Shown here: piece by piece, positions 1 to 64,000 of the stretch
Layout: each line of letters starts with the position of its first letter
How positions within the stretch are numbered: the first letter of the stretch is position 1
Notes under the pieces: generated by a model
Database searches by the model: none
What the model was told of the DNA's origin: nothing
The model's input: only the letters and a program-made list of their open reading frames with translations
Made by a program: the position numbers and the translations under genes
Source of the DNA: Octopus vulgaris
Lineage: Eukaryota
DNA length: 64,000 nucleotides
NCBI GenBank assembly: GCA_951406725.2
Contig: OX597819.1
Location: forward strand, 72,168,001-72,232,000
Direction of reading: 5' to 3'

Positions 1-760
1 ATAGATAAAGGCAAGCAGAAAGTGCTAAGGTGTGGGTCACAACTTGACAGTAAATAGTTAGGATGTGACGTCAGAGGCCGGTGACTGCGATAAAGAAAAT
101 TATGAAAAAAGACGAAGCGCAAAAATGTGACGGACAATTGATCTGCCGAACTATTGAATAGCAGGCTAATGGAACTTTACAATACATGCGTGCCCACATA
201 CACGCGCGCGCACACACATGCATACACACTACACGCGCACACACTCATACACACACACATACACATGAACACACACACGCACGCACTGACACGTACAAAC
301 ACACATGCACACACAGACGCGCGCGCACACACACACACACACATATACATACATACATACATACATACATAGACACACACACATACATACATAGGCACAC
401 ACACACGCACATGTAAATACGAACAGCTTCCAGTTTCTGTCTGGTAATTCCTCTCCTAAGTCATTGGCTAACTGAAGTAGAAGACGTTTGTCCTAGGTGA
501 AAGGTGACATGCAGTAGGAACGAACCCGAAACTTCTAGACCACACAGCAATGCCTGCACCTTGTCATTAATAATTTCGCTCCTCGAACAATATATAATCT
601 GACAAAGTAGAATTTATAATTTTCATACCTCTTTCCTTCTTCCTCTCTCGTCCAGTTTTTTCCTGTCGCTGGAAGCTACTATGGCGACCGAGAAAGTGGC
701 AAAAGTGCCGCACAAGCTTTTGTCACTTAAATCCAATACCCTACCAATGTCTCACAAACA
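1..760. repeat. Left arm of an old inverted duplication (partner 3690-4121)
   Basis: 1-41 (ATAGATAAAGGCAAGCAGAAAGTGCTAAGGTGTGGGTCACA) is the near-exact reverse complement of 4081-4121; ~410-760 is a diverged reverse complement of ~3690-4012. Confidence 0.9.
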
Positions 761-889
761 TTGCATTTCACTTCTTGGCCTGTTTTGTCCGGAAACGTCA
801 CATCTGCGCACATGAAGGGGTGGAAGTAAACCGGAACAACTCGGTTGAATGTAAAGACAGTCATTATTCTGACAAGATAGACAATCATG

Positions 890-897
<8 letters not shown>
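656..897 (+). pseudogene. Possible decayed Cys-rich exon, weakly TNFR-CRD-like
   Basis: Polypyrimidine tract plus CAG acceptor ending at 655; open frame SCRWK...VECKDSHYSDKIDNHDIC; GTATG donor-like site at the start of the microsatellite. Resemblance judged by eye only. Confidence 0.2.
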
Positions 898-922
<25 letters not shown>

Positions 923-1370
923 TGTATGTATGTATGTATGTATGTATGTATGTGTGTGTGTATGCATGCATATGTGCTTGTATGTATGTATGTATGTATG
1001 TATGTATGTATGTATGTATGTATGTATGTATGTATGTGTGCATGTATGTGTGTGTATGTATTTATGTATGTATGTGTACGTATGTATGTATGTGTGTGTA
1101 TGTATGTATTTATGTATGTATGTATGTGTATGTGCGTGTGTGTATAGGTATGTATGTATATATATATATATTTATGTATTATGTATGTATGATTTGAATG
1201 TATGTATGTATTTATGTATGTATGTGTGCATGTATGCATGTGTGCTTGTATGTATGTATGTATGTATGTATGTATGTATGTATGTGTGTGTATGCGTGTG
1301 TATGCATGTATGTGTGTGTATGTATGTATGAATGTATGTATTTGTGTGTATGTACGTGTATGTATGTATT
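893..1370. repeat. (TATG)n/(TG)n compound microsatellite
   Basis: Directly visible. Confidence 0.97.
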
Positions 1371-1889
1371 TTTCTCAGAGTTTAATTTCAGTACTTGTGA
1401 GAGTTCAAACCGGTCACTATGAAAGCAACAAGAGTTAAGAGACTTCTCGGTGTTTGTAAATATGTGGTTGAGTTGATGTGTTTGTTGCACTGTCGATGCA
1501 TACGCCCACGTGTGTGCATCTATTCACATAAGAATCTCACAGGGAGAATTTTCGGGATGTCATACATGTCTACACCGTGCCCTAATAGATTGACTTTATA
1601 GAATCCGCGTCAGTTGCTTTTGCTCTTTTTCCGTGATATCGTGTGTATGTATATATGTATGTGTGTGTGTATGTATGTATGTACGTATGTATGTATGTAT
1701 GTATGTATGAGTGTATGTCGATTTATTTTATGAGTTTGATGTTTTAACAAAGAAACTCTGTTGCATTGGTTCCCCAATTCTTCGTGGACAGGGAGCAAAC
1801 GTAAGATTAACCCACCCCCTCCAAGAAACCACAGAAAGAACAAGAAAAAGAAGGATACTTTATAGAAAACTCTCTCTCTCTCTCTCACT

Positions 1890-2990
1890 CTCTTCAAACA
1901 AAGAAAATAGAGATAGCGTCAACCGAAGAAATTGAAACGGCTCTAAAGCTTATTTTGTTCAAAGTGGCATTCATGAAAAGAGGAAAGAAATACGGTACCG
2001 GTGGGGTAGAATTCATATGAAAACACGACGCTGGGGATGATTCCATGATACCCCTGCAGACGAAGGAGCTGGCTCTTTTACCGTTATACCTTGGCAAAAG
2101 AACCACAAAAGTCACAATAGAAGGTTATCCACCTGAAATTAAATCGGCGTGGCTTCTGGCAGCCGCTTGCTCCAATATGAAGGAGGAGATGACATTGCTG
2201 GGGTTCGAGTAGGAAAAAATGCAGAACTGTTGTGACGGGAGTCTTTGGGCGAAATTTCAAGCCAAACAAGGGGAACTGGAGGAAATTCCAGAATTTATAA
2301 TTCTGCCGGATGAAACAAAACTAAGAGTCTCGGTCCAGAGCAGAATCCAAAGATGTTTCGATTGCGGCCTGAAGGGTTACACAAGGAAAACATGCTCCGA
2401 GACCCTTCAAGCTGAAGCATATGGAAAAAACAGGTTGAACAATAGGAATAGCAGGGAAAGCCTTACATAGAGGCTCCAAGTGAGGAGGAAAAGAAGCAGA
2501 AAGAAGAATTGCACGCCGGAGGAAGATGGACCGTCCAGATCTACCGAGGTGAGTGAAGAGGAATGGTCATTTGCAGGGAGGAAGTGGGAAAAAAGTTCTT
2601 GCTCTCTTCCTCCAAAAAAGAAAAAAAAACATAAAAAGCTTTAAAATGAATGCACAAGAACAGATACGAACGCAGACAAAAGACATTATAAACGCAGACA
2701 GCAGAAAAGAAAAAGTTATCCACACCCAAAAGAACACTGAATACAATACAAGGAACACAAAGCAAAGACAAAGAGACAAAAATAGAACAACTGTGTAAAA
2801 ACTTTTTCTAAAAATATTCAATGACGTTATCTGGAGTGTGGCGTTCGAGTTGACGTCATCCACCTTCTCATTAACCAGTAACATTCTTTTCATTCGATTT
2901 TATTTTTGCCCTTTTTTGTGCTTCGTCTGTGCTTGCTTGTCCCCTTGTCCCCTTGTTAGGCACTGTGTAGCTAAATAAAGAAATACAGTC
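1890..2990 (+). mobile_element. Tx1/L1-group non-LTR element derivative: decayed ORF1 plus 3' tail, no ORF2
   Basis: Translation LPLYLGKRTTKVTIEGYPPEIKSAWL and degenerate Zn knuckle RCFDCGLKGYTRKTC; aligns by eye to ORF1 at 60253-60640; pyrimidine-rich 3' UTR and AATAAA near 2973. Confidence 0.7.
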
Positions 2991-3690
2991 GACGAGCTAT
3001 GCATTTGAGTTACGGTAGGACATAGTATTGTCGCAGTTGTTTCCCTCTTGTTTAAAAACTGTTAGTGTCCTTTGACGTTATTCTTCTGAACAGGTTTGAT
3101 TATCCTGCTGTTTCCCCGTTAGGATCGAAATGGTTGCATTTTGTGTGGGAATTGTGCCCACAGAAAAAGACTAGTGATTTGTATGAAATGTTAGAGCCCC
3201 TGGAAAGCATCGACTCTGAGTACAAAAGCGACTCGGAAGAAAGTGTGGACGATTATGCAGCAGGTAAAAAGCCAAGAAGATACAACAACAGGGCAGAAAC
3301 GTGGAAAACTTCAACCAATTCTGCGGAGAGGGGGAGCAAACGTTAGATTAACTACACCAATGAGGCCACAGATGAAACAAGAAAAAGAACGATAGCTTAT
3401 AGAACACTAATTCTTAACTTGCCAAAAGAAATACACAAATCGCAATAGAAGGTTATCCACCTGAAATTAGATCAGCGTGGCTTGTAGTAGCCGCTTGCTC
3501 CAATATGAAGGAGGAGGTGACACTGTTGGAGTTCGAGGAAAAAAAAGTGGAGAACTGGTGTGGTTGGAGTTCTCGGGCGACAATTTAAGCTGCACTAGCG
3601 TAACTGGAGGCAATTCCAGAATTTATAATTCTGCTGGGCCAGCCACGCAGAGACGACGAAATACGTCGTCATAATGCAGGACATAAGAAA
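2991..3690 (+). mobile_element. Second, tandem copy of the same element family (5' UTR plus internally deleted ORF1)
   Basis: CAATAGAAGGTTATCCACCTGAAATTA...GCTCCAATATGAAGGAGGAG at ~3443-3517 repeats ~2115-2188. Confidence 0.7.
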
Positions 3691-4121
3691 ATGATTGTGA
3701 GACATCAGTGGATTATTTGATTTCAGTGACAAAAGCTTGTGCGACACTTTTGCCACTTTCTCGGTCGCCATAGTAGCTTCCAGCGACAAGAAAAATTTGG
3801 ACGAGAGAGGGAGATAGAAAGGTAAATGGAAATTATAAATTTCACTTTGCCAGATTATATATTGTTCGAGGAACGAAATTATTAATGACCTAGTGCAGGC
3901 ATGGCTGTGTGGTCAAGAAGTTTCGGGTTCGGTCCCACTGCATGTCACCTTGGGCAAATATCTTGGTTTAGAATTAAGTAGACGGAAACTGTGGAAGCTC
4001 TTCGCATTTACGTGTGCGTGTGTGTGTATGTGTGTGTGTGCACGTATGTGTGCACATGTGTGTATGTATGTGTGTTTGTGTGTGACCCACACCTAAGCAC
4101 TTTCTGATTGCCTTTATCTAT
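3690..4121. repeat. Right arm of the inverted duplication, including a decayed SINE head at ~3894-4010
   Basis: e.g. TTTTGCCACTTTCTCGGTCGCCATAGTAGCTTCCAGCGACA is the reverse complement of 664-704. Confidence 0.9.
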
Positions 4122-4847
4122 TTATATATTACGCATCTGTTTATGATAATTAATGTCTTCTAATACAAATTAATAGCAGCCATTTTGGGAAAGGTATGAA
4201 AAGAGATTGTGTAACGCCTGCATTGAAACAGGAAATTGAAATAATACATTTGAAAAGAAGCGAAAACCAAAACGCTACTTTCGGTGAATATAATAACATC
4301 GCTTCTTCAATTACTTATGACATCAACAAATAAAAGAATAAGTTAATGTGATATTTGGCTGACCTAGACACAAGTAAAGGTATGGAGGCGCAGCAAATAT
4401 ATATATAAGAAAAAGAAAACTTTCATAACGAGACACAATGCCATTTAAAGGGCTTTGAGAAATGATTCTTAATCCTTTTTTACCCATGGACGGACTCCTT
4501 TGAATCGTATTTGACTCCGATGGACCCTCCTAATCATTCGATGTTTAGAAAATCATATTATAAACCAACAAACAAACACAAAGAACGCAGCCCCGATAAC
4601 GGACAGAGGCAACGACTATTGAAGATTCTAGAAAGGATAAATAAGTAAATGAGTGGAAATCGAACTGGTGAGTGTATTAATCAATAAGGCATTAAAACAG
4701 AATGACTCTCCCCATACAATAAACTACGCTTCAACACACGAATTCCCAAAAAGAATCTTGGAAGCAAATATAAAAGCGAAATATTAGGAATTGTATCGAA
4801 AAATTGTAAAAATATCTTCGGTATATATATATATATATGCATTCTCT

Positions 4848-5235
4848 TCTTTTATTCTTTTACTTCTTTCAGTGATTTGACTGCGGCCATACTGGAGCAC
4901 CGCTTTAGTCGAGCAAACCGACCCCAGGACATATTTTTTGTAAGTCTAGTACGTATTCTATCCGTGTCTTTTGTCCAACCGCTAAAGTAGGGGACGTAAA
5001 CACACCAGAGTCGGTTGTCAAGCTATGGTGGGGAGACAACACAGGCGCACAAATACACACATACATATATACGACGGGCTTCTTTCATTTTCTGTCTACC
5101 AAATCCACTCACAAGGCTTTGGTCGGTCCGAAGCTATACAAGAAGGCACTTGCCCAAAGTGCCGTGCAATGGGACTGAACTCGGAACAATGTGGTTGGTA
5201 AGCAAGGTACTTATCACACAGCCACTCCTGCGCCT
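4848..5235 (-). mobile_element. tRNA-derived CORE-type SINE (dominant family), full length
   Basis: Reverse complement of the copy at 16902-17330: tRNA-like head, CORE-like CTTTGGGCAAGTG block, internal microsatellite, AAAAGA-type tail. Confidence 0.9.
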
Positions 5236-5250
5236 ATGTATGTATGTATG

Positions 5251-5323
<73 letters not shown>

Positions 5324-5410
5324 GTCTGTCTGTCTATTTATCTATCCATCTATCTGTCTATTTATCTATCTATGTATTTATCTATCTATTAATCTATCTA
5401 TCCTATCTAT
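5236..5410. repeat. (TATC)n microsatellite
   Basis: Directly visible. Confidence 0.95.
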
Positions 5411-6323
5411 GCACGTATGTTTGTTGTGTGTGTATATCTATCTATGCATGGATGCATGTATTTACACTCACGTGCAGACGCACACACATAGTCAAGCACA
5501 CGCACACACACGCGCATACGCACATATAGATATAAATGTGAAACATATGTGTTCTTGAGTGTTGTGTGTGTGTGTAATATGCAATGCATGTGTGTGTGTG
5601 CGATCGCGTGGATGTGTCTGTGTGTCTGTGTACTTGTCTGTGTATGTGTGCACGCGCGCACGTACTTGCGTGTATGCGATTCTGCGTCCACATGCATGGT
5701 ACATAGGGATATATGTACCTCACAAGATAACCCTTAATCTTTCGAGGCAACTACTCCCGAAACTGCTATAAAAATATTTAGCAATTAGTTAGAGCATAGA
5801 ACGAATGTGTATGTGAAATAAACTATAATAATGAATTTTGAATATATCAAAGCTTATATGAAACTTGTAGTTCTCTTCCGGGACATCTGGATGTTTCTGT
5901 GGTAAATTGCTTCTTCAGATGTATCGAAAGAGACAGCTTCCCGTGAAACATTGCAAAACGTAGCAGTCATCTACAAACGACTGAGTATACCTTGGTCAGA
6001 AATTACAACCGAAACCTTCCAATTTTACCATATAAACTGGTTGTGGAGAATTCCGCTAGTTAAACAAGGCTATGGATCGCACTTTAAAAAATGTATAGCT
6101 CAAACTCTGTCTCTAGAGCCACTAATGTGTCTCTAGTGCCATTCAGTTGTCACTCACGCTTCTAGCGACTACGGGGAGGGAACTGATCGCACTGTGCAAT
6201 CGTAGTATGGTGATATCGGAGTGACTTCCAGGGTGCAGGTCCGTGCAAGGCTTTATGGAAAGCAGCAATTATTTATGCAGCAAAATACACGTTGTACCAA
6301 GGAGGCCAAGGCGAGGAATAGAT

Positions 6324-6660
<337 letters not shown>

Positions 6661-7200
6661 CCATTTTCCTTTTACAGTACTTTTACTGATAAAGACAGCC
6701 AAACAGTTGTTTATAAAGGAATCTCATTCAATATTTTTCACTGCAAAAGCTGAATATTTTTCACCCAACGCTTGGTTTCCACGGACACAGATTAGAATAC
6801 ATAAATGTGTGGTTATTGTGTTTTATTGCTGCCAGTATTACTATTCGTGTTTGTATTTTTATGTATGTGTGTGTATGTGTAACAATGTGTGTGTGCTTAT
6901 TCGTTTGTGTTTATGTGTATGCGTGTGTGCGTGTGAATGTGGGTTCGTAAGAGAGACAGGGAGGGGAAATAAAGACAAATGACAAAGAAAGGAACTCAAC
7001 ATTTTGTGGTGTGTAAGAATGAAGACATTAGGGGAGAGAAATGAGAAGCAGAAAGGGGCAGAGAGAAGGAAAATGGACAGAGACAGTAAAGGGAAGAGAG
7101 GCTAGGGTGGAGGGGACTGAAGAGTACTAGGGGAGAGAAAAGGAGGGTAATGGAGGAAGAATGCGAAGAAAGAAAGGAAGGACGAAAACAAGAGGGAGAT

Positions 7201-7242
<42 letters not shown>

Positions 7243-7699
7243 AGCAAAGAGCTAATATTTGTGTTTCGTATCGAGGCAAACAAAAGCTGGGAGAGGATGT
7301 CGTCATAAAGTTGAAGACAAAAAAAAATAATAAAGAGAAAGAAAAAAGAAAGAAGTAGAGACGCGATTTGAAATGATTCGTTTCCTGTCTCTACTTTGTA
7401 TTCATTGGTGACTTCTGGGTGACGATCAAGTACCTAAAATAACCAGCCACTTCCGCTTCCTGAGATATAACATGAAGTGGCAATTTGACTCCCATGTTTG
7501 TTTGTTTTTGGATTGTTTATATTTTTTTTTTGAAAGAGATTCTTTTATATTTCTCTGTGTTTGACTCTGTGTGTGTGTGTGTGAGATGACCACCACGTAC
7601 TACTGAAATTTACTGGGAATGTCATTTTAATTGTAATTTTTTTTTTGCTTTCGTTTTGAGTATGTGTGTTTGTGTGCGTCTGGGGGTAAGTGTGTTTAT

Positions 7700-7733
<34 letters not shown>

Positions 7734-7809
7734 TTCTTTAGAGACATTTGGCCCTTAACGTGAACTGCTGTTTCAGTTACGTTCAGGGCTGTATGTGTTT
7801 GGATAGAGA

Positions 7810-7992
7810 CATACAGACAGACAGACAGATACATACATACATACATACATACATACATACATACATACATACATACATACATACATGCATGCATGCATGC
7901 ATGCATACATACATACATACATACATACATACATACATACATACATACATACATACATACATACATACATACATACATACATACATACATAC
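7810..7992. repeat. (CATA)n microsatellite
   Basis: Directly visible. Confidence 0.95.
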
Positions 7993-8051
7993 GTACTTAC
8001 GTACATGCATACATTCACGCAAAATGAGTTGATTTGTAATTTATTTTTGTA

Positions 8052-9318
8052 TTGGGTTGACAACCAAGTTCCCACCGTTTTCTTTTTTAATTTAAATTTT
8101 TTAAAAGGTTTAATAAAAAAGAATAACAACTAATTAATCAATAATGTATTCACCCTTGTTGTTTACAACTTCTTCCCAACGTTCAACAAGATTTTCAATA
8201 CCTCGTTGGTAGAAATCACCCGATTTCGACTCGAAAAATTGATCCAACCAAGCTCTCAATTATGCATCAGTATTGAACGAAACTCCGTGCATAGCATTTG
8301 AAAAAGATCGAAGGAGGAAGAAATCTGTTGGTGCAAAATCAGGAGAGTACAGCGGGTGTGGCAACACTTCCCAGCCATGCGTTTGAATGGCTTCCTTGGT
8401 CATATTGAGGGCGGGTGTTGTCGTGCAGCAGAACTCCATGCTGCCGATTAGGTCTTTTCTCTTGAATAGCCATGTTGAGTCGTTCCGTCTGTTGAACATA
8501 GAGCTCTGCGTTGACCGTTTGGTTCCGTTCAAGCAATTCGTAATGGATAATCCCTTCCCAGTCCCACCATACGCACAACATCGTTTTACGCGGATGAAGA
8601 TCTTGTTCCACGCGCGGTGTCGCTTGTTTACCGGGGCTAAGCCATTCCTTACGCTGCTTCATATTGATGTACAGGCATCATTTTTCGTCGCCAGTAACGA
8701 TTCGGTAAAGAAATCGTTGCTTGTTTCCATTAGTTGAGCGTTGACGAGCCAGCAAACCAGCGGAGATTGTGGCTCGTTGATTTCTGTTGTTGTCACTTAA
8801 AACATGCGGAACACATGCTCCATATTTCTGAACCTTTCCCATCGAGTGAAGATGCTTCCCTGTAGCAGTGTGGGAGCATTCCATTTTCTCTACCAGTTTC
8901 CTTGTCGTTTGACGAGAATTTTCGGTCAAAAGTTGGTTTAATTGCTCTTCATCGAACTCAACTGGACGGCCAGAACGAGGTGCGTCTTTGAAGTCAAAAT
9001 TTCCATTTTTGAACTTGGCATACCAATCAAGAGCGGTTCTTTCAGCTATGGCACTCTTTCCATACACAGCGCAAATGTTGCGAGCAGCTTGATTAAAAGC
9101 AAAAAGAAGAAGGTGTCGAAAATGCTCGTTTTTCTTAACTTGACATTTTAATGATCTGAAAATAAACAAAAATTAACTAAAATTAATTAGAAAACAAAAC
9201 AAAATAGATTCCAAAATGATTCAAAAATAGAATTCTCGAAAAAAGTAGATTCCAAAATTTAAAAACGCAATAAATTCCAAAATATAAAAAAACCGTGGGA
9301 ACTTAGTTGCCAACCCAA
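8052..9318 (-). mobile_element. Full-length mariner (DD34D) transposon with frameshifted transposase
   Basis: TIRs TTGGGTTGACAACCAAGTTCCCACCG / CGTGGGAACTTAGTTGCCAACCCAA with TA flanks; motifs EHFRHLLLF, IVTGDEK, LLHDNTRP, PHPLYSPDFAPTDF spread over three frames. Confidence 0.95.
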
Positions 9319-9499
9319 TATATTACGCATAAGATTTGTCTACACACGCATACACATACACGTATGTATGTATATATGTATACGCGTATGTTGCTTGAAT
9401 ATATACATTTATTATTTCATATATATATAGACACACACACTCATACAATTACATACACATACAAATATATATATTCTTTTGTTGTCTTACCATTTTTAT

Positions 9500-9534
<35 letters not shown>

Positions 9535-9537
<3 letters not shown>

Positions 9538-9720
9538 TAGAGAAAGAATCACTATTATGCAATTCAAACAATGATAGACATAAACCAAATCATAAATAAA
9601 AAATAAAATAGAATATATATATTTTTAAAACATATAACTAGATCACAAAAAGTATAAAAATGAATAATCAATATATAATAAGTAAATAATAAGTAAATAA
9701 TAAATATATATTACTGGAGT
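9535..9720. repeat. AT-rich element terminus abutting (TA)n, related to the foldback ends at 18776 and 29792
   Basis: AATTAGAGAAAG..CTATTATGCAATTCAA resembles the termini at 18776 and 29808. Confidence 0.5.
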
Positions 9721-10099
9721 AATATTCTTTTGCTTAATGAATTAATCTCAGATTGTGTTATAAATAATAATTTAAAGCACGCACACAATCACACACACAC
9801 ACACATACACACACCCTTATATTTACATTCTTCTTTGGTTTGTTTAATTGTAGTGTTATATATTTTAATGTGGGAAGAATCTTCGCCGTCTCCCGCGATT
9901 TGGTCACTCACACATTTCCAATCCATTTCAGAGATTCAGTGGAATTGTGTCAAAGACTAAGTCACAGATATCTGTGACGCAGTTCGTTGACATTTTCTGC
10001 GACATGATACTACCAAAGGATATAACAAATGTGTTTATTACGGTGCATAAAGTGTGTTTGAAATGATTAATCATATACGTGCGTGTATGGTTTTGCATG

Positions 10100-10149
<50 letters not shown>

Positions 10150-10339
10150 CGCTACTACTACTACTACCACTACTACTACTACTATTACTGCTGCTGCTGT
10201 TGCAACTACTAATACTACTCATCACATGTAAATGTATGTTTGTATTTTTTAAAAACTAAGAAAATGATTTAAGAACTTGAGTACTTCATCATTGACAAAA
10301 GGAAAACGTTTACATTTTTTTTACAATTATTTTTTAGAG

Positions 10340-10620
10340 TGGATAACAGTTTTAAAGTAGCTAACTTCCTTGACATCACTTCACATTTTAAATACAAGCT
10401 TATATTTTCCCTTTCGAAAAACTAATGAATGCCTCCAATTTGTTAATGTTAAATCTACCCACCCTAGGCCTGTCTTAAGTTGTATCGTTTCTAGTGTTTC
10501 TATTACAATTTCCAATCTCTCCGCAAATGAAAATATCTTTAACAATCGCACCTCTTTACTGTAACCTAGTCCTGCCTATTCTGATAAAATATCTCTGGTA
10601 TTACATCCTTATCACTAGGC
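10340..10620 (+). mobile_element. Decayed Penelope-like RT C-terminal fragment
   Basis: KVANFLDIT...YFPFRKTNECLQFVNVKSTHP...ISNLSANENIFN matches the PLE RT pattern FLD-T...Y-KP...S-HP. Confidence 0.7.
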
Positions 10621-11782
10621 TCAAAATTCTAATAGAACAATTAACTCCACATTAAATTTAATGTTAATTCTAAGACCAGGACAATAAGTATGTCTCTAAT
10701 TATCATTCCCATAGAGTTCTCTGTAAAATAAACTCCTCTCTTCCTAAGTATATTTCTGATGCTAATAGTTTACCAAAGCCCCTCCAGTTTTGCCCGTGAT
10801 TATCCCAGTTGATGACGTCAGTAGTGATCCCAAAATTCATCTTCGCCTCGGTGATTCTTCGTAACTAAAGCGTTATGGACGACATAACAGGGACAGAAAG
10901 AGAGAGATTAGTAACCTCTTAATCTCTTCTGAAGTGAGATCACCAGAAGAGACTAACAAACTATAAGCTCTCATCATAACCAAACCAAGTTAACAATTGT
11001 CGTTCATCAGTACCTTACCGTCTAAACTACGTTATTTGCTAATTTTTTATTTCCTCAAAAGGTTTCCATATTAGAGTCAAATCAACTATGGAAATCGGTA
11101 GGGATCATCTTTTATTTCTTGGAAGAAAAACTGAAATAAACCATTAAAAGAACACACACACACATGTACACAATACCATGCACATACACTCACACTCACA
11201 AACACAAACACAATCACACACAGATACCTACACACAGAGATACATACTCAGAACAGATTTCCAGAACACACAAATACACAAGCATTTGCGGAAGCGCACG
11301 CGCGCACACACACACACACACACACAAACACGCGCATACACACACACACACACACACACACACGCACGCGCGCGCGCGTAAAGGCACATTAATTCACACA
11401 CATATAGACAGACATATGAACAGCAATGGGTACATCATGCTTACACATTCCTAAACATATACACACAGGTAAATACCTGGATGTGCTTGTATACAGACGA
11501 GCGCGTGACTATATTGTTTGCTACTTTTAAATGATATCAGCTAATTTATCAATAAGAATAATAGACTGCCCGCTGTATTATCACGTCTAATGTACTTCAA
11601 CTTGTTTTATCTGATAGAAGGATTGAGTCAAAGGTTCTTCTTATCACACAATTTAACATCTTATGATACACAACTTCATGTTGCCACCCAATAATAAGCA
11701 TTTAGCGGCGAAATGAAAACATTCGGCGATTTTTAACGGTACAGTTGGCTCTATATTGGTGCTTTGCGGTACATACAATAAT

Positions 11783-12010
11783 CACTCGCCATATCGCGTT
11801 TCACCTCAGTACATCGCGGATTTTTCTAGCTAATATATGTAAATTTATATTGTGAATTCCTCAGTATATCGCGAGTTTCTGCGGCCAATGGGTATTTATA
11901 TTGTTTTAGATTATAATTATTTCTGTGGTAAAACAAGCATTTTCACGACTAAAAACCAATAAATTAATAAATTTTTAAAAAATACAGTACAGTGCTGCAC
12001 TGTGTAACAC
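11783..12010. mobile_element. Possible pogo/Tigger-like transposon terminal fragment
   Basis: Repeated ATATCGCG/ACATCGCG subterminal motifs. Confidence 0.35.
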
Positions 12011-12021
12011 ATCATTTAAAA

Positions 12022-12152
12022 TACGAGGGTGAGTCAAAAAGTAATGCCATTTTGTTTAGGACAGGTATAATTACCAACACAGGAACATGTATCATACATC
12101 AAAATGAAGTTGGTCCTCTGTGGATCACATCCTTACTTCTAAACATAGTCAC
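12022..12152. mobile_element. mariner terminal fragment
   Basis: TACGAGGGTGAGTCAAAAAGTAATG, a typical mariner TIR start. Confidence 0.55.
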
Positions 12153-12162
12153 ATTTAAAAGA

Positions 12163-12356
12163 CAAAGGATGAAAGACAAAGTCGACCTCAGCGGAATTTG
12201 AACTCAGAATGTAGCGGCAGACGAAATACCTATTTCTTTACTACCCACAAGGGGCTAAACACAGAGAGGACAAACAAGGACAGACAAACGTAACGGCAGA
12301 CGAAATACGGCTACGCATTTCGCCCGGCGTGCTAACGTTTCTGCCAGCTCGCCGCC
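12163..12356 (-). mobile_element. Second SINE family (tRNA head plus Meta-domain-like block), rearranged copy
   Basis: Reverse complement reads GGCGGCGAGCTGGCAGAAACGTTAGC...GAGTTCAAATTCC...GTCGACTTTGTCTTTCATCC, with an internal insertion/duplication. Confidence 0.75.
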
Positions 12357-12376
12357 AACATTATTCTCCGACCTTA

Positions 12377-12520
12377 AGGTGGTGAGCTGCCAAAATCGTA
12401 AGCGCATCGGAAGAAAATGCTTTGCGGCATTTCGTCCATCTTTACGTTCTGAGATCAAATTCCGCCACGGTCAAATTTGCCTTTCATCCTTTCGGGGTCG
12501 ATAAAATAAGTACCAGTTGC
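12377..12520 (+). mobile_element. Second SINE family copy, head-to-head with the previous one
   Basis: GGTGGTGAGCTGCCAAAATCGT...GCCTTTCATCCTTTCGGGGTCGATAAAATAAGTACCAG. Confidence 0.8.
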
Positions 12521-12789
12521 ATATTTAAAAGCGATATGACTTTCATACATGTTATGTAGTCATTTCACCAAAGTGTTAAGCTGTTATAGAGCCGGGTTGT
12601 ATGACCAAATGGAACGATAATGGAAGTGGTCATTATTATTATACGTTTGCATATCCATATATCGAGTTTTCTAATGTCGCCTTTCGTTTTGGATGCCTAC
12701 AATTCTAGTGTATTGTCTTACCCGCTTGACGATCGAGCGTTTATTTATAACGTCTGCCTTTATGTCCATTTTATCTACTCACTATCCTT

Positions 12790-13200
12790 GGAGAATTGCG
12801 AGGAAAGAGTTTTCAGGTACCTCTCCTATGCAGTCCGACAACCGCCATTAGATTTTCCCGATCTATTCCCAAACTAAGACTATGCAATATTACGCAACCG
12901 TCTCGTTCTTGGTCTACTCCCTCCGTCTCCTGCCAATTGGCTTGCCTTCAAGAATCTGTCTTCCGAGTCTTCCTTGCAACATTCTAATCATGTTTGTGTG
13001 GTGCTGAGGTGGTGATCTTTCCATTAGGAGAAGGAACGGTTCAACCTGCAGAAAATCACTCATCTCTTTACTATGCCTCTTGAAATGGTAGTGATTCTTC
13101 TTCTCCAGATTAATCCTGGTATTCATTATTGCAGTGTAAATTTGTAATTTGGTGCGGTCCTGCTCTGATGGAGCGATACTTTTTGCTTCTTATACAATAT
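12790..13200 (-). mobile_element. Highly decayed LINE 3' fragment (RTE-like)
   Basis: GRLGRQILEGKPIGRRRR resembles the RTE ORF C-terminal motif IL-G---G-R-RGRP. Confidence 0.45.
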
Positions 13201-13328
13201 AACTTGAATATGCCTAATACAGTTCTATATTTAAGAGATGAGGAATTATGTACATTTGACGGATATTTGTCCTAATCTTGTTTGTTGTTAATACAACGTT
13301 TCGGCTGATATACCCTCCATACTCTACA

Positions 13329-13383
13329 TGGCGTAGTGGTTAAGAGCGCGGACTACTAACCCCACGATTCTGAGTTCAATTCC
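13329..13383 (+). promoter_or_regulatory. tRNA-like internal Pol III promoter (A and B boxes)
   Basis: TGGCGTAGTGG (A box) and GAGTTCAATTCC (B box) at tRNA spacing; 7-nt anticodon-like loop CTACTAA. Confidence 0.7.
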
Positions 13384-13418
13384 AGGCAGTCACCTGAATG
13401 ATAATAATAAAAATAATA

Positions 13419-13597
13419 CTCTTTTACTTGTTTCAGACATTTGACTGCAGCCAAGGTGGAGTACTACCTTTAGTCGAACAAATCGACCCCAGGACTTATT
13501 CTTTGTAAGCCTAGTACTTATTCTATCGGTCTCTTTATGAGACCGCTAAGTTATGGGGACGTAAACACAGACATACAAACATATACACACACATACG

Positions 13598-13640
<43 letters not shown>

Positions 13641-13802
13641 GCATACGACGGGCTTTTTTCAGTTTTCGTCTACCAAATCCACTCACAAGGCTTTGGTCAC
13701 CCCGAGGCTATAGTAGAAGACACTTGCCCAAGGTGCCACGCAGTGGGACTGAACCATGTGGTTGGAAAGCAAGCTACTTACCACACAGCTATTCCTGCGC
13801 CT
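13419..13802 (-). mobile_element. CORE-type SINE nested in the (TAA)n linker of the hammerhead element
   Basis: Full-length reverse-complement match to 16902-17330. Confidence 0.92.
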
Positions 13803-13865
13803 AATAATAATAATAACATTGAAAAATACCTTAGGAATGAGAACCCAAGTTCGAAATTTCCCCAA

Positions 13866-13911
13866 GACACCTGATGAAGGCTGGAAAGTATATCAGCCGA
13901 AACGTTGTGTT
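13866..13911 (+). ncRNA. Minimal type I hammerhead ribozyme
   Basis: GACAC-CTGATGA-A-GGCTG(GAAAGTATAT)CAGCC-GAAA-CG-TT-GTGTT: stem I, intact core, 5-bp stem II, ACGT palindromic stem III, GUU cleavage triplet. Confidence 0.8.
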
Positions 13912-14184
13912 AAAAACAAACAAGATGAGGACAAATATCCATCAAATGTAAATAATGTAAACAATGAATATGCCTGTTGGTCGGCCAACAACCATAGTAG
14001 AAGATACTCCCTCAAAGCACCGCGCAATGGGGCTGAACGCAAAGGCACGGGGTTGCAAATCGAGCTTGTTAATTACACGATTTTCGTTTTCGTTTTTCGT
14101 TTCAGCTATGGGGTTCTTAGCCTTGGTCTCAAATTTTGGTCCCCAAGATCAACAACTTTGGCGAAAGGTTAAGTCGACCAGTAT

Positions 14185-14330
14185 TCAAATGTTACTAATT
14201 TTTTCGACCCCGAAAGGATCAAAGGTAAAGTCGACCTCGACGGAATTTGAACTCAGAACGTAAAAGACGGACAAAATGCCGTCAAAGCATTTTTCCCGGC
14301 GCGCTAACGATTCTGCCAGCTCTCCGCCTT
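14185..14330 (-). mobile_element. Second SINE family copy
   Basis: TCGACCCCGAAAGGAT...GTCGACCTCGACGGAATTTGAACTCAGAACG...CTGCCAGCTCTCCGCC. Confidence 0.8.
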
Positions 14331-14647
14331 ATGGCGTCCTTAATACTCGCATTCAGCTATAAAGTCTTCAGTGCTTACACAGCTTTGTCCTATTTAGTTG
14401 AACTTCATCAGAACGAGGCAGTCGTGAATTTCTTAATCATCTTATATTATTTCCTTATCAAAAGAGAGATAAAGCGGAGGGAAATAATTCAGCAGCGAGA
14501 AAGGTAGAGAAGATATATAAAAGGCATTCTACTTGCAGACTTGTCAGTGAGATATAATTGGTTTTTATTTCCATGTTGGTATTTTTAGACTGTCTGAGTC
14601 TTAGTGGAGTATTTCAAAACATTTTGAATTGAATTCATGATCGCATA

Positions 14648-14649
<2 letters not shown>

Positions 14650-14720
<71 letters not shown>

Positions 14721-14749
14721 CAGAGAGAGACAGAGAGAGACAGAGAGAC

Positions 14750-14782
<33 letters not shown>

Positions 14783-14789
14783 CAGAGAG

Positions 14790-14824
<35 letters not shown>

Positions 14825-14835
14825 TAGACAGACAG
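14650..14835. repeat. (GT)n/(GA)n/(GACA)n compound microsatellite
   Basis: Directly visible. Confidence 0.95.
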
Positions 14836-14852
14836 GAATAGGGGAGAGAGAA

Positions 14853-15155
14853 AGAGCATGGCTTAATGCTTAGGGTATTAGACGCACGAGCTTGATATCG
14901 TGGGTTCGATTCCCGGACGGAATGAACATGAGTTCTTGAGCAAAACACTTGATCTCCCTTTGCTCTGCGATCACTGTGGTACCTGAGGCGTGGCACAGAG
15001 TGCATCTGTACAAGCGACATGGATTCGGTGGAGGGCGGGAGTTCGTGTATAGCGTGAGCATTAATTAGATGACAATAAAATAAACCATTTGTGCAACTTG
15101 TTCGGCAAGAAATTGCAGAACCGCCTTTCTCGGACCCGAGAACGACAGCCATTAA
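14853..15155 (+). mobile_element. Third tRNA-derived SINE family (related fragments at ~34110-34240 + and ~51880-51995 -)
   Basis: A-box-like TGGCTTAATGCTTAG, B box GGTTCGATTCC, TTCTTGAGCAAAACACT block; GTGGCACA..GTGCA.CTGTACA shared with ~34125. Confidence 0.6.
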
Positions 15156-15169
15156 TAACCAATGTGTGT

Positions 15170-15234
<65 letters not shown>

Positions 15235-15344
15235 CGTTTGTGTGTGTGTGTGGAGGTGGAGGTTAACTTATTTTAATGCATTCTGTGCGAACTGCAGTGA
15301 AGAGACGGGAGATATTTGTGGTACTTCTGGTTTGTAACAGTGTT

Positions 15345-15384
15345 GCTATTATTAATAGCATTATTATTATTATTATCATTATTA

Positions 15385-15427
<43 letters not shown>

Positions 15428-15444
15428 CATCATCATCATCATTA

Positions 15445-15514
<70 letters not shown>

Positions 15515-15531
15515 CATCGTCATCATCATTA

Positions 15532-15574
<43 letters not shown>

Positions 15575-15585
15575 CATCATCATTA

Positions 15586-15631
<46 letters not shown>

Positions 15632-15658
15632 CATTATTATTATTACTATTATTATTAT
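15345..15658. repeat. (TAT)n/(CAT)n microsatellite with higher-order units
   Basis: Directly visible. Confidence 0.97.
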
Positions 15659-16464
15659 GGCTTGTGAAATGAGGTGTATTTATTTTGCATGTTTTAAGAA
15701 CTGGTGTTGCCTGTATTAAATGGAAAAACACAACTTATGTTATTGGCATTGGTGCTGTTGTTGGTGTTGTTGTTTATGTTCGTCCCATCACCTCGCGCGT
15801 TTAAATTATTCGTTTTCTTTTTTTCTTGGCGTGGTTGTTCTTGTTACTGCTAATGGTGATGGTGGTGGTGGGGTGGGGTGGTCTCCTTCTTGTCACTGCT
15901 GTCACTATGACTGTTACGAATACCAGTCATTGCTTCGTTGCTTCTATTTATGTTACCGTACTCAGAACTTGCGCTGTCCACACCTCGTCTAGCAGAACTA
16001 TACGAATTTTTCAACTGTTGCTCTCCTTTCTTTTACAATTTTTAATCCCCTCCTCTTTATGCTACGATTCAACAAAACGTACACCACATACACGTATACA
16101 AATATGTGTGTGTGTGTGTGTGTATGTGTGTGTGTGTGTGTGTGCGTGTGTATGTGTGTGTGTGTGTTCATCATTTTTTCAGTCTGTAACGAAATTGCTA
16201 AGATTTGCCCTGTTTATAATCATACCATATGTTACATATTTATTATATCATACCTTGATAAAGTGTAGAATGTTAAACACTTTCGGTATGCAAATTAGGG
16301 GCTCCTTCATAGAGTAACTGCTGCATTTGTTGGGTATATAAACAGTTTGGCTACATGCTTCCATGGAGATTGTCAAAATGATGTGAACACCTCTGATAAA
16401 AATCCAATAAGGTTCGAAAATCGTTTAAGGTTGTTCATCATTTTTTTTTTTTTTTACAGTCTGC

Positions 16465-16750
16465 GGAGAAATGGCTAAAATTTGATTAGAGCGTCGAGCT
16501 CACAATCATGAGGTAGTGAGTACGATTCCCGGACTGTGTGTTGTTCCAATTCACTCAGCTGTAGAAATGAGTTGCAACATCACTGGTGCCAAGCTGTATC
16601 GGTCTTTCCCTTGGATAACATCGGTGGTGTGCAGAGGGGTGGCAGGTATGCATGGGCGACTGCTGGTCTTCCATAAACAACCTTGTCCGGCCTTGTGCCT
16701 CGGAAGGTAACTTTCCCAATGAGACGCGAAGAGAGTCTCCACCCTTACAC
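16465..16750 (+). mobile_element. tRNA-derived SINE, decayed
   Basis: TGGCT...TTAGAGCG head, GAGTACGATTCC B-box-like motif, CACTCAGCTGTAGAAATGAGT block. Confidence 0.55.
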
Positions 16751-16901
16751 AAATGTATGTGTGTGGAATATAACCGCGTTTCATTCTTCATGGTTATAAC
16801 GAAGAGAAATACTTCACAAAACATGTCCGTTCTTTCGGGTGAGAAAAAAAAACAGGAAAATATTCTTTAAACAAACATAAAGACAAAGATTCTCCACTAA
16901 A

Positions 16902-17074
16902 TAGGCGCAGGAGTGGCTGTGTGGTAAGTAGCTTGCTTACCAACCACATGGTTCCGGGTTCAGTCCCACTGCGTGGCACTTTGGGCAAGTGTCTTCTTCT
17001 ATAGCTTCGGGCCGACCAAATCCTTGTGAGTGGATTTGGTAGACGGAAACTGAAAGAAGCCTGTCGTGTATATG

Positions 17075-17122
<48 letters not shown>

Positions 17123-17330
17123 CGTGTGTTTGACCCCGCCCCAAATCGCTTGACAACCGATGCTGGTGTGTTCATGTCCCCGTAACTTAGCGGTTCGGCA
17201 AAAGGGAAAGATAGAACAAGTACTAGGCTTACAAAGAATAAGTCCTGGGGTCGATTTGCTCGACTAAAGGCGGTGCTCCAGCATGGCCGCAGTCAAATGA
17301 CTGAAACTAGTAAAAGAGTAAAAGAGTAAA
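16902..17330 (+). mobile_element. CORE-type tRNA-derived SINE, full-length reference copy
   Basis: GGCGCAGGAGTGGCTGTGTGGTAAG...GGTTCAGTCCC head, TTGGGCAAGTGTCTT CORE-like block, internal (TA/TG)n, LINE-like 3' end GGCGGTGCTCCAGCATGGCC, (TAAAAGAG)n tail; about a dozen full or partial copies in the window. Confidence 0.92.
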
Positions 17331-18032
17331 GGGTAAATATTTTAACATCCCACCACACTCACACACTCACTCACACACACACATGCACGCGCGCGCGCGC
17401 ATACACAAATACATGCAAAAGTATAAGCTACTTTGTGTATAAACACTGTCATACACACAATCTCGTCATCTCCCTCTCTTTTCTTTCTATCTCTCTTTCT
17501 TTCGCACCCTCTCCCTCTCTATCGCACACACATACACACAAACATTCACGCAGACATGCACACATATAATACCTTGTATATGTACATGTCATACAAACAT
17601 TCTTACCTTCTTTCTATCTATCTCCTTCTCAATCCTTCTTCTCTCTCTCTTTCTCCTCGCTCCATTTCCCTGTCACTCTTACCTTCCCTCTCTTTCCCTC
17701 TCGCTGTGTCTCCTTCCCTTTAACACTCCCTCTCTCTGCCCCTTCTCACTCTCTATTTCGTCCTCTGTCTTACACACTCACATACATACATGCATACATA
17801 CATACACATAGATACATGCATACATACATACATTCTTACATACATACATACATACATACAATTATACACACACATACATTCATACATACATACATACATA
17901 CTGTATACATACAGATATACCGTATACATATACAAATGCCATGACAAGCGCGTAAGGTGAGCCATTAAATATCACATTTATACAACGTATAAAACTTCTT
18001 ATAAAACCGCTGCTACTCACTGACACTGGAAG

Positions 18033-18142
18033 TAACAACTTTATTCGATCGTGAATCTGTGTTCGAGTGTGTGTTTGGCTGTATGATAACAACTTTATTC
18101 GATCGTGAATCTGTGTGCGAGTGTGTGTTTGGCTGTATGATA
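18033..18142. repeat. 54-bp tandem duplication
   Basis: TAACAACTTTATTCGATCGTGAATCTGTG...GCTGTATGA occurs twice. Confidence 0.9.
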
Positions 18143-18482
18143 TGAAAATATCAATCTAAATATGTATCAAAGTATATATGTATATATACGTGGGCGTATG
18201 ATATGAATACGTTTATGTGTGGGGGGAGGGTTTGTGTGAGTATATGCTATTAATGTATCTCTGTGTGTGAGTTTATTCCGAACGAATACGCACGGTGGAA
18301 TATACAATAAAACTCGAGGCCAAAATAGATTTATCATAATTTTCATTTCTTCAAAGCACATGTGTACAGAAGCGTAGGGAGACGTGACGTACTGGCTTAC
18401 CAACAAGGAATTATACGTATATACATGCAGACAGACTCATACACTATATATTTACATTCAGTGTGCACGTAGGTATGTAAAT

Positions 18483-18551
<69 letters not shown>

Positions 18552-18775
18552 AGAGAAAGAAAGAGTGAGGCAGACAGACAGACAAACAGAAAAGATTGCT
18601 GTTCGTCCGATTACCATTGAAAACCAACTCATTGTTGAAACCGGTATGGTATTTTAATAAATTCTTATAAAACATCTTTAAACAATAATTTCTTTTTAGA
18701 CACAGGGGTGCATTTTAAACCCCACCCTATAAAGTAATCTCTTCCATGTTTGTGTGTATATATGTATATATATAT

Positions 18776-19055
18776 ATTAGAAAAAAACACTTTTATCAAT
18801 TCAATAATGAAAAATTCAATTATACCATCTAGAAAATTACATATTATAGAAAGATTAAATATAAGATAAAACGTATATATTTGGTATATATACCAAATAT
18901 ATACGTTTTATTTATTTATCTTATTTATTATTTTGCACATTATTTAATCATCGTTATATGTTTTATCTTATATTTAATCTTTCTATATTATGTAATTTTC
19001 TAGATGGTATAATTTAATTTTACATTATTGAATTGATAAAAGGTGTTTTTTTCTA

Positions 19056-19057
<2 letters not shown>
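18776..19057. repeat. AT-rich foldback between (TA)n tracts
   Basis: ~100-bp inverted arms plus an internal perfect palindrome at ~18866-18911. Confidence 0.85.
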
Positions 19058-19110
<53 letters not shown>

Positions 19111-19210
19111 TTTGTGAAATTTGACTTAGTATTTCTAAATTGAATTTTTCCCTGTAAGTTTGGAATAATATTCCCTCATATTATCATTATATATATATAT
19201 ATATATATAT

Positions 19211-19976
19211 ATTCACATGAGTGATGACGCGACCTTTCATGTACATGTTGCTAAACTGGCAATGAAATGTAGACGGCTGGCCGGATGGATTCTTAGAACC
19301 TTTAGAACAAGAGAACAAGAAACCATGATGGTCCTCTGGAAGACACTTGTCCTAAGCCACTTTGACTATTGCTCTCAGCTATGGTCACCATCCAGTGTCA
19401 AGTTGATCACAGAACTTGAGGCGATCCAACGAAGCTACACGAAGAAGATAGCCTCTGTGCAGCATATAAGCTACTGGGAAAGACTCAAGAGATTAAAACT
19501 CTACTCCTTGGAGCGTAGGCGAGAAAGATATGCCATAATATATATCTGGAAGATCCTGGAAGGACTTGTCCCAAGCTTTGGCATCGAGAGTCACACAAAT
19601 GCCAGAACCGGGCGCCACTGCGTGGTACCAAGGACTCCAAATTTGCCATCAAGATGTAGGACAAGATACTGTGATAGCCTGGGCTTCAGAGGCCCACAGC
19701 TCTTCAATATCCTCCCGAAGAACCTGAGGGACCTGCATGGTGTAGATGCGGATGTCTTTAAAGTAGGACTGGATCTCTTCCTGTCAGGTGTCCCGGATGA
19801 ACCAACTTCACGGCAGGAGGTGCAGATGAAGGCAGCTGCATCGAACTCTCTCATGCACCAAATGGCAGTTGCTAAAAAGCATTCGTGAGGTAAAATCATG
19901 TAGCAAACCAAATGGCGGTGCCCCAGCATGGCCACAACTCATGAGCTGAAACTGGAAAAATCAAAATCAAATCAAA

Positions 19977-19980
<4 letters not shown>
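19211..19980 (+). mobile_element. 5'-truncated CR1/L2-group LINE (ORF2 C-terminus, 223-aa open frame)
   Basis: LSHFDYCSQLWSP...LYSLERRRERY motifs; 3' stem-loop and (AAATC)n tail; (TA)n on both sides. Confidence 0.9.
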
Positions 19981-20010
<30 letters not shown>

Positions 20011-20018
<8 letters not shown>

Positions 20019-20439
20019 TAATACAGGGTTTTTTTGCAACAAATTGCTTAAACCACATACCGAAAATATTAGAAATAGCAGTCAAAGGGCTACCGTTTCT
20101 ATTACTACAAAAATAAGCCTCCACAAACAACAGTATTTGTAACTCATATAAGGTTAAAAAAAAAGAAGGAAAACCACGAAACCACACAGTCTACTGGATT
20201 AATTATGGACGATCGTTTCTGGATTAGAATCGTAAAGTTCATTTCCTTATCAACATAATATTTCCCATAAATCTAGAAATGCTAGATTCTTCTTTTGCCA
20301 TATATGAGTTACAAATACTGTTGTGTGTGGAGGCTTATTTTTGTAGTAATAGAAATGGTAGTCCTTTGACTGCTATTTCTAATATTTTCGGTATGTGGTT
20401 TAAGCAACTTGTTGCAAAAAAACCCTTATTATAATTATA
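20011..20439. mobile_element. PLE-type foldback with a hammerhead in the spacer
   Basis: Arms 20011-20150 and 20301-20439 are reverse complements; HHR at 20202-20259. Confidence 0.75.
20202..20259 (-). ncRNA. Type I hammerhead motif, U3-A8 core variant
   Basis: Minus strand: ATTATG-TTGATAA-GGA...TCC-A-GAAA-CGATCG-TC-CATAAT; 6-bp stem I, GUC triplet, imperfect stem II. Confidence 0.65.
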
Positions 20440-20538
20440 TAAATTTTTACCGAATATGGTCCTTTCCATACCGAAATACTACTAGGTGAAATTTATTGAT
20501 TTTATTAAATTAATTATATTTCACCCTTTATCTATCTA

Positions 20539-20634
<96 letters not shown>

Positions 20635-21630
20635 TATAAACATATACATACATATATACATGTATATATGTATATATGCATGCATGTGTGTACTTATATA
20701 TGTATGTATACATATATATCTAGGGATGCATCTATGTATGTATGTATGCGTGTATGTATATATTTAAGTATGTATATATGTTTGTATACATACACAAACA
20801 CATATATGTTTGTGTGCGTGTGTATATGTGTGTATCCTCCATATGAGCAAATACTAATAAGTCAATATAAAAAAAAGCTATTTTCTGTGATTGGACATAA
20901 ATGTCTGTTTAAATAGTAACATAAGAAAGCCTGTATGAAGTTGTGATAGTCATTCATTTTCCAGTGATATTCATGTCATAAGCGAACTGGTAGACCTTAA
21001 GCAGCTTTAGATATGTAAGAGAAATGAATTTAGGTTTAATCTCCTCACTAAATAGGCATTAAGCCACGTAAAGGAAGCTTTATCGACTCAGATTTGAAAC
21101 TGAGTCCTAAACCTGATTTACTGAAACTTGTTGTCTCTTGTTCTACAAGCTGTACAATTAATGAAATAATTACTAACAGGTGTATTATTAACTCGATTTA
21201 ATTACATGTGAAGAATACAATGAAAACACCCACACACCCAGACACAGACATCTTTTTATCTTCGTACTTCCCTCAACCCACCACCATTATATGTACATAT
21301 GTGTATGTATATGTATGTATATATATATATATACATACATACACATACATATATATACATATATATATATATATATGCATATATATCTATGTGTATATTT
21401 ATATACATATATCTAGATGCGTTCATATATGTATATATATAAGACGCATATATACACACACAGACGTATATATATAAACACACACATGTATATATATGCA
21501 TACGTACATACATGTACATAATACATACGTCCATACCTACATATATAAATATACATATATATATACATATATATATATATACACACACATAGATATACCT
21601 AAAGATATAATATTTGTATATATATGTATA

Positions 21631-21675
<45 letters not shown>

Positions 21676-22244
21676 GCGTGCGTGCGTGTGTGTGAGTTTA
21701 TATATATATTCCTAATGTTCTTCTATCCCATGATGTTTGTTCCCACCGCTACTCTCTCGTTCACATCTTCTTCCCTCCACCTTCCCTCCTTCCTCTTCTT
21801 CGGAAAGAAAGAAAAAAAATTGTCCACAAACGTCATAGTGACACTTTACAGCCAATCTGAGGTAGGTCTCTTTGAAGTTGCTGTAATTGTTTTTCTCGGA
21901 GGAGAAAGGTTTAATTACAAAAGCTTCTATATTTATTAAAAGTAATTTCAATAGATGGCCCTGTTTTATAGGTTTTTCTCTTGGTTAACGTGGGAAAACT
22001 CTTCAAAGACTGAAATAACACCAGATATGTGGAGAGTTAATAATAATAGCGCCTCATAGTAAATGCCTTTCGGTTTGGTTTCCTTCTTTTATGTTGTCCA
22101 TTGAAGACTGAGCTTGGCTGTTAATCAACCATCCTGAGGCGATAGCATAAGTTACTATTTCTAATGCGAGAGACTGGCGGCCATTGCATGAAGTCGATCA
22201 ATATAAATCGAACGGTGATCAGTTATGCATACAAGCCTTTTAAT

Positions 22245-22470
22245 CTTTACTTGTTTCAGTTATTGGACTGTGGCCGTGCTGGAGGAACTGCCTTGAAGGG
22301 TGTGGTCGAACAAATCGACCACAGTAGTTATTGAAATTTGTATATTTTATTCTGGTACGTATTCTATATGTCTCTTAGCCGAACCGCAAAATTACGGTGG
22401 GGGAGGCATAAACAAACCAACACCGATTGTCTGCGATACTGGAAGAACAAAGATATACACACACATACCT
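22245..22470 (-). mobile_element. Decayed CORE-type SINE, 3' half
   Basis: TTTACTTGTTTCAGT...GTGCTGGAG...GAACAAATCGACC...GCCGAACCGC. Confidence 0.7.
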
Positions 22471-22475
22471 ACATT

Positions 22476-22521
<46 letters not shown>

Positions 22522-22583
22522 TATACATATATATATCGCTTTTGGTTTGCAAGATTCTTAATGTGAGTTCGTGTGTTGGGGCA

Positions 22584-22750
22584 TATTCTGTTGTGTATGG
22601 GGAGAGTCATTCTCTTTTGGTGCCTTATAATTTAACACAAGACGCAACGAAAATTTTAGAAAAATAAAAAAGAAATAAGTGGAAATTTTACCGGTGTGTT
22701 AAATTATAAGGCACCAAAAGAGAATGACTCTCTCCAGACACAACAGAATA
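22584..22750. repeat. Short foldback adjacent to (TA)n
   Basis: 22584-22639 is the reverse complement of 22695-22750. Confidence 0.85.
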
Positions 22751-22751
22751 C

Positions 22752-22846
<95 letters not shown>

Positions 22847-23334
22847 TATTCTTTTATGTATGTATCTATGTATATATATATGTATGTATGTATGCTCTTC
22901 TTTTTCTCTTTTGAATTTGGAGTTAATTTGGAGTTAATTTTGACCAGCTACTTGCTTCGAAGTAAGGTTACGAAGGAAAGCATCCTGTTTTATTCATCGC
23001 ACTTTAAATCTTAAGAAAGTCCTGCAGGTTTTTATAGTCCCAGATATCTTGATCATTTTGTTGTGTGTGAATTCAAGATTTGTATTCTCTCCCTCAAGAA
23101 CCCAAGTTCAGGCTGCTTAGTATGCATCATTGTTGTCCACGGGGCAGCTGCTTTCCATAACAAAGGACATCCTTTCTTTGTGATTCCACACAATATCTGG
23201 CTGATTATGTTTGAACTGAGGGACTGTTTTAACTTTTAATCTCCACCAATAGCAGTAACATTAGAAACCATGAGTGTATAACTAAGGGTTGTTTATCATG
23301 CTGAGTATCTCACTATTAGCGTGAATATGTGTCT

Positions 23335-23582
23335 CATCTTGGCTGGCGAAGTTGAACCGACAGTTCCATCGCCTGCGAACAGGACGGGATTCCATGGGCC
23401 AGAAAGAAGACGCTTACTCCTCGCCTTCGATCCCTACGGATTACCAATGTTCGACCAGCGGCAGAGCACTTCCGAGCAGGCATCGGACCGGTTGGGCATA
23501 CAACCGGACACACACCGCCCAGTCTTTTTTTCGCCCATGTGATATACTTGGTCATCATCGACAACGACGGATGAACTAACAA
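23335..23582 (+). mobile_element. RTE-clade LINE 3' end fragment
   Basis: Decayed C2H2-like YQCSTSGRAL..RH..G..NRTH and an RTE-like terminus CATCGACAACGACGGATGAACTAACAA. Confidence 0.5.
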
Positions 23583-23910
23583 ATGTCCGATGGCGCGCGC
23601 ACGCACCTGTATGAGTGTGTGTGGTGGGGTTGGAGTTGGGGTTGGTGAGATAATGGCGATCAATGACTAGGAGTTAGAGACAATACTTTTCTATACAATA
23701 ACAGTGACACCTTTGCTTCCGACATGTCACAACACAACCCGAATGAGAATCGTTGTTTGCATGTTTATAGCTGTATACAAGGCGAATACCTGTGGATGCG
23801 TGTGAGTATGTATGTGTGTTTGTACGCATGCGTGTGTATATGTGTTCTATATGTATATGCATTTATGTATTATATTTCTGTATATGTGTATGAATGTATA
23901 CATATAGTTT

Positions 23911-23945
<35 letters not shown>

Positions 23946-23947
23946 AT

Positions 23948-24228
23948 ACCAGGCCGAAACTGTCGCTGGAGGCTAGGATGAACAAGCATAGATTGGCATA
24001 TTTTGGTCATACTATGCGGAGAATGTCCCTGGAGAAGGACATCATGCTCGGAATGGTCAGTGGCAAGAGAGGAAGAGGCCGACCAAGAACCCGCTGACTT
24101 GACACCATCAAGAGTGATACCGGAATGGACATAGCCAATCTGAAAGAAGCGGCCCAGGATAGAACTGACTGGAGGACACTGATCCATCGAGTAACCGAGT
24201 AACTGATCCATCGAGTAACTGAGCGGAT
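23948..24228 (+). mobile_element. RTE-clade LINE 3' fragment
   Basis: RLAYFGHTMRRMSLEKDIMLGMVSGKRGRGRPRTR*LDTIK...AQDRTDWRTLIHRVT. Confidence 0.85.
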
Positions 24229-24252
24229 ACATAGAGTGTGTGTATACATTTA

Positions 24253-24321
<69 letters not shown>

Positions 24322-24482
24322 ATGTGTGTGTGTGTGCCTAATATATATGTGTATGCATGCATATTTGTATAAAGTTTCCATTTATGCACGCGTGTACAGG
24401 TGTGTTTATATTTGTATGCTTGTAGGTAGATATGTATGTGTATATACATATATAAATATATACACATAAATGTATGTTTTGA

Positions 24483-24562
<80 letters not shown>

Positions 24563-24564
24563 TA

Positions 24565-25583
24565 TAACTTAGAATAACTTAGAAAGATTTTGGCCAGTAT
24601 TGGCCCAGGCCATGTCTAACTTAATAGCACCACCTGGCGAAGTCTTTCAGTTCAGGATTTGGGCACCAAGGCCCATTCGAGCAGAGAGTTATTGTTTGCG
24701 GAGACATATCCGGGTGTGGGTGGTTTGTCCGGTACTGTTTGAAGGAATTTGTCCAAAGACTTCTTGAATTTTGTGTGGTCAGTTTCTTTTTTGACGTGTC
24801 CTGGTGTAATGTTGAAGAGAGCGGGTCCAATTGAGGTGAAATAGTTGTGCCGTATTGTCGTTATGTGATGCGATTTAGATTTTTTGTTGTGGACGGATGG
24901 CACGTGGTCCAAGCCTTGGATGTATTTTGAAGGTGATGCCAACATCATTCGGACAGTGCTGATGGAATATTTTCCACATCATACAGATAATGTAGCGTTC
25001 ACGGCGTCGTTGGAGTGAATACAATTTCAGCTTCTCTAGTCTACCCCAGTAGTCAAGGTCCGACATGCCATCTATCTTTTTTGTGATTGACCTTTGGGGA
25101 GCTTCAATTCTCATAATATTTTGTTTTGTGTAGGGAGACCACAGTGGACAGCAGTATTCAAGGTGGGGTTGGGCAAAAGTGGAGAAGAGAAGGATAATAG
25201 TGTGGGAATCTCTCGACTGAAAGGTTCTGAGAATCCAGGAACACATTCTGCGGGCCATGTCAACTTTGCTGCTTATATGTGTAGCCCAGCTTATGTTGTT
25301 GTCCACTGTTACTCCCAAGTCTCTGATGTTGTTGGATGCCATGAGAATTTCTCCAGAAGGAAGAGAGCATGGGAGTTTCAGAGCGTCCTCCCTTCCAAAG
25401 TGGATCAGTTCGAATTTGTCTTCATTTAGCAACATGTTATTCTTTTCCGCCCATTGGACAACAGCAAGTAAGTCTGACTGAAGGTTTATTCGGTCATCCA
25501 CGCCATTGATGACCTTCTGGAGCTTGGAATCATCAGCGAAGGTTCTGATGTTACTGTATTTGATGGTGTCAGTAATATCATTT
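24565..25583 (-). mobile_element. 5'-truncated CR1/L2-group LINE (second family)
   Basis: FADDSKL RT motif at ~25525-25545, PHLEYCCPLWSP, LYSLQRRRERY; (TCTAAGTTAT) tail; flanked by (TA)n. Confidence 0.9.
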
Positions 25584-25589
25584 AAATAA

Positions 25590-25637
<48 letters not shown>

Positions 25638-25646
25638 TGTATATAA

Positions 25647-25771
25647 GAGACCGATAGAATAAGTACTGGGCTTACAAAGAATAAGTTCCGGGGTTGATTT
25701 GCTCGACTAAAGGCGGTGCTCCAGCATGGCCGCAGTCAAATGACTGAAACAAGTAAAAGAGTAAAAGAGAG
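25647..25771 (+). mobile_element. CORE-type SINE 3' fragment
   Basis: GATAGAATAAGTACT...GGCGGTGCTCCAGCATGGCCGCAGTCAAATGACTGAAAC. Confidence 0.9.
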
Positions 25772-25783
25772 TATACATATATA

Positions 25784-25824
<41 letters not shown>

Positions 25825-26094
25825 CAGAGTTAGCGATTATAATAACCGACTAAATGATAAAATATCCGTATGTACTATCGTTATCCGTTACCCGTGATCA
25901 CCGGGCATTGGTGAGCAGGCACACTATGCACATAGAGTGCGTGTAAGAACAGGATAAACAAGAGTTTATCAGGAAACAAATACAAATAATCAGAAAATGG
26001 AGAATAACTCAGATTAACAAGCATATCGATTGGGTCGCATTTATAGCTTATTTTTAATACAAATATTTGTTATGTCATGCTTTGTATTAAAAAA

Positions 26095-27150
26095 TCTATA
26101 TATATATATAACTGAGAATGTGTGTCTGTCTGTCAGTGTGTTTCCCTAAAACTTAAGAACTACGCAACCAATTTCATTCAAATTTTACACATGCCTTACT
26201 TAGAGTGTCATCGGTTAAAAAATTTTTAACTTTTTGCCTAGGGCGAGCCCACAGCTATATGATATCTTCTCCACTACGATTCCCTAAAACTTGAGAACTA
26301 CACAACTAATTTCATTCAAATTTTACACATGCTTTACTTAGGGTCCATGTAGATTCGTGGGCAAAAAGAAATGTTCAGCTTCTTGCCTAGCAATATCATA
26401 TCTTCTCCACCATTTCAGTATTACATGTTAAAAGTGAAACAAAAACATTTCTCTATTTTATGTCAGATACTTTCGCTTTTACCAATAAAAATTAGAGATA
26501 ATAATAACAATTGAATTATATGTAGTAAGTAATAATTAAAATCAAACTAAAGTATAATATAATCGTAACATAACAAAAGTAAAAATAGCAATTGGTATAA
26601 AATTGCATCATTGACTTGAACTTGAATAAGTGGTTTCACATGAATGGGAATAAATTAAAAATAAAATTAGCGTGCAAAAATAGAATAGTCCAGATGGAGC
26701 TGTGCACATACCGTTTACCACGGCTTTTACATTAGATTATCTGCTAATTAGCTAGCATTAAGTATCTATATGAAGTTTGACTGTATGTAATGTCTGTTTT
26801 CTCGAACAGCCGCTTCTACTGAGTACTGCTGTTGGTTTATTTCTTATACATAAAGGACTATAGCTTCAACTGCGTACTGCTTTTTAATTCACTGTAAGGT
26901 TTGTTGTTATTATTATTACTGTTTAACTATTGTTGTCACATTTTTGGTTCCTCGTCAGGGAAACGTTGTTGTGTTGCATTTGTTAAATAATTGTAAACCG
27001 TAACCCTCCCCCTTTCGGAGAAGGGGCTTTGGTTATTGTTTAAAAATTGAATTGTGTCCCTGTTTGGGGAAATTGACAATATTTTCACCATTTATACGGA
27101 AGCATTTTTGTTAGAATGCCTTCGATAGAAGAAAGTCCCAAAATGAATTT
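26095..27150 (+). mobile_element. Non-autonomous Helitron, 3' end missing, with an internal tandem duplication
   Basis: 5' A^TC(TA)n...ACTGAGAATGTGTGTCTGTCTG; extensive match to 36565-37330. Confidence 0.7.
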
Positions 27151-27280
27151 CCATATATATATATATAGTAGTAACAGAAAAGAGGAATTTCGATTATCCC
27201 CACGTGGTGGGTTGTAATGTATATAAGAAATTAAAAAATGAAAATACGCACACTTACATGGTTTTGATATAATTTTTTAT

Positions 27281-27315
27281 ATATCGACCGGTTTCACTAT
27301 CGTTATTCATGATAT
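27281..27315 (-). ncRNA. Degenerate hammerhead remnant
   Basis: Minus strand: ATATC-ATGA-...-GAAA-CCGG-TC-GATAT; stem I and palindromic stem III are present but the core lacks CTG. Confidence 0.35.
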
Positions 27316-27504
27316 TATGTTTTATTTATTAGAATATATATTTTTTCTTAAGAAGAAATTTGGTTCATGTTGTGTGTGATGAAATTCACGAGTGAAAGGG
27401 AGGTAATTGGTTGTTATTATTGTTATTGTTATGTGTAAGGGGGATAACTGTTCAGCTTTCGGTAATGGGTGGGGATTAAATATGTGTACAGAAAAGAAAC
27501 AGGT

Positions 27505-28418
27505 GCTAGGGCACCGCCATTTGGTGTTGCTACATGATTTTACTTCACGAATGCTTTTTAGCAATTGCCATTTAGTGCATGAGAGAGTTCGATGCAGCTG
27601 CCCTCATTTGCACCTCCTGCCGTGAAGTTGGTTCAATTGGGACACCTGACAGGAAGAGATCCAGCTTTATTTTAAAGACATCTGCATCCACCCTATGCAG
27701 GTCTCTCAGGTTCTTCGAGAAGATATTGAAGAGCTGTGAGCCTCTGAAGCCCAGGCTATCACAGCATCTTGTCCTACATCTTGATGGCGAATTTGTAGTC
27801 CTTGGCACTATGCAGTGGCGCCCAGCTCTAGTATTTGTGTAACTCTCGATGCCAAAGTTTGGGACACGTCCTTCCAGGATCTTCCAGATGTATATTATGG
27901 CATATCTCTCTCGCCTGCGCTCTAAGGAATAGAGTCTTAATCTCTTGAGTCTTTTCCAGTAGCTTATATGCTGCACAGAGGCTATCTTCTTCGTGTAGCT
28001 TCGTTGGATCGCCTCAAGTTCTGTGATTAACTTGACATTGGATGGTGACCATAGCTGAGAGCAATAGTCAAAGTGGCTAAAGACAAGTGTCTTCCAGAGG
28101 ACCATCATGGTTTCGTTGTCTCTTGTTCTAAAGGTTCTAAGAATCTATCCGGTCAGCCACCTACATTTCATTGCCAATTTAGCAACATGAACATGAAAAG
28201 TTGCATCATCACTCATGTAAATACCGAGGTCTCGCACTGATTGTGCCTCTGGGATTGCAATCCCTCCAGGTCCAGTGTATTTATTGGGTATTGCATTTAG
28301 TTTTGCATGCTGATAGCATAAAGCTTAAAACATTTCAGCATTGAACTGCATACTATTCTTTTCAGCCCACTTGTATATTTTGTCCAGCTCACATTGCAGG
28401 TGCATAGTGTCTTACAAG
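27505..28418 (-). mobile_element. CR1/L2-group LINE, same family as 19211-19980
   Basis: MMVLWKTLVFSHFDYCSQLWSP... nearly identical peptide; 3' tail clipped. Confidence 0.9.
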
Positions 28419-28419
28419 A

Positions 28420-29282
28420 CTGGAGGTTCAAAGCTTCGAAGTCATTCAACTGACCGGTTCGCGGAACACCTCCGAGACATCCGCCTTGGCAATGATACCC
28501 CGGTCTCGCGGCATTTCCGCTCTACCGGTCACTCTTTGCAACACCTGTCTGTGTTCGGATTGTCCTTGCAGAAGGGCCATCCGGACTCCAGTTTGCGCTG
28601 TGAACAGGGATTAATCTTCTTTATTCGCTCCTTTACACCACATGGGCTAAACTCTCCTCCCCTCTGCATCTAACCTCCTCCCCTCTCCCCCTCTGACACC
28701 TACTTCCTCCCACCCACCTCTTCTTTCTTGCTCCGACTCCTACTTCTTCTGTTCACTCCTACTTTCCTTCTCTCTTCTCTTCACTCCTACCCATATTTTC
28801 CCTTCCCCTCTCCCTTCATCGTCACTCCACCCTCGTAACCCCACCCCTACACAATCCAACCCCACCTCCCCTATCCATCCCATCCCACCCCCACCCCACA
28901 TCACATCACACCACCACGCACACACTAGCACTGACCACGTCCCAGCCCCACATCTACACACCTACACATACACACCAGCCCTCTTCCACACGCACATACA
29001 TGCTCTCTTATACACGCGCACCTCCGTTTTGGGATCACCACTACTTTATTATCTCTCCTTCTTCCTAGCTCTCCTGTGTGACCCCTCTGTCCGGCATTCG
29101 CTACGATAGATCGCTAGCCACTACACATTCTTTATTTTCTCTCCTTGTTTGTTTCTGTGTTCCTTTCAATGGAAGAGCGTAGGCTCGAAGCGTTCAAGAC
29201 TTTTTCACTTCCCGAGCGTTAAACTAATACATCTGTTTGTTGTCTACACCACCTGTCTTCGTCTTTTGTGGATTCTACCTAT
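28420..29282 (+). mobile_element. Penelope-like element 3' part (GIY-YIG C-terminus, 3' UTR, decayed HHR tail)
   Basis: RFAEHLRDIR...PVSRHF...H...EQGLIFFIRSFTPHGLN; tail GAAGAGCGTAGGCTCGAAGCGTT at ~29170-29195. Confidence 0.8.
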
Positions 29283-29296
29283 ATACATACATATAT

Positions 29297-29343
<47 letters not shown>

Positions 29344-29528
29344 CACACACACATACATACATACATACATACATACATACATACATACATACATACATAC
29401 ATACATACATACATAAATGAGTAACAAAGATGTACAAAAGTCTATTCATTACGGCCGTTTCAAGCGACTCCTTTAATTGATTAATCAAAATATTGCATCA
29501 TTGCAAAGAAACCGTACATACATATATA

Positions 29529-29687
29529 CAGGTGTGACTGTGTGGTAAGAAGCTTGCTTCCCAACCACATGGTTCTTGGTTCAGTCCCACTGCACGGCAC
29601 ATTGGGCAAGTGTCTTCTACTATAGCTTCAGGCCGACCAAAGCCTTATGAATGGATTTGGTAGACGGAAATTGAAAGAAGCCCGTAG

Positions 29688-29690
<3 letters not shown>
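29529..29690 (+). mobile_element. CORE-type SINE 5' half
   Basis: Matches 16902-17070. Confidence 0.9.
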
Positions 29691-29786
<96 letters not shown>

Positions 29787-29791
29787 TATAT

Positions 29792-30124
29792 ATATATGCA
29801 TGAATATAATTTAGAGAAAAACCTCTATTAAGCAATTCAATAGTGAAAGACGTTATTCACACCGTATAGAAAAATTAAATATACTATAAAAAATATTATT
29901 CTAAAAATCAATAAAGTACATAAACAATAAATAATAAATTGACTACTCGCGTACTTTATTGATAAACGCGCGTAGTCAATTTACTATTTATTGTTTATGT
30001 ACTTTATTGATTTTTAGAATAATGTCTTTTATAGTATATTTAATTTTTTGCATATGGTGTGAATAACATCTTTATTGAATTGCTTAATAGAGGTCTTTTC
30101 TCTAAATTATATTCATGCATATAT
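29792..30124. repeat. ~330-bp near-perfect foldback adjacent to (TA)n
   Basis: ATGCATGAATATAATTTAGAGAAAA...TTGACTACTCGCGT / ACGCGCGTAGTCAA...TTTTCTCTAAATTATATTCATGCAT. Confidence 0.9.
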
Positions 30125-31260
30125 GTATATACACTCACACATACACTTAGAAATGTATTTGTAGGTAAGTGTATATGTGTGTGCGTATGTGTGTGTGTAT
30201 CTGTGCACTTTCATATTTTTATTTAAAAGACAGTTGAATGACAATAGTGGATATTATTTTTGTTTTATTTCGGGTGGGTCATTTTGCCAATAATGAGTGG
30301 ATTTATTTATTTATAAATGTATTAAATGACTTTTGCAAGACCAGTCTTGTTTCTATCATTTGAGAACTTCTCCAAGTGTCAGACTAATCCTAAAAGGAAT
30401 TTGCCTGACCAGTTTTCTATCGGGTCTTTCTGATCATAACGTAACTGACAATCTATTTTTGAAGTCCCGATCAAGTTGAACTGTACAGCAGATTTTACTC
30501 GTCTCAGTATTGATGACCCCTATGAAGAAATGTTCGCTGTCATTCTTAACTTACTCGCAGCTATCGTGTATATCAATGCTTGTCATTCGTCCGCCCACAT
30601 TTGTTTAAGGGAAACAAGCAATAAAATACAATAGATGTATGTGGGAAGTCGATTTTTTATTTGTCATTTTTTCCTCCATGTTATTACAGACAGGTTTGCA
30701 AATAACGGTAAATATTTTCCCGTGTATTTAGTTTTTAATAATCTCTCTATCTGTAGATACATTGTTTCCACATATCGTGCATCGTCGATCAAATGACTGA
30801 AATGATTATATCGAGTATATCACTTTTGAACAGTTCGAAAGCGTGGAAAGAAGACGATGAAGATTAAAATTGTTTTCACTTACATTGGGGGGGGGGAGTT
30901 ACAGCGATAGAGATAGAGATAGATACATAGAGAGAGAGTATGCATGTGTGTGTGTGAGAGAGAGGGAGAAAGAGAGGTGGGTTAAAAACGAACAGACTAT
31001 GCATATACTTGTGGCTGTCGTGTTATTTTAGCTATTTTCTCTATGCTGGATCCGTCACGACATCACCACACAGATAATATAAACTGTATTTGTATAGTGT
31101 CTAAATTTCCTTAGTTCTCGGTATGAAAAAACTCTCGTGACTGGCCGAGTCGTCTTTTGTATAAGGGAGAAAAACGAGAAGCATGTGGGAATTTTTTTTC
31201 TCTCCTTCATTTTTTCTTTCAGTTCATATTATTACGGAGAAATTAGTATTTAAACTAGTA

Positions 31261-31578
<318 letters not shown>

Positions 31579-31613
31579 CATAATTTTATAAATTATTTTA
31601 GCAAGGAAAAGTT

Positions 31614-31661
31614 TTACAATGACTTCGAAGTTTCGGTTTACAGGCCGTCATTAGATTGTAA
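31614..31661 (-). ncRNA. Type I hammerhead motif with a G5A core substitution
   Basis: Minus strand: TTACAAT-CTAATGA-CGG(CCTGTAAA)CC-GAAA-CTTCGAAG-TC-ATTGTAA; perfect 7-bp stem I, 10-nt palindromic stem III, GUC triplet. Confidence 0.65.
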
Positions 31662-33166
31662 TTTACTTTGATTTCTCAAGTTTATATAGTCTTTGGTAGG
31701 GTGTCCCTTTCATAGGTTGAGTAATGTGAATGAACATTTGGTGTGGTGGCAAGACAAGAGATGTGGCACTGTATGAAGGGTAGATGGAAGAGGTAATATG
31801 AAAGATAGATATGTATAACGTTACGCTCATACACTTTTGATGTATTCACGTACATAACCTATATGTGTGTATGTTGCTTTTTGTCTTTGTGAACATATTA
31901 AATTAATGAATTTCATATTAAATTAACTGATCGCTTTAGGAGTCACGAATTTGCCTCGGTAGTATTAGCATATGATTCTAATTTATGACCATTTTAACAT
32001 CTTTTATTCAGTATAGCGTTGAACAAGGTCTACTGGCTAACCTAGGGGCCAGTAAAGTGGTCCATATTGACCGCTGGGATCAATGAACACCTGAAACAAT
32101 TTTGAGCATTAAGGGTCTTGAATCTGAGAGGGGCAGTAAACTAAGTCTAAAACTCTTTAATTTCTACCCAAATATCAATGCAATATTAATTAGTATTCAA
32201 CAGACATAAATTTCTCATTAAACATTCTGACTATATCAATATAACAGGATTGCAATTCCATTAAATATTTTCATTAAATTTCCTCTTTATTTCTTAATAA
32301 ATTGAGGTAATGATACAAAAGAACTATGGAATTATTGCTTTTGAAAATCAATAAATTTTTATTAATTATACTTTTAATTTTATTTTAGAAACTTGCATGA
32401 TGAAGGTCAATAAGCTATCAACGATTCCATGAAGAAGTCACTGATATAAGAACTTTGACGAGCCCTAACCTAACCACAGCAGTAAGAAGTTAACTACCTA
32501 AACATCTCTACCTTTAAATACCAGTTGACATATCCGGTGAATTCACCGTAAAGTTTACTCATGCTTGGACAAGCGTCATAAACGCAAGAAAAATTCGCTG
32601 TCATCAATTCATTTGGTTTTTTTGTTTTCTTTAATAAAATAGTTTTTTACTATTAATGGTTGGATACTATAGATATATTTTCTCAGCAAATTTTTCACGC
32701 GGTTAACTTTCTTCATGGTGAATTAATGGCGGTGAACATACCTCTAATCACCAGTTGAAGAGAAAAGAAAGGCTAATTTGCTGAAATCCTGCATAAACCT
32801 GGAATAATAAGCTATTTAATATATCTGTTTCAATGGAATAATTCTTGTTTTTTCTGAGGTTTTACTTTAGTTTCACAGGCAAGAACAATCATGAGCAACC
32901 TGCAGCCGCAACACTTTCCGAATGGCACACCTAACGATAAATTACCTTGAATTTTCTTAGTTATGCCTCATGATGAGCAATGTCTAATACGACTCGCTTC
33001 TCGGTAAAGTTTACTCATGCTTAGACAAGTGCCATAACTCTGAAACAGCCCTTAAATTCCCTTCAATATTTAGGGAGTTCTTTAGAAGAGATTTGCTTCG
33101 GATTTGACACTAAGATGCTTTCTGGACCTACGTGTATATATGTACATAATCACGTCTATCTATTTA

Positions 33167-33205
<39 letters not shown>

Positions 33206-33903
33206 TTCTATCTATGTATGTATCTATCTATCTGTTTATCTATCTCTCTATTTATCTCTCTGTCTGTCTGTCTATTCCTCCATGCATGAGTATGTATGTG
33301 TGCGCGTATGTATCTATGTACATGTATGTGTGTGTGTATGTGTGTGTGTGCTTGTATGCGTATGTGAATATGTTAGAATGTATGCAAGCATTTATACGTG
33401 TCTATATACATACTTATATGTATATACTTATATCTACTATAGAAATGAGACTGTATGTGTGTATGCATTTGGGAACGTCACCGAAGGGTCCGAAATGGTG
33501 CAGCCAAGAGAAAAACATGTTTGGTTTGCGAAATCTGACTCCCAAGGAGAAATCTTTGGGATTTTAGTAATCACAGAATATAATTTTCTTCCAGATCGCC
33601 AAAATTGAATATCTTTAGAAACCGCCTTCTTAAATTCGTGATGACCTGAGTGTGTGTACATATGCATATGTGAGTGTGAAATGTGTCTGTGTGTGTGTGT
33701 GAGATGTGTGTGTTGCGTCTTATAACTATCAGTATATCCACGTCTCTCTATCTGTTTACTTGTCTCTCTCTCACAGTTTTTATGCTCTTCCCCACTCTCT
33801 CCTTCACTCACTCTCATCCTCTCTCTCTCTATCTATCTCTTTATCTATTTAACTGTCTCTCACTCTTTTTTTCTTTCTCTGTGTCTATCTATCTATCTAT
33901 CTA

Positions 33904-33979
<76 letters not shown>

Positions 33980-34239
33980 ACTTAGAAATACCTGGTATGG
34001 TGCCCAGGCGCGTAGAAAGCCTACCAGAGTGGATCACACCCTTTAGTGTTGACTCTCACAACTGACTGTCTAGGAGACGGAACACTCTTACAAGAAAATC
34101 CTGTGATCGTTTTATCATCTGACGTGTGGCACATCGTGCACCTGTACAGACCATGATAATTCGATGGAGAGAGTGTGCTTTGTTCAGCACAAGCAATGAC
34201 CACTTTAAACAAGCCAAAGTGCCGGTTGTTCAGTAAACC

Positions 34240-34306
<67 letters not shown>

Positions 34307-34519
34307 TTCATATCTCTCTCACACAGACACACACATAGGGGTAACTGAGTCGAAAGCCCCTCACAAAGCATCAGCGGCGAGCTCAGGAGCCACCCGAACA
34401 GAGAAAGAATGGACTTCATGACATGCGAACCTCCGTCGGTTGTTCCCAGGGCTTGTCCAAGTATAGGATGCTTCGATGAGATGATAAGCGCATAAATGAG
34501 CATCCGTCGCACAGACTCA

Positions 34520-34765
34520 GGAGACGACGTCTCATTTCAATTCAAACGACTTCAATTTCCAGTGAGTCTTTGTTTTGCCATGGCCATCAACAAATCGAAA
34601 GAGCAAACATTTTCGGCTACCGGTTTTTATCTTGAAGTGGCCTGCTTTACCCACGGCCAGCTTAACATTGAACATTGAAGAGTAGGAAGTAAAGAAAAAA
34701 ATAATTTAACATCTATGAACCAAATGATAAAACAAAATACTTCGTTTATCGATACATTTTAAATT
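34520..34765 (+). mobile_element. Helitron RepHel (PIF1-like helicase) C-terminal fragment
   Basis: FQFKRLQFPVSLCFAMAINKSKEQTF...CFTHGQL...SRVG matches PIF1/Helitron helicase motifs V-VI. Confidence 0.85.
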
Positions 34766-34905
34766 GCCTCAAATAATGCAGAAATCCGTCTTGATAAGAG
34801 GTTTATCCGTCTGGAAGACATAGTCTGACATGGAATAAAAAGAATTGAAATAAAGGCATTCTATTGTAAAAATTGTCCGGTAACAATGAGCTATTCAATT
34901 AGTGC

Positions 34906-34954
<49 letters not shown>

Positions 34955-34956
<2 letters not shown>

Positions 34957-35140
34957 CACCTGTGAATTGTTGGCGATTTTCTTCCTCCGTCTTACCCTTT
35001 TTTTTTTGCACTTTCCTCTATTTCTGAAGAAGAGCTTTGCTCGAAACGTAAAGTCCTCTTTCTTTCCTTTCCTGAGCGTCAGATAATACAGTACTTGTAC
35101 CACACCCTTTTCTTGTTTGTTCTTCTTTGTATTCACTATA
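34955..35140 (+). mobile_element. Isolated PLE-type terminal repeat between (TA)n tracts
   Basis: Contains HHR 35020-35054; downstream TTCCTGAGCGT...TAATACA resembles 29209-29231. Confidence 0.65.
35020..35054 (+). ncRNA. Minimal type I hammerhead ribozyme
   Basis: ATTT-CTGAAGA-A-GAGC(TTT)GCTC-GAAA-CG-TA-AAGT; intact core, GUA triplet. Confidence 0.75.
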
Positions 35141-35152
35141 TATATATTATAA

Positions 35153-35276
35153 GCCACATGGTTCCGGGTTCAGTCCCACTGCGTGGCACCTTGGGAAAGT
35201 GTCTTCCACCGTACTCACGGGCCGACCAAAGCTTTGTGAGTGGATTTCATAGATGGAAACTGAAAGAAACCCGTCG

Positions 35277-35321
<45 letters not shown>

Positions 35322-35365
35322 CTGTGTTCCTTCCCACTCCATCACTTGACAACCGATGTTGGTGT
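35153..35365 (+). mobile_element. CORE-type SINE, partial
   Basis: CCACATGGTTCCGGGTTCAGTCCCACTGCGTGGCACCTTGGG. Confidence 0.88.
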
Positions 35366-35569
35366 GTGTGCGTGTGTATGTGTATGTGTGTATACAAATA
35401 TTCTATAATTATAAACATAATTATAATTAGAATATTTGTATAATTTTACCTAAAAGGTTATTTTAACGTACCGATCTACTTCGTAAAATTATTAATTATA
35501 AAATTATTAATTAATTGATTGCTTAATTAATTAATTAATTAATTAATTAATTTTACCCTTTTATTATCA

Positions 35570-35613
<44 letters not shown>

Positions 35614-36564
35614 GTGTGAATGATTGTGTGTATGTATGTGTATATGTGCATATATGTGCACGCACACTCACATACATATATATATGTATTTATATATATA
35701 TAGGCATATGTGCATATACGTAGATGTGTGTGTATGTATACAAGGAAAGAGAAAGAGAGGGCGTGGCGTGAAAGAAATGAAGCAGATTACATTTGCTTTC
35801 GTGTTTCCTGTCCTCCTGCACCATTTCCTATCAAATATCTTGGGCCATTGCCAACAAAATTACATCATAACGCTTTCATTCCGCCATTGTTCTATGTAAC
35901 GCTACCTCACTTATCGAGTCAATACAACGCAGATCAGCAATGGCGTTTTTAGATATTCATTATTAATACTTATTGTGTTGTTTCATGATTGTCAATGTAA
36001 TGGGGAGCGGAAGAAGCCATGTAGTGCGGTATTCTGTGACATCATATTTATGTTCAGAGTTCAAATGCTTGGTGGTAAAAAGTCTTATCATTTTATTTGT
36101 TTATCATAATTATATATGTTTGTGTGGGCGCGCGTATACATCCATAGATATATATATATTGAAACACTCCTGTCACAACCTGGGACCTTGAAGACTACTT
36201 TAATGCAAGAAAGCATACTAGTCCCTTAATATTTTATATTCAGTATTTCATCTTTTCAATAAGATAATCAATACTTCATTTCATTTTACTATATATTCTA
36301 TATTCTACATTAATATTATAAAGAATATAAATAAAACATAGAAAACAAACAGAGTTCGAATTCCTTTGAATAATATATATATATATATATATACACGCAT
36401 ATATATATACATACATATATATATAAATATACAGATATAAGATATATATATCTTTATATATATGTGTGTATATATATACATATATATAAAGACATATATA
36501 TCTTTATATATATATATAGGTGTGTATATATATATATATATATAAAGACATATATATCTTTATC

Positions 36565-37584
36565 TCTATATATATAAAACTGAGAATGTGTGTCTGTCTT
36601 TCTGTGTGTTTCCCTAAAACTTGAGAACTACACAACCAATTTCATTCAAATTTTACACATGCCTTACTTAAGGTCCGGGGAGTGTCATCGGTTAAAAAAA
36701 TTTTAACTTTTTCCCTAGGGCGACCCCACAGCAATATCATATGTTCTCCACTATTTCAGTATTACGTGTTAAAAGTGAAATAAAAACATCTCTCTATTGT
36801 AATGTCAGATACTTTCACTTTAATACTGAAACTATTAAAGTGAAAGTATTATATAACAGGGATGAACCATTAACAGTGGTCATCCATTTTGCTAGAAGAT
36901 CTGCTACACCTCTGGTTTTCAATTCATATTAATCAAATTAATATTCAATTTTTCACCTTTATTATGTGTGTGTGTGTGTGTATGTGTGTGTGTGTGTATT
37001 AGCAATTCGTATAAAATTGCATCAATAACTTGAACTTGAATAAGTGGTTTCACATAAATGGGGATAAATTAAAAAGGTTTGTTGTTAATATTATTACTAT
37101 TTGACTATTGTAATCACATTTTTGGTTCCTCGTCAGGGAAACGTTGTTGTGTTGCATTTGTTAAATAATTGTAAACCGTAACCCTTCCCCTTTCGGAGAA
37201 GGGGCGGTTATTGTTTAAAAATTGAATTGTGTCCCTGTTTGGGGAAATTGACAATATTTTCACCGTCTTTACAGAAGCATTTTTGTTAAAATGCCTTCGT
37301 TAGAAGAAAGTTCAAAAATGAATTTCGATGTAGCCGTACACTTCTATACAAGAGGGAGGACAAGATCCAATTGATCGAAATTGCAAGAGACGGGCCTACA
37401 ATTCCAGTCTGTTATATATTTTGAGTATTGTTATCACTAGCGATATCAAGATATAACTTTGTAATTTATATTTTATGTGTAGATGTATATATATATAGAT
37501 GTACATGTAATATATACACATATATCTACACATATATACATGCACTAGCACCATAACCTGGCAACAACAGGGTCATAATGCTAG
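36565..37584 (+). mobile_element. Non-autonomous Helitron with both ends
   Basis: 5' TC(TA)n start; 3' decayed hairpin ACCTGGCAACAACAGGGT followed by CTAG^T at 37581-37585. Confidence 0.75.
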
Positions 37585-37588
37585 TATA

Positions 37589-37850
37589 TCGATATATATG
37601 AAACTGAGAATGTGTGTCTGTCTGTCTGTGTGAACCCCTAAAACTTGAGAACTACACAACCAATTTCATTCAAATTTTACACATGCCTTACTTAGGGTCC
37701 ATGGAGTGTCATGGGCAAAGCTCTGGGCGACATTGGGACGACTGTACACAGCTACCAGCCCACAGTCGACGCCATGGCGACCAGAGCTCGCGACATTGGG
37801 GCGAATGTACACAGCTACCAGCCCACGTTGGGTTGGGTTGGGTTGGAATA
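37589..37850 (+). mobile_element. Tandem Helitron 5' end followed by a GC-rich ~63-bp repeat (two copies)
   Basis: AAACTGAGAATGTGTGTCTG repeated; GCGACATTGGG.CGA.TGTACACAGCTACCAGCCCAC occurs twice. Confidence 0.65.
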
Positions 37851-38574
37851 ATTTCCATTATATATAGAGAAAACTATAGTGCGAAGGCAGCATAAAAAGC
37901 AATCCTTCCTCAATTGTTGGCATATTTACATACTCCGCATTGCGAGCAGTGACACAAGATGCGTCTTCGTCAAAGCAATTGCTTCCGCAAAGCAAATTAA
38001 ATAAAATTTGAGATACGTGGAACGTCAAAGCTGCTAACAAAAACAGGATAGTGAAAACATTCGGTAAGGGCTGTTTAACCCTAACGAGGTGAAGTGGTGA
38101 ACGCTGGAGAAAGAAAGCGTTGTCAAGAGACAGACAAGAATGCGTGTTATAGTTATAAACTGAACGAGAAGAAAAAGAATTACATTTAGAAATAGAGATC
38201 TATAAGTATTGAGGACAGAATTTGAGTTAGAAATAGAGAACTATAAATATTGTATTATGCATAAAGTGGTGGCTTACATTCGGGGCTTCCAATTTCTCTG
38301 TAAAATACAAGATAGTCGCAAAATCATCGCACATGTCACCATCTATTACAAACACTGGTGGAAGATAAAAGTTCCAGAGGACATTCTTGTTCTTTCGTTT
38401 GTACAAGGATCGTATTATGATTCGGCTTAAAATAAATTATAGATAAAAATATAATGTATAGAAATATATAAAAACCAGAATAGAAAATAAACGTCTTAGG
38501 CATATAAAATGAGATAACATGAGATATCAAGGTGTTATAAACTTGAAACCTACTAGAATATCATAGATTATATA

Positions 38575-41098
38575 TCATGTCATCCAATCAGTTCTGTCCA
38601 ATTTTACCTTTTTATTTAGATTTGAATGAAATTTAATAGTATTTTCAAATGTCTAATTCAATTAAAAATTATTTTTATGCATTTGTGTACATTTAAACTA
38701 ATTCAATATTGTTTTACAAAATAATAGAGGGTGTCCACAAAGTCTGCGTACGTGGGGATTAACACATACTTTTAAAACAAAACAAAATTATTTTATTATA
38801 ATGTTAATAAATAATATTTTCAAAGTGATTTCCATCATTTCCAATGCATAACTTGATTCGCCTTGCAAAATTCAGGTGAACTTGATTAAATAAGTCTACA
38901 TTGCCATCAATTTCAGCACACTGACTGGTAATGCGTTCTCTCAGGTGTTTTAAATCTGTAATCTTTATTATAATCTTTCCCTTTCAACATACTCCAGAAA
39001 AAGAAATCAAGGGGAGAAAGGTCTGGTGAACGAGGGGACCTTTCCATATGAGTCCTTCTTCCAATCCAGTGAGGAAAAATGTCATTAAGCCCATCCTGCT
39101 GAAATCAATTCGGAAGGTCCCCGCCTAGGCGCTCAATTTGAGATATTAATTTGTCTCTCAATATGTTTACATATGTCTCATCCGTTACATGTTCAATGAA
39201 GAAGGGTCCTAGAACATGAGCTTTCCACAAACCACACCACACCATCACCTTTTTGCTGCCTTGCTGCTTGGATGGATCCATCCAATGTGGATTACCTTGA
39301 GACCAGTATAGAAGATTCTGTCTGTTGACCTCACCATTTACATAAAACGTAGCTTTGTCACTGAACAACACAAAGTTTTTCGTAAAATTGATATTTTCAT
39401 CCAATTTATCTGAAAACAATTCGCACGTCTACATTCGTCTATCAGGGTCGTCTTCATTTAAGTGATGCAATATCTGTAGGTTGTATCGATGAAACTTTTC
39501 CTCAACCAGCATTTTGTGGATGGTTGGTTTTGGAACACCTAACACCGTGGATGTCCGACGAAGTGATTTCTTTGGGCTAGCAGAAAATTTAGCCATGACA
39601 GCCTCTTTCGTTTCATCTGAAGTCTTTGGTCGCCCAGAACGGGGTTTATCCAAAACACTGCCTGTTTCTTTAAATTTCTTGATCAATTTCCCGACGGCAG
39701 TAAAAAAAATAGGTTGCCTACAAGGGTGTCGAAGATTAAATTCTGCAATTTTGCGATAAGACCATCTCTCTCGTCCACTTAATAATACTAACTCGATTCT
39801 TTCTTCTTTAGGCAGATCCATCATTCGATCTGGGATTCTTTCTTCTTTAGACAGAGCCATCATTCTATCATCTGTAGGAAAAATAACAAATAAATTCAGA
39901 AAAGTAAAGTATTTGTTTTTATTTAATTTAAACAAAAGTAAAAAAGGAAAATTATTATTTCTTATATTTGTTTATGTTATGATTTTATTCCATGTACCCA
40001 GACTTCGTGGACACCCTAAAATTGCTTTGATTAAAACCCTTTCAACATGGAAGTATCCAAGGAGCATTTAAGGCACATATAATTCTTTATGAGTACAATA
40101 AAGGTAACTCTGCAGCCGAGGTGACTCGAAACATACACTCAGTTTATGAGAAAGTGCTTGAATGAAAGAACTTGCAGGAGATCGTTTTCAAAATTGAAGA
40201 TGAAGATCGAATAGGACGTCCAGTTGAGTTTGATGATAAGCTCCTTGAGGCATTACTTGAAGAAAATCCGTCATTATCAGTTGAAGAATTGGCAATAAAG
40301 CTTACTTCAAACAATACAACAGTTCATCGTCATCTTCAACAACGTGGAAATATTCCTAAACTTGGAAAATGGGTGCCTCATGAATTGCCCGAAAGCAACC
40401 GCAAATCCCGAGTTGACATCTACTCTTCTCTCCATTCTCGCAAACTCATTTCACCCTTTTTCGATAGACTTGTGACGAAAAATGGATTTTCTATCGAAAT
40501 GTTAAACGTCGTAAACAGTGGCTTGGTAAAAGGGAAAATGCTCAACCACAACCGAGAAGGGAACTTCATGGGGAAAAGGTTCTACTCTATCTGGTGCGAT
40601 TGCAAAGGCGTAATTCATTTCATATTGTTACCACCTAATGCAACAATCAATGCTCAAGTCTACTGTCAGCAATTAGAGCGTTTGAACCAAGCTTTGAAGG
40701 AAAAAAGATCCGCTTTAGTGAGTCGAAAACGAGTGATGTTTCATCAGAACAATGCACAACCCCACACTGCAAAGATCACATTACAGAAGATCGAAGAGGT
40801 CGGTTTGGAAACATTTCTTCATCCAACTTATTCTCCCGACCTTACTCCTTCAGGATATCATTTGTTTCATAGTTTACAGAATTATTAGGGGGACTTAACT
40901 TTCGCAAGTCAGGAGGAGGTCGAAGCTTTGAAACCAAAAGAGTTTTACATTGATGGGATTAAAAAGCTTGTAAATAGATGGAAGTAAGTCATAGATAATC
41001 AGGGTAAGTACATTGATGATTAACTTTCAATTAAATATAACATTCGATCACTTGGATTCTTTATCCAAAATTCGAACAGAACTTATGGGATGACCTGA
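38575..41098 (+). mobile_element. mariner transposon, interrupted at 38727-40017
   Basis: TIRs TCATGTCATCCAATCAGTTCTG / CAGAACTTATGGGATGACCTGA; transposase MEVSKEHLRH...WVPHEL...HQNNAQPH...YSPDLTPSGYHLF at ~40047-41020. Confidence 0.88.
38727..40017 (-). mobile_element. Tc1/mariner-superfamily element (DD37D/maT-like) nested in the mariner
   Basis: TIRs AGGGTGTCCACAAAGTCTG / CAGACTTCGTGGACACCCT; motifs FKETGSVLDKPRSGRP, FSDKATFYVNGEVNRQN, PRSPDLSPLDFFFW. Confidence 0.88.
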
Positions 41099-41368
41099 GA
41101 TATATACACTGGCGAAAATATATATTATATTTTATATATAATGTATATAATACGAGAATTTTAATGGAGATAACCTGCAGTATATAGTACAACATTTTTG
41201 TCTCCGATTTTGAGCTAAGTATTAATAAAATGTGGTATACGATAAAAATTTCGGATATTTGTCTTAAAACATTCAGACAAGAAAATTCAGATGTAGCACA
41301 TGAGGTATTATTCCATACGAATATACACATATTTATGTTAAGAGTTTCATGATAAAAATATAGAAATA

Positions 41369-41918
41369 TTGGGTTGTTCGGAAAGTTCGTGCCGATTTAT
41401 AGTAGCTTATCTTTCGACTTATTTTCGTCCATAAAATAGGATTTGACTACACTTCCATTTAGAGCACAGTTTAAGCTATCTTTTCGTGGAAGAAGGTTTA
41501 TGTTCCTATAACCTGTGTTAATCCTGTAACCCTTTAAAATAAAAGATGAGAAAGTTCATTTTCGGCACTTGATGCTTTGGGAACCAGACAGTAATTGCTG
41601 CAGCTCGGCTGGGATGTGTTACCCCACCCTCCATATTCCCCAGCTATTACTCCGGATTTCCACTTATTCAGGTATCTGCAGAATAGTCTTAATGGTGAAA
41701 ATTTCAATTCCTTAGATGACGTAAAAAGATACCTTGATGAATTATTTGCCTTGAAACCACCCCAATTCTGGGAAGAGGGTATTTTCAAGGTAAAGAAAAG
41801 ATGGAGACGTATTGTGCAACGAAATGGTTCAGATTTGGTTCATTAAAAATGTAATGGCAAGTATTTAGAGACCTTTTACTTTCCTTTAAAAATCGGAACG
41901 AACTTTCCGGACAATCAA
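41369..41918 (+). mobile_element. Internally deleted mariner (~550 bp)
   Basis: TIRs TTGGGTTGTTCGGAAAGTTCG / CGAACTTTCCGGACAATCAA with TA flanks; N-terminal KVHFRHLML joined to LGWDVLPHPPYSP. Confidence 0.9.
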
Positions 41919-42551
41919 TATAAACATGACAATGAAATACGAATATAAACATGAAAAATAAAAACCTAAATTGAAAGAGGCGATTACAAATTATTTTCCT
42001 AACCTGCAGCCGTTTCAGAAAAGTGGTTGTACGAAGTATTCAAAATTCAGCCCTCCTTCTTCAGGGTTCCTTTCTCAAGGTAAAATCCAACAAAAAGCCG
42101 TCAGGCACTACATGGTGAGTATTCAGTTGGTGGAAGTTCAGTTTTTGAGTATCGACGAATAAGTGACAGCATCGTATGATGATTCTGCAGATTTTCAAGA
42201 GAATTACCACGTTTAAATAAGAAATGAAAATCATTGAAAGGTTAAATTTAGTTAATCATGCAAATAATAGCCAATTGGAATATTCCACTCTGTATAATAA
42301 AAAAAAATAATTTAAGGTTTGTGCATAAGTGTTCATTGGATCTAATGATCTAATTGGACCGTATTTTCAAAAAGCTTTTATATTCTAAAAAAAATATTTT
42401 AAATTTAAGAAAATTATAAGACACTAAATATTTATGCTTACAACATACTAAAATGCCTGTAATTTTTTATATAGGGGTGAATAAATGAATTTTGTGTCCC
42501 CTATATCTAATTTTAAAATCAGTAGTACTCCCTATATAAATGTTCCTAAGT

Positions 42552-42635
42552 CCGGAGCGTTAAACTAATAAACCTGTTTGCTCTTTACATACCCGTCTTC
42601 GTCTTTTGTTCGTTTCTTTTGTAAATTCCAAATAT
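42552..42635 (+). mobile_element. PLE terminal fragment, same family as 29210-29282
   Basis: GAGCGTTAAACTAATA.A.CTGTTTG...GTCTTCGTCTTTTGT. Confidence 0.7.
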
Positions 42636-42656
42636 ATATGTATGCATGTGTGTGTA

Positions 42657-42715
<59 letters not shown>

Positions 42716-42784
42716 GGATTTCGTAGACAGGAACTGAAACAAATCGATCGTATATATATGTATGTATATATGTAAGTGTATGTG

Positions 42785-45520
42785 GCAACATGAATGGTAT
42801 TGGCAACATGAATGACAATGGCCAGAGACTACTTGAATGTTGCACATACCATAACCAGTGCATCACTAACACATTCTTTGCCAACAAGACATCCCTCAAG
42901 GCATCTTGGAGACATCCAAGATCTCACTACTGGCATCAGCTGGATCTCATCATTACACGAAGACCCTTTCTGAATTCTGTTCAACTGACTCGTAGTTACC
43001 ACAGCGCGGATTGTGAAACAGATCATTCACTAATAAGAAGCAGGGTGAGGATTCTGACTAAAAAGTCCATCACTCCAAAAAATGGGCCGACCACGCATTA
43101 ACACTGCCAGAACCTCCGACCCTACACTGCGACAATGTTTTACTGTTTCTATCAAAGTTGCCCTCAGTAGCTGCCCAACCACCTCTGCTGAAAGTAGGTG
43201 GAATTATACCAGGGAAGCTTTGTATACCACATCAATAGATACTTTCGGCATGAGAGAAAAGTAAAACCCAGATTTTGTTCAGTGCTGGGCTCTCAGAGCT
43301 GGAAACAGTTATCGAAACAAAGCGTGCAGCTCTTACGTAATACAAGAGTGATTCTTCTATAAAGTCACTCGAAGAACTCAGAAAGGCAAGAAATAAAACC
43401 CAACTGACTGCCAGACGCTGTGCAAATAGGTATTGGCAGGAAATCTGTCAGAGTATCCAGTCAGCTACTGACAGTGGCGACACTCGTGGGGTGTATGCCG
43501 GTTTGAAGAAGGCCCTCGGTTCATCTGCAGCCAAGTCAGCCCCCCTGAAATCAACTACTGGTCTCATCAAGGACCAAAGCAAGCAAATGGATAGTTGGGT
43601 GGAGTACTACCAGGATCTCTACTCACGAGAGACCACGGTAGCTGAGGCTGCAATCGAGGGTGTCAAGATCTTACCAGTCATGTGTGAACTTGACAGTCTG
43701 CCATCTATAGCAGAGCTCACCAAGGCTATTGACTCCCTAGCAAGTAACAAGGCTCCGGGAAAAGACGGCATCCCCTTAGAGATCATCAAAACCGGCAAAA
43801 ACACCATCCTGCTTCGGCACATTCATGAGCTTCTGTGTCAGTGCTGGGAAGAGGGTACAGTCCCTCAGGATATGTGGGATGCTAACATCATTACGCTTTA
43901 CAAAAACAAAGGTGACCGTGGTGATTGTAACAATTACCGTGGAATATCTCTTCTAAGCACTGTTGGAAAAGCCTCTGCTCGCATTATCCTGTCCAGGCTG
44001 CAACTGCTTGCTTCTCGAATTTATCCAGAATCGCAGTGTGGCTTTAGAAGATGCAGATCAACTATTGACATGATTTTTCCATACGCCAACTTTAGGAGAA
44101 GTCCAGAGAGCAGAAAATGCCATTATATATGGCCTTCATTGATCTGACAAAGGCCTTTGACTTGGTAAGTAGAAAAGGCCTCTTCATCCTGCTCCAAAAA
44201 ATTGGATGTCCACCAATGCTGCTGAGGATCATCACATCTTTCCATGACGATATGCAAGGCACCATACAGCACAATGGTTCAACATCAGCCGTCTTCCAAA
44301 TAAAAAATAGTGTAAAGCAAGATTGTGTCCTTGCTCCTACATTATTTGGCACCTTCTTCTCGCTGCTGCTGTCACATGCCTTTGTGACATCAGATGATGG
44401 AGTGTTTCTGCACAGTAGAAGTGATGGGAAACTGTTCAATCTCTCGCATCTGCGTGCCATGACTAAACTCAGAAGCGTCCTGATCAAGGAGATGCTATTT
44501 GCTTATGATGCCGCACTGGTATCACACACAGAAGAAGCCCTACAAAGGCTCATCAAATGTTTTGAGCAAGCATGTGGCAACTTTGGCTTATTTATCAGCC
44601 TCAAGAAGACCAACATCATGGGTCAGGCTACATCGACCATCCCAAACATACATTTTGGAGACCACAGACTACAGGAGGTGGAGAAGTTTACCTATCTTCG
44701 CTCTACTGTCACCTACAACCTATCCCTTGATACTGAGCTCAATATACGCATTGGCAAGGCAGCTGCTATGATGGCCCAACTCTCCAAACGGGCATGGGAC
44801 AACAATAAGCTGATCAAGACCACAAAAATGAAGATTTACCAGGCATGTGTACTTAGCACTCTACTGTATGGAAGTGAGACTTGGACGCCATACACACGCC
44901 ATACGACGCCATACGTCGCCTAAATATCTTTCACCTGTGCTGCCTCCGGAAAATCCTTCGCATCAAATGGCAGAATCATGTCACCAACAAAGATGTCCTC
45001 ACGCAAGCAGGAATACCAAACATGTTTACACTCCTCACACAAAGACGTATGAGATGGCTTCGACATGTTAGCCGTATGGAAGATGGCAGAATCCCCAAGG
45101 ACATACTCAACGGAGAGCTTGCTAGGGGCACTAGGACTGCGGGAAGACCGTCCTTACGATACAAGGATGTTTGCAAAAGGGACATGAATGCCTACAACAT
45201 CAATATTACCAACTGGGAAGCAGTTGCCAGCAACCGTGGAGATTGGCGACGTACCGTAAAAGAGGGAACACAAAGGAGTGATATAGAGGGAGAGGATAAA
45301 TGGAAAGACAAGAAAAGACGTCAACACGAAAGTATGACATTACAACCAGCCAGGCAGTCTTCGCTACATTTGCGGCACCTGCCAGAGGGAGTGTTTGTCC
45401 AGGATAGGACTACACAGCCACAGCAGGAGATGTATTAGGACATGAAATGTAAAAGCCGGACTAGATTATTTTATGCGCAACTCCATTGTCTCCCGAGACA
45501 AAAAGGATACCAACAACAAT
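42785..45520 (+). mobile_element. RTE-clade LINE, 5'-truncated (APE C-terminus, RT, C2H2), frameshifted
   Basis: SWRHPRSHYWHQLDLII, ADCETDHSL, NNYRGISLLS, FIDLTKAFD, KQDCVLAPTLF, LFAYDAAL; (CAA)n tail; ~70-bp flanking direct repeats. Confidence 0.95.
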
Positions 45521-45712
45521 ATATATGGATTTCGTAGACAGGAACTGAAACAAATCAATCGTATATATATGTATATATGTAAGTGTATGTGTGTGTCTTT
45601 GTGTCTGTGTTTCGTCCTCATCACTACTTCACAACTGCTGTTCATTTATTTACATCCACAAAACTTACTGGTTTCACAAGAACAAACTAATAGAATAAGT
45701 ACTAGGCTTATC
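45521..45712 (+). mobile_element. Decayed CORE-type SINE body that served as the RTE target
   Basis: GGATTTCGTAGACAGGAACTGAAA...ATAGAATAAGTACTAGGCTTA. Confidence 0.7.
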
Positions 45713-45841
45713 AACATAAAAAAGCACCAGGCTGTGTCTCATATTTTTGTTTGCCCACTCAGTTGGTTGTATCTCTCAATTTATCTTTGTGTGTGTGTGT
45801 GTGCATGTATGTGTGTATGTGTGTGTATATATCTATATCTA

Positions 45842-45925
<84 letters not shown>

Positions 45926-45932
<7 letters not shown>

Positions 45933-46986
45933 CCCTAATAACAGCCTAATAGCCTTAACTCCCAAATTTTAGTCATTTCTTTTATGATCCAAAACTAAGA
46001 CAAAAGTACTGAATAGATCTTTAGGAAATTTGGAAATTAGATTCTAAGCATAAGGGCCATAACCCCCATGACAATTCATATATTTTTGCTGTTGATGAAA
46101 TTTTAACCATAGATATTAGACACAAATGAAGTAATATTTATAAAATTTCATCTTCTTACAAAGTTAGAAAGACCCCTCCATGGGAACTTAACACCCACAA
46201 TGTTGTCATTTTATCTAAGCAAAAATGAATACAGTTGTGCTCTTGGAAGCTGTAGGATTACCCGAGCATAAAAGTTGGGCATTATTTCTAATTCAATGGT
46301 ACAACAGTGTAACAGTTTGCTTTGACATACACTTACATTGTAATTTCTGCAATGTGGTGCATAAATTGTTAAGTAAATGAGAGGCATCTTTGTCTCCATT
46401 GATTCAGTTGCAAAGTGTTGAGTAAAGTTATTTGATTGCAGACCTCCTTTCAGTCTATTTATTATCACTCGGCCACGCATAGTCCCCAGATGGTAACATT
46501 GATTACAATGCCTTCCCAGATGGGTGACTGGTTATTCAAAGACATTTATAGATTTTAAATTCATTCTGTCCAGTTACGTATCAGTATAGTGGTCATTTGC
46601 AAACACCAGAGGTGACACTTTAATTTCTCCTAAGCCCTCACGTCACACAGTTGTTAATGTTGATTTCAGTTGGATCACGCCCTTCCAATTGCAATAGATT
46701 CGTCATGCATCTTACGGCTGTGTCTGTCACCTGGATGGTGAGGAATCTTACATTGGGAGTGGTAACGACTAGGGTAGGGTAACTGACTGCATATTGTGAT
46801 AATTCGTCTTTTGATTTCCATGTGGCACGATTACAATTTTTTTAGGGTATGTAAAGAGGGAAATAACCCTCATCTGCAATTTTGATGAAATTAGAAACAT
46901 AGATATTCCAGTTCATTCAGAAAATATAACAGAAAAATCTAATTCTTCAATTGAATGTAACCGGGCAACGCCGGGTATCTCTGCTA

Positions 46987-46987
<1 letters not shown>
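45926..46987 (+). mobile_element. Non-autonomous Helitron-like element
   Basis: 3' hairpin ACCGGGCAACGCCGGGT (46960-46976) followed by CTAG^T; 5' end lost in (TA)n. Confidence 0.65.
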
Positions 46988-47022
<35 letters not shown>

Positions 47023-47095
47023 GTATATATATATATATATATTAAAAAACAAGTAAAAAATAGAAAATGCTAAAATAATTTTATAGTGAACATTT

Positions 47096-47133
47096 CAGTA
47101 CCGGTTTCGGTCATTTTGAGACCTTTTCAACTG
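47096..47133 (-). ncRNA. Minimal hammerhead motif, U3-A8 core variant, at the PLE 3' end
   Basis: Minus strand: CAG-TTGAAAA-GGTC(TCAAAAT)GACC-GAAA-CCGG-TA-CTG. Confidence 0.7.
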
Positions 47134-47484
47134 TAACGATTAAATAATTAAATTTAGAAAAATTAGAAGAAAAGTTTTTTTAAAAGAATATTTCTATAGT
47201 AGTGTTCAGATTTAAGTGGCATTCTGCTTTTCTCTGACTCCCTTGTTTGCACTTGTGTGTTCGAGGTAGTTGTGAGTTCTTGGTAGGGTAGTAGAGGGAA
47301 GGCTGGTGAGGAAAGGGGGTGGGAGAATCTGGGAGTGCCCTGATGGTCGTATTTTGAATGGTCAGTGGCGGCTGGCAGTCTCAGTTCAATTCAGGAGAAT
47401 ATTTATATTGACAGGCTTGTTTATAGAATTAGCGTAGGTGTTATACTAAAAAACATTAGTGACAAACTTAAGGGGTAGGGGGTG

Positions 47485-47780
47485 GAGAAGAAGAAGAAGA
47501 AGAAGAAGAAGAAGAAGAAGAAGAAGAAGAAGGAGAAGGAGAAGATGATGGTGATGGTGGTGATGATTATGACGACGATGATGATGATAACGATGATGAT
47601 GAAGAAGAAGAAGAAGAAGAAGAAGAAGAAGAAGAAGAAGAAGAAGAAGAAGAAGAAGAAGAAGAAGAAGAAGAAGAAGAAGGAGGAGAAGAAGAAGATG
47701 GTGGTGATGATGGTGGTGATGATGATGACGCCGATGATGATGATAACGATGATGATGAAGAAGAAGAAGAAGAAAAAAAC
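47485..47780. repeat. (GAA)n/(GAT)n microsatellite with a higher-order duplication in the PLE 3' UTR
   Basis: Directly visible. Confidence 0.93.
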
Positions 47781-47904
47781 AGAGAAGGGAGAATATGAAT
47801 GGGTGTAAATATAGCTATGAAGGGGCTGATTAGTAATGGATTCTATGGAGTGTAGTATTTGTGTGTGTATATATTTTTTTCTTTTATTCTAAAGTTGAGG
47901 TATA

Positions 47905-48375
47905 TTAATTGTTTGTCGTAGACCCGTTAAGAAGTGGCTTGTATTTTGTAATAAAGAGATTTTCTTTACTTATTCTTTGTCTCGAGGTTGTATCGTCCCT
48001 AAATTGGTAGAGGGGGAAAATTCTGAAGTTTGGTGTTTTTTTGTTGGCGCAAGTATCTATGTGTTGGCTAAAAGCTATTTTTCTGTTTTGGGGAATTTTT
48101 ATCTGGGATCTGTGCAGGGCCATTCGTTTACGCAAACCATTTTTTGTTTGGCCTATGTACTGCTCTTGACACCCGGAGCAGGTTAGTGAGTATATTAGGT
48201 TCTCCGAAGCACATGTGAAGTTGCTTTTCACTGTAAACCGTTGTCCCTGTTTGAAGGAGAACTCAGAACCCTCGATTAGATAGTCGCATATCCCGCAATT
48301 GGGTCTTCCACATTTTTTTACTGTCGGCTTCTGTGTTGAAGAGTGAATTCGGGCTTGTGTAAGGAGACTTTTCAT
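47905..48375 (-). CDS. PLE GIY-YIG endonuclease domain (frameshifted from the RT)
   Basis: CGRPNCGIC linker; NLIYSLTCSGCQEQYIGQT...RMALHRS...KENLFITKYKPLLN. Confidence 0.88.
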   Translation of the reverse strand: MKSLLTQARIHSSTQKPTVKKCGRPNCGICDYLIEGSEFSFKQGQRFTVKSNFTCASENLIYSLTCSGCQEQYIGQTKNGLRKRMALHRSQIKIPQNRKIAFSQHIDTCANKKTPNFRIFPLYQFRDDTTSRQRISKENLFITKYKPLLNGSTTNN

Positions 48376-48379
48376 GGAT

Positions 48380-49769
48380 CTAGGCTGTCTTTTGCTTTTT
48401 TATGATCGTGTGTGTTTGGAGGATTGTGTTCATTCTGTGGTCTTTTTTTAGGAGGAGTATGTTGTGGAGGATGGTGTCGAAGGCTTCGTTATTGAGAGGG
48501 TTGTGTGTGGAGATGTATGGTAAGGCTTTTGGTTGTAAGTTTTTCTTTGATTTGGGATGTCTCAGTTCCTTGATGTTAAGTTGAAGGGCACGTTGAATGC
48601 ACTTGTCAATAAGTGAAGGTGGATAGTTCCTGGTGATTAGGGTATCTTTTAGTTCTTGTAGTCGTGTGTCTCTGGTGTTTGCGTTAGAGACTATAGTGCA
48701 TATCCTTTTTGCTAGATTGAAGGGGATATTCATCCTGGTGTGTCTGGGGTGGCATGAATTGAATGGAAGATATTGCTTAGAGTCTGTAGGCTTATAGTAT
48801 ATGTCTGTTTCTATTATATTATTAGCTTTCTTAATGAGGATATCGAGGAAGGGGAGTTGTTGTTGGCTATATTCCATCGTGAATTGGATGTTTACGTCCA
48901 GTCCGTTTAAAATTTTCTGGAATTCTATGAGTTTTTCTATATTTTTATGCCAAAGGATGAAACAGTCATCTAGATATCTCTTCCAGTTGTTTTCTATGTA
49001 GATGGAGAAAGGGCTGCCATATCTTTCTAGAACCTTACGATACAGACTGATCTCTAGGTATCCTATGACTAGGTTGGCAAAGGAGGGGGCCATTCGTGTA
49101 CCCATCGCAGTCCCCGATTTTTGTCGGTAGAAGTCATTGAAGGCGAAGAAGTTATTTTCCAGGATGAATTTAACCCCTTCTATCACAAATTCTTTTTTGA
49201 TGCGGTGTGGTAGTTCGTTGGCGTGATTCTCTAGCCAGAATTGGATTGCCTCTAGTCCTAGGTTGTGGGGGATATTGGAGTAGAGGTTGACTACATCGAA
49301 GGATACCAGTATGGTGTTTTTGTTTATAGTATTCGGTAGGTGATTGAGCATATCTAAGTCGTCCCTTATATAGCTTTTGACATGTTTGAGGAGTGGTTTT
49401 AACAGGGTGTCTAAAAAGTTACTGAGGCGGTGGGTTTCGCATGCGGGACCTGCTATTATGGGTCTCAATTTGAGGTCATTAGGATTAGGGACTTTAATTA
49501 TTTTGTCTGTAGCTATCTTGCATGCGTTGCTTATTTTTTCACTTTTGTGGATCTTAGGTATACCGTAGAATTGGCTAGTTTTACTTGTGAAATTGGTCAT
49601 ATAATCATATTCTTTGTCGGTGAGCCCTGCTTTGTATGGGTTTAATATGGATTTTAGTTCCCTCATTATTTTTTGTTGACTGTAGTTTTGTGCCTTTTCA
49701 TAGTATGTTGTGTCTTCCAGCATAGAAAGTACCAAAGTTATGTAAAATGTCGTATCCATTAAGACAACA

Positions 49770-49771
<2 letters not shown>
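48380..49771 (-). CDS. PLE reverse transcriptase; the ORF-track N-terminal (YI)n is microsatellite
   Basis: [66 protein letters not shown]; ~460 codons without a stop. Confidence 0.92.
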
Positions 49772-49810
<39 letters not shown>

Positions 49811-49813
49811 AAG

Positions 49814-49907
<94 letters not shown>

Positions 49908-50074
49908 CATATATACGTTTCTCAATTTGTTTGACAAGATTCCTGATGTGGAATCGTGTGTTGAAAAAGATATTGTTGTGTTTCGGAATGGTTATTTTAT
50001 TTATTTATTTGCCAAATATTGCGTGTGTTTATTTGGCAAAAAAAATTACCATCCCGAAATACAATATATACATA

Positions 50075-50382
50075 TATAATGAATGAGGGAAACGGAACAT
50101 GGAGTTAAAAAGAATTGTTATTGAACACAACGATCGTTTCGACCCTTCTTGCATCTGTCCCTTACGGGTGGGATATTGTACAGCTAGTTGTGACCACAAC
50201 ATGCCAAGCGACACTCAGTATATGTAGCGAATATCTTATTTAAAACGAGACACTGATGGATGCAACTCAACTAGTTGTACAATATCTCATCTGTAAGGGA
50301 CAGATGCAGGTGGGTCGAAATGTTCGTTGTGTTGAATAGAGATTCTTGCAAACTCCATTTTCTGTTTCTCTCATTCATTATA
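50075..50382. repeat. Diverged foldback carrying a hammerhead 3'-half motif
   Basis: Arms ~50075-50192 and ~50266-50382; the left arm minus strand reads GGGTC-GAAA-CGATCG-TT-GTGTT. Confidence 0.75.
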
Positions 50383-50528
50383 AACTCAACGAACCTTACA
50401 GAATTCCTGACGTAGATCCAGTGACAATTATATCATAACCATGGGTGACATCAGGTAGCCCAAATAGTGAAAGCATTTCAATCAGCATACTACTAGACAT
50501 ATACCCGAAGTTCAAATATTTATATATA

Positions 50529-51810
50529 CAGGGGTTGGACAAAATAATGGAAACATCTTAAAATTTCAAACAAATTTATTTTAATATGGAGTAGGACCCC
50601 CTTTGGCAGTAATTAGAACTTCAATTCTACGAGGTATGGACTCGTACAAAGTTAGAACTATTTCCAAAGGAATTTTTGTCCATTCTTCAGCTAAAACAGT
50701 CTCCAGTTCTTGTAGTGATGATGGTGAAGGATATCGACTCCTTACTTGTTTTTCTAAAATGCACCATAAATGTTCAATAATATTGAGATCTGAGGACTGT
50801 GGTGGTCAGATAATATGTTCAACTTCACTAGAATGTTCCTTGTGCCATTCAGAAACAACTTTGGCTGTGTGAATTTGTGCATTATCATCCTGAAAGTTTG
50901 CGTTTCCCTCTGGAAACAGTTCCGCAACCATAAGATAAATGTGATCAGATAAAATGCTTAAGTAGTCTCGACTATTAATTCTGCCATGAAGGGAAACTAT
51001 TGGGCCGGCGGATTTCCAAACTATAACCCCCACCACCACCACCAGACAATCACAGATCCTCCTCCATGTTTAACAGTTAGAAGAAGGCAGTCCTGGTCAA
51101 AATGCTTCTTTCGGCTGTCTCCACACGTATACTCGGTTGGTGGTCGGAAATAAGGTAAAGGATGACTCGTCCGCGAAAATAACATTCTTCCACTGCTATG
51201 GGGCCAATTATGTATATTTTTGCTCCACTCTAAACGCTTTGAAACGTTTGTTTTTGAAAGTAGTGGTTTTCTGATTGTAGCCCTCCCGTGAAATCCGGCT
51301 TTGTGCAGCACCCGGCGAACAGTTTTTGTGGAAACTGTGTTCTCGAGGTGGTCATTAAGCTCTGCAGTAATTTTGGGAGCAGTGCTTTCGTGATTCTTTC
51401 TAACAATACGCGTAAGAGTCCTATGGTCCCTATCTGAAAGTTTTGGTTTTGTTCCGGAGTTTTGTTTCAACGAGGCAGTTTTTCCCTCTTTCTCAAAGGC
51501 TGTCATTTCTTTCGAGACAGTACTTCTTGATACACCAAACATTTCGGCCGTTTTCATTACGCTAGCGCCTGCCATACAAGCAGCAACAATTTGACCTCTT
51601 TGAAAGTCCGATAGATCTGTCATTTTAATGAATTTTAATTTCCTTTTTCTGATGATATCTGAAAAGTAACATCAATTTTAGCAAAACATATTAAGCAACA
51701 GTAATAATAAATTAAAAAAACATTAAAATAAACAAGCTTTTGACGGTTTTATAGATATTTCAAAATTATGATGCTATGATGCTAGGTGCTTCCATTATTT
51801 TGTTCAACCC

Positions 51811-51813
<3 letters not shown>
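50529..51813 (-). mobile_element. Full-length Tc1-like (DD34E) transposon, frameshifted
   Basis: TIRs CAGGGGTTGGACAAAATAATGGAA / TTCCATTATTTTGTTCAACCCCTG with TA flanks; MTDLSDFQRGQIV, IFADES, FQDDNAQIH, SSDLNIIEHLW. Confidence 0.95.
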
Positions 51814-51878
<65 letters not shown>

Positions 51879-51993
51879 TCGTGGAGATTTAGGTGTTTTC
51901 GCTCAATAAATACTCACAACTCCTGGTCTGGGAATCAAAACCACGATCCTACAACCGCGAGTCCGCTGCCCTAACTACTGGGCCATTGCGCCT

Positions 51994-52095
<102 letters not shown>

Positions 52096-52334
52096 GTGTC
52101 AAAACCATTATGATATCCGTTAGGCAGCTGATGCTGGGGATATATGCTTGATATGGCCGTTGTCTGTGAACGTTGGAAGCCTCATTATTCTGAGATATCT
52201 TTCATTCTCGTAAGGTTGAATCTGTTAAATGGTTCATTGTTTATGGCTATGACATATTGACATTGCATGATTGCTTTAGTAATCTTATTATGCTTGGTTG
52301 ATAATTAAGGCTTTCAGGAGGTTGTGTAGCATAT

Positions 52335-52585
52335 GTGTGTGTGAGTGTGTTTGTATTTATATATGTATGCATGTATGTATTTATGTGTGTGTCTTTGTTT
52401 TTGAGTTTGACCCCATCACCGCTTAACAACTTAGCAGTTCAACAAAAAAGAGTGATAGAGTTATTGCCAGATTTTCTAAAAGTAAGTCATCGGGTTGATT
52501 TATTCGACTAAACCCCATAATGCAGTGCCCCAGCTTGGTTGTTACCCAATAATTGAAACATATAAACGATAAAAGCTAAAAAGCT
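52335..52585 (+). mobile_element. Decayed CORE-type SINE, 3' half
   Basis: CACCGCTTAACAAC...GATTTATTCGACTAAA...GCAGTGCCCCAGC. Confidence 0.55.
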
Positions 52586-53259
52586 ATCATTCATCAATGC
52601 ACAATGAGATCGATTCAGTCTTTGAAAATTGTCATATTAGAATTCAGGTGATAGAACATGAAATGCCAAACTCTTCTCGTTCTGTCATTGTCAGTCCACT
52701 CCACGATTCGGCTTTCTGCGACTTTTCATATTATCAAGGACATTGGAAACGGTGAAAACAGTGCATTGTTGTAGTCATCTATCCTCGTTTATCGCTGATT
52801 TATTCATCACGGATCCGGGATAACACGGTACGCTCAATTGTGAGGCATGTTACACTTATGACGATTGATTTGTGATAACACTGGTTGGTAATAAGATAAA
52901 GATTTGACTTAAGTCGGAAAAGCGCGCCCCAGTGACAATCCAGTATGATCGGTACAAATCGGGACCTCGGAATAAAACCATAGGTTCTTTTATTCACTTA
53001 TCATTGATTCATTTAACACGGTGACTTTGGGACCAAACATCCGTGATAAATGAGGACATATACTTTATTTTGTTATATTTCCAACTTTGAACTTCGCTGA
53101 AGAAAACACTTTTCATTTGTATCTTACTTCTGAATAAGACGTAATAAAATGGTTTCAGGAAATTTCACTGTAACCATTTTTGCTGTAGACAAATTCGTCA
53201 TAAAAAATTTCATTTTAAATGCCCTCATCACCTCTTCTTTTCTTTTCTTCTAATGTTTA

Positions 53260-53655
53260 ATGTTGCTAAAGCTGCATGGCTACTTTTGTCCAAGCAACAC
53301 TTGATAGTGTCCTGCCATTACGTTCTTGATCTACTTCTTGATCTACTTCCATCTACGTTTCCTTCAATGATAATGTTTTCCAGATCCTTGCTTCTTCGAA
53401 TAAAGTCATTATTTGAGTAAATGTCATATTTATTCTGGAGCCTGTTCAAATCATTCCACTTCACTCTTACAAAAAAATTGCCATTTTGTAATTGTAAAAT
53501 TGGCTCGAAATGCATATAAATATTTTCAGATTCGTAAAAAAAAGGAGCATCTTAAACAGATATGGCCTTTGTATTTCCAAGGAAATGTTTCTTGTTAAGA
53601 AAATGTTGATATGGCTAGAATGAGTTCTTAGAATCTGTGCATATATTACATTTCT
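53260..53655 (-). mobile_element. Decayed RTE-like LINE 3' fragment
   Basis: LENIIIEGNVDGSRSRSRSRT*WQDTIK; MLRILRT-like and VKWND segments. Confidence 0.6.
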
Positions 53656-53749
53656 GAAGAGATACAAACACACACGTACGCACGCACACACATATATTTG
53701 TATGCGTATATATACATATATATATACGTATATCTATCTATCTATCTGT

Positions 53750-53814
<65 letters not shown>

Positions 53815-53879
53815 TAAAATATATATATATATATGTATATATGTATATATATATGCATAAATATATATATGTATATATG

Positions 53880-53940
<61 letters not shown>

Positions 53941-54009
53941 TTGTGTGTGTGTGTGTGTATATGCATATATATATATATATATTTATATACATATATAAAT
54001 ATATATATA

Positions 54010-54061
54010 TTTATTTTATTTAGTTTCAGCTCACAAGCTGTGGCCATGCTGGGGCACCGCC

Positions 54062-54062
<1 letters not shown>
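54010..54062 (-). mobile_element. ~50-bp extreme 5'-truncated copy of the CR1/L2-group LINE tail
   Basis: Minus strand TGGCGGTGCCCCAGCATGGCCACAGCTTGTGAGCTGAAACT matches 19913-19953. Confidence 0.85.
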
Positions 54063-54092
<30 letters not shown>

Positions 54093-54279
54093 GATATATG
54101 TATATACGCAGACAGATAGACAGACAGGCAGACAGACTGGCAAACAAACAGATACACAGATAGATAGAGACAGAGACAGAGACGGACAGACAGACAGATT
54201 ATATGTCTGTATGAATACACTTGAAAGAAAGAAAGATTGACAAATTGTTGGCTTATAATGTGAGAAACAGAATATTCAT

Positions 54280-54329
<50 letters not shown>

Positions 54330-54536
54330 CATGCACGTGTGTATGTGTGTTCTGTATGTCTGTATTTTTGTATGTATGCATCTGCGTATGTATGCATGTA
54401 TGTATCTTTCTTTATACGAGCGTACGTTACGCATTTGTGTGTGTGTATGTATATATGTATGTATACTAATTTGTATGTATGTATCTGTGTGTATGTATGT
54501 ATACATGTACGTTTGATTGTATGTATGTATATATGT

Positions 54537-54571
<35 letters not shown>

Positions 54572-54641
54572 CATCTTATGTCTCTATGTATGTACGTATG
54601 AAAGTATTTACGTATGTCTACATACAGATGTGTGTTATATC

Positions 54642-54673
<32 letters not shown>

Positions 54674-55242
54674 TGTATGTATGTATGTATGTATGTATGT
54701 ATGTATGTATGTATGTGTAAGTATATGTACTGGTGTGAGTGTGTATGTATATATTTATGACTATACGTACGTAATGGACATACAGACACAGAGAGATGCA
54801 CATTCTGGCCTCATTACGTACAAATAAACATCATCGCACCAAATAAAACATACCATGTAGACAGACGTGCATTGATTAATCACAAATACAAGATGGGGGG
54901 AAAAAAGAAGTTAAATAAAAACGTACTGAAGTTACCATTTTATCTTCGCAGCTGAACAACAGCTGTTAGCAGAAGATATGTATAAAAACCACAGAAACAC
55001 TTCGTTTAAGAATAAAGAAACCTTTCTTAACAACTTATTGAATTGCTCAGAATTACATAACGAGAGAAGGTTGATAAGGATTCTGAAAATAGCTTGTAGC
55101 CTTTCAACAGATTTTGGAAGGAGTAAAAGGAATAAATATATTTTCTAATTTTTCATTGTTTCGGGCATGTGTCTGTGTTGCAAACCACCAAATATATTAC
55201 CTCTACCCGTAATGTTCTAATCTTTTACATTTTTTTTTACAT

Positions 55243-55442
55243 CTTTTACTTGTTTCAGTCATATGACTGCGACCATGCTGGAGCACCGCCTTTAGTCGAG
55301 CAAATCAACCCCAGGACTTATTTTTTGTAAGCCTAGTACTTATTCTATCGGACTCTTTTGCCGAACCACTAAGTTACGGGGACATAAGCACACCAACATC
55401 GGTTGTCAAGCGATGTTGGGGGAGACAAACACAGACACACAA

Positions 55443-55479
<37 letters not shown>

Positions 55480-55638
55480 CGACGGGCTTCTTTCAGTTTC
55501 CGTCTACCAAATCCACTCACAAGGCTTTGGTCGGCCCGAGGCTATAGTAGAAAACACTTGTCCAGTGTGTCACGCAGTGGGACTGAACCCGGAACCATGT
55601 GGTCGGTAAGCAAGCTACTTACCACACAGCCACTCCTG
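55243..55638 (-). mobile_element. CORE-type SINE, full length
   Basis: Reverse-complement match to 16902-17330. Confidence 0.92.
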
Positions 55639-55812
55639 TTATGTTGTTGGGTTTTTTTTTTTGGGGGGGGGGGTTTCATTCAAATTTTATTCATTTATTT
55701 AAAGTCTTCTTCCACCGGTGAATATATATATTGGACGATTGTTATTGTTATTTAGCCTCAGGAAACATCGTTTTATTATTATTTAGAAATAATAATAAAA
55801 ATAATTATTATA

Positions 55813-55848
<36 letters not shown>

Positions 55849-55862
55849 TGTATGTATGTATG

Positions 55863-55934
<72 letters not shown>

Positions 55935-56147
55935 GTAAAAACAATTAAGATTCAGTAAAACAATTAAGATTCGAGTGAGTTCCAATGAATTCACATGAAT
56001 GCGGTACTTAACTTAGATGCACCAGAAATCTATATGGTATTAACCATTAAATAATGTGGGGTGATTATAAACAAGAAAAAAGCAACAAAAATGGATTCTT
56101 AATCCATTCTTGTTGCTTATATATATATATATATATATTTATATATT

Positions 56148-56188
<41 letters not shown>

Positions 56189-56285
56189 ATCGACCAGACC
56201 ATCAGATGTTACACATAGCTGGTCACAATGCGTTCGCATTGTTTTAGCCTTCGAATGACGCCACCCCGCTGGCTAAGCGAGCAGG

Positions 56286-56328
<43 letters not shown>

Positions 56329-56672
56329 GTGACAGGAGCAGTATTACTACCAAAAGATAAACTCTAGCATAACGTGGAGGTTGCGTTAGTACACAAAATA
56401 CTGCGCTGTGTATCTTGAGAGAGGATCTCGCAGAAGGACCTGTGGCGCATAAAAGCATACGTAATTATATTGGTTGACAGACAACAACCGTCTGTTTCGT
56501 TTGTATATCTTTGATGAGAGAATCAGCCATTATACCGTTGCCAAACATCTGTCATTGACGAAGCCACACTATGACCGGCCATCATTTTTAACTTCCTTAA
56601 TATTATATTACTTCTCTAATGCTTTAGGGTATGCTTCTTCTTCGGCTGTATGAACAACTGACGATATATATA

Positions 56673-56705
<33 letters not shown>

Positions 56706-56708
56706 ATT

Positions 56709-56744
<36 letters not shown>

Positions 56745-57510
56745 TAAGTAGAAAATGGAGAAAACTTTTGATCTACAAACAAATTGACTAGCATCGGTTA
56801 TTACTTTTTTAATACAAAACTTTCTCTTTCTCTCTCTCTCTTTCTTTCTCTCTTTCACTTTCTATCTCTTTTTCTTTCTCTCTTTCACTTTCTCTCTCTC
56901 TCTCTTTCTTTCTCTCTTTCACTTTCTCTCTCTCTCTCTCTCACTCTCTCTCTCACTCTCTCTCTCACTCTCTCTCTCCCCACCTCTCCGTCTCTTTAAT
57001 CAGATGATTATTCTGTTAGAAATAGCAATGGAAAGCCCTCTCAAATCATACCATGTTCCCTTTAAAAAGAAATGCAATACTTAGAAAATCGATGGAATGG
57101 TCACAGCAGAAACATGTGTGATCAATGCTGAACTGGCAGTAAACAGCCTCCGTAGAGTTTTCTGCCAGAATATAAAGACTCTTCGAGTTAAATGCCTCTA
57201 TTTTACCAATATGTTTCCAAATTCTAAAGTCAACTGAATGGAGGACAATGCCAAATTATACTGCAGTGTGTTTATAAGCGTATACTTATATATGTGAGTT
57301 TACGGCTGTATATGTGTATATGAATAAGTGCAGGTATGTGTGTGTGGGTGTATGTATGTGTGTGCACGTGATAACTTCTACTTACCGTGAAATTCGTTCT
57401 GCTGTCTACATCAATCTGAGGTATGCGTATGTGTGTATACTTTATATATGTGTAAATATGCAAGTGTGTGTAGTCGTATATATGTGTGTATGTATGTATA
57501 CATTATGCAT

Positions 57511-57572
<62 letters not shown>

Positions 57573-57575
<3 letters not shown>

Positions 57576-59392
57576 ACGATTTACAGGACCATGCTCAAAC
57601 TACCTCTCCATTCTCACCTTCCTTTTCAAGTGGTACTTGGAAAAGTTGAATAGCGATTGGCCAGAGAGGTAAGTGTTTGTCTCTAATCCTTTCGCTAAAG
57701 TCCACCACACACATTCATTCACCATGGCCACCAGTATGATGAAGACCGCCTTGCCCTCCAGGTTGAGCGTAGGTGGCAGAGCAATTGTCACGTTAGACTC
57801 GGTCAACAGGCGGACTCCTCTCACACGTGACAGCAGCCGTGCGGCATAAGCCCACAGGTTCGAAATGGTTGGACACTGCACGAGTACGCGCAGAAAGTTA
57901 CAAGGAGGGGAAGGTAAAAGAGGAATTACTTCCTGGAACGTTCCGAGGATAGGGACGATTTACTTCTGGAAATTCCTGAGGAGAGGAGGAATTACTTCCT
58001 GGAAAGTTCCAAGGAATTATTACTTGTCGAGCGCGATGACGAGCGTAAATTCGCTGATGAAGGACCTAAGCGCGAACGCAGAACTTGTAATTGATTTGAA
58101 GACATTTTTAATTATGATGCGTTTTCGCTGGAGACCGTTACTTTTATACCTCCTGTACCAATGCATATGCACGTAAAGTATCAGCATGTCATTGGTCTAC
58201 TGCTAGTCTCATGACTTGTACGTAACCTCAAATAGCTAAGATAATGCACAGGACGGCGAACGAGCGCACCTCAAAAGATAAAATACACGATAGCGAACGT
58301 AAACATACGTCAGCCGCTAAAAAGTCCGTGATAGATGTAGGGCAGCTCTAAATCGTATATTTATGTTATCCGCGGGTAGGCAAGCAAAAGTGTGATCAAC
58401 CGTTGTCAAGGGGTTAACTAGGTCTCCCTCTATTCTATTTCGGTCTAATGCTTGGGCCTTACTCTACCTAACCGCTTCTGCTTTAATTCCTTTCTTTAGG
58501 GCATATCACCATCTGTTGTTAATGATGGCACCCGTCAATGCTTTCTTAACTAATGTGCTAATCCGGTCCCTCTAAGCCCTGACGTGCCGTAAACGACTCT
58601 TTCAGCTTCCAGTAACCGGGACCCTGCCTATGTGTCTAATCTAAGTCAAGTGTACAAGTCACAAATTTGTGGTCTGTGTAGCTGTCTATATGGAATTGTG
58701 GACACCCTACACTATCCTTATCCATTGTCCTACAGAATAATATAAGTACGATCTGGACGACCCGATGCGGTTGCTCCATGTCCACATTGGAACATTCGGA
58801 TGGTCCAGTCGATTCCTGTCAGACAGTTGGAAACGTCTGAGCAGGTTTTTGAGGCATTTGCAGCCTCTCCTATTACTATCTCTGCCCACGTAGTCTAGAT
58901 GCGTGTCCAGAGTAGCGTTCCAATACCCCACAAAAAGTAAAGGTCGAGACGTTCCCATGAAAACCTCTAGACGTCGAAAGAAATCTGGCCGGCCTGTTAA
59001 GGACGGTGCATAAACTGTTATCAGTCGGAAAGCACACCCATTGCTGCCATCGACATCCAAGACGACTAGCCTACCCTTCGCGTCTAGGAAAATTGCTCTT
59101 ACTTTGATGTCCAGACTCTTCCGAAGAAGCACCGCGGTGCCACCTCCGCCCATTCTCGGCAATCACAGAGAAAAATAAATGTCGGAATGTCCGCCGAACA
59201 TGTGCTGGAGTGCCCGCGGGCTGGGGAGTGTAGTCTCATTGATGGCTATGATATGCAGATTTTGTGACTTGATGTCGTTTAGCAAGTAGCCTTGTTTCCA
59301 AGGCGACCTCCAAGCCACGTACATTTATACTGTCTATTTTGAGCATGTTCCTACCGAAAGTTCTGTTTTACACACGAAACGAAAACGAAAGA

Positions 59393-59444
<52 letters not shown>

Positions 59445-61270
59445 CTTACTGTCCGAAAGTTCTTTGTTCTTCACCTCACAGTCTTCTCCCAGAAGATTTT
59501 TGTATAGTTTTTTGGACAGGTATTTTTGAAATAGAGGGATTTCAGGGTTGTGTGTGTGTTCTGTGTTATGTGTATGGTTTTAATGTGTTGTGGCGTTGTT
59601 GTGCGTGGAAGATTCTTTGTTTTGGTATCATTTTCTGTTATGTTGGTGTTTGACCTAATGTATTCCATTAGGTCGGGGTTGTTGGTGTTTATGGCTGTCA
59701 ACATTGTTGGATGGTTTGGTATTAGTGTGTTTGTGTTGATGCTTTTGTTTTCTGCGGGTGTTTTGGTTTCGGGAGTGGTAAACCTCCCCGCTTTGTTTGT
59801 CTGCTTCTCTATTTTTCCCCCCTTTTCTCCTTCCCCTTGTGGCCACTTGCTAATCCTCTGTGTCGTCTTCATCTGTCGGCAAAGTCAGAGGAATCAGAAG
59901 GTGGGAGGAGAAGTATATTGGGGTCTATTTCTGAGTGTGTTGACTTTGTTGTTGCTGTTGGTGGTGGTGGTGGTGATGGTGTTGTTTCTGTTCTTCGTGG
60001 CGCTGGTGGTGGTGTTGTTTGGTTTGGCTGATTTGTTGGTTGTTGATGTTCCTTCATTTGTTTGTAGAGCTGTTTAATTAGTTGTGCATATGGCGGTGTG
60101 TATAGCAGTGCTGGTTTTTTGCACAGTTTTTGGTTTTCTTGTGGTTGTTTTGCATGGTCTTGTTGTCGTTGTTGGTGCTGTTGTTGTTTCTGTGCTAGTG
60201 GGCACTTAATTTGTAAGTGTGCTTTGCTAACAGAAACGTAGCAACGTGGCTTTCAGCCTTCGACGGCCACATGTAAACTCGAATCCTCCCTCAATTGAAT
60301 TCTATGGGGAATTTTTTCGTAGATCGTTGGATTAATCTGAGCAAGCATTTCGATTTCTTGGCCGTTCCAGTTTTGCTGGTCCACGGGAGCAATTTCCAAG
60401 ATATGGATTTCGTCCTCGATGTCATAGCAAATGGCAGACACGAGCCATTTTATGTCTATTTCAAGAGGCACATTCTTTATTTTAATTTTTGTGACCCTAC
60501 GACCAAGGTATGTAGGGATCATCAGTAAATTTTCAAATTGGAAGGACTTTGTGGAGAGGTCCATGGTTCTTTCTTCACTGTCGAAACGAACCTCGATCGT
60601 AGCAAATCTGTTTCCCCTCGTGATGTAGTCTTTAAAGGCCCATATAGGCCTTAAACATTTTCAACATTTTCTTGAGTGGCCTTTTCGTATAGCCTTGTTT
60701 TTAGGTTAAGTGTCCTGTAAATAATTGGGGGGGGGTGATGTTTTGTGATGTCTGTATTTGTATGCTTAGGTCGTCTTTTTTTAACATTACTTTAGAGACG
60801 AGCAGTTCTTCTTTGGAAAAGCACGATTCTTTTCTTTAACTTTAAACTGCGGCAAAATTGTTTTCAGTATTCGTGTTGGTTGTGGTAGTGATGGCGGTTG
60901 TGGTGGTGGCAGTGGTGGAGCTAGTGGTTATAGTAGCAGAAGCATTCATGCTTTTAAGGCCTGTGTACGTTCACGCGGAACGGCTTTGCTTTCAGCTTCC
61001 TTCGCCTTTACCAATGCTAAAGGTGGGAAGTTGGCCTCATGGTTTCGCTTAGCCATATTTGTTTAGAAATATTGCAAGGAAATCGAAGAAAATAGAAATG
61101 TAAATAGGTTTGAAACTGCCCCTAGACGTCAATTCCTCCCTTGAAAACACACTCAAACGAAAACTGGGTGCTTTACACACCTTGTGTGCAAAAATTGAAA
61201 CAAAATGTGCGCAATAAAAGGTCGAAAAAAGGGATTACCTGCGGAGCCGATGCGACATCACGCCAGTAGA
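57573..61270 (-). mobile_element. Decayed Tx1/L1-group LINE: 5' UTR, ORF1 (~59450-61056), APE (~58420-59335), ORF2 C-terminus (57600-57892); RT absent
   Basis: ORF1 IPTYLGRRVTKIKI with knuckle remnant RCYVSVSKAHLQIKCP; APE INVRGL...IAINET...GGGTAVLL...GRLV...VYAP...W-NATL...WTWSN; C-terminal LVQCPTISNLW. Confidence 0.8.
57918..58020. repeat. Short tandem repeat (three ~33-bp units) carrying TTCC(T)GGAA motifs
   Basis: GAGGAATTACTTCCTGGAA.GTTCC.AGGA at ~57920 and ~57986, with a diverged middle unit. Confidence 0.75.
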
Positions 61271-61274
61271 AATG

Positions 61275-61363
<89 letters not shown>

Positions 61364-61385
61364 AGAGATAGACAGACAGATAGAC
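61275..61385. repeat. (GATA)n microsatellite
   Basis: Directly visible. Confidence 0.95.
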
Positions 61386-61698
61386 GGAGTCATTAATCAG
61401 TTTCATGTTTTTTACTGATGGTAGAGGCGGTCCCACAAATTCTAAGTCACAATCGATTTTTCTTTCCTTAGTTTATTCTTAATTTTTTTCATCCATCAGA
61501 AACAACATTTATCCATTCTCTCCACTCTCACCACAGACTCGCAGATGGTATGAGGCCAAACTTTCTTCGACACATCGTTCAGAAAGAATATCGTGTTTGT
61601 TAAAGTTATAAACAAACAACTTGAAATTATGATGAGAGGTGTGAATAGAATTTTATTTATGAGCACTTTCCCTCTTCCTCTCTCGGCCTCTCTCTCTT

Positions 61699-61781
<83 letters not shown>

Positions 61782-62468
61782 CATACATACATACATACAT
61801 GCATACATACATATGTGTGTATGAAACAGAGTGCGATGTGATATATATATTTATGTATGTATGGACGTATGTATGTATGTACATAGATGTATATAGATGT
61901 ATATGCAAGTGTGTATGAGTGCATTTATGTATGTATATACGTATGCACGTGTGAATAGAATTGGGGAGGAGAAGAGAGAGATAAGCATTCTATATGTATA
62001 ATATATAATGGCTCTTTGTATATACGCGCGCGCGCGTGTGTGTGTGTTTCTGTGTGTTTGTGTGAGAAAGGAGGAGGGGGAAGAGAGGCGTAAGTAGGCG
62101 CATATACACACCCGTATACATACATGCACCCGTGTACAACGTTAGTGTATGAAAGAATATGAAGACGACTAGAAATATTTACGATCGTATTATCGATGTT
62201 GGTTTTTTTTTAGAGATTTATCAGAGAACAAAGATCGAGTGACAGAGAGAGAATGAGAGAGAGAGACAGTGAGAGAGAGAGACAGAGAAGCAGAGAGAGA
62301 GAAACAGAGCGAAAGTGACAGAGACAGAGAGAGAGAGACTAAAGACAAGTGAGATATTTCGGTGAGAGGATAAATAACAAAAAAATGGGATTGACCTTAT
62401 TAATATAAGAAAGGAGCCTGTTATGACAGAAAAGGTTGGGCACTGAAATGCAATACAGAGTGAGGTTA

Positions 62469-63520
62469 TAAGGTGCATTCCAAAAATTCTGGAACTTTTT
62501 TAAGAAAGGCATTTATCAATTTCAAAATACGAAACTCTAATCTCCTTCAAAGTAGGATCGTCTGAGATCAATGCACTTGTTGTCGTGCTCCAGCCATTTT
62601 GAGAAGGCTCCATGGAAGTTCTCCAAACTGAAGAGATCCAACACCCTTGTCACAGCCTCCTTCATCTTTTTCAGTGTCTTCAAAATGACTACTACAAAGG
62701 TTCTCCTTCCGATTGAAGAACAGCCAAATGTCACAGGAGGAAGCAGGTTCTGGACTGCAGGGAAGGTGAGGGTCAGTGGTGATGCCCATCTCTATCAAGT
62801 AGTTGGTTACCAGGATGAAATTTTAGACAAGTGCAGTGTCTTGGCGCAGGTGCCACCAACCCGAGTGGACGAGCTCTGACCTTTTGCCATGAAATCTCTT
62901 CCTGAAACCCCTCAAAACCTCCACAAAGTATTCTTTGTTGATTGTCTGACCAGGAATCCAGTGTTTGTAGATGATGCTCTTGCTGCCGAAAAAGGGACTC
63001 ATGATGGGCTTTCTGATGAACTTTTTTTACCTGGCCTTCTTGGGTTGACGGGAACCAAGATGTTTCCATTGGTCACTCTGTCTCTTGGTCTCTGAATCAT
63101 AACAGTAGATCCAACTTTCATCACAGGTGACCAGTACTCGTGGACTGGAAGTAATGAACTCAACCATCTCCCTGTTGTCACCACTGCACCATTTGTTGGT
63201 CACTGAGCACCCTAAACAAATTTTGTGCATATTCGGATCTTCATGAATAATTCTGTGTAAAGTTTTTATAGGCACACGACGGCCTTCGTCCAGAAAATTG
63301 CAAATTTTCCCAACCAGTTTTGGTATTCTGACGTCCCTCTCCTTCCCACGCCTCCCATTGTCTCTCACCGCCTCTCCATCGTCTTCTTGTGCCAGTGAGA
63401 AGCAGATGCTCGGCTCATACAATTTAATCCATGCGCCATCTGGGGCATTTCGTAAGTTTCTTTTTTAACGTTTTTGCCCAGTTACACACAAAACTTTATT
63501 GTAGAGCGAGCTTCCAAATA
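62469..63520 (-). mobile_element. Decayed mariner transposon
   Basis: LVTCDESWIYCYDSETKRQSDQWKH, PHLPCSPEPASSCD, KCIDLRRSYFEGD; TIR-like AAGGTGCATTCCAAAAATTCTGGAAC. Confidence 0.85.
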
Positions 63521-63537
63521 GTCTTCAAGTATCGGAG

Positions 63538-63583
63538 CGGTGGTGGGAGACAGACACAAAGACAAAGACGCACAGAAAAACAT

Positions 63584-63621
<38 letters not shown>

Positions 63622-63778
63622 GACGACGGGCTTCTTTCAGTTTCCGTCTACCAAATCCACTCACAAAGCTGTGGTCGACCCGAGACTATAGTAGAAGACA
63701 ATTGCCCAAGGCGCCACGCTGTGAGAATGAACCCGGAACAATGTGGTTGGGAAGCAAATTTCTTACCACACAACCATT
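63538..63778 (-). mobile_element. CORE-type SINE 5' part
   Basis: CGACGGGCTTCTTTCAGTTTCCGTCTACCAAATCCACTCACAA...CTTACCACAC. Confidence 0.88.
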
Positions 63779-63900
63779 TGTGTATATGTGTGTGTATGTG
63801 TGTGTATGTATGTATAGATTGTTTGAAGTGGTGTAACAGATACTGCATATTGTTTATATAATATACATATATATGAAATTTAATAAAGTATTATTACCAT

Positions 63901-63908
63901 TAATAGTA

Positions 63909-64000
<92 letters not shown>
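63901..64000. repeat. (TAA)n microsatellite running off the window
   Basis: Directly visible. Confidence 0.97.

What the first reader, a model, noticed from the sequence alone, without database searches (positions are those of the whole stretch)
47096..47133. Compensatory U3-A8 hammerhead core at the 3' end of a young Neptune-type PLE
Seen: the core reads UUGAAAA instead of CUGANGA, while stems I and II, GAAA, the ACCGGT palindrome and the GUA triplet are intact. Known: positions 3 and 8 form a Watson-Crick tertiary pair, so C3G8 to U3A8 preserves pairing. Inference: this is a selected variant rather than decay, and standard CUGANGA searches would miss it.
Basis: partly seen in the sequence, partly recalled or inferred. 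Interest (0 to 1): 0.7.

Follow-up and report, generated by a model that had tools for sequence, protein, structure and literature searches.

The report
Known U3-A8 hammerhead in Penelope retrotransposon
The end of this abundant jumping gene carries a small RNA motif predicted to cut itself; its swapped core pair (U-A instead of C-G) is shared by almost all copies of the family, but the same swap is already published for such elements, so this is an ordinary example whose cutting is untested.

Summary
Observation confirmed; novelty low. The minus strand at 47133-47096 is a minimal type I hammerhead with a UUGAAAA core, 3-bp stem I, 4-bp stem II, ACCGGU palindrome and GUA triplet. It sits in the pLTR of a 5'-truncated, frameshifted, young RT/GIY-YIG Penelope-like element with a Neptune/Nematis-type linker.

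U3-A8 is the family state: 1824 of 1833 exact-pattern copies carry it and 1 carries C3-G8. An older subfamily has it too (863 matches) and differs only by a compensated stem II pair and a loop indel.

U3-A8 in PLE hammerheads is in print (PMC4209133, about 1,300 Schistosoma hits; PMC3088659). This scan noted it before in this genome (e1-10117311) and in others.

Cleavage is untested. U3 can also pair with A17, which likely damps activity. In 44 of 46 loci reaching ORF1 the upstream hammerhead is uncut. A modest excess of copy starts just 3' of the cut site (16 vs 4) fits occasional cutting, but also RT stalling.

The parts
47096..47133 (-). Minimal type I hammerhead motif with U3-A8 core, no 9.1 bulge, palindromic stem/loop III, predicted cut between 47099 and 47098
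   Evidence: family counts
47124..47130 (-). Core heptamer UUGAAAA (U3 47130, A8 47125)
   Evidence: fixed in 1824 of 1833 copies
47109..47123 (-). Stem II (4 bp, G10.1-C11.1) and 7-nt loop; the older subfamily has A10.1-U11.1 and a 5-nt loop
47100..47105 (-). ACCGGU palindrome, predicted 6-bp intermolecular helix III in a dimer
   Evidence: duplex -8.3 kcal/mol; dimer MFE -27.1 vs -9.8 per monomer
47040..47904 (-). 3' UTR / pLTR with simple-repeat tract; this copy ends without the optional 34-nt tail
   Evidence: tail in 11 of 30 copies
47905..48399 (-). CX4CxxC linker and GIY-YIG endonuclease with CCHH, cut off from RT by a 1-nt insertion near 48402
   Evidence: (PF01541 E 4e-5)
48380..49772 (-). 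5'-truncated reverse transcriptase, starting just after the DKG motif; 3-nt deletion near 49135
   Evidence: (PF00078 E 1e-8)
46990..47042 (.). (TA)n target tract at the 3' end
   Evidence: TA follows the end in 30 of 30 copies
49773..49905 (.). (TA)n tract at the 5' truncation point

Best explanation
The motif is the minimal type I hammerhead carried in the terminal repeat of an abundant Penelope-like retrotransposon family, and U3-A8 is the inherited state of the whole family; it likely keeps the 3-8 tertiary pair and would cut only weakly, as a dimer or with help from the element's protein. Shown: sequence, fixation across copies and subfamilies, pLTR position, dead state of this copy. Inferred: the swap arose in an ancestor older than both subfamilies and persisted under selection on master elements, not on this copy. 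Inferred: two motifs (tandem pLTRs or two RNAs) pair through ACCGGU to build helix III. Inferred: U3 can pair with A17 and extend stem I, trapping part of the RNA in an inactive fold, so most templates are reverse-transcribed uncut and cutting is occasional.
For: 1824 of 1833 copies U3-A8; 3 C3-A8, 1 G3-A8, 1 C3-G8, 2 U3-G8, 2 U3-C8. Older subfamily: 863 U3-A8 matches, median 10% from its majority state versus 0% for young copies (30 each). Young versus old majority states differ at 4 of 38 hammerhead columns (one compensated stem II pair, one 2-nt loop indel) versus 39 of 171 flank columns. Clan-wide non-U3 and non-A8 copies are scattered single changes: 22 C3-A8, 40 U3-G8 and 2 C3-G8 of 101 (hand count); expected C3-G8 by chance 0.4-1.1. 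Contigs of 4 runs, labelled organisms A, B and C, list no other letter at positions 3 or 8. Neither position is in a CpG (sequence). Dimer fold is the swapped double hammerhead. U3-A17 closed -9.8 vs open core -7.5 kcal/mol, analogous to the presumed C3-G17 trap (PMC3884650 passages). Literature: U3-A8 in Cercyon PLEs; min-HHRs cut weakly and only as dimers; U3-A8 active in vitro and natural; a PLE hammerhead needs protein and is dispensable for insertion in vitro.
Against: No cleavage assay. None of 44 measured 5' boundaries of ORF1-reaching copies lies at the cut site; they scatter from -46 to beyond -1500. The core-conservation comparison is partly circular, because the older copies were found with a pattern fixing the core. 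In the young set 1 C3-G8 copy against 0.007 expected could hint at a minor lineage, though that copy is more diverged (88-94%). An unrelated old family shows C3-A8 mismatches in 11 of 23 matches, which questions how strictly the 3-8 pair is kept. The monomer fold is no more stable than shuffles.
Confidence: 0.75

Rival explanations
1. Catalytically dead relic: the fold is kept as a protein-binding or RT-positioning element of the pLTR, and U3-A8 (with the U3-A17 trap) was fixed because cutting is no longer needed.
For: Uncut upstream hammerhead in 44 of 46 ORF1-reaching loci; U3-A17 favoured by 2.3 kcal/mol; catalytic mutants do not affect PAc insertion in vitro; a C3-A8 mismatch is common in another family.
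Against: All catalytic core positions and the palindrome are unchanged between subfamilies whose flanks differ at 39 of 171 columns (with the ascertainment caveat); the 3-8 change is exactly the Watson-Crick-preserving double; modest excess of 5' starts just past the cut site.
Confidence: 0.17
2. Neutral hitch-hiking: two A/T-ward changes happened in one master element of an AT-rich genome and spread with its burst, without selection on the pair.
For: Both changes are G/C to A/T; all copies descend from few masters, so 1824 copies are not independent evidence; no C3-G8 sister lineage was found.
Against: The state spans two subfamilies of different age; stem II shows a separate compensated change; the same double change is reported in unrelated elements.
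Confidence: 0.07
3. Private decay of a CUGAAGA core in this copy.
For: One copy of 1833 reads C3-G8.
Against: 1824 of 1833 copies are U3-A8.
Confidence: 0.01

Closest known systems
U3-A8 minimal hammerheads of Cercyon PLEs in Schistosoma mansoni (Cervera and De la Pena 2014, PMC4209133; parts 1-2 of 4 read, supplement searched, file 1 not searchable)
   Same: Type I hammerhead in a pLTR, U3-A8 covariation, found only with a modified descriptor, mostly solitary or in opposite-strand pairs.
   Different: Here stem II is 4 bp with no unpaired 9.1 base and loop III keeps a CCGG palindrome (as the paper describes for Drosophila, rotifer, shrimp and mosquito motifs); U3-A8 copies are nearly uniform and outnumber CUGANGA motifs of this loop type.
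Natural U3-A8 hammerhead cores (Perreault et al. 2011, PMC3088659; passages)
   Same: Same 3-8 covariation, described as compensatory and already active in vitro.
   Different: The passages seen do not tie those examples to PLE pLTRs or to a dimer requirement.
Neptune (and Nematis) clade EN+ Penelope-like elements (Craig et al. 2021, PMC8557442; passages)
   Same: RT with C-terminal GIY-YIG, CX2-5CxxC linker, CCHH, DKG, partial tandems, inverted truncated copies, optional 30-40 nt tail, (TA)n targets, 3' hammerhead.
   Different: Long copies here have a separate 411-aa ORF1 overlapping RT-EN in the -1 frame (the Fig. 1 legend allows this as optional; the figure was not seen); clade not placed by tree.
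PAc Poseidon hammerhead of Anolis (Frangieh et al. 2024, PMC11167929; parts 1-2 of 4)
   Same: pLTR hammerhead upstream of internal RT start sites and tail; uncut RNA appears to be the main template.
   Different: C3-G8 core, Poseidon clade, hammerhead overlaps the ORF start.

Membership tests
Hammerhead ribozyme (type I) | Core N3-UGA-N-N8-A9 / GAAA / NUH with Watson-Crick 3-8 pair | tested here: met
   U3-A8, GAAA, GUA
Hammerhead ribozyme (type I) | Stems I and II closing the core | tested here: met
   3 bp (+4 bp extension) and 4 bp in the MFE fold; compensated 10.1-11.1 pair between subfamilies
Hammerhead ribozyme (type I) | Rfam gathering score | tested here: not met
   HH9 19.7 bits vs 52; the model is of a longer canonical form
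Hammerhead ribozyme (type I) | Site-specific self-cleavage after H17 | not testable with these tools
   Only an indirect genomic footprint, inconclusive
PLE minimal hammerhead | Located in pLTR; palindromic 15.2-16.2/loop III allowing dimers | tested here: met
PLE minimal hammerhead | Unpaired nucleotide between 9 and 10.1 | tested here: not met
   A9 is followed directly by G10.1; the paper lists it as a typical feature
EN+ Penelope-like element | RT plus C-terminal GIY-YIG with CCHH | tested here: met
   one 784-codon RT-EN frame in L066, L074, L077, L078, L079
EN+ Penelope-like element | Partial tandems, inverted truncated copies, optional tail | tested here: met
Neptune clade | CX2-5CxxC linker between RT and EN (shared with Nematis) | tested here: met
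   CX4CxxC before GIY-YIG; definition
Neptune clade | RT phylogeny grouping with Neptune rather than Nematis | not tested
   No clade-labelled references among the 120 listed homologues
Naiad / Hydra clades | N-terminal EN (Naiad); DKT, no CCHH, CxCX5C linker (Hydra) | tested here: not met
   EN is C-terminal; DKG and CCHH present

The most novel reading that the evidence does not exclude
The U3-A8/GUA combination is a self-damping ribozyme: U3 toggles between A8 (active) and A17 (inactive), so the element cuts only a small share of its RNA in the animal, and the excess of genomic copies starting within 11 nt after the cut site is a fossil record of that cutting.
Probability: 0.25. Interest if true: 0.45.

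Novelty: new member of a known kind. Interest (0 to 1): 0.2.

Why it matters
Little for ribozyme biology: the variant, its compensatory reading and the blind spot of CUGANGA searches are published. Practical value: in this genome most hammerheads of this loop type (about 2,700 U3-A8 matches against 171 CUGANGA) are missed by canonical descriptors, and Rfam scored this one far below its cut-off. The family is young and nearly uniform, so it is a clean test case for the open question of whether PLE hammerheads cut in vivo.

Tried and rejected
Whole-window Rfam scan: the top 150 of 265 matches were microsatellite-driven miRNA/snoRNA hits with no hammerhead; 115 were not shown. Repeat finder was swamped by microsatellites. 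C3-G8 sister lineage: not found. The two C3-G8 copies (C13, C5) look like isolated members of the young and old subfamilies; 71 of 171 matches were not listed. CpG decay as origin of U3-A8: rejected, neither base is in a CpG. Family B tree (printed before the script failed later on) did not separate C3 from U3 copies. Expression: no RNA holder listed; all runs are contigs with RNA status guessed, so no ends or levels. Stimulatory structure after the slippery site: none predicted (z +1.19). Papers not held: PMC1986816, PMC2271363, PMC5785218, PMC5850863, so kinetic costs of U3-A8 and the dimer data of Lunse et al. were not seen. Search hammerhead + Penelope + octopus (taxon taken from an earlier scan note, not tested) listed 4 of 5 papers; none shows this family's hammerhead in title or abstract start.

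Full report
1. Observation. On the minus strand, 47133-47096 forms a minimal type I hammerhead: 3-bp stem I, core UUGAAAA (U3 47130, A8 47125), 4-bp stem II with a 7-nt loop, GAAA, the palindrome ACCGGU and the triplet GUA. Stems I and II appear in the MFE fold; stem III does not, and the fold is no more stable than shuffles (z -1.07). The best Rfam match on 161 nt is Hammerhead_HH9 (19.7 bits, E 0.0095, gathering 52). A descriptor allowing any Watson-Crick 3-8 pair gave 4 hits in the window against 0-2 in each of 10 shuffles; this is the only non-C3-G8 hit.

2. The element. The motif ends 56 nt before the 3' end of an insertion spanning about 49772-47040 between (TA)n tracts. [quoted passage not shown] Against the long copy L066 it has 10 mismatches in 2699 aligned nt, a 3-nt deletion in RT, a 1-nt insertion near 48402 separating RT from EN, and 3' UTR indels. 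It lacks ORF1, the first 160 or so codons of the RT frame and the upstream pLTR. So it is young but dead, and any selection acted on master copies. Long copies form tandem units of about 4.4 kb and inverted pairs; 11 of 30 copies carry the optional tail and 30 of 30 end in TA. These match the EN+ PLE features in PMC8557442 (passages). The linker fits Neptune or Nematis; no tree was built.

3. Is U3-A8 fixed? With positions 3, 7 and 8 free, 1833 copies match (reversed control 0). Five are not U3 and four more are U3 without A8, leaving 1824 U3-A8 and 1 C3-G8. A looser pattern exposed an older subfamily with 863 U3-A8 matches. Clan-wide, the 48 non-U3 matches are 22 C3-A8, 13 A3-A8, 9 G3-A8, 2 C3-G8 and 2 G3-G8; the 53 U3 non-A8 matches are 40 G8, 8 U8 and 5 C8 (hand counts). 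Expected C3-G8 doubles under independent decay are 0.4-1.1 depending on the denominator; within the young exact-pattern set alone the expectation is 0.007 against 1 seen, and that copy is more diverged. Contigs from 4 runs labelled with three organism codes list no other letter at 3 or 8 (contigs drop rare variants).

4. Selection. Majority states of 30 young and 30 old copies differ at 4 of 38 hammerhead columns: G10.1-C11.1 against A-U, and a 2-nt loop indel. The flanks differ at 39 of 171 columns. The old copies were chosen by a pattern fixing the core and position 10.1, so only 11.1 (U in 24 of 30) and the inside of stem II are free tests. No C3-G8 ancestor was found, so the switch itself is not observed. 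A different, old family has A8 with C3 in 11 and U3 in 10 of 23 matches; its tree was unresolved. This weakens the idea that the pair is always strictly kept.

5. Mechanism. Two motifs fold as a swapped double hammerhead with a 6-bp ACCGGU helix (dimer -27.1 vs monomer -9.8 kcal/mol), as proposed for PLE motifs, which cut weakly and only as multimers (PMC4209133). With A at 17, U3 can pair with A17; this fold is 2.3 kcal/mol below the open core. That parallels the presumed C3-G17 trap (PMC3884650 passages) and predicts damped activity. In 44 of 46 loci reaching the ORF1 start the upstream hammerhead region is continuous and no boundary lies at the cut site (46 loci plus L066 cover the 49 matches). 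This agrees with uncut RNA being the main template (PMC11167929), but seamless template jumps would hide cutting.

6. Footprint test. Numbering U3 as +1, a cut product starts at +33. Two same-width patterns returned 36 and 28 matches. After removing point mutants and indels and merging duplicates by eye, 16 events start at +33 to +43 (3 exactly at +33), 4 at +20 to +30 (a fifth, L256, was dropped as an internal deletion), and 2 at +31/+32 are ambiguous. One-sided binomial p is 0.006 (16 vs 4) or 0.026 (16 vs 6). Caveats: one sequence variant only, no downstream control, TA microhomology at junctions, and RT would meet stem I in the same interval. The idea came from scan note e1-8612152. The result is suggestive only.

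7. Known systems. Cervera and De la Pena 2014 report U3-A8 instead of C3-G8 in Cercyon PLE hammerheads and about 1,300 hits with a matching descriptor. Perreault et al. 2011 report natural C3-G8 to U3-A8 covariation, already active in vitro. Four further relevant papers were not held, and supplement file 1 of PMC4209133 could not be searched; these may cover similar motifs. Other papers seen: PMC6765202, PMC7151607, PMC3846280, PMC6431247 and bioRxiv 10.64898/2026.07.22.740005 (passages only). Earlier scan notes reach the same reading in this genome and others; they are unchecked and are not counted as support.

8. Verdict. A real feature with a correct structural reading, a known variant, activity untested. 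New member of a known kind; interest 0.2.

Noticed in passing
L066:3654-3714 (minus); absent from the truncated window copy: Long copies have a 411-aa ORF1 overlapping the AUG-less start of the RT-EN frame in -1, with an in-frame U UUU UUA heptamer in 48 of 48 junction rows (some places fetched twice). No downstream structure predicted. ORF1 has 3 unnamed homologues and no significant Pfam hit. A likely programmed frameshift; noted before by this scan and allowed for in Craig et al. Fig. 1 legend.
   Followed up: partly
window 13865-13911 (+) and 35018-35074 (+): Two further minimal hammerhead-like motifs with canonical C3-G8 cores and an unpaired base after A9; likely ends of other PLE families.
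   Followed up: no
L140-L159 (family B): Old PLE-linked hammerhead family (endonuclease remnant beside L142) with A8 and position 3 split C/U (11 and 10 of 23 matches); a possible natural C3-A8 intermediate.
   Followed up: partly
L038-L044, L046-L061, L063-L065: Tandem repeats of about 359 bp with a canonical CUGACGA hammerhead, resembling non-LTR retrozymes.
   Followed up: no
window about 50120-50330: Long imperfect inverted repeat just upstream of the element (seen by eye); not identified.
   Followed up: no
L206, L212, L217, L218, L219, L225, L229, L235: Very short head-to-head fold-backs made only of the sequence 3' of the cut site, one arm with the tail and one without.
   Followed up: partly
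window 47080-47144 (-): The loop II CAAAA and a GUUA just 5' of stem I align with the same words in the Rfam HH9 consensus; a tertiary contact is possible, but stem I is shorter here.
   Followed up: no
window 19169-19888, 24875-25735, 27572-28144, 43341-45438; 8678-9172, 39429-39971, 40166-40888, 51021-51671: Fragments that look by eye like non-LTR reverse transcriptases and Tc1/mariner transposases (labels recalled, not searched).
   Followed up: no
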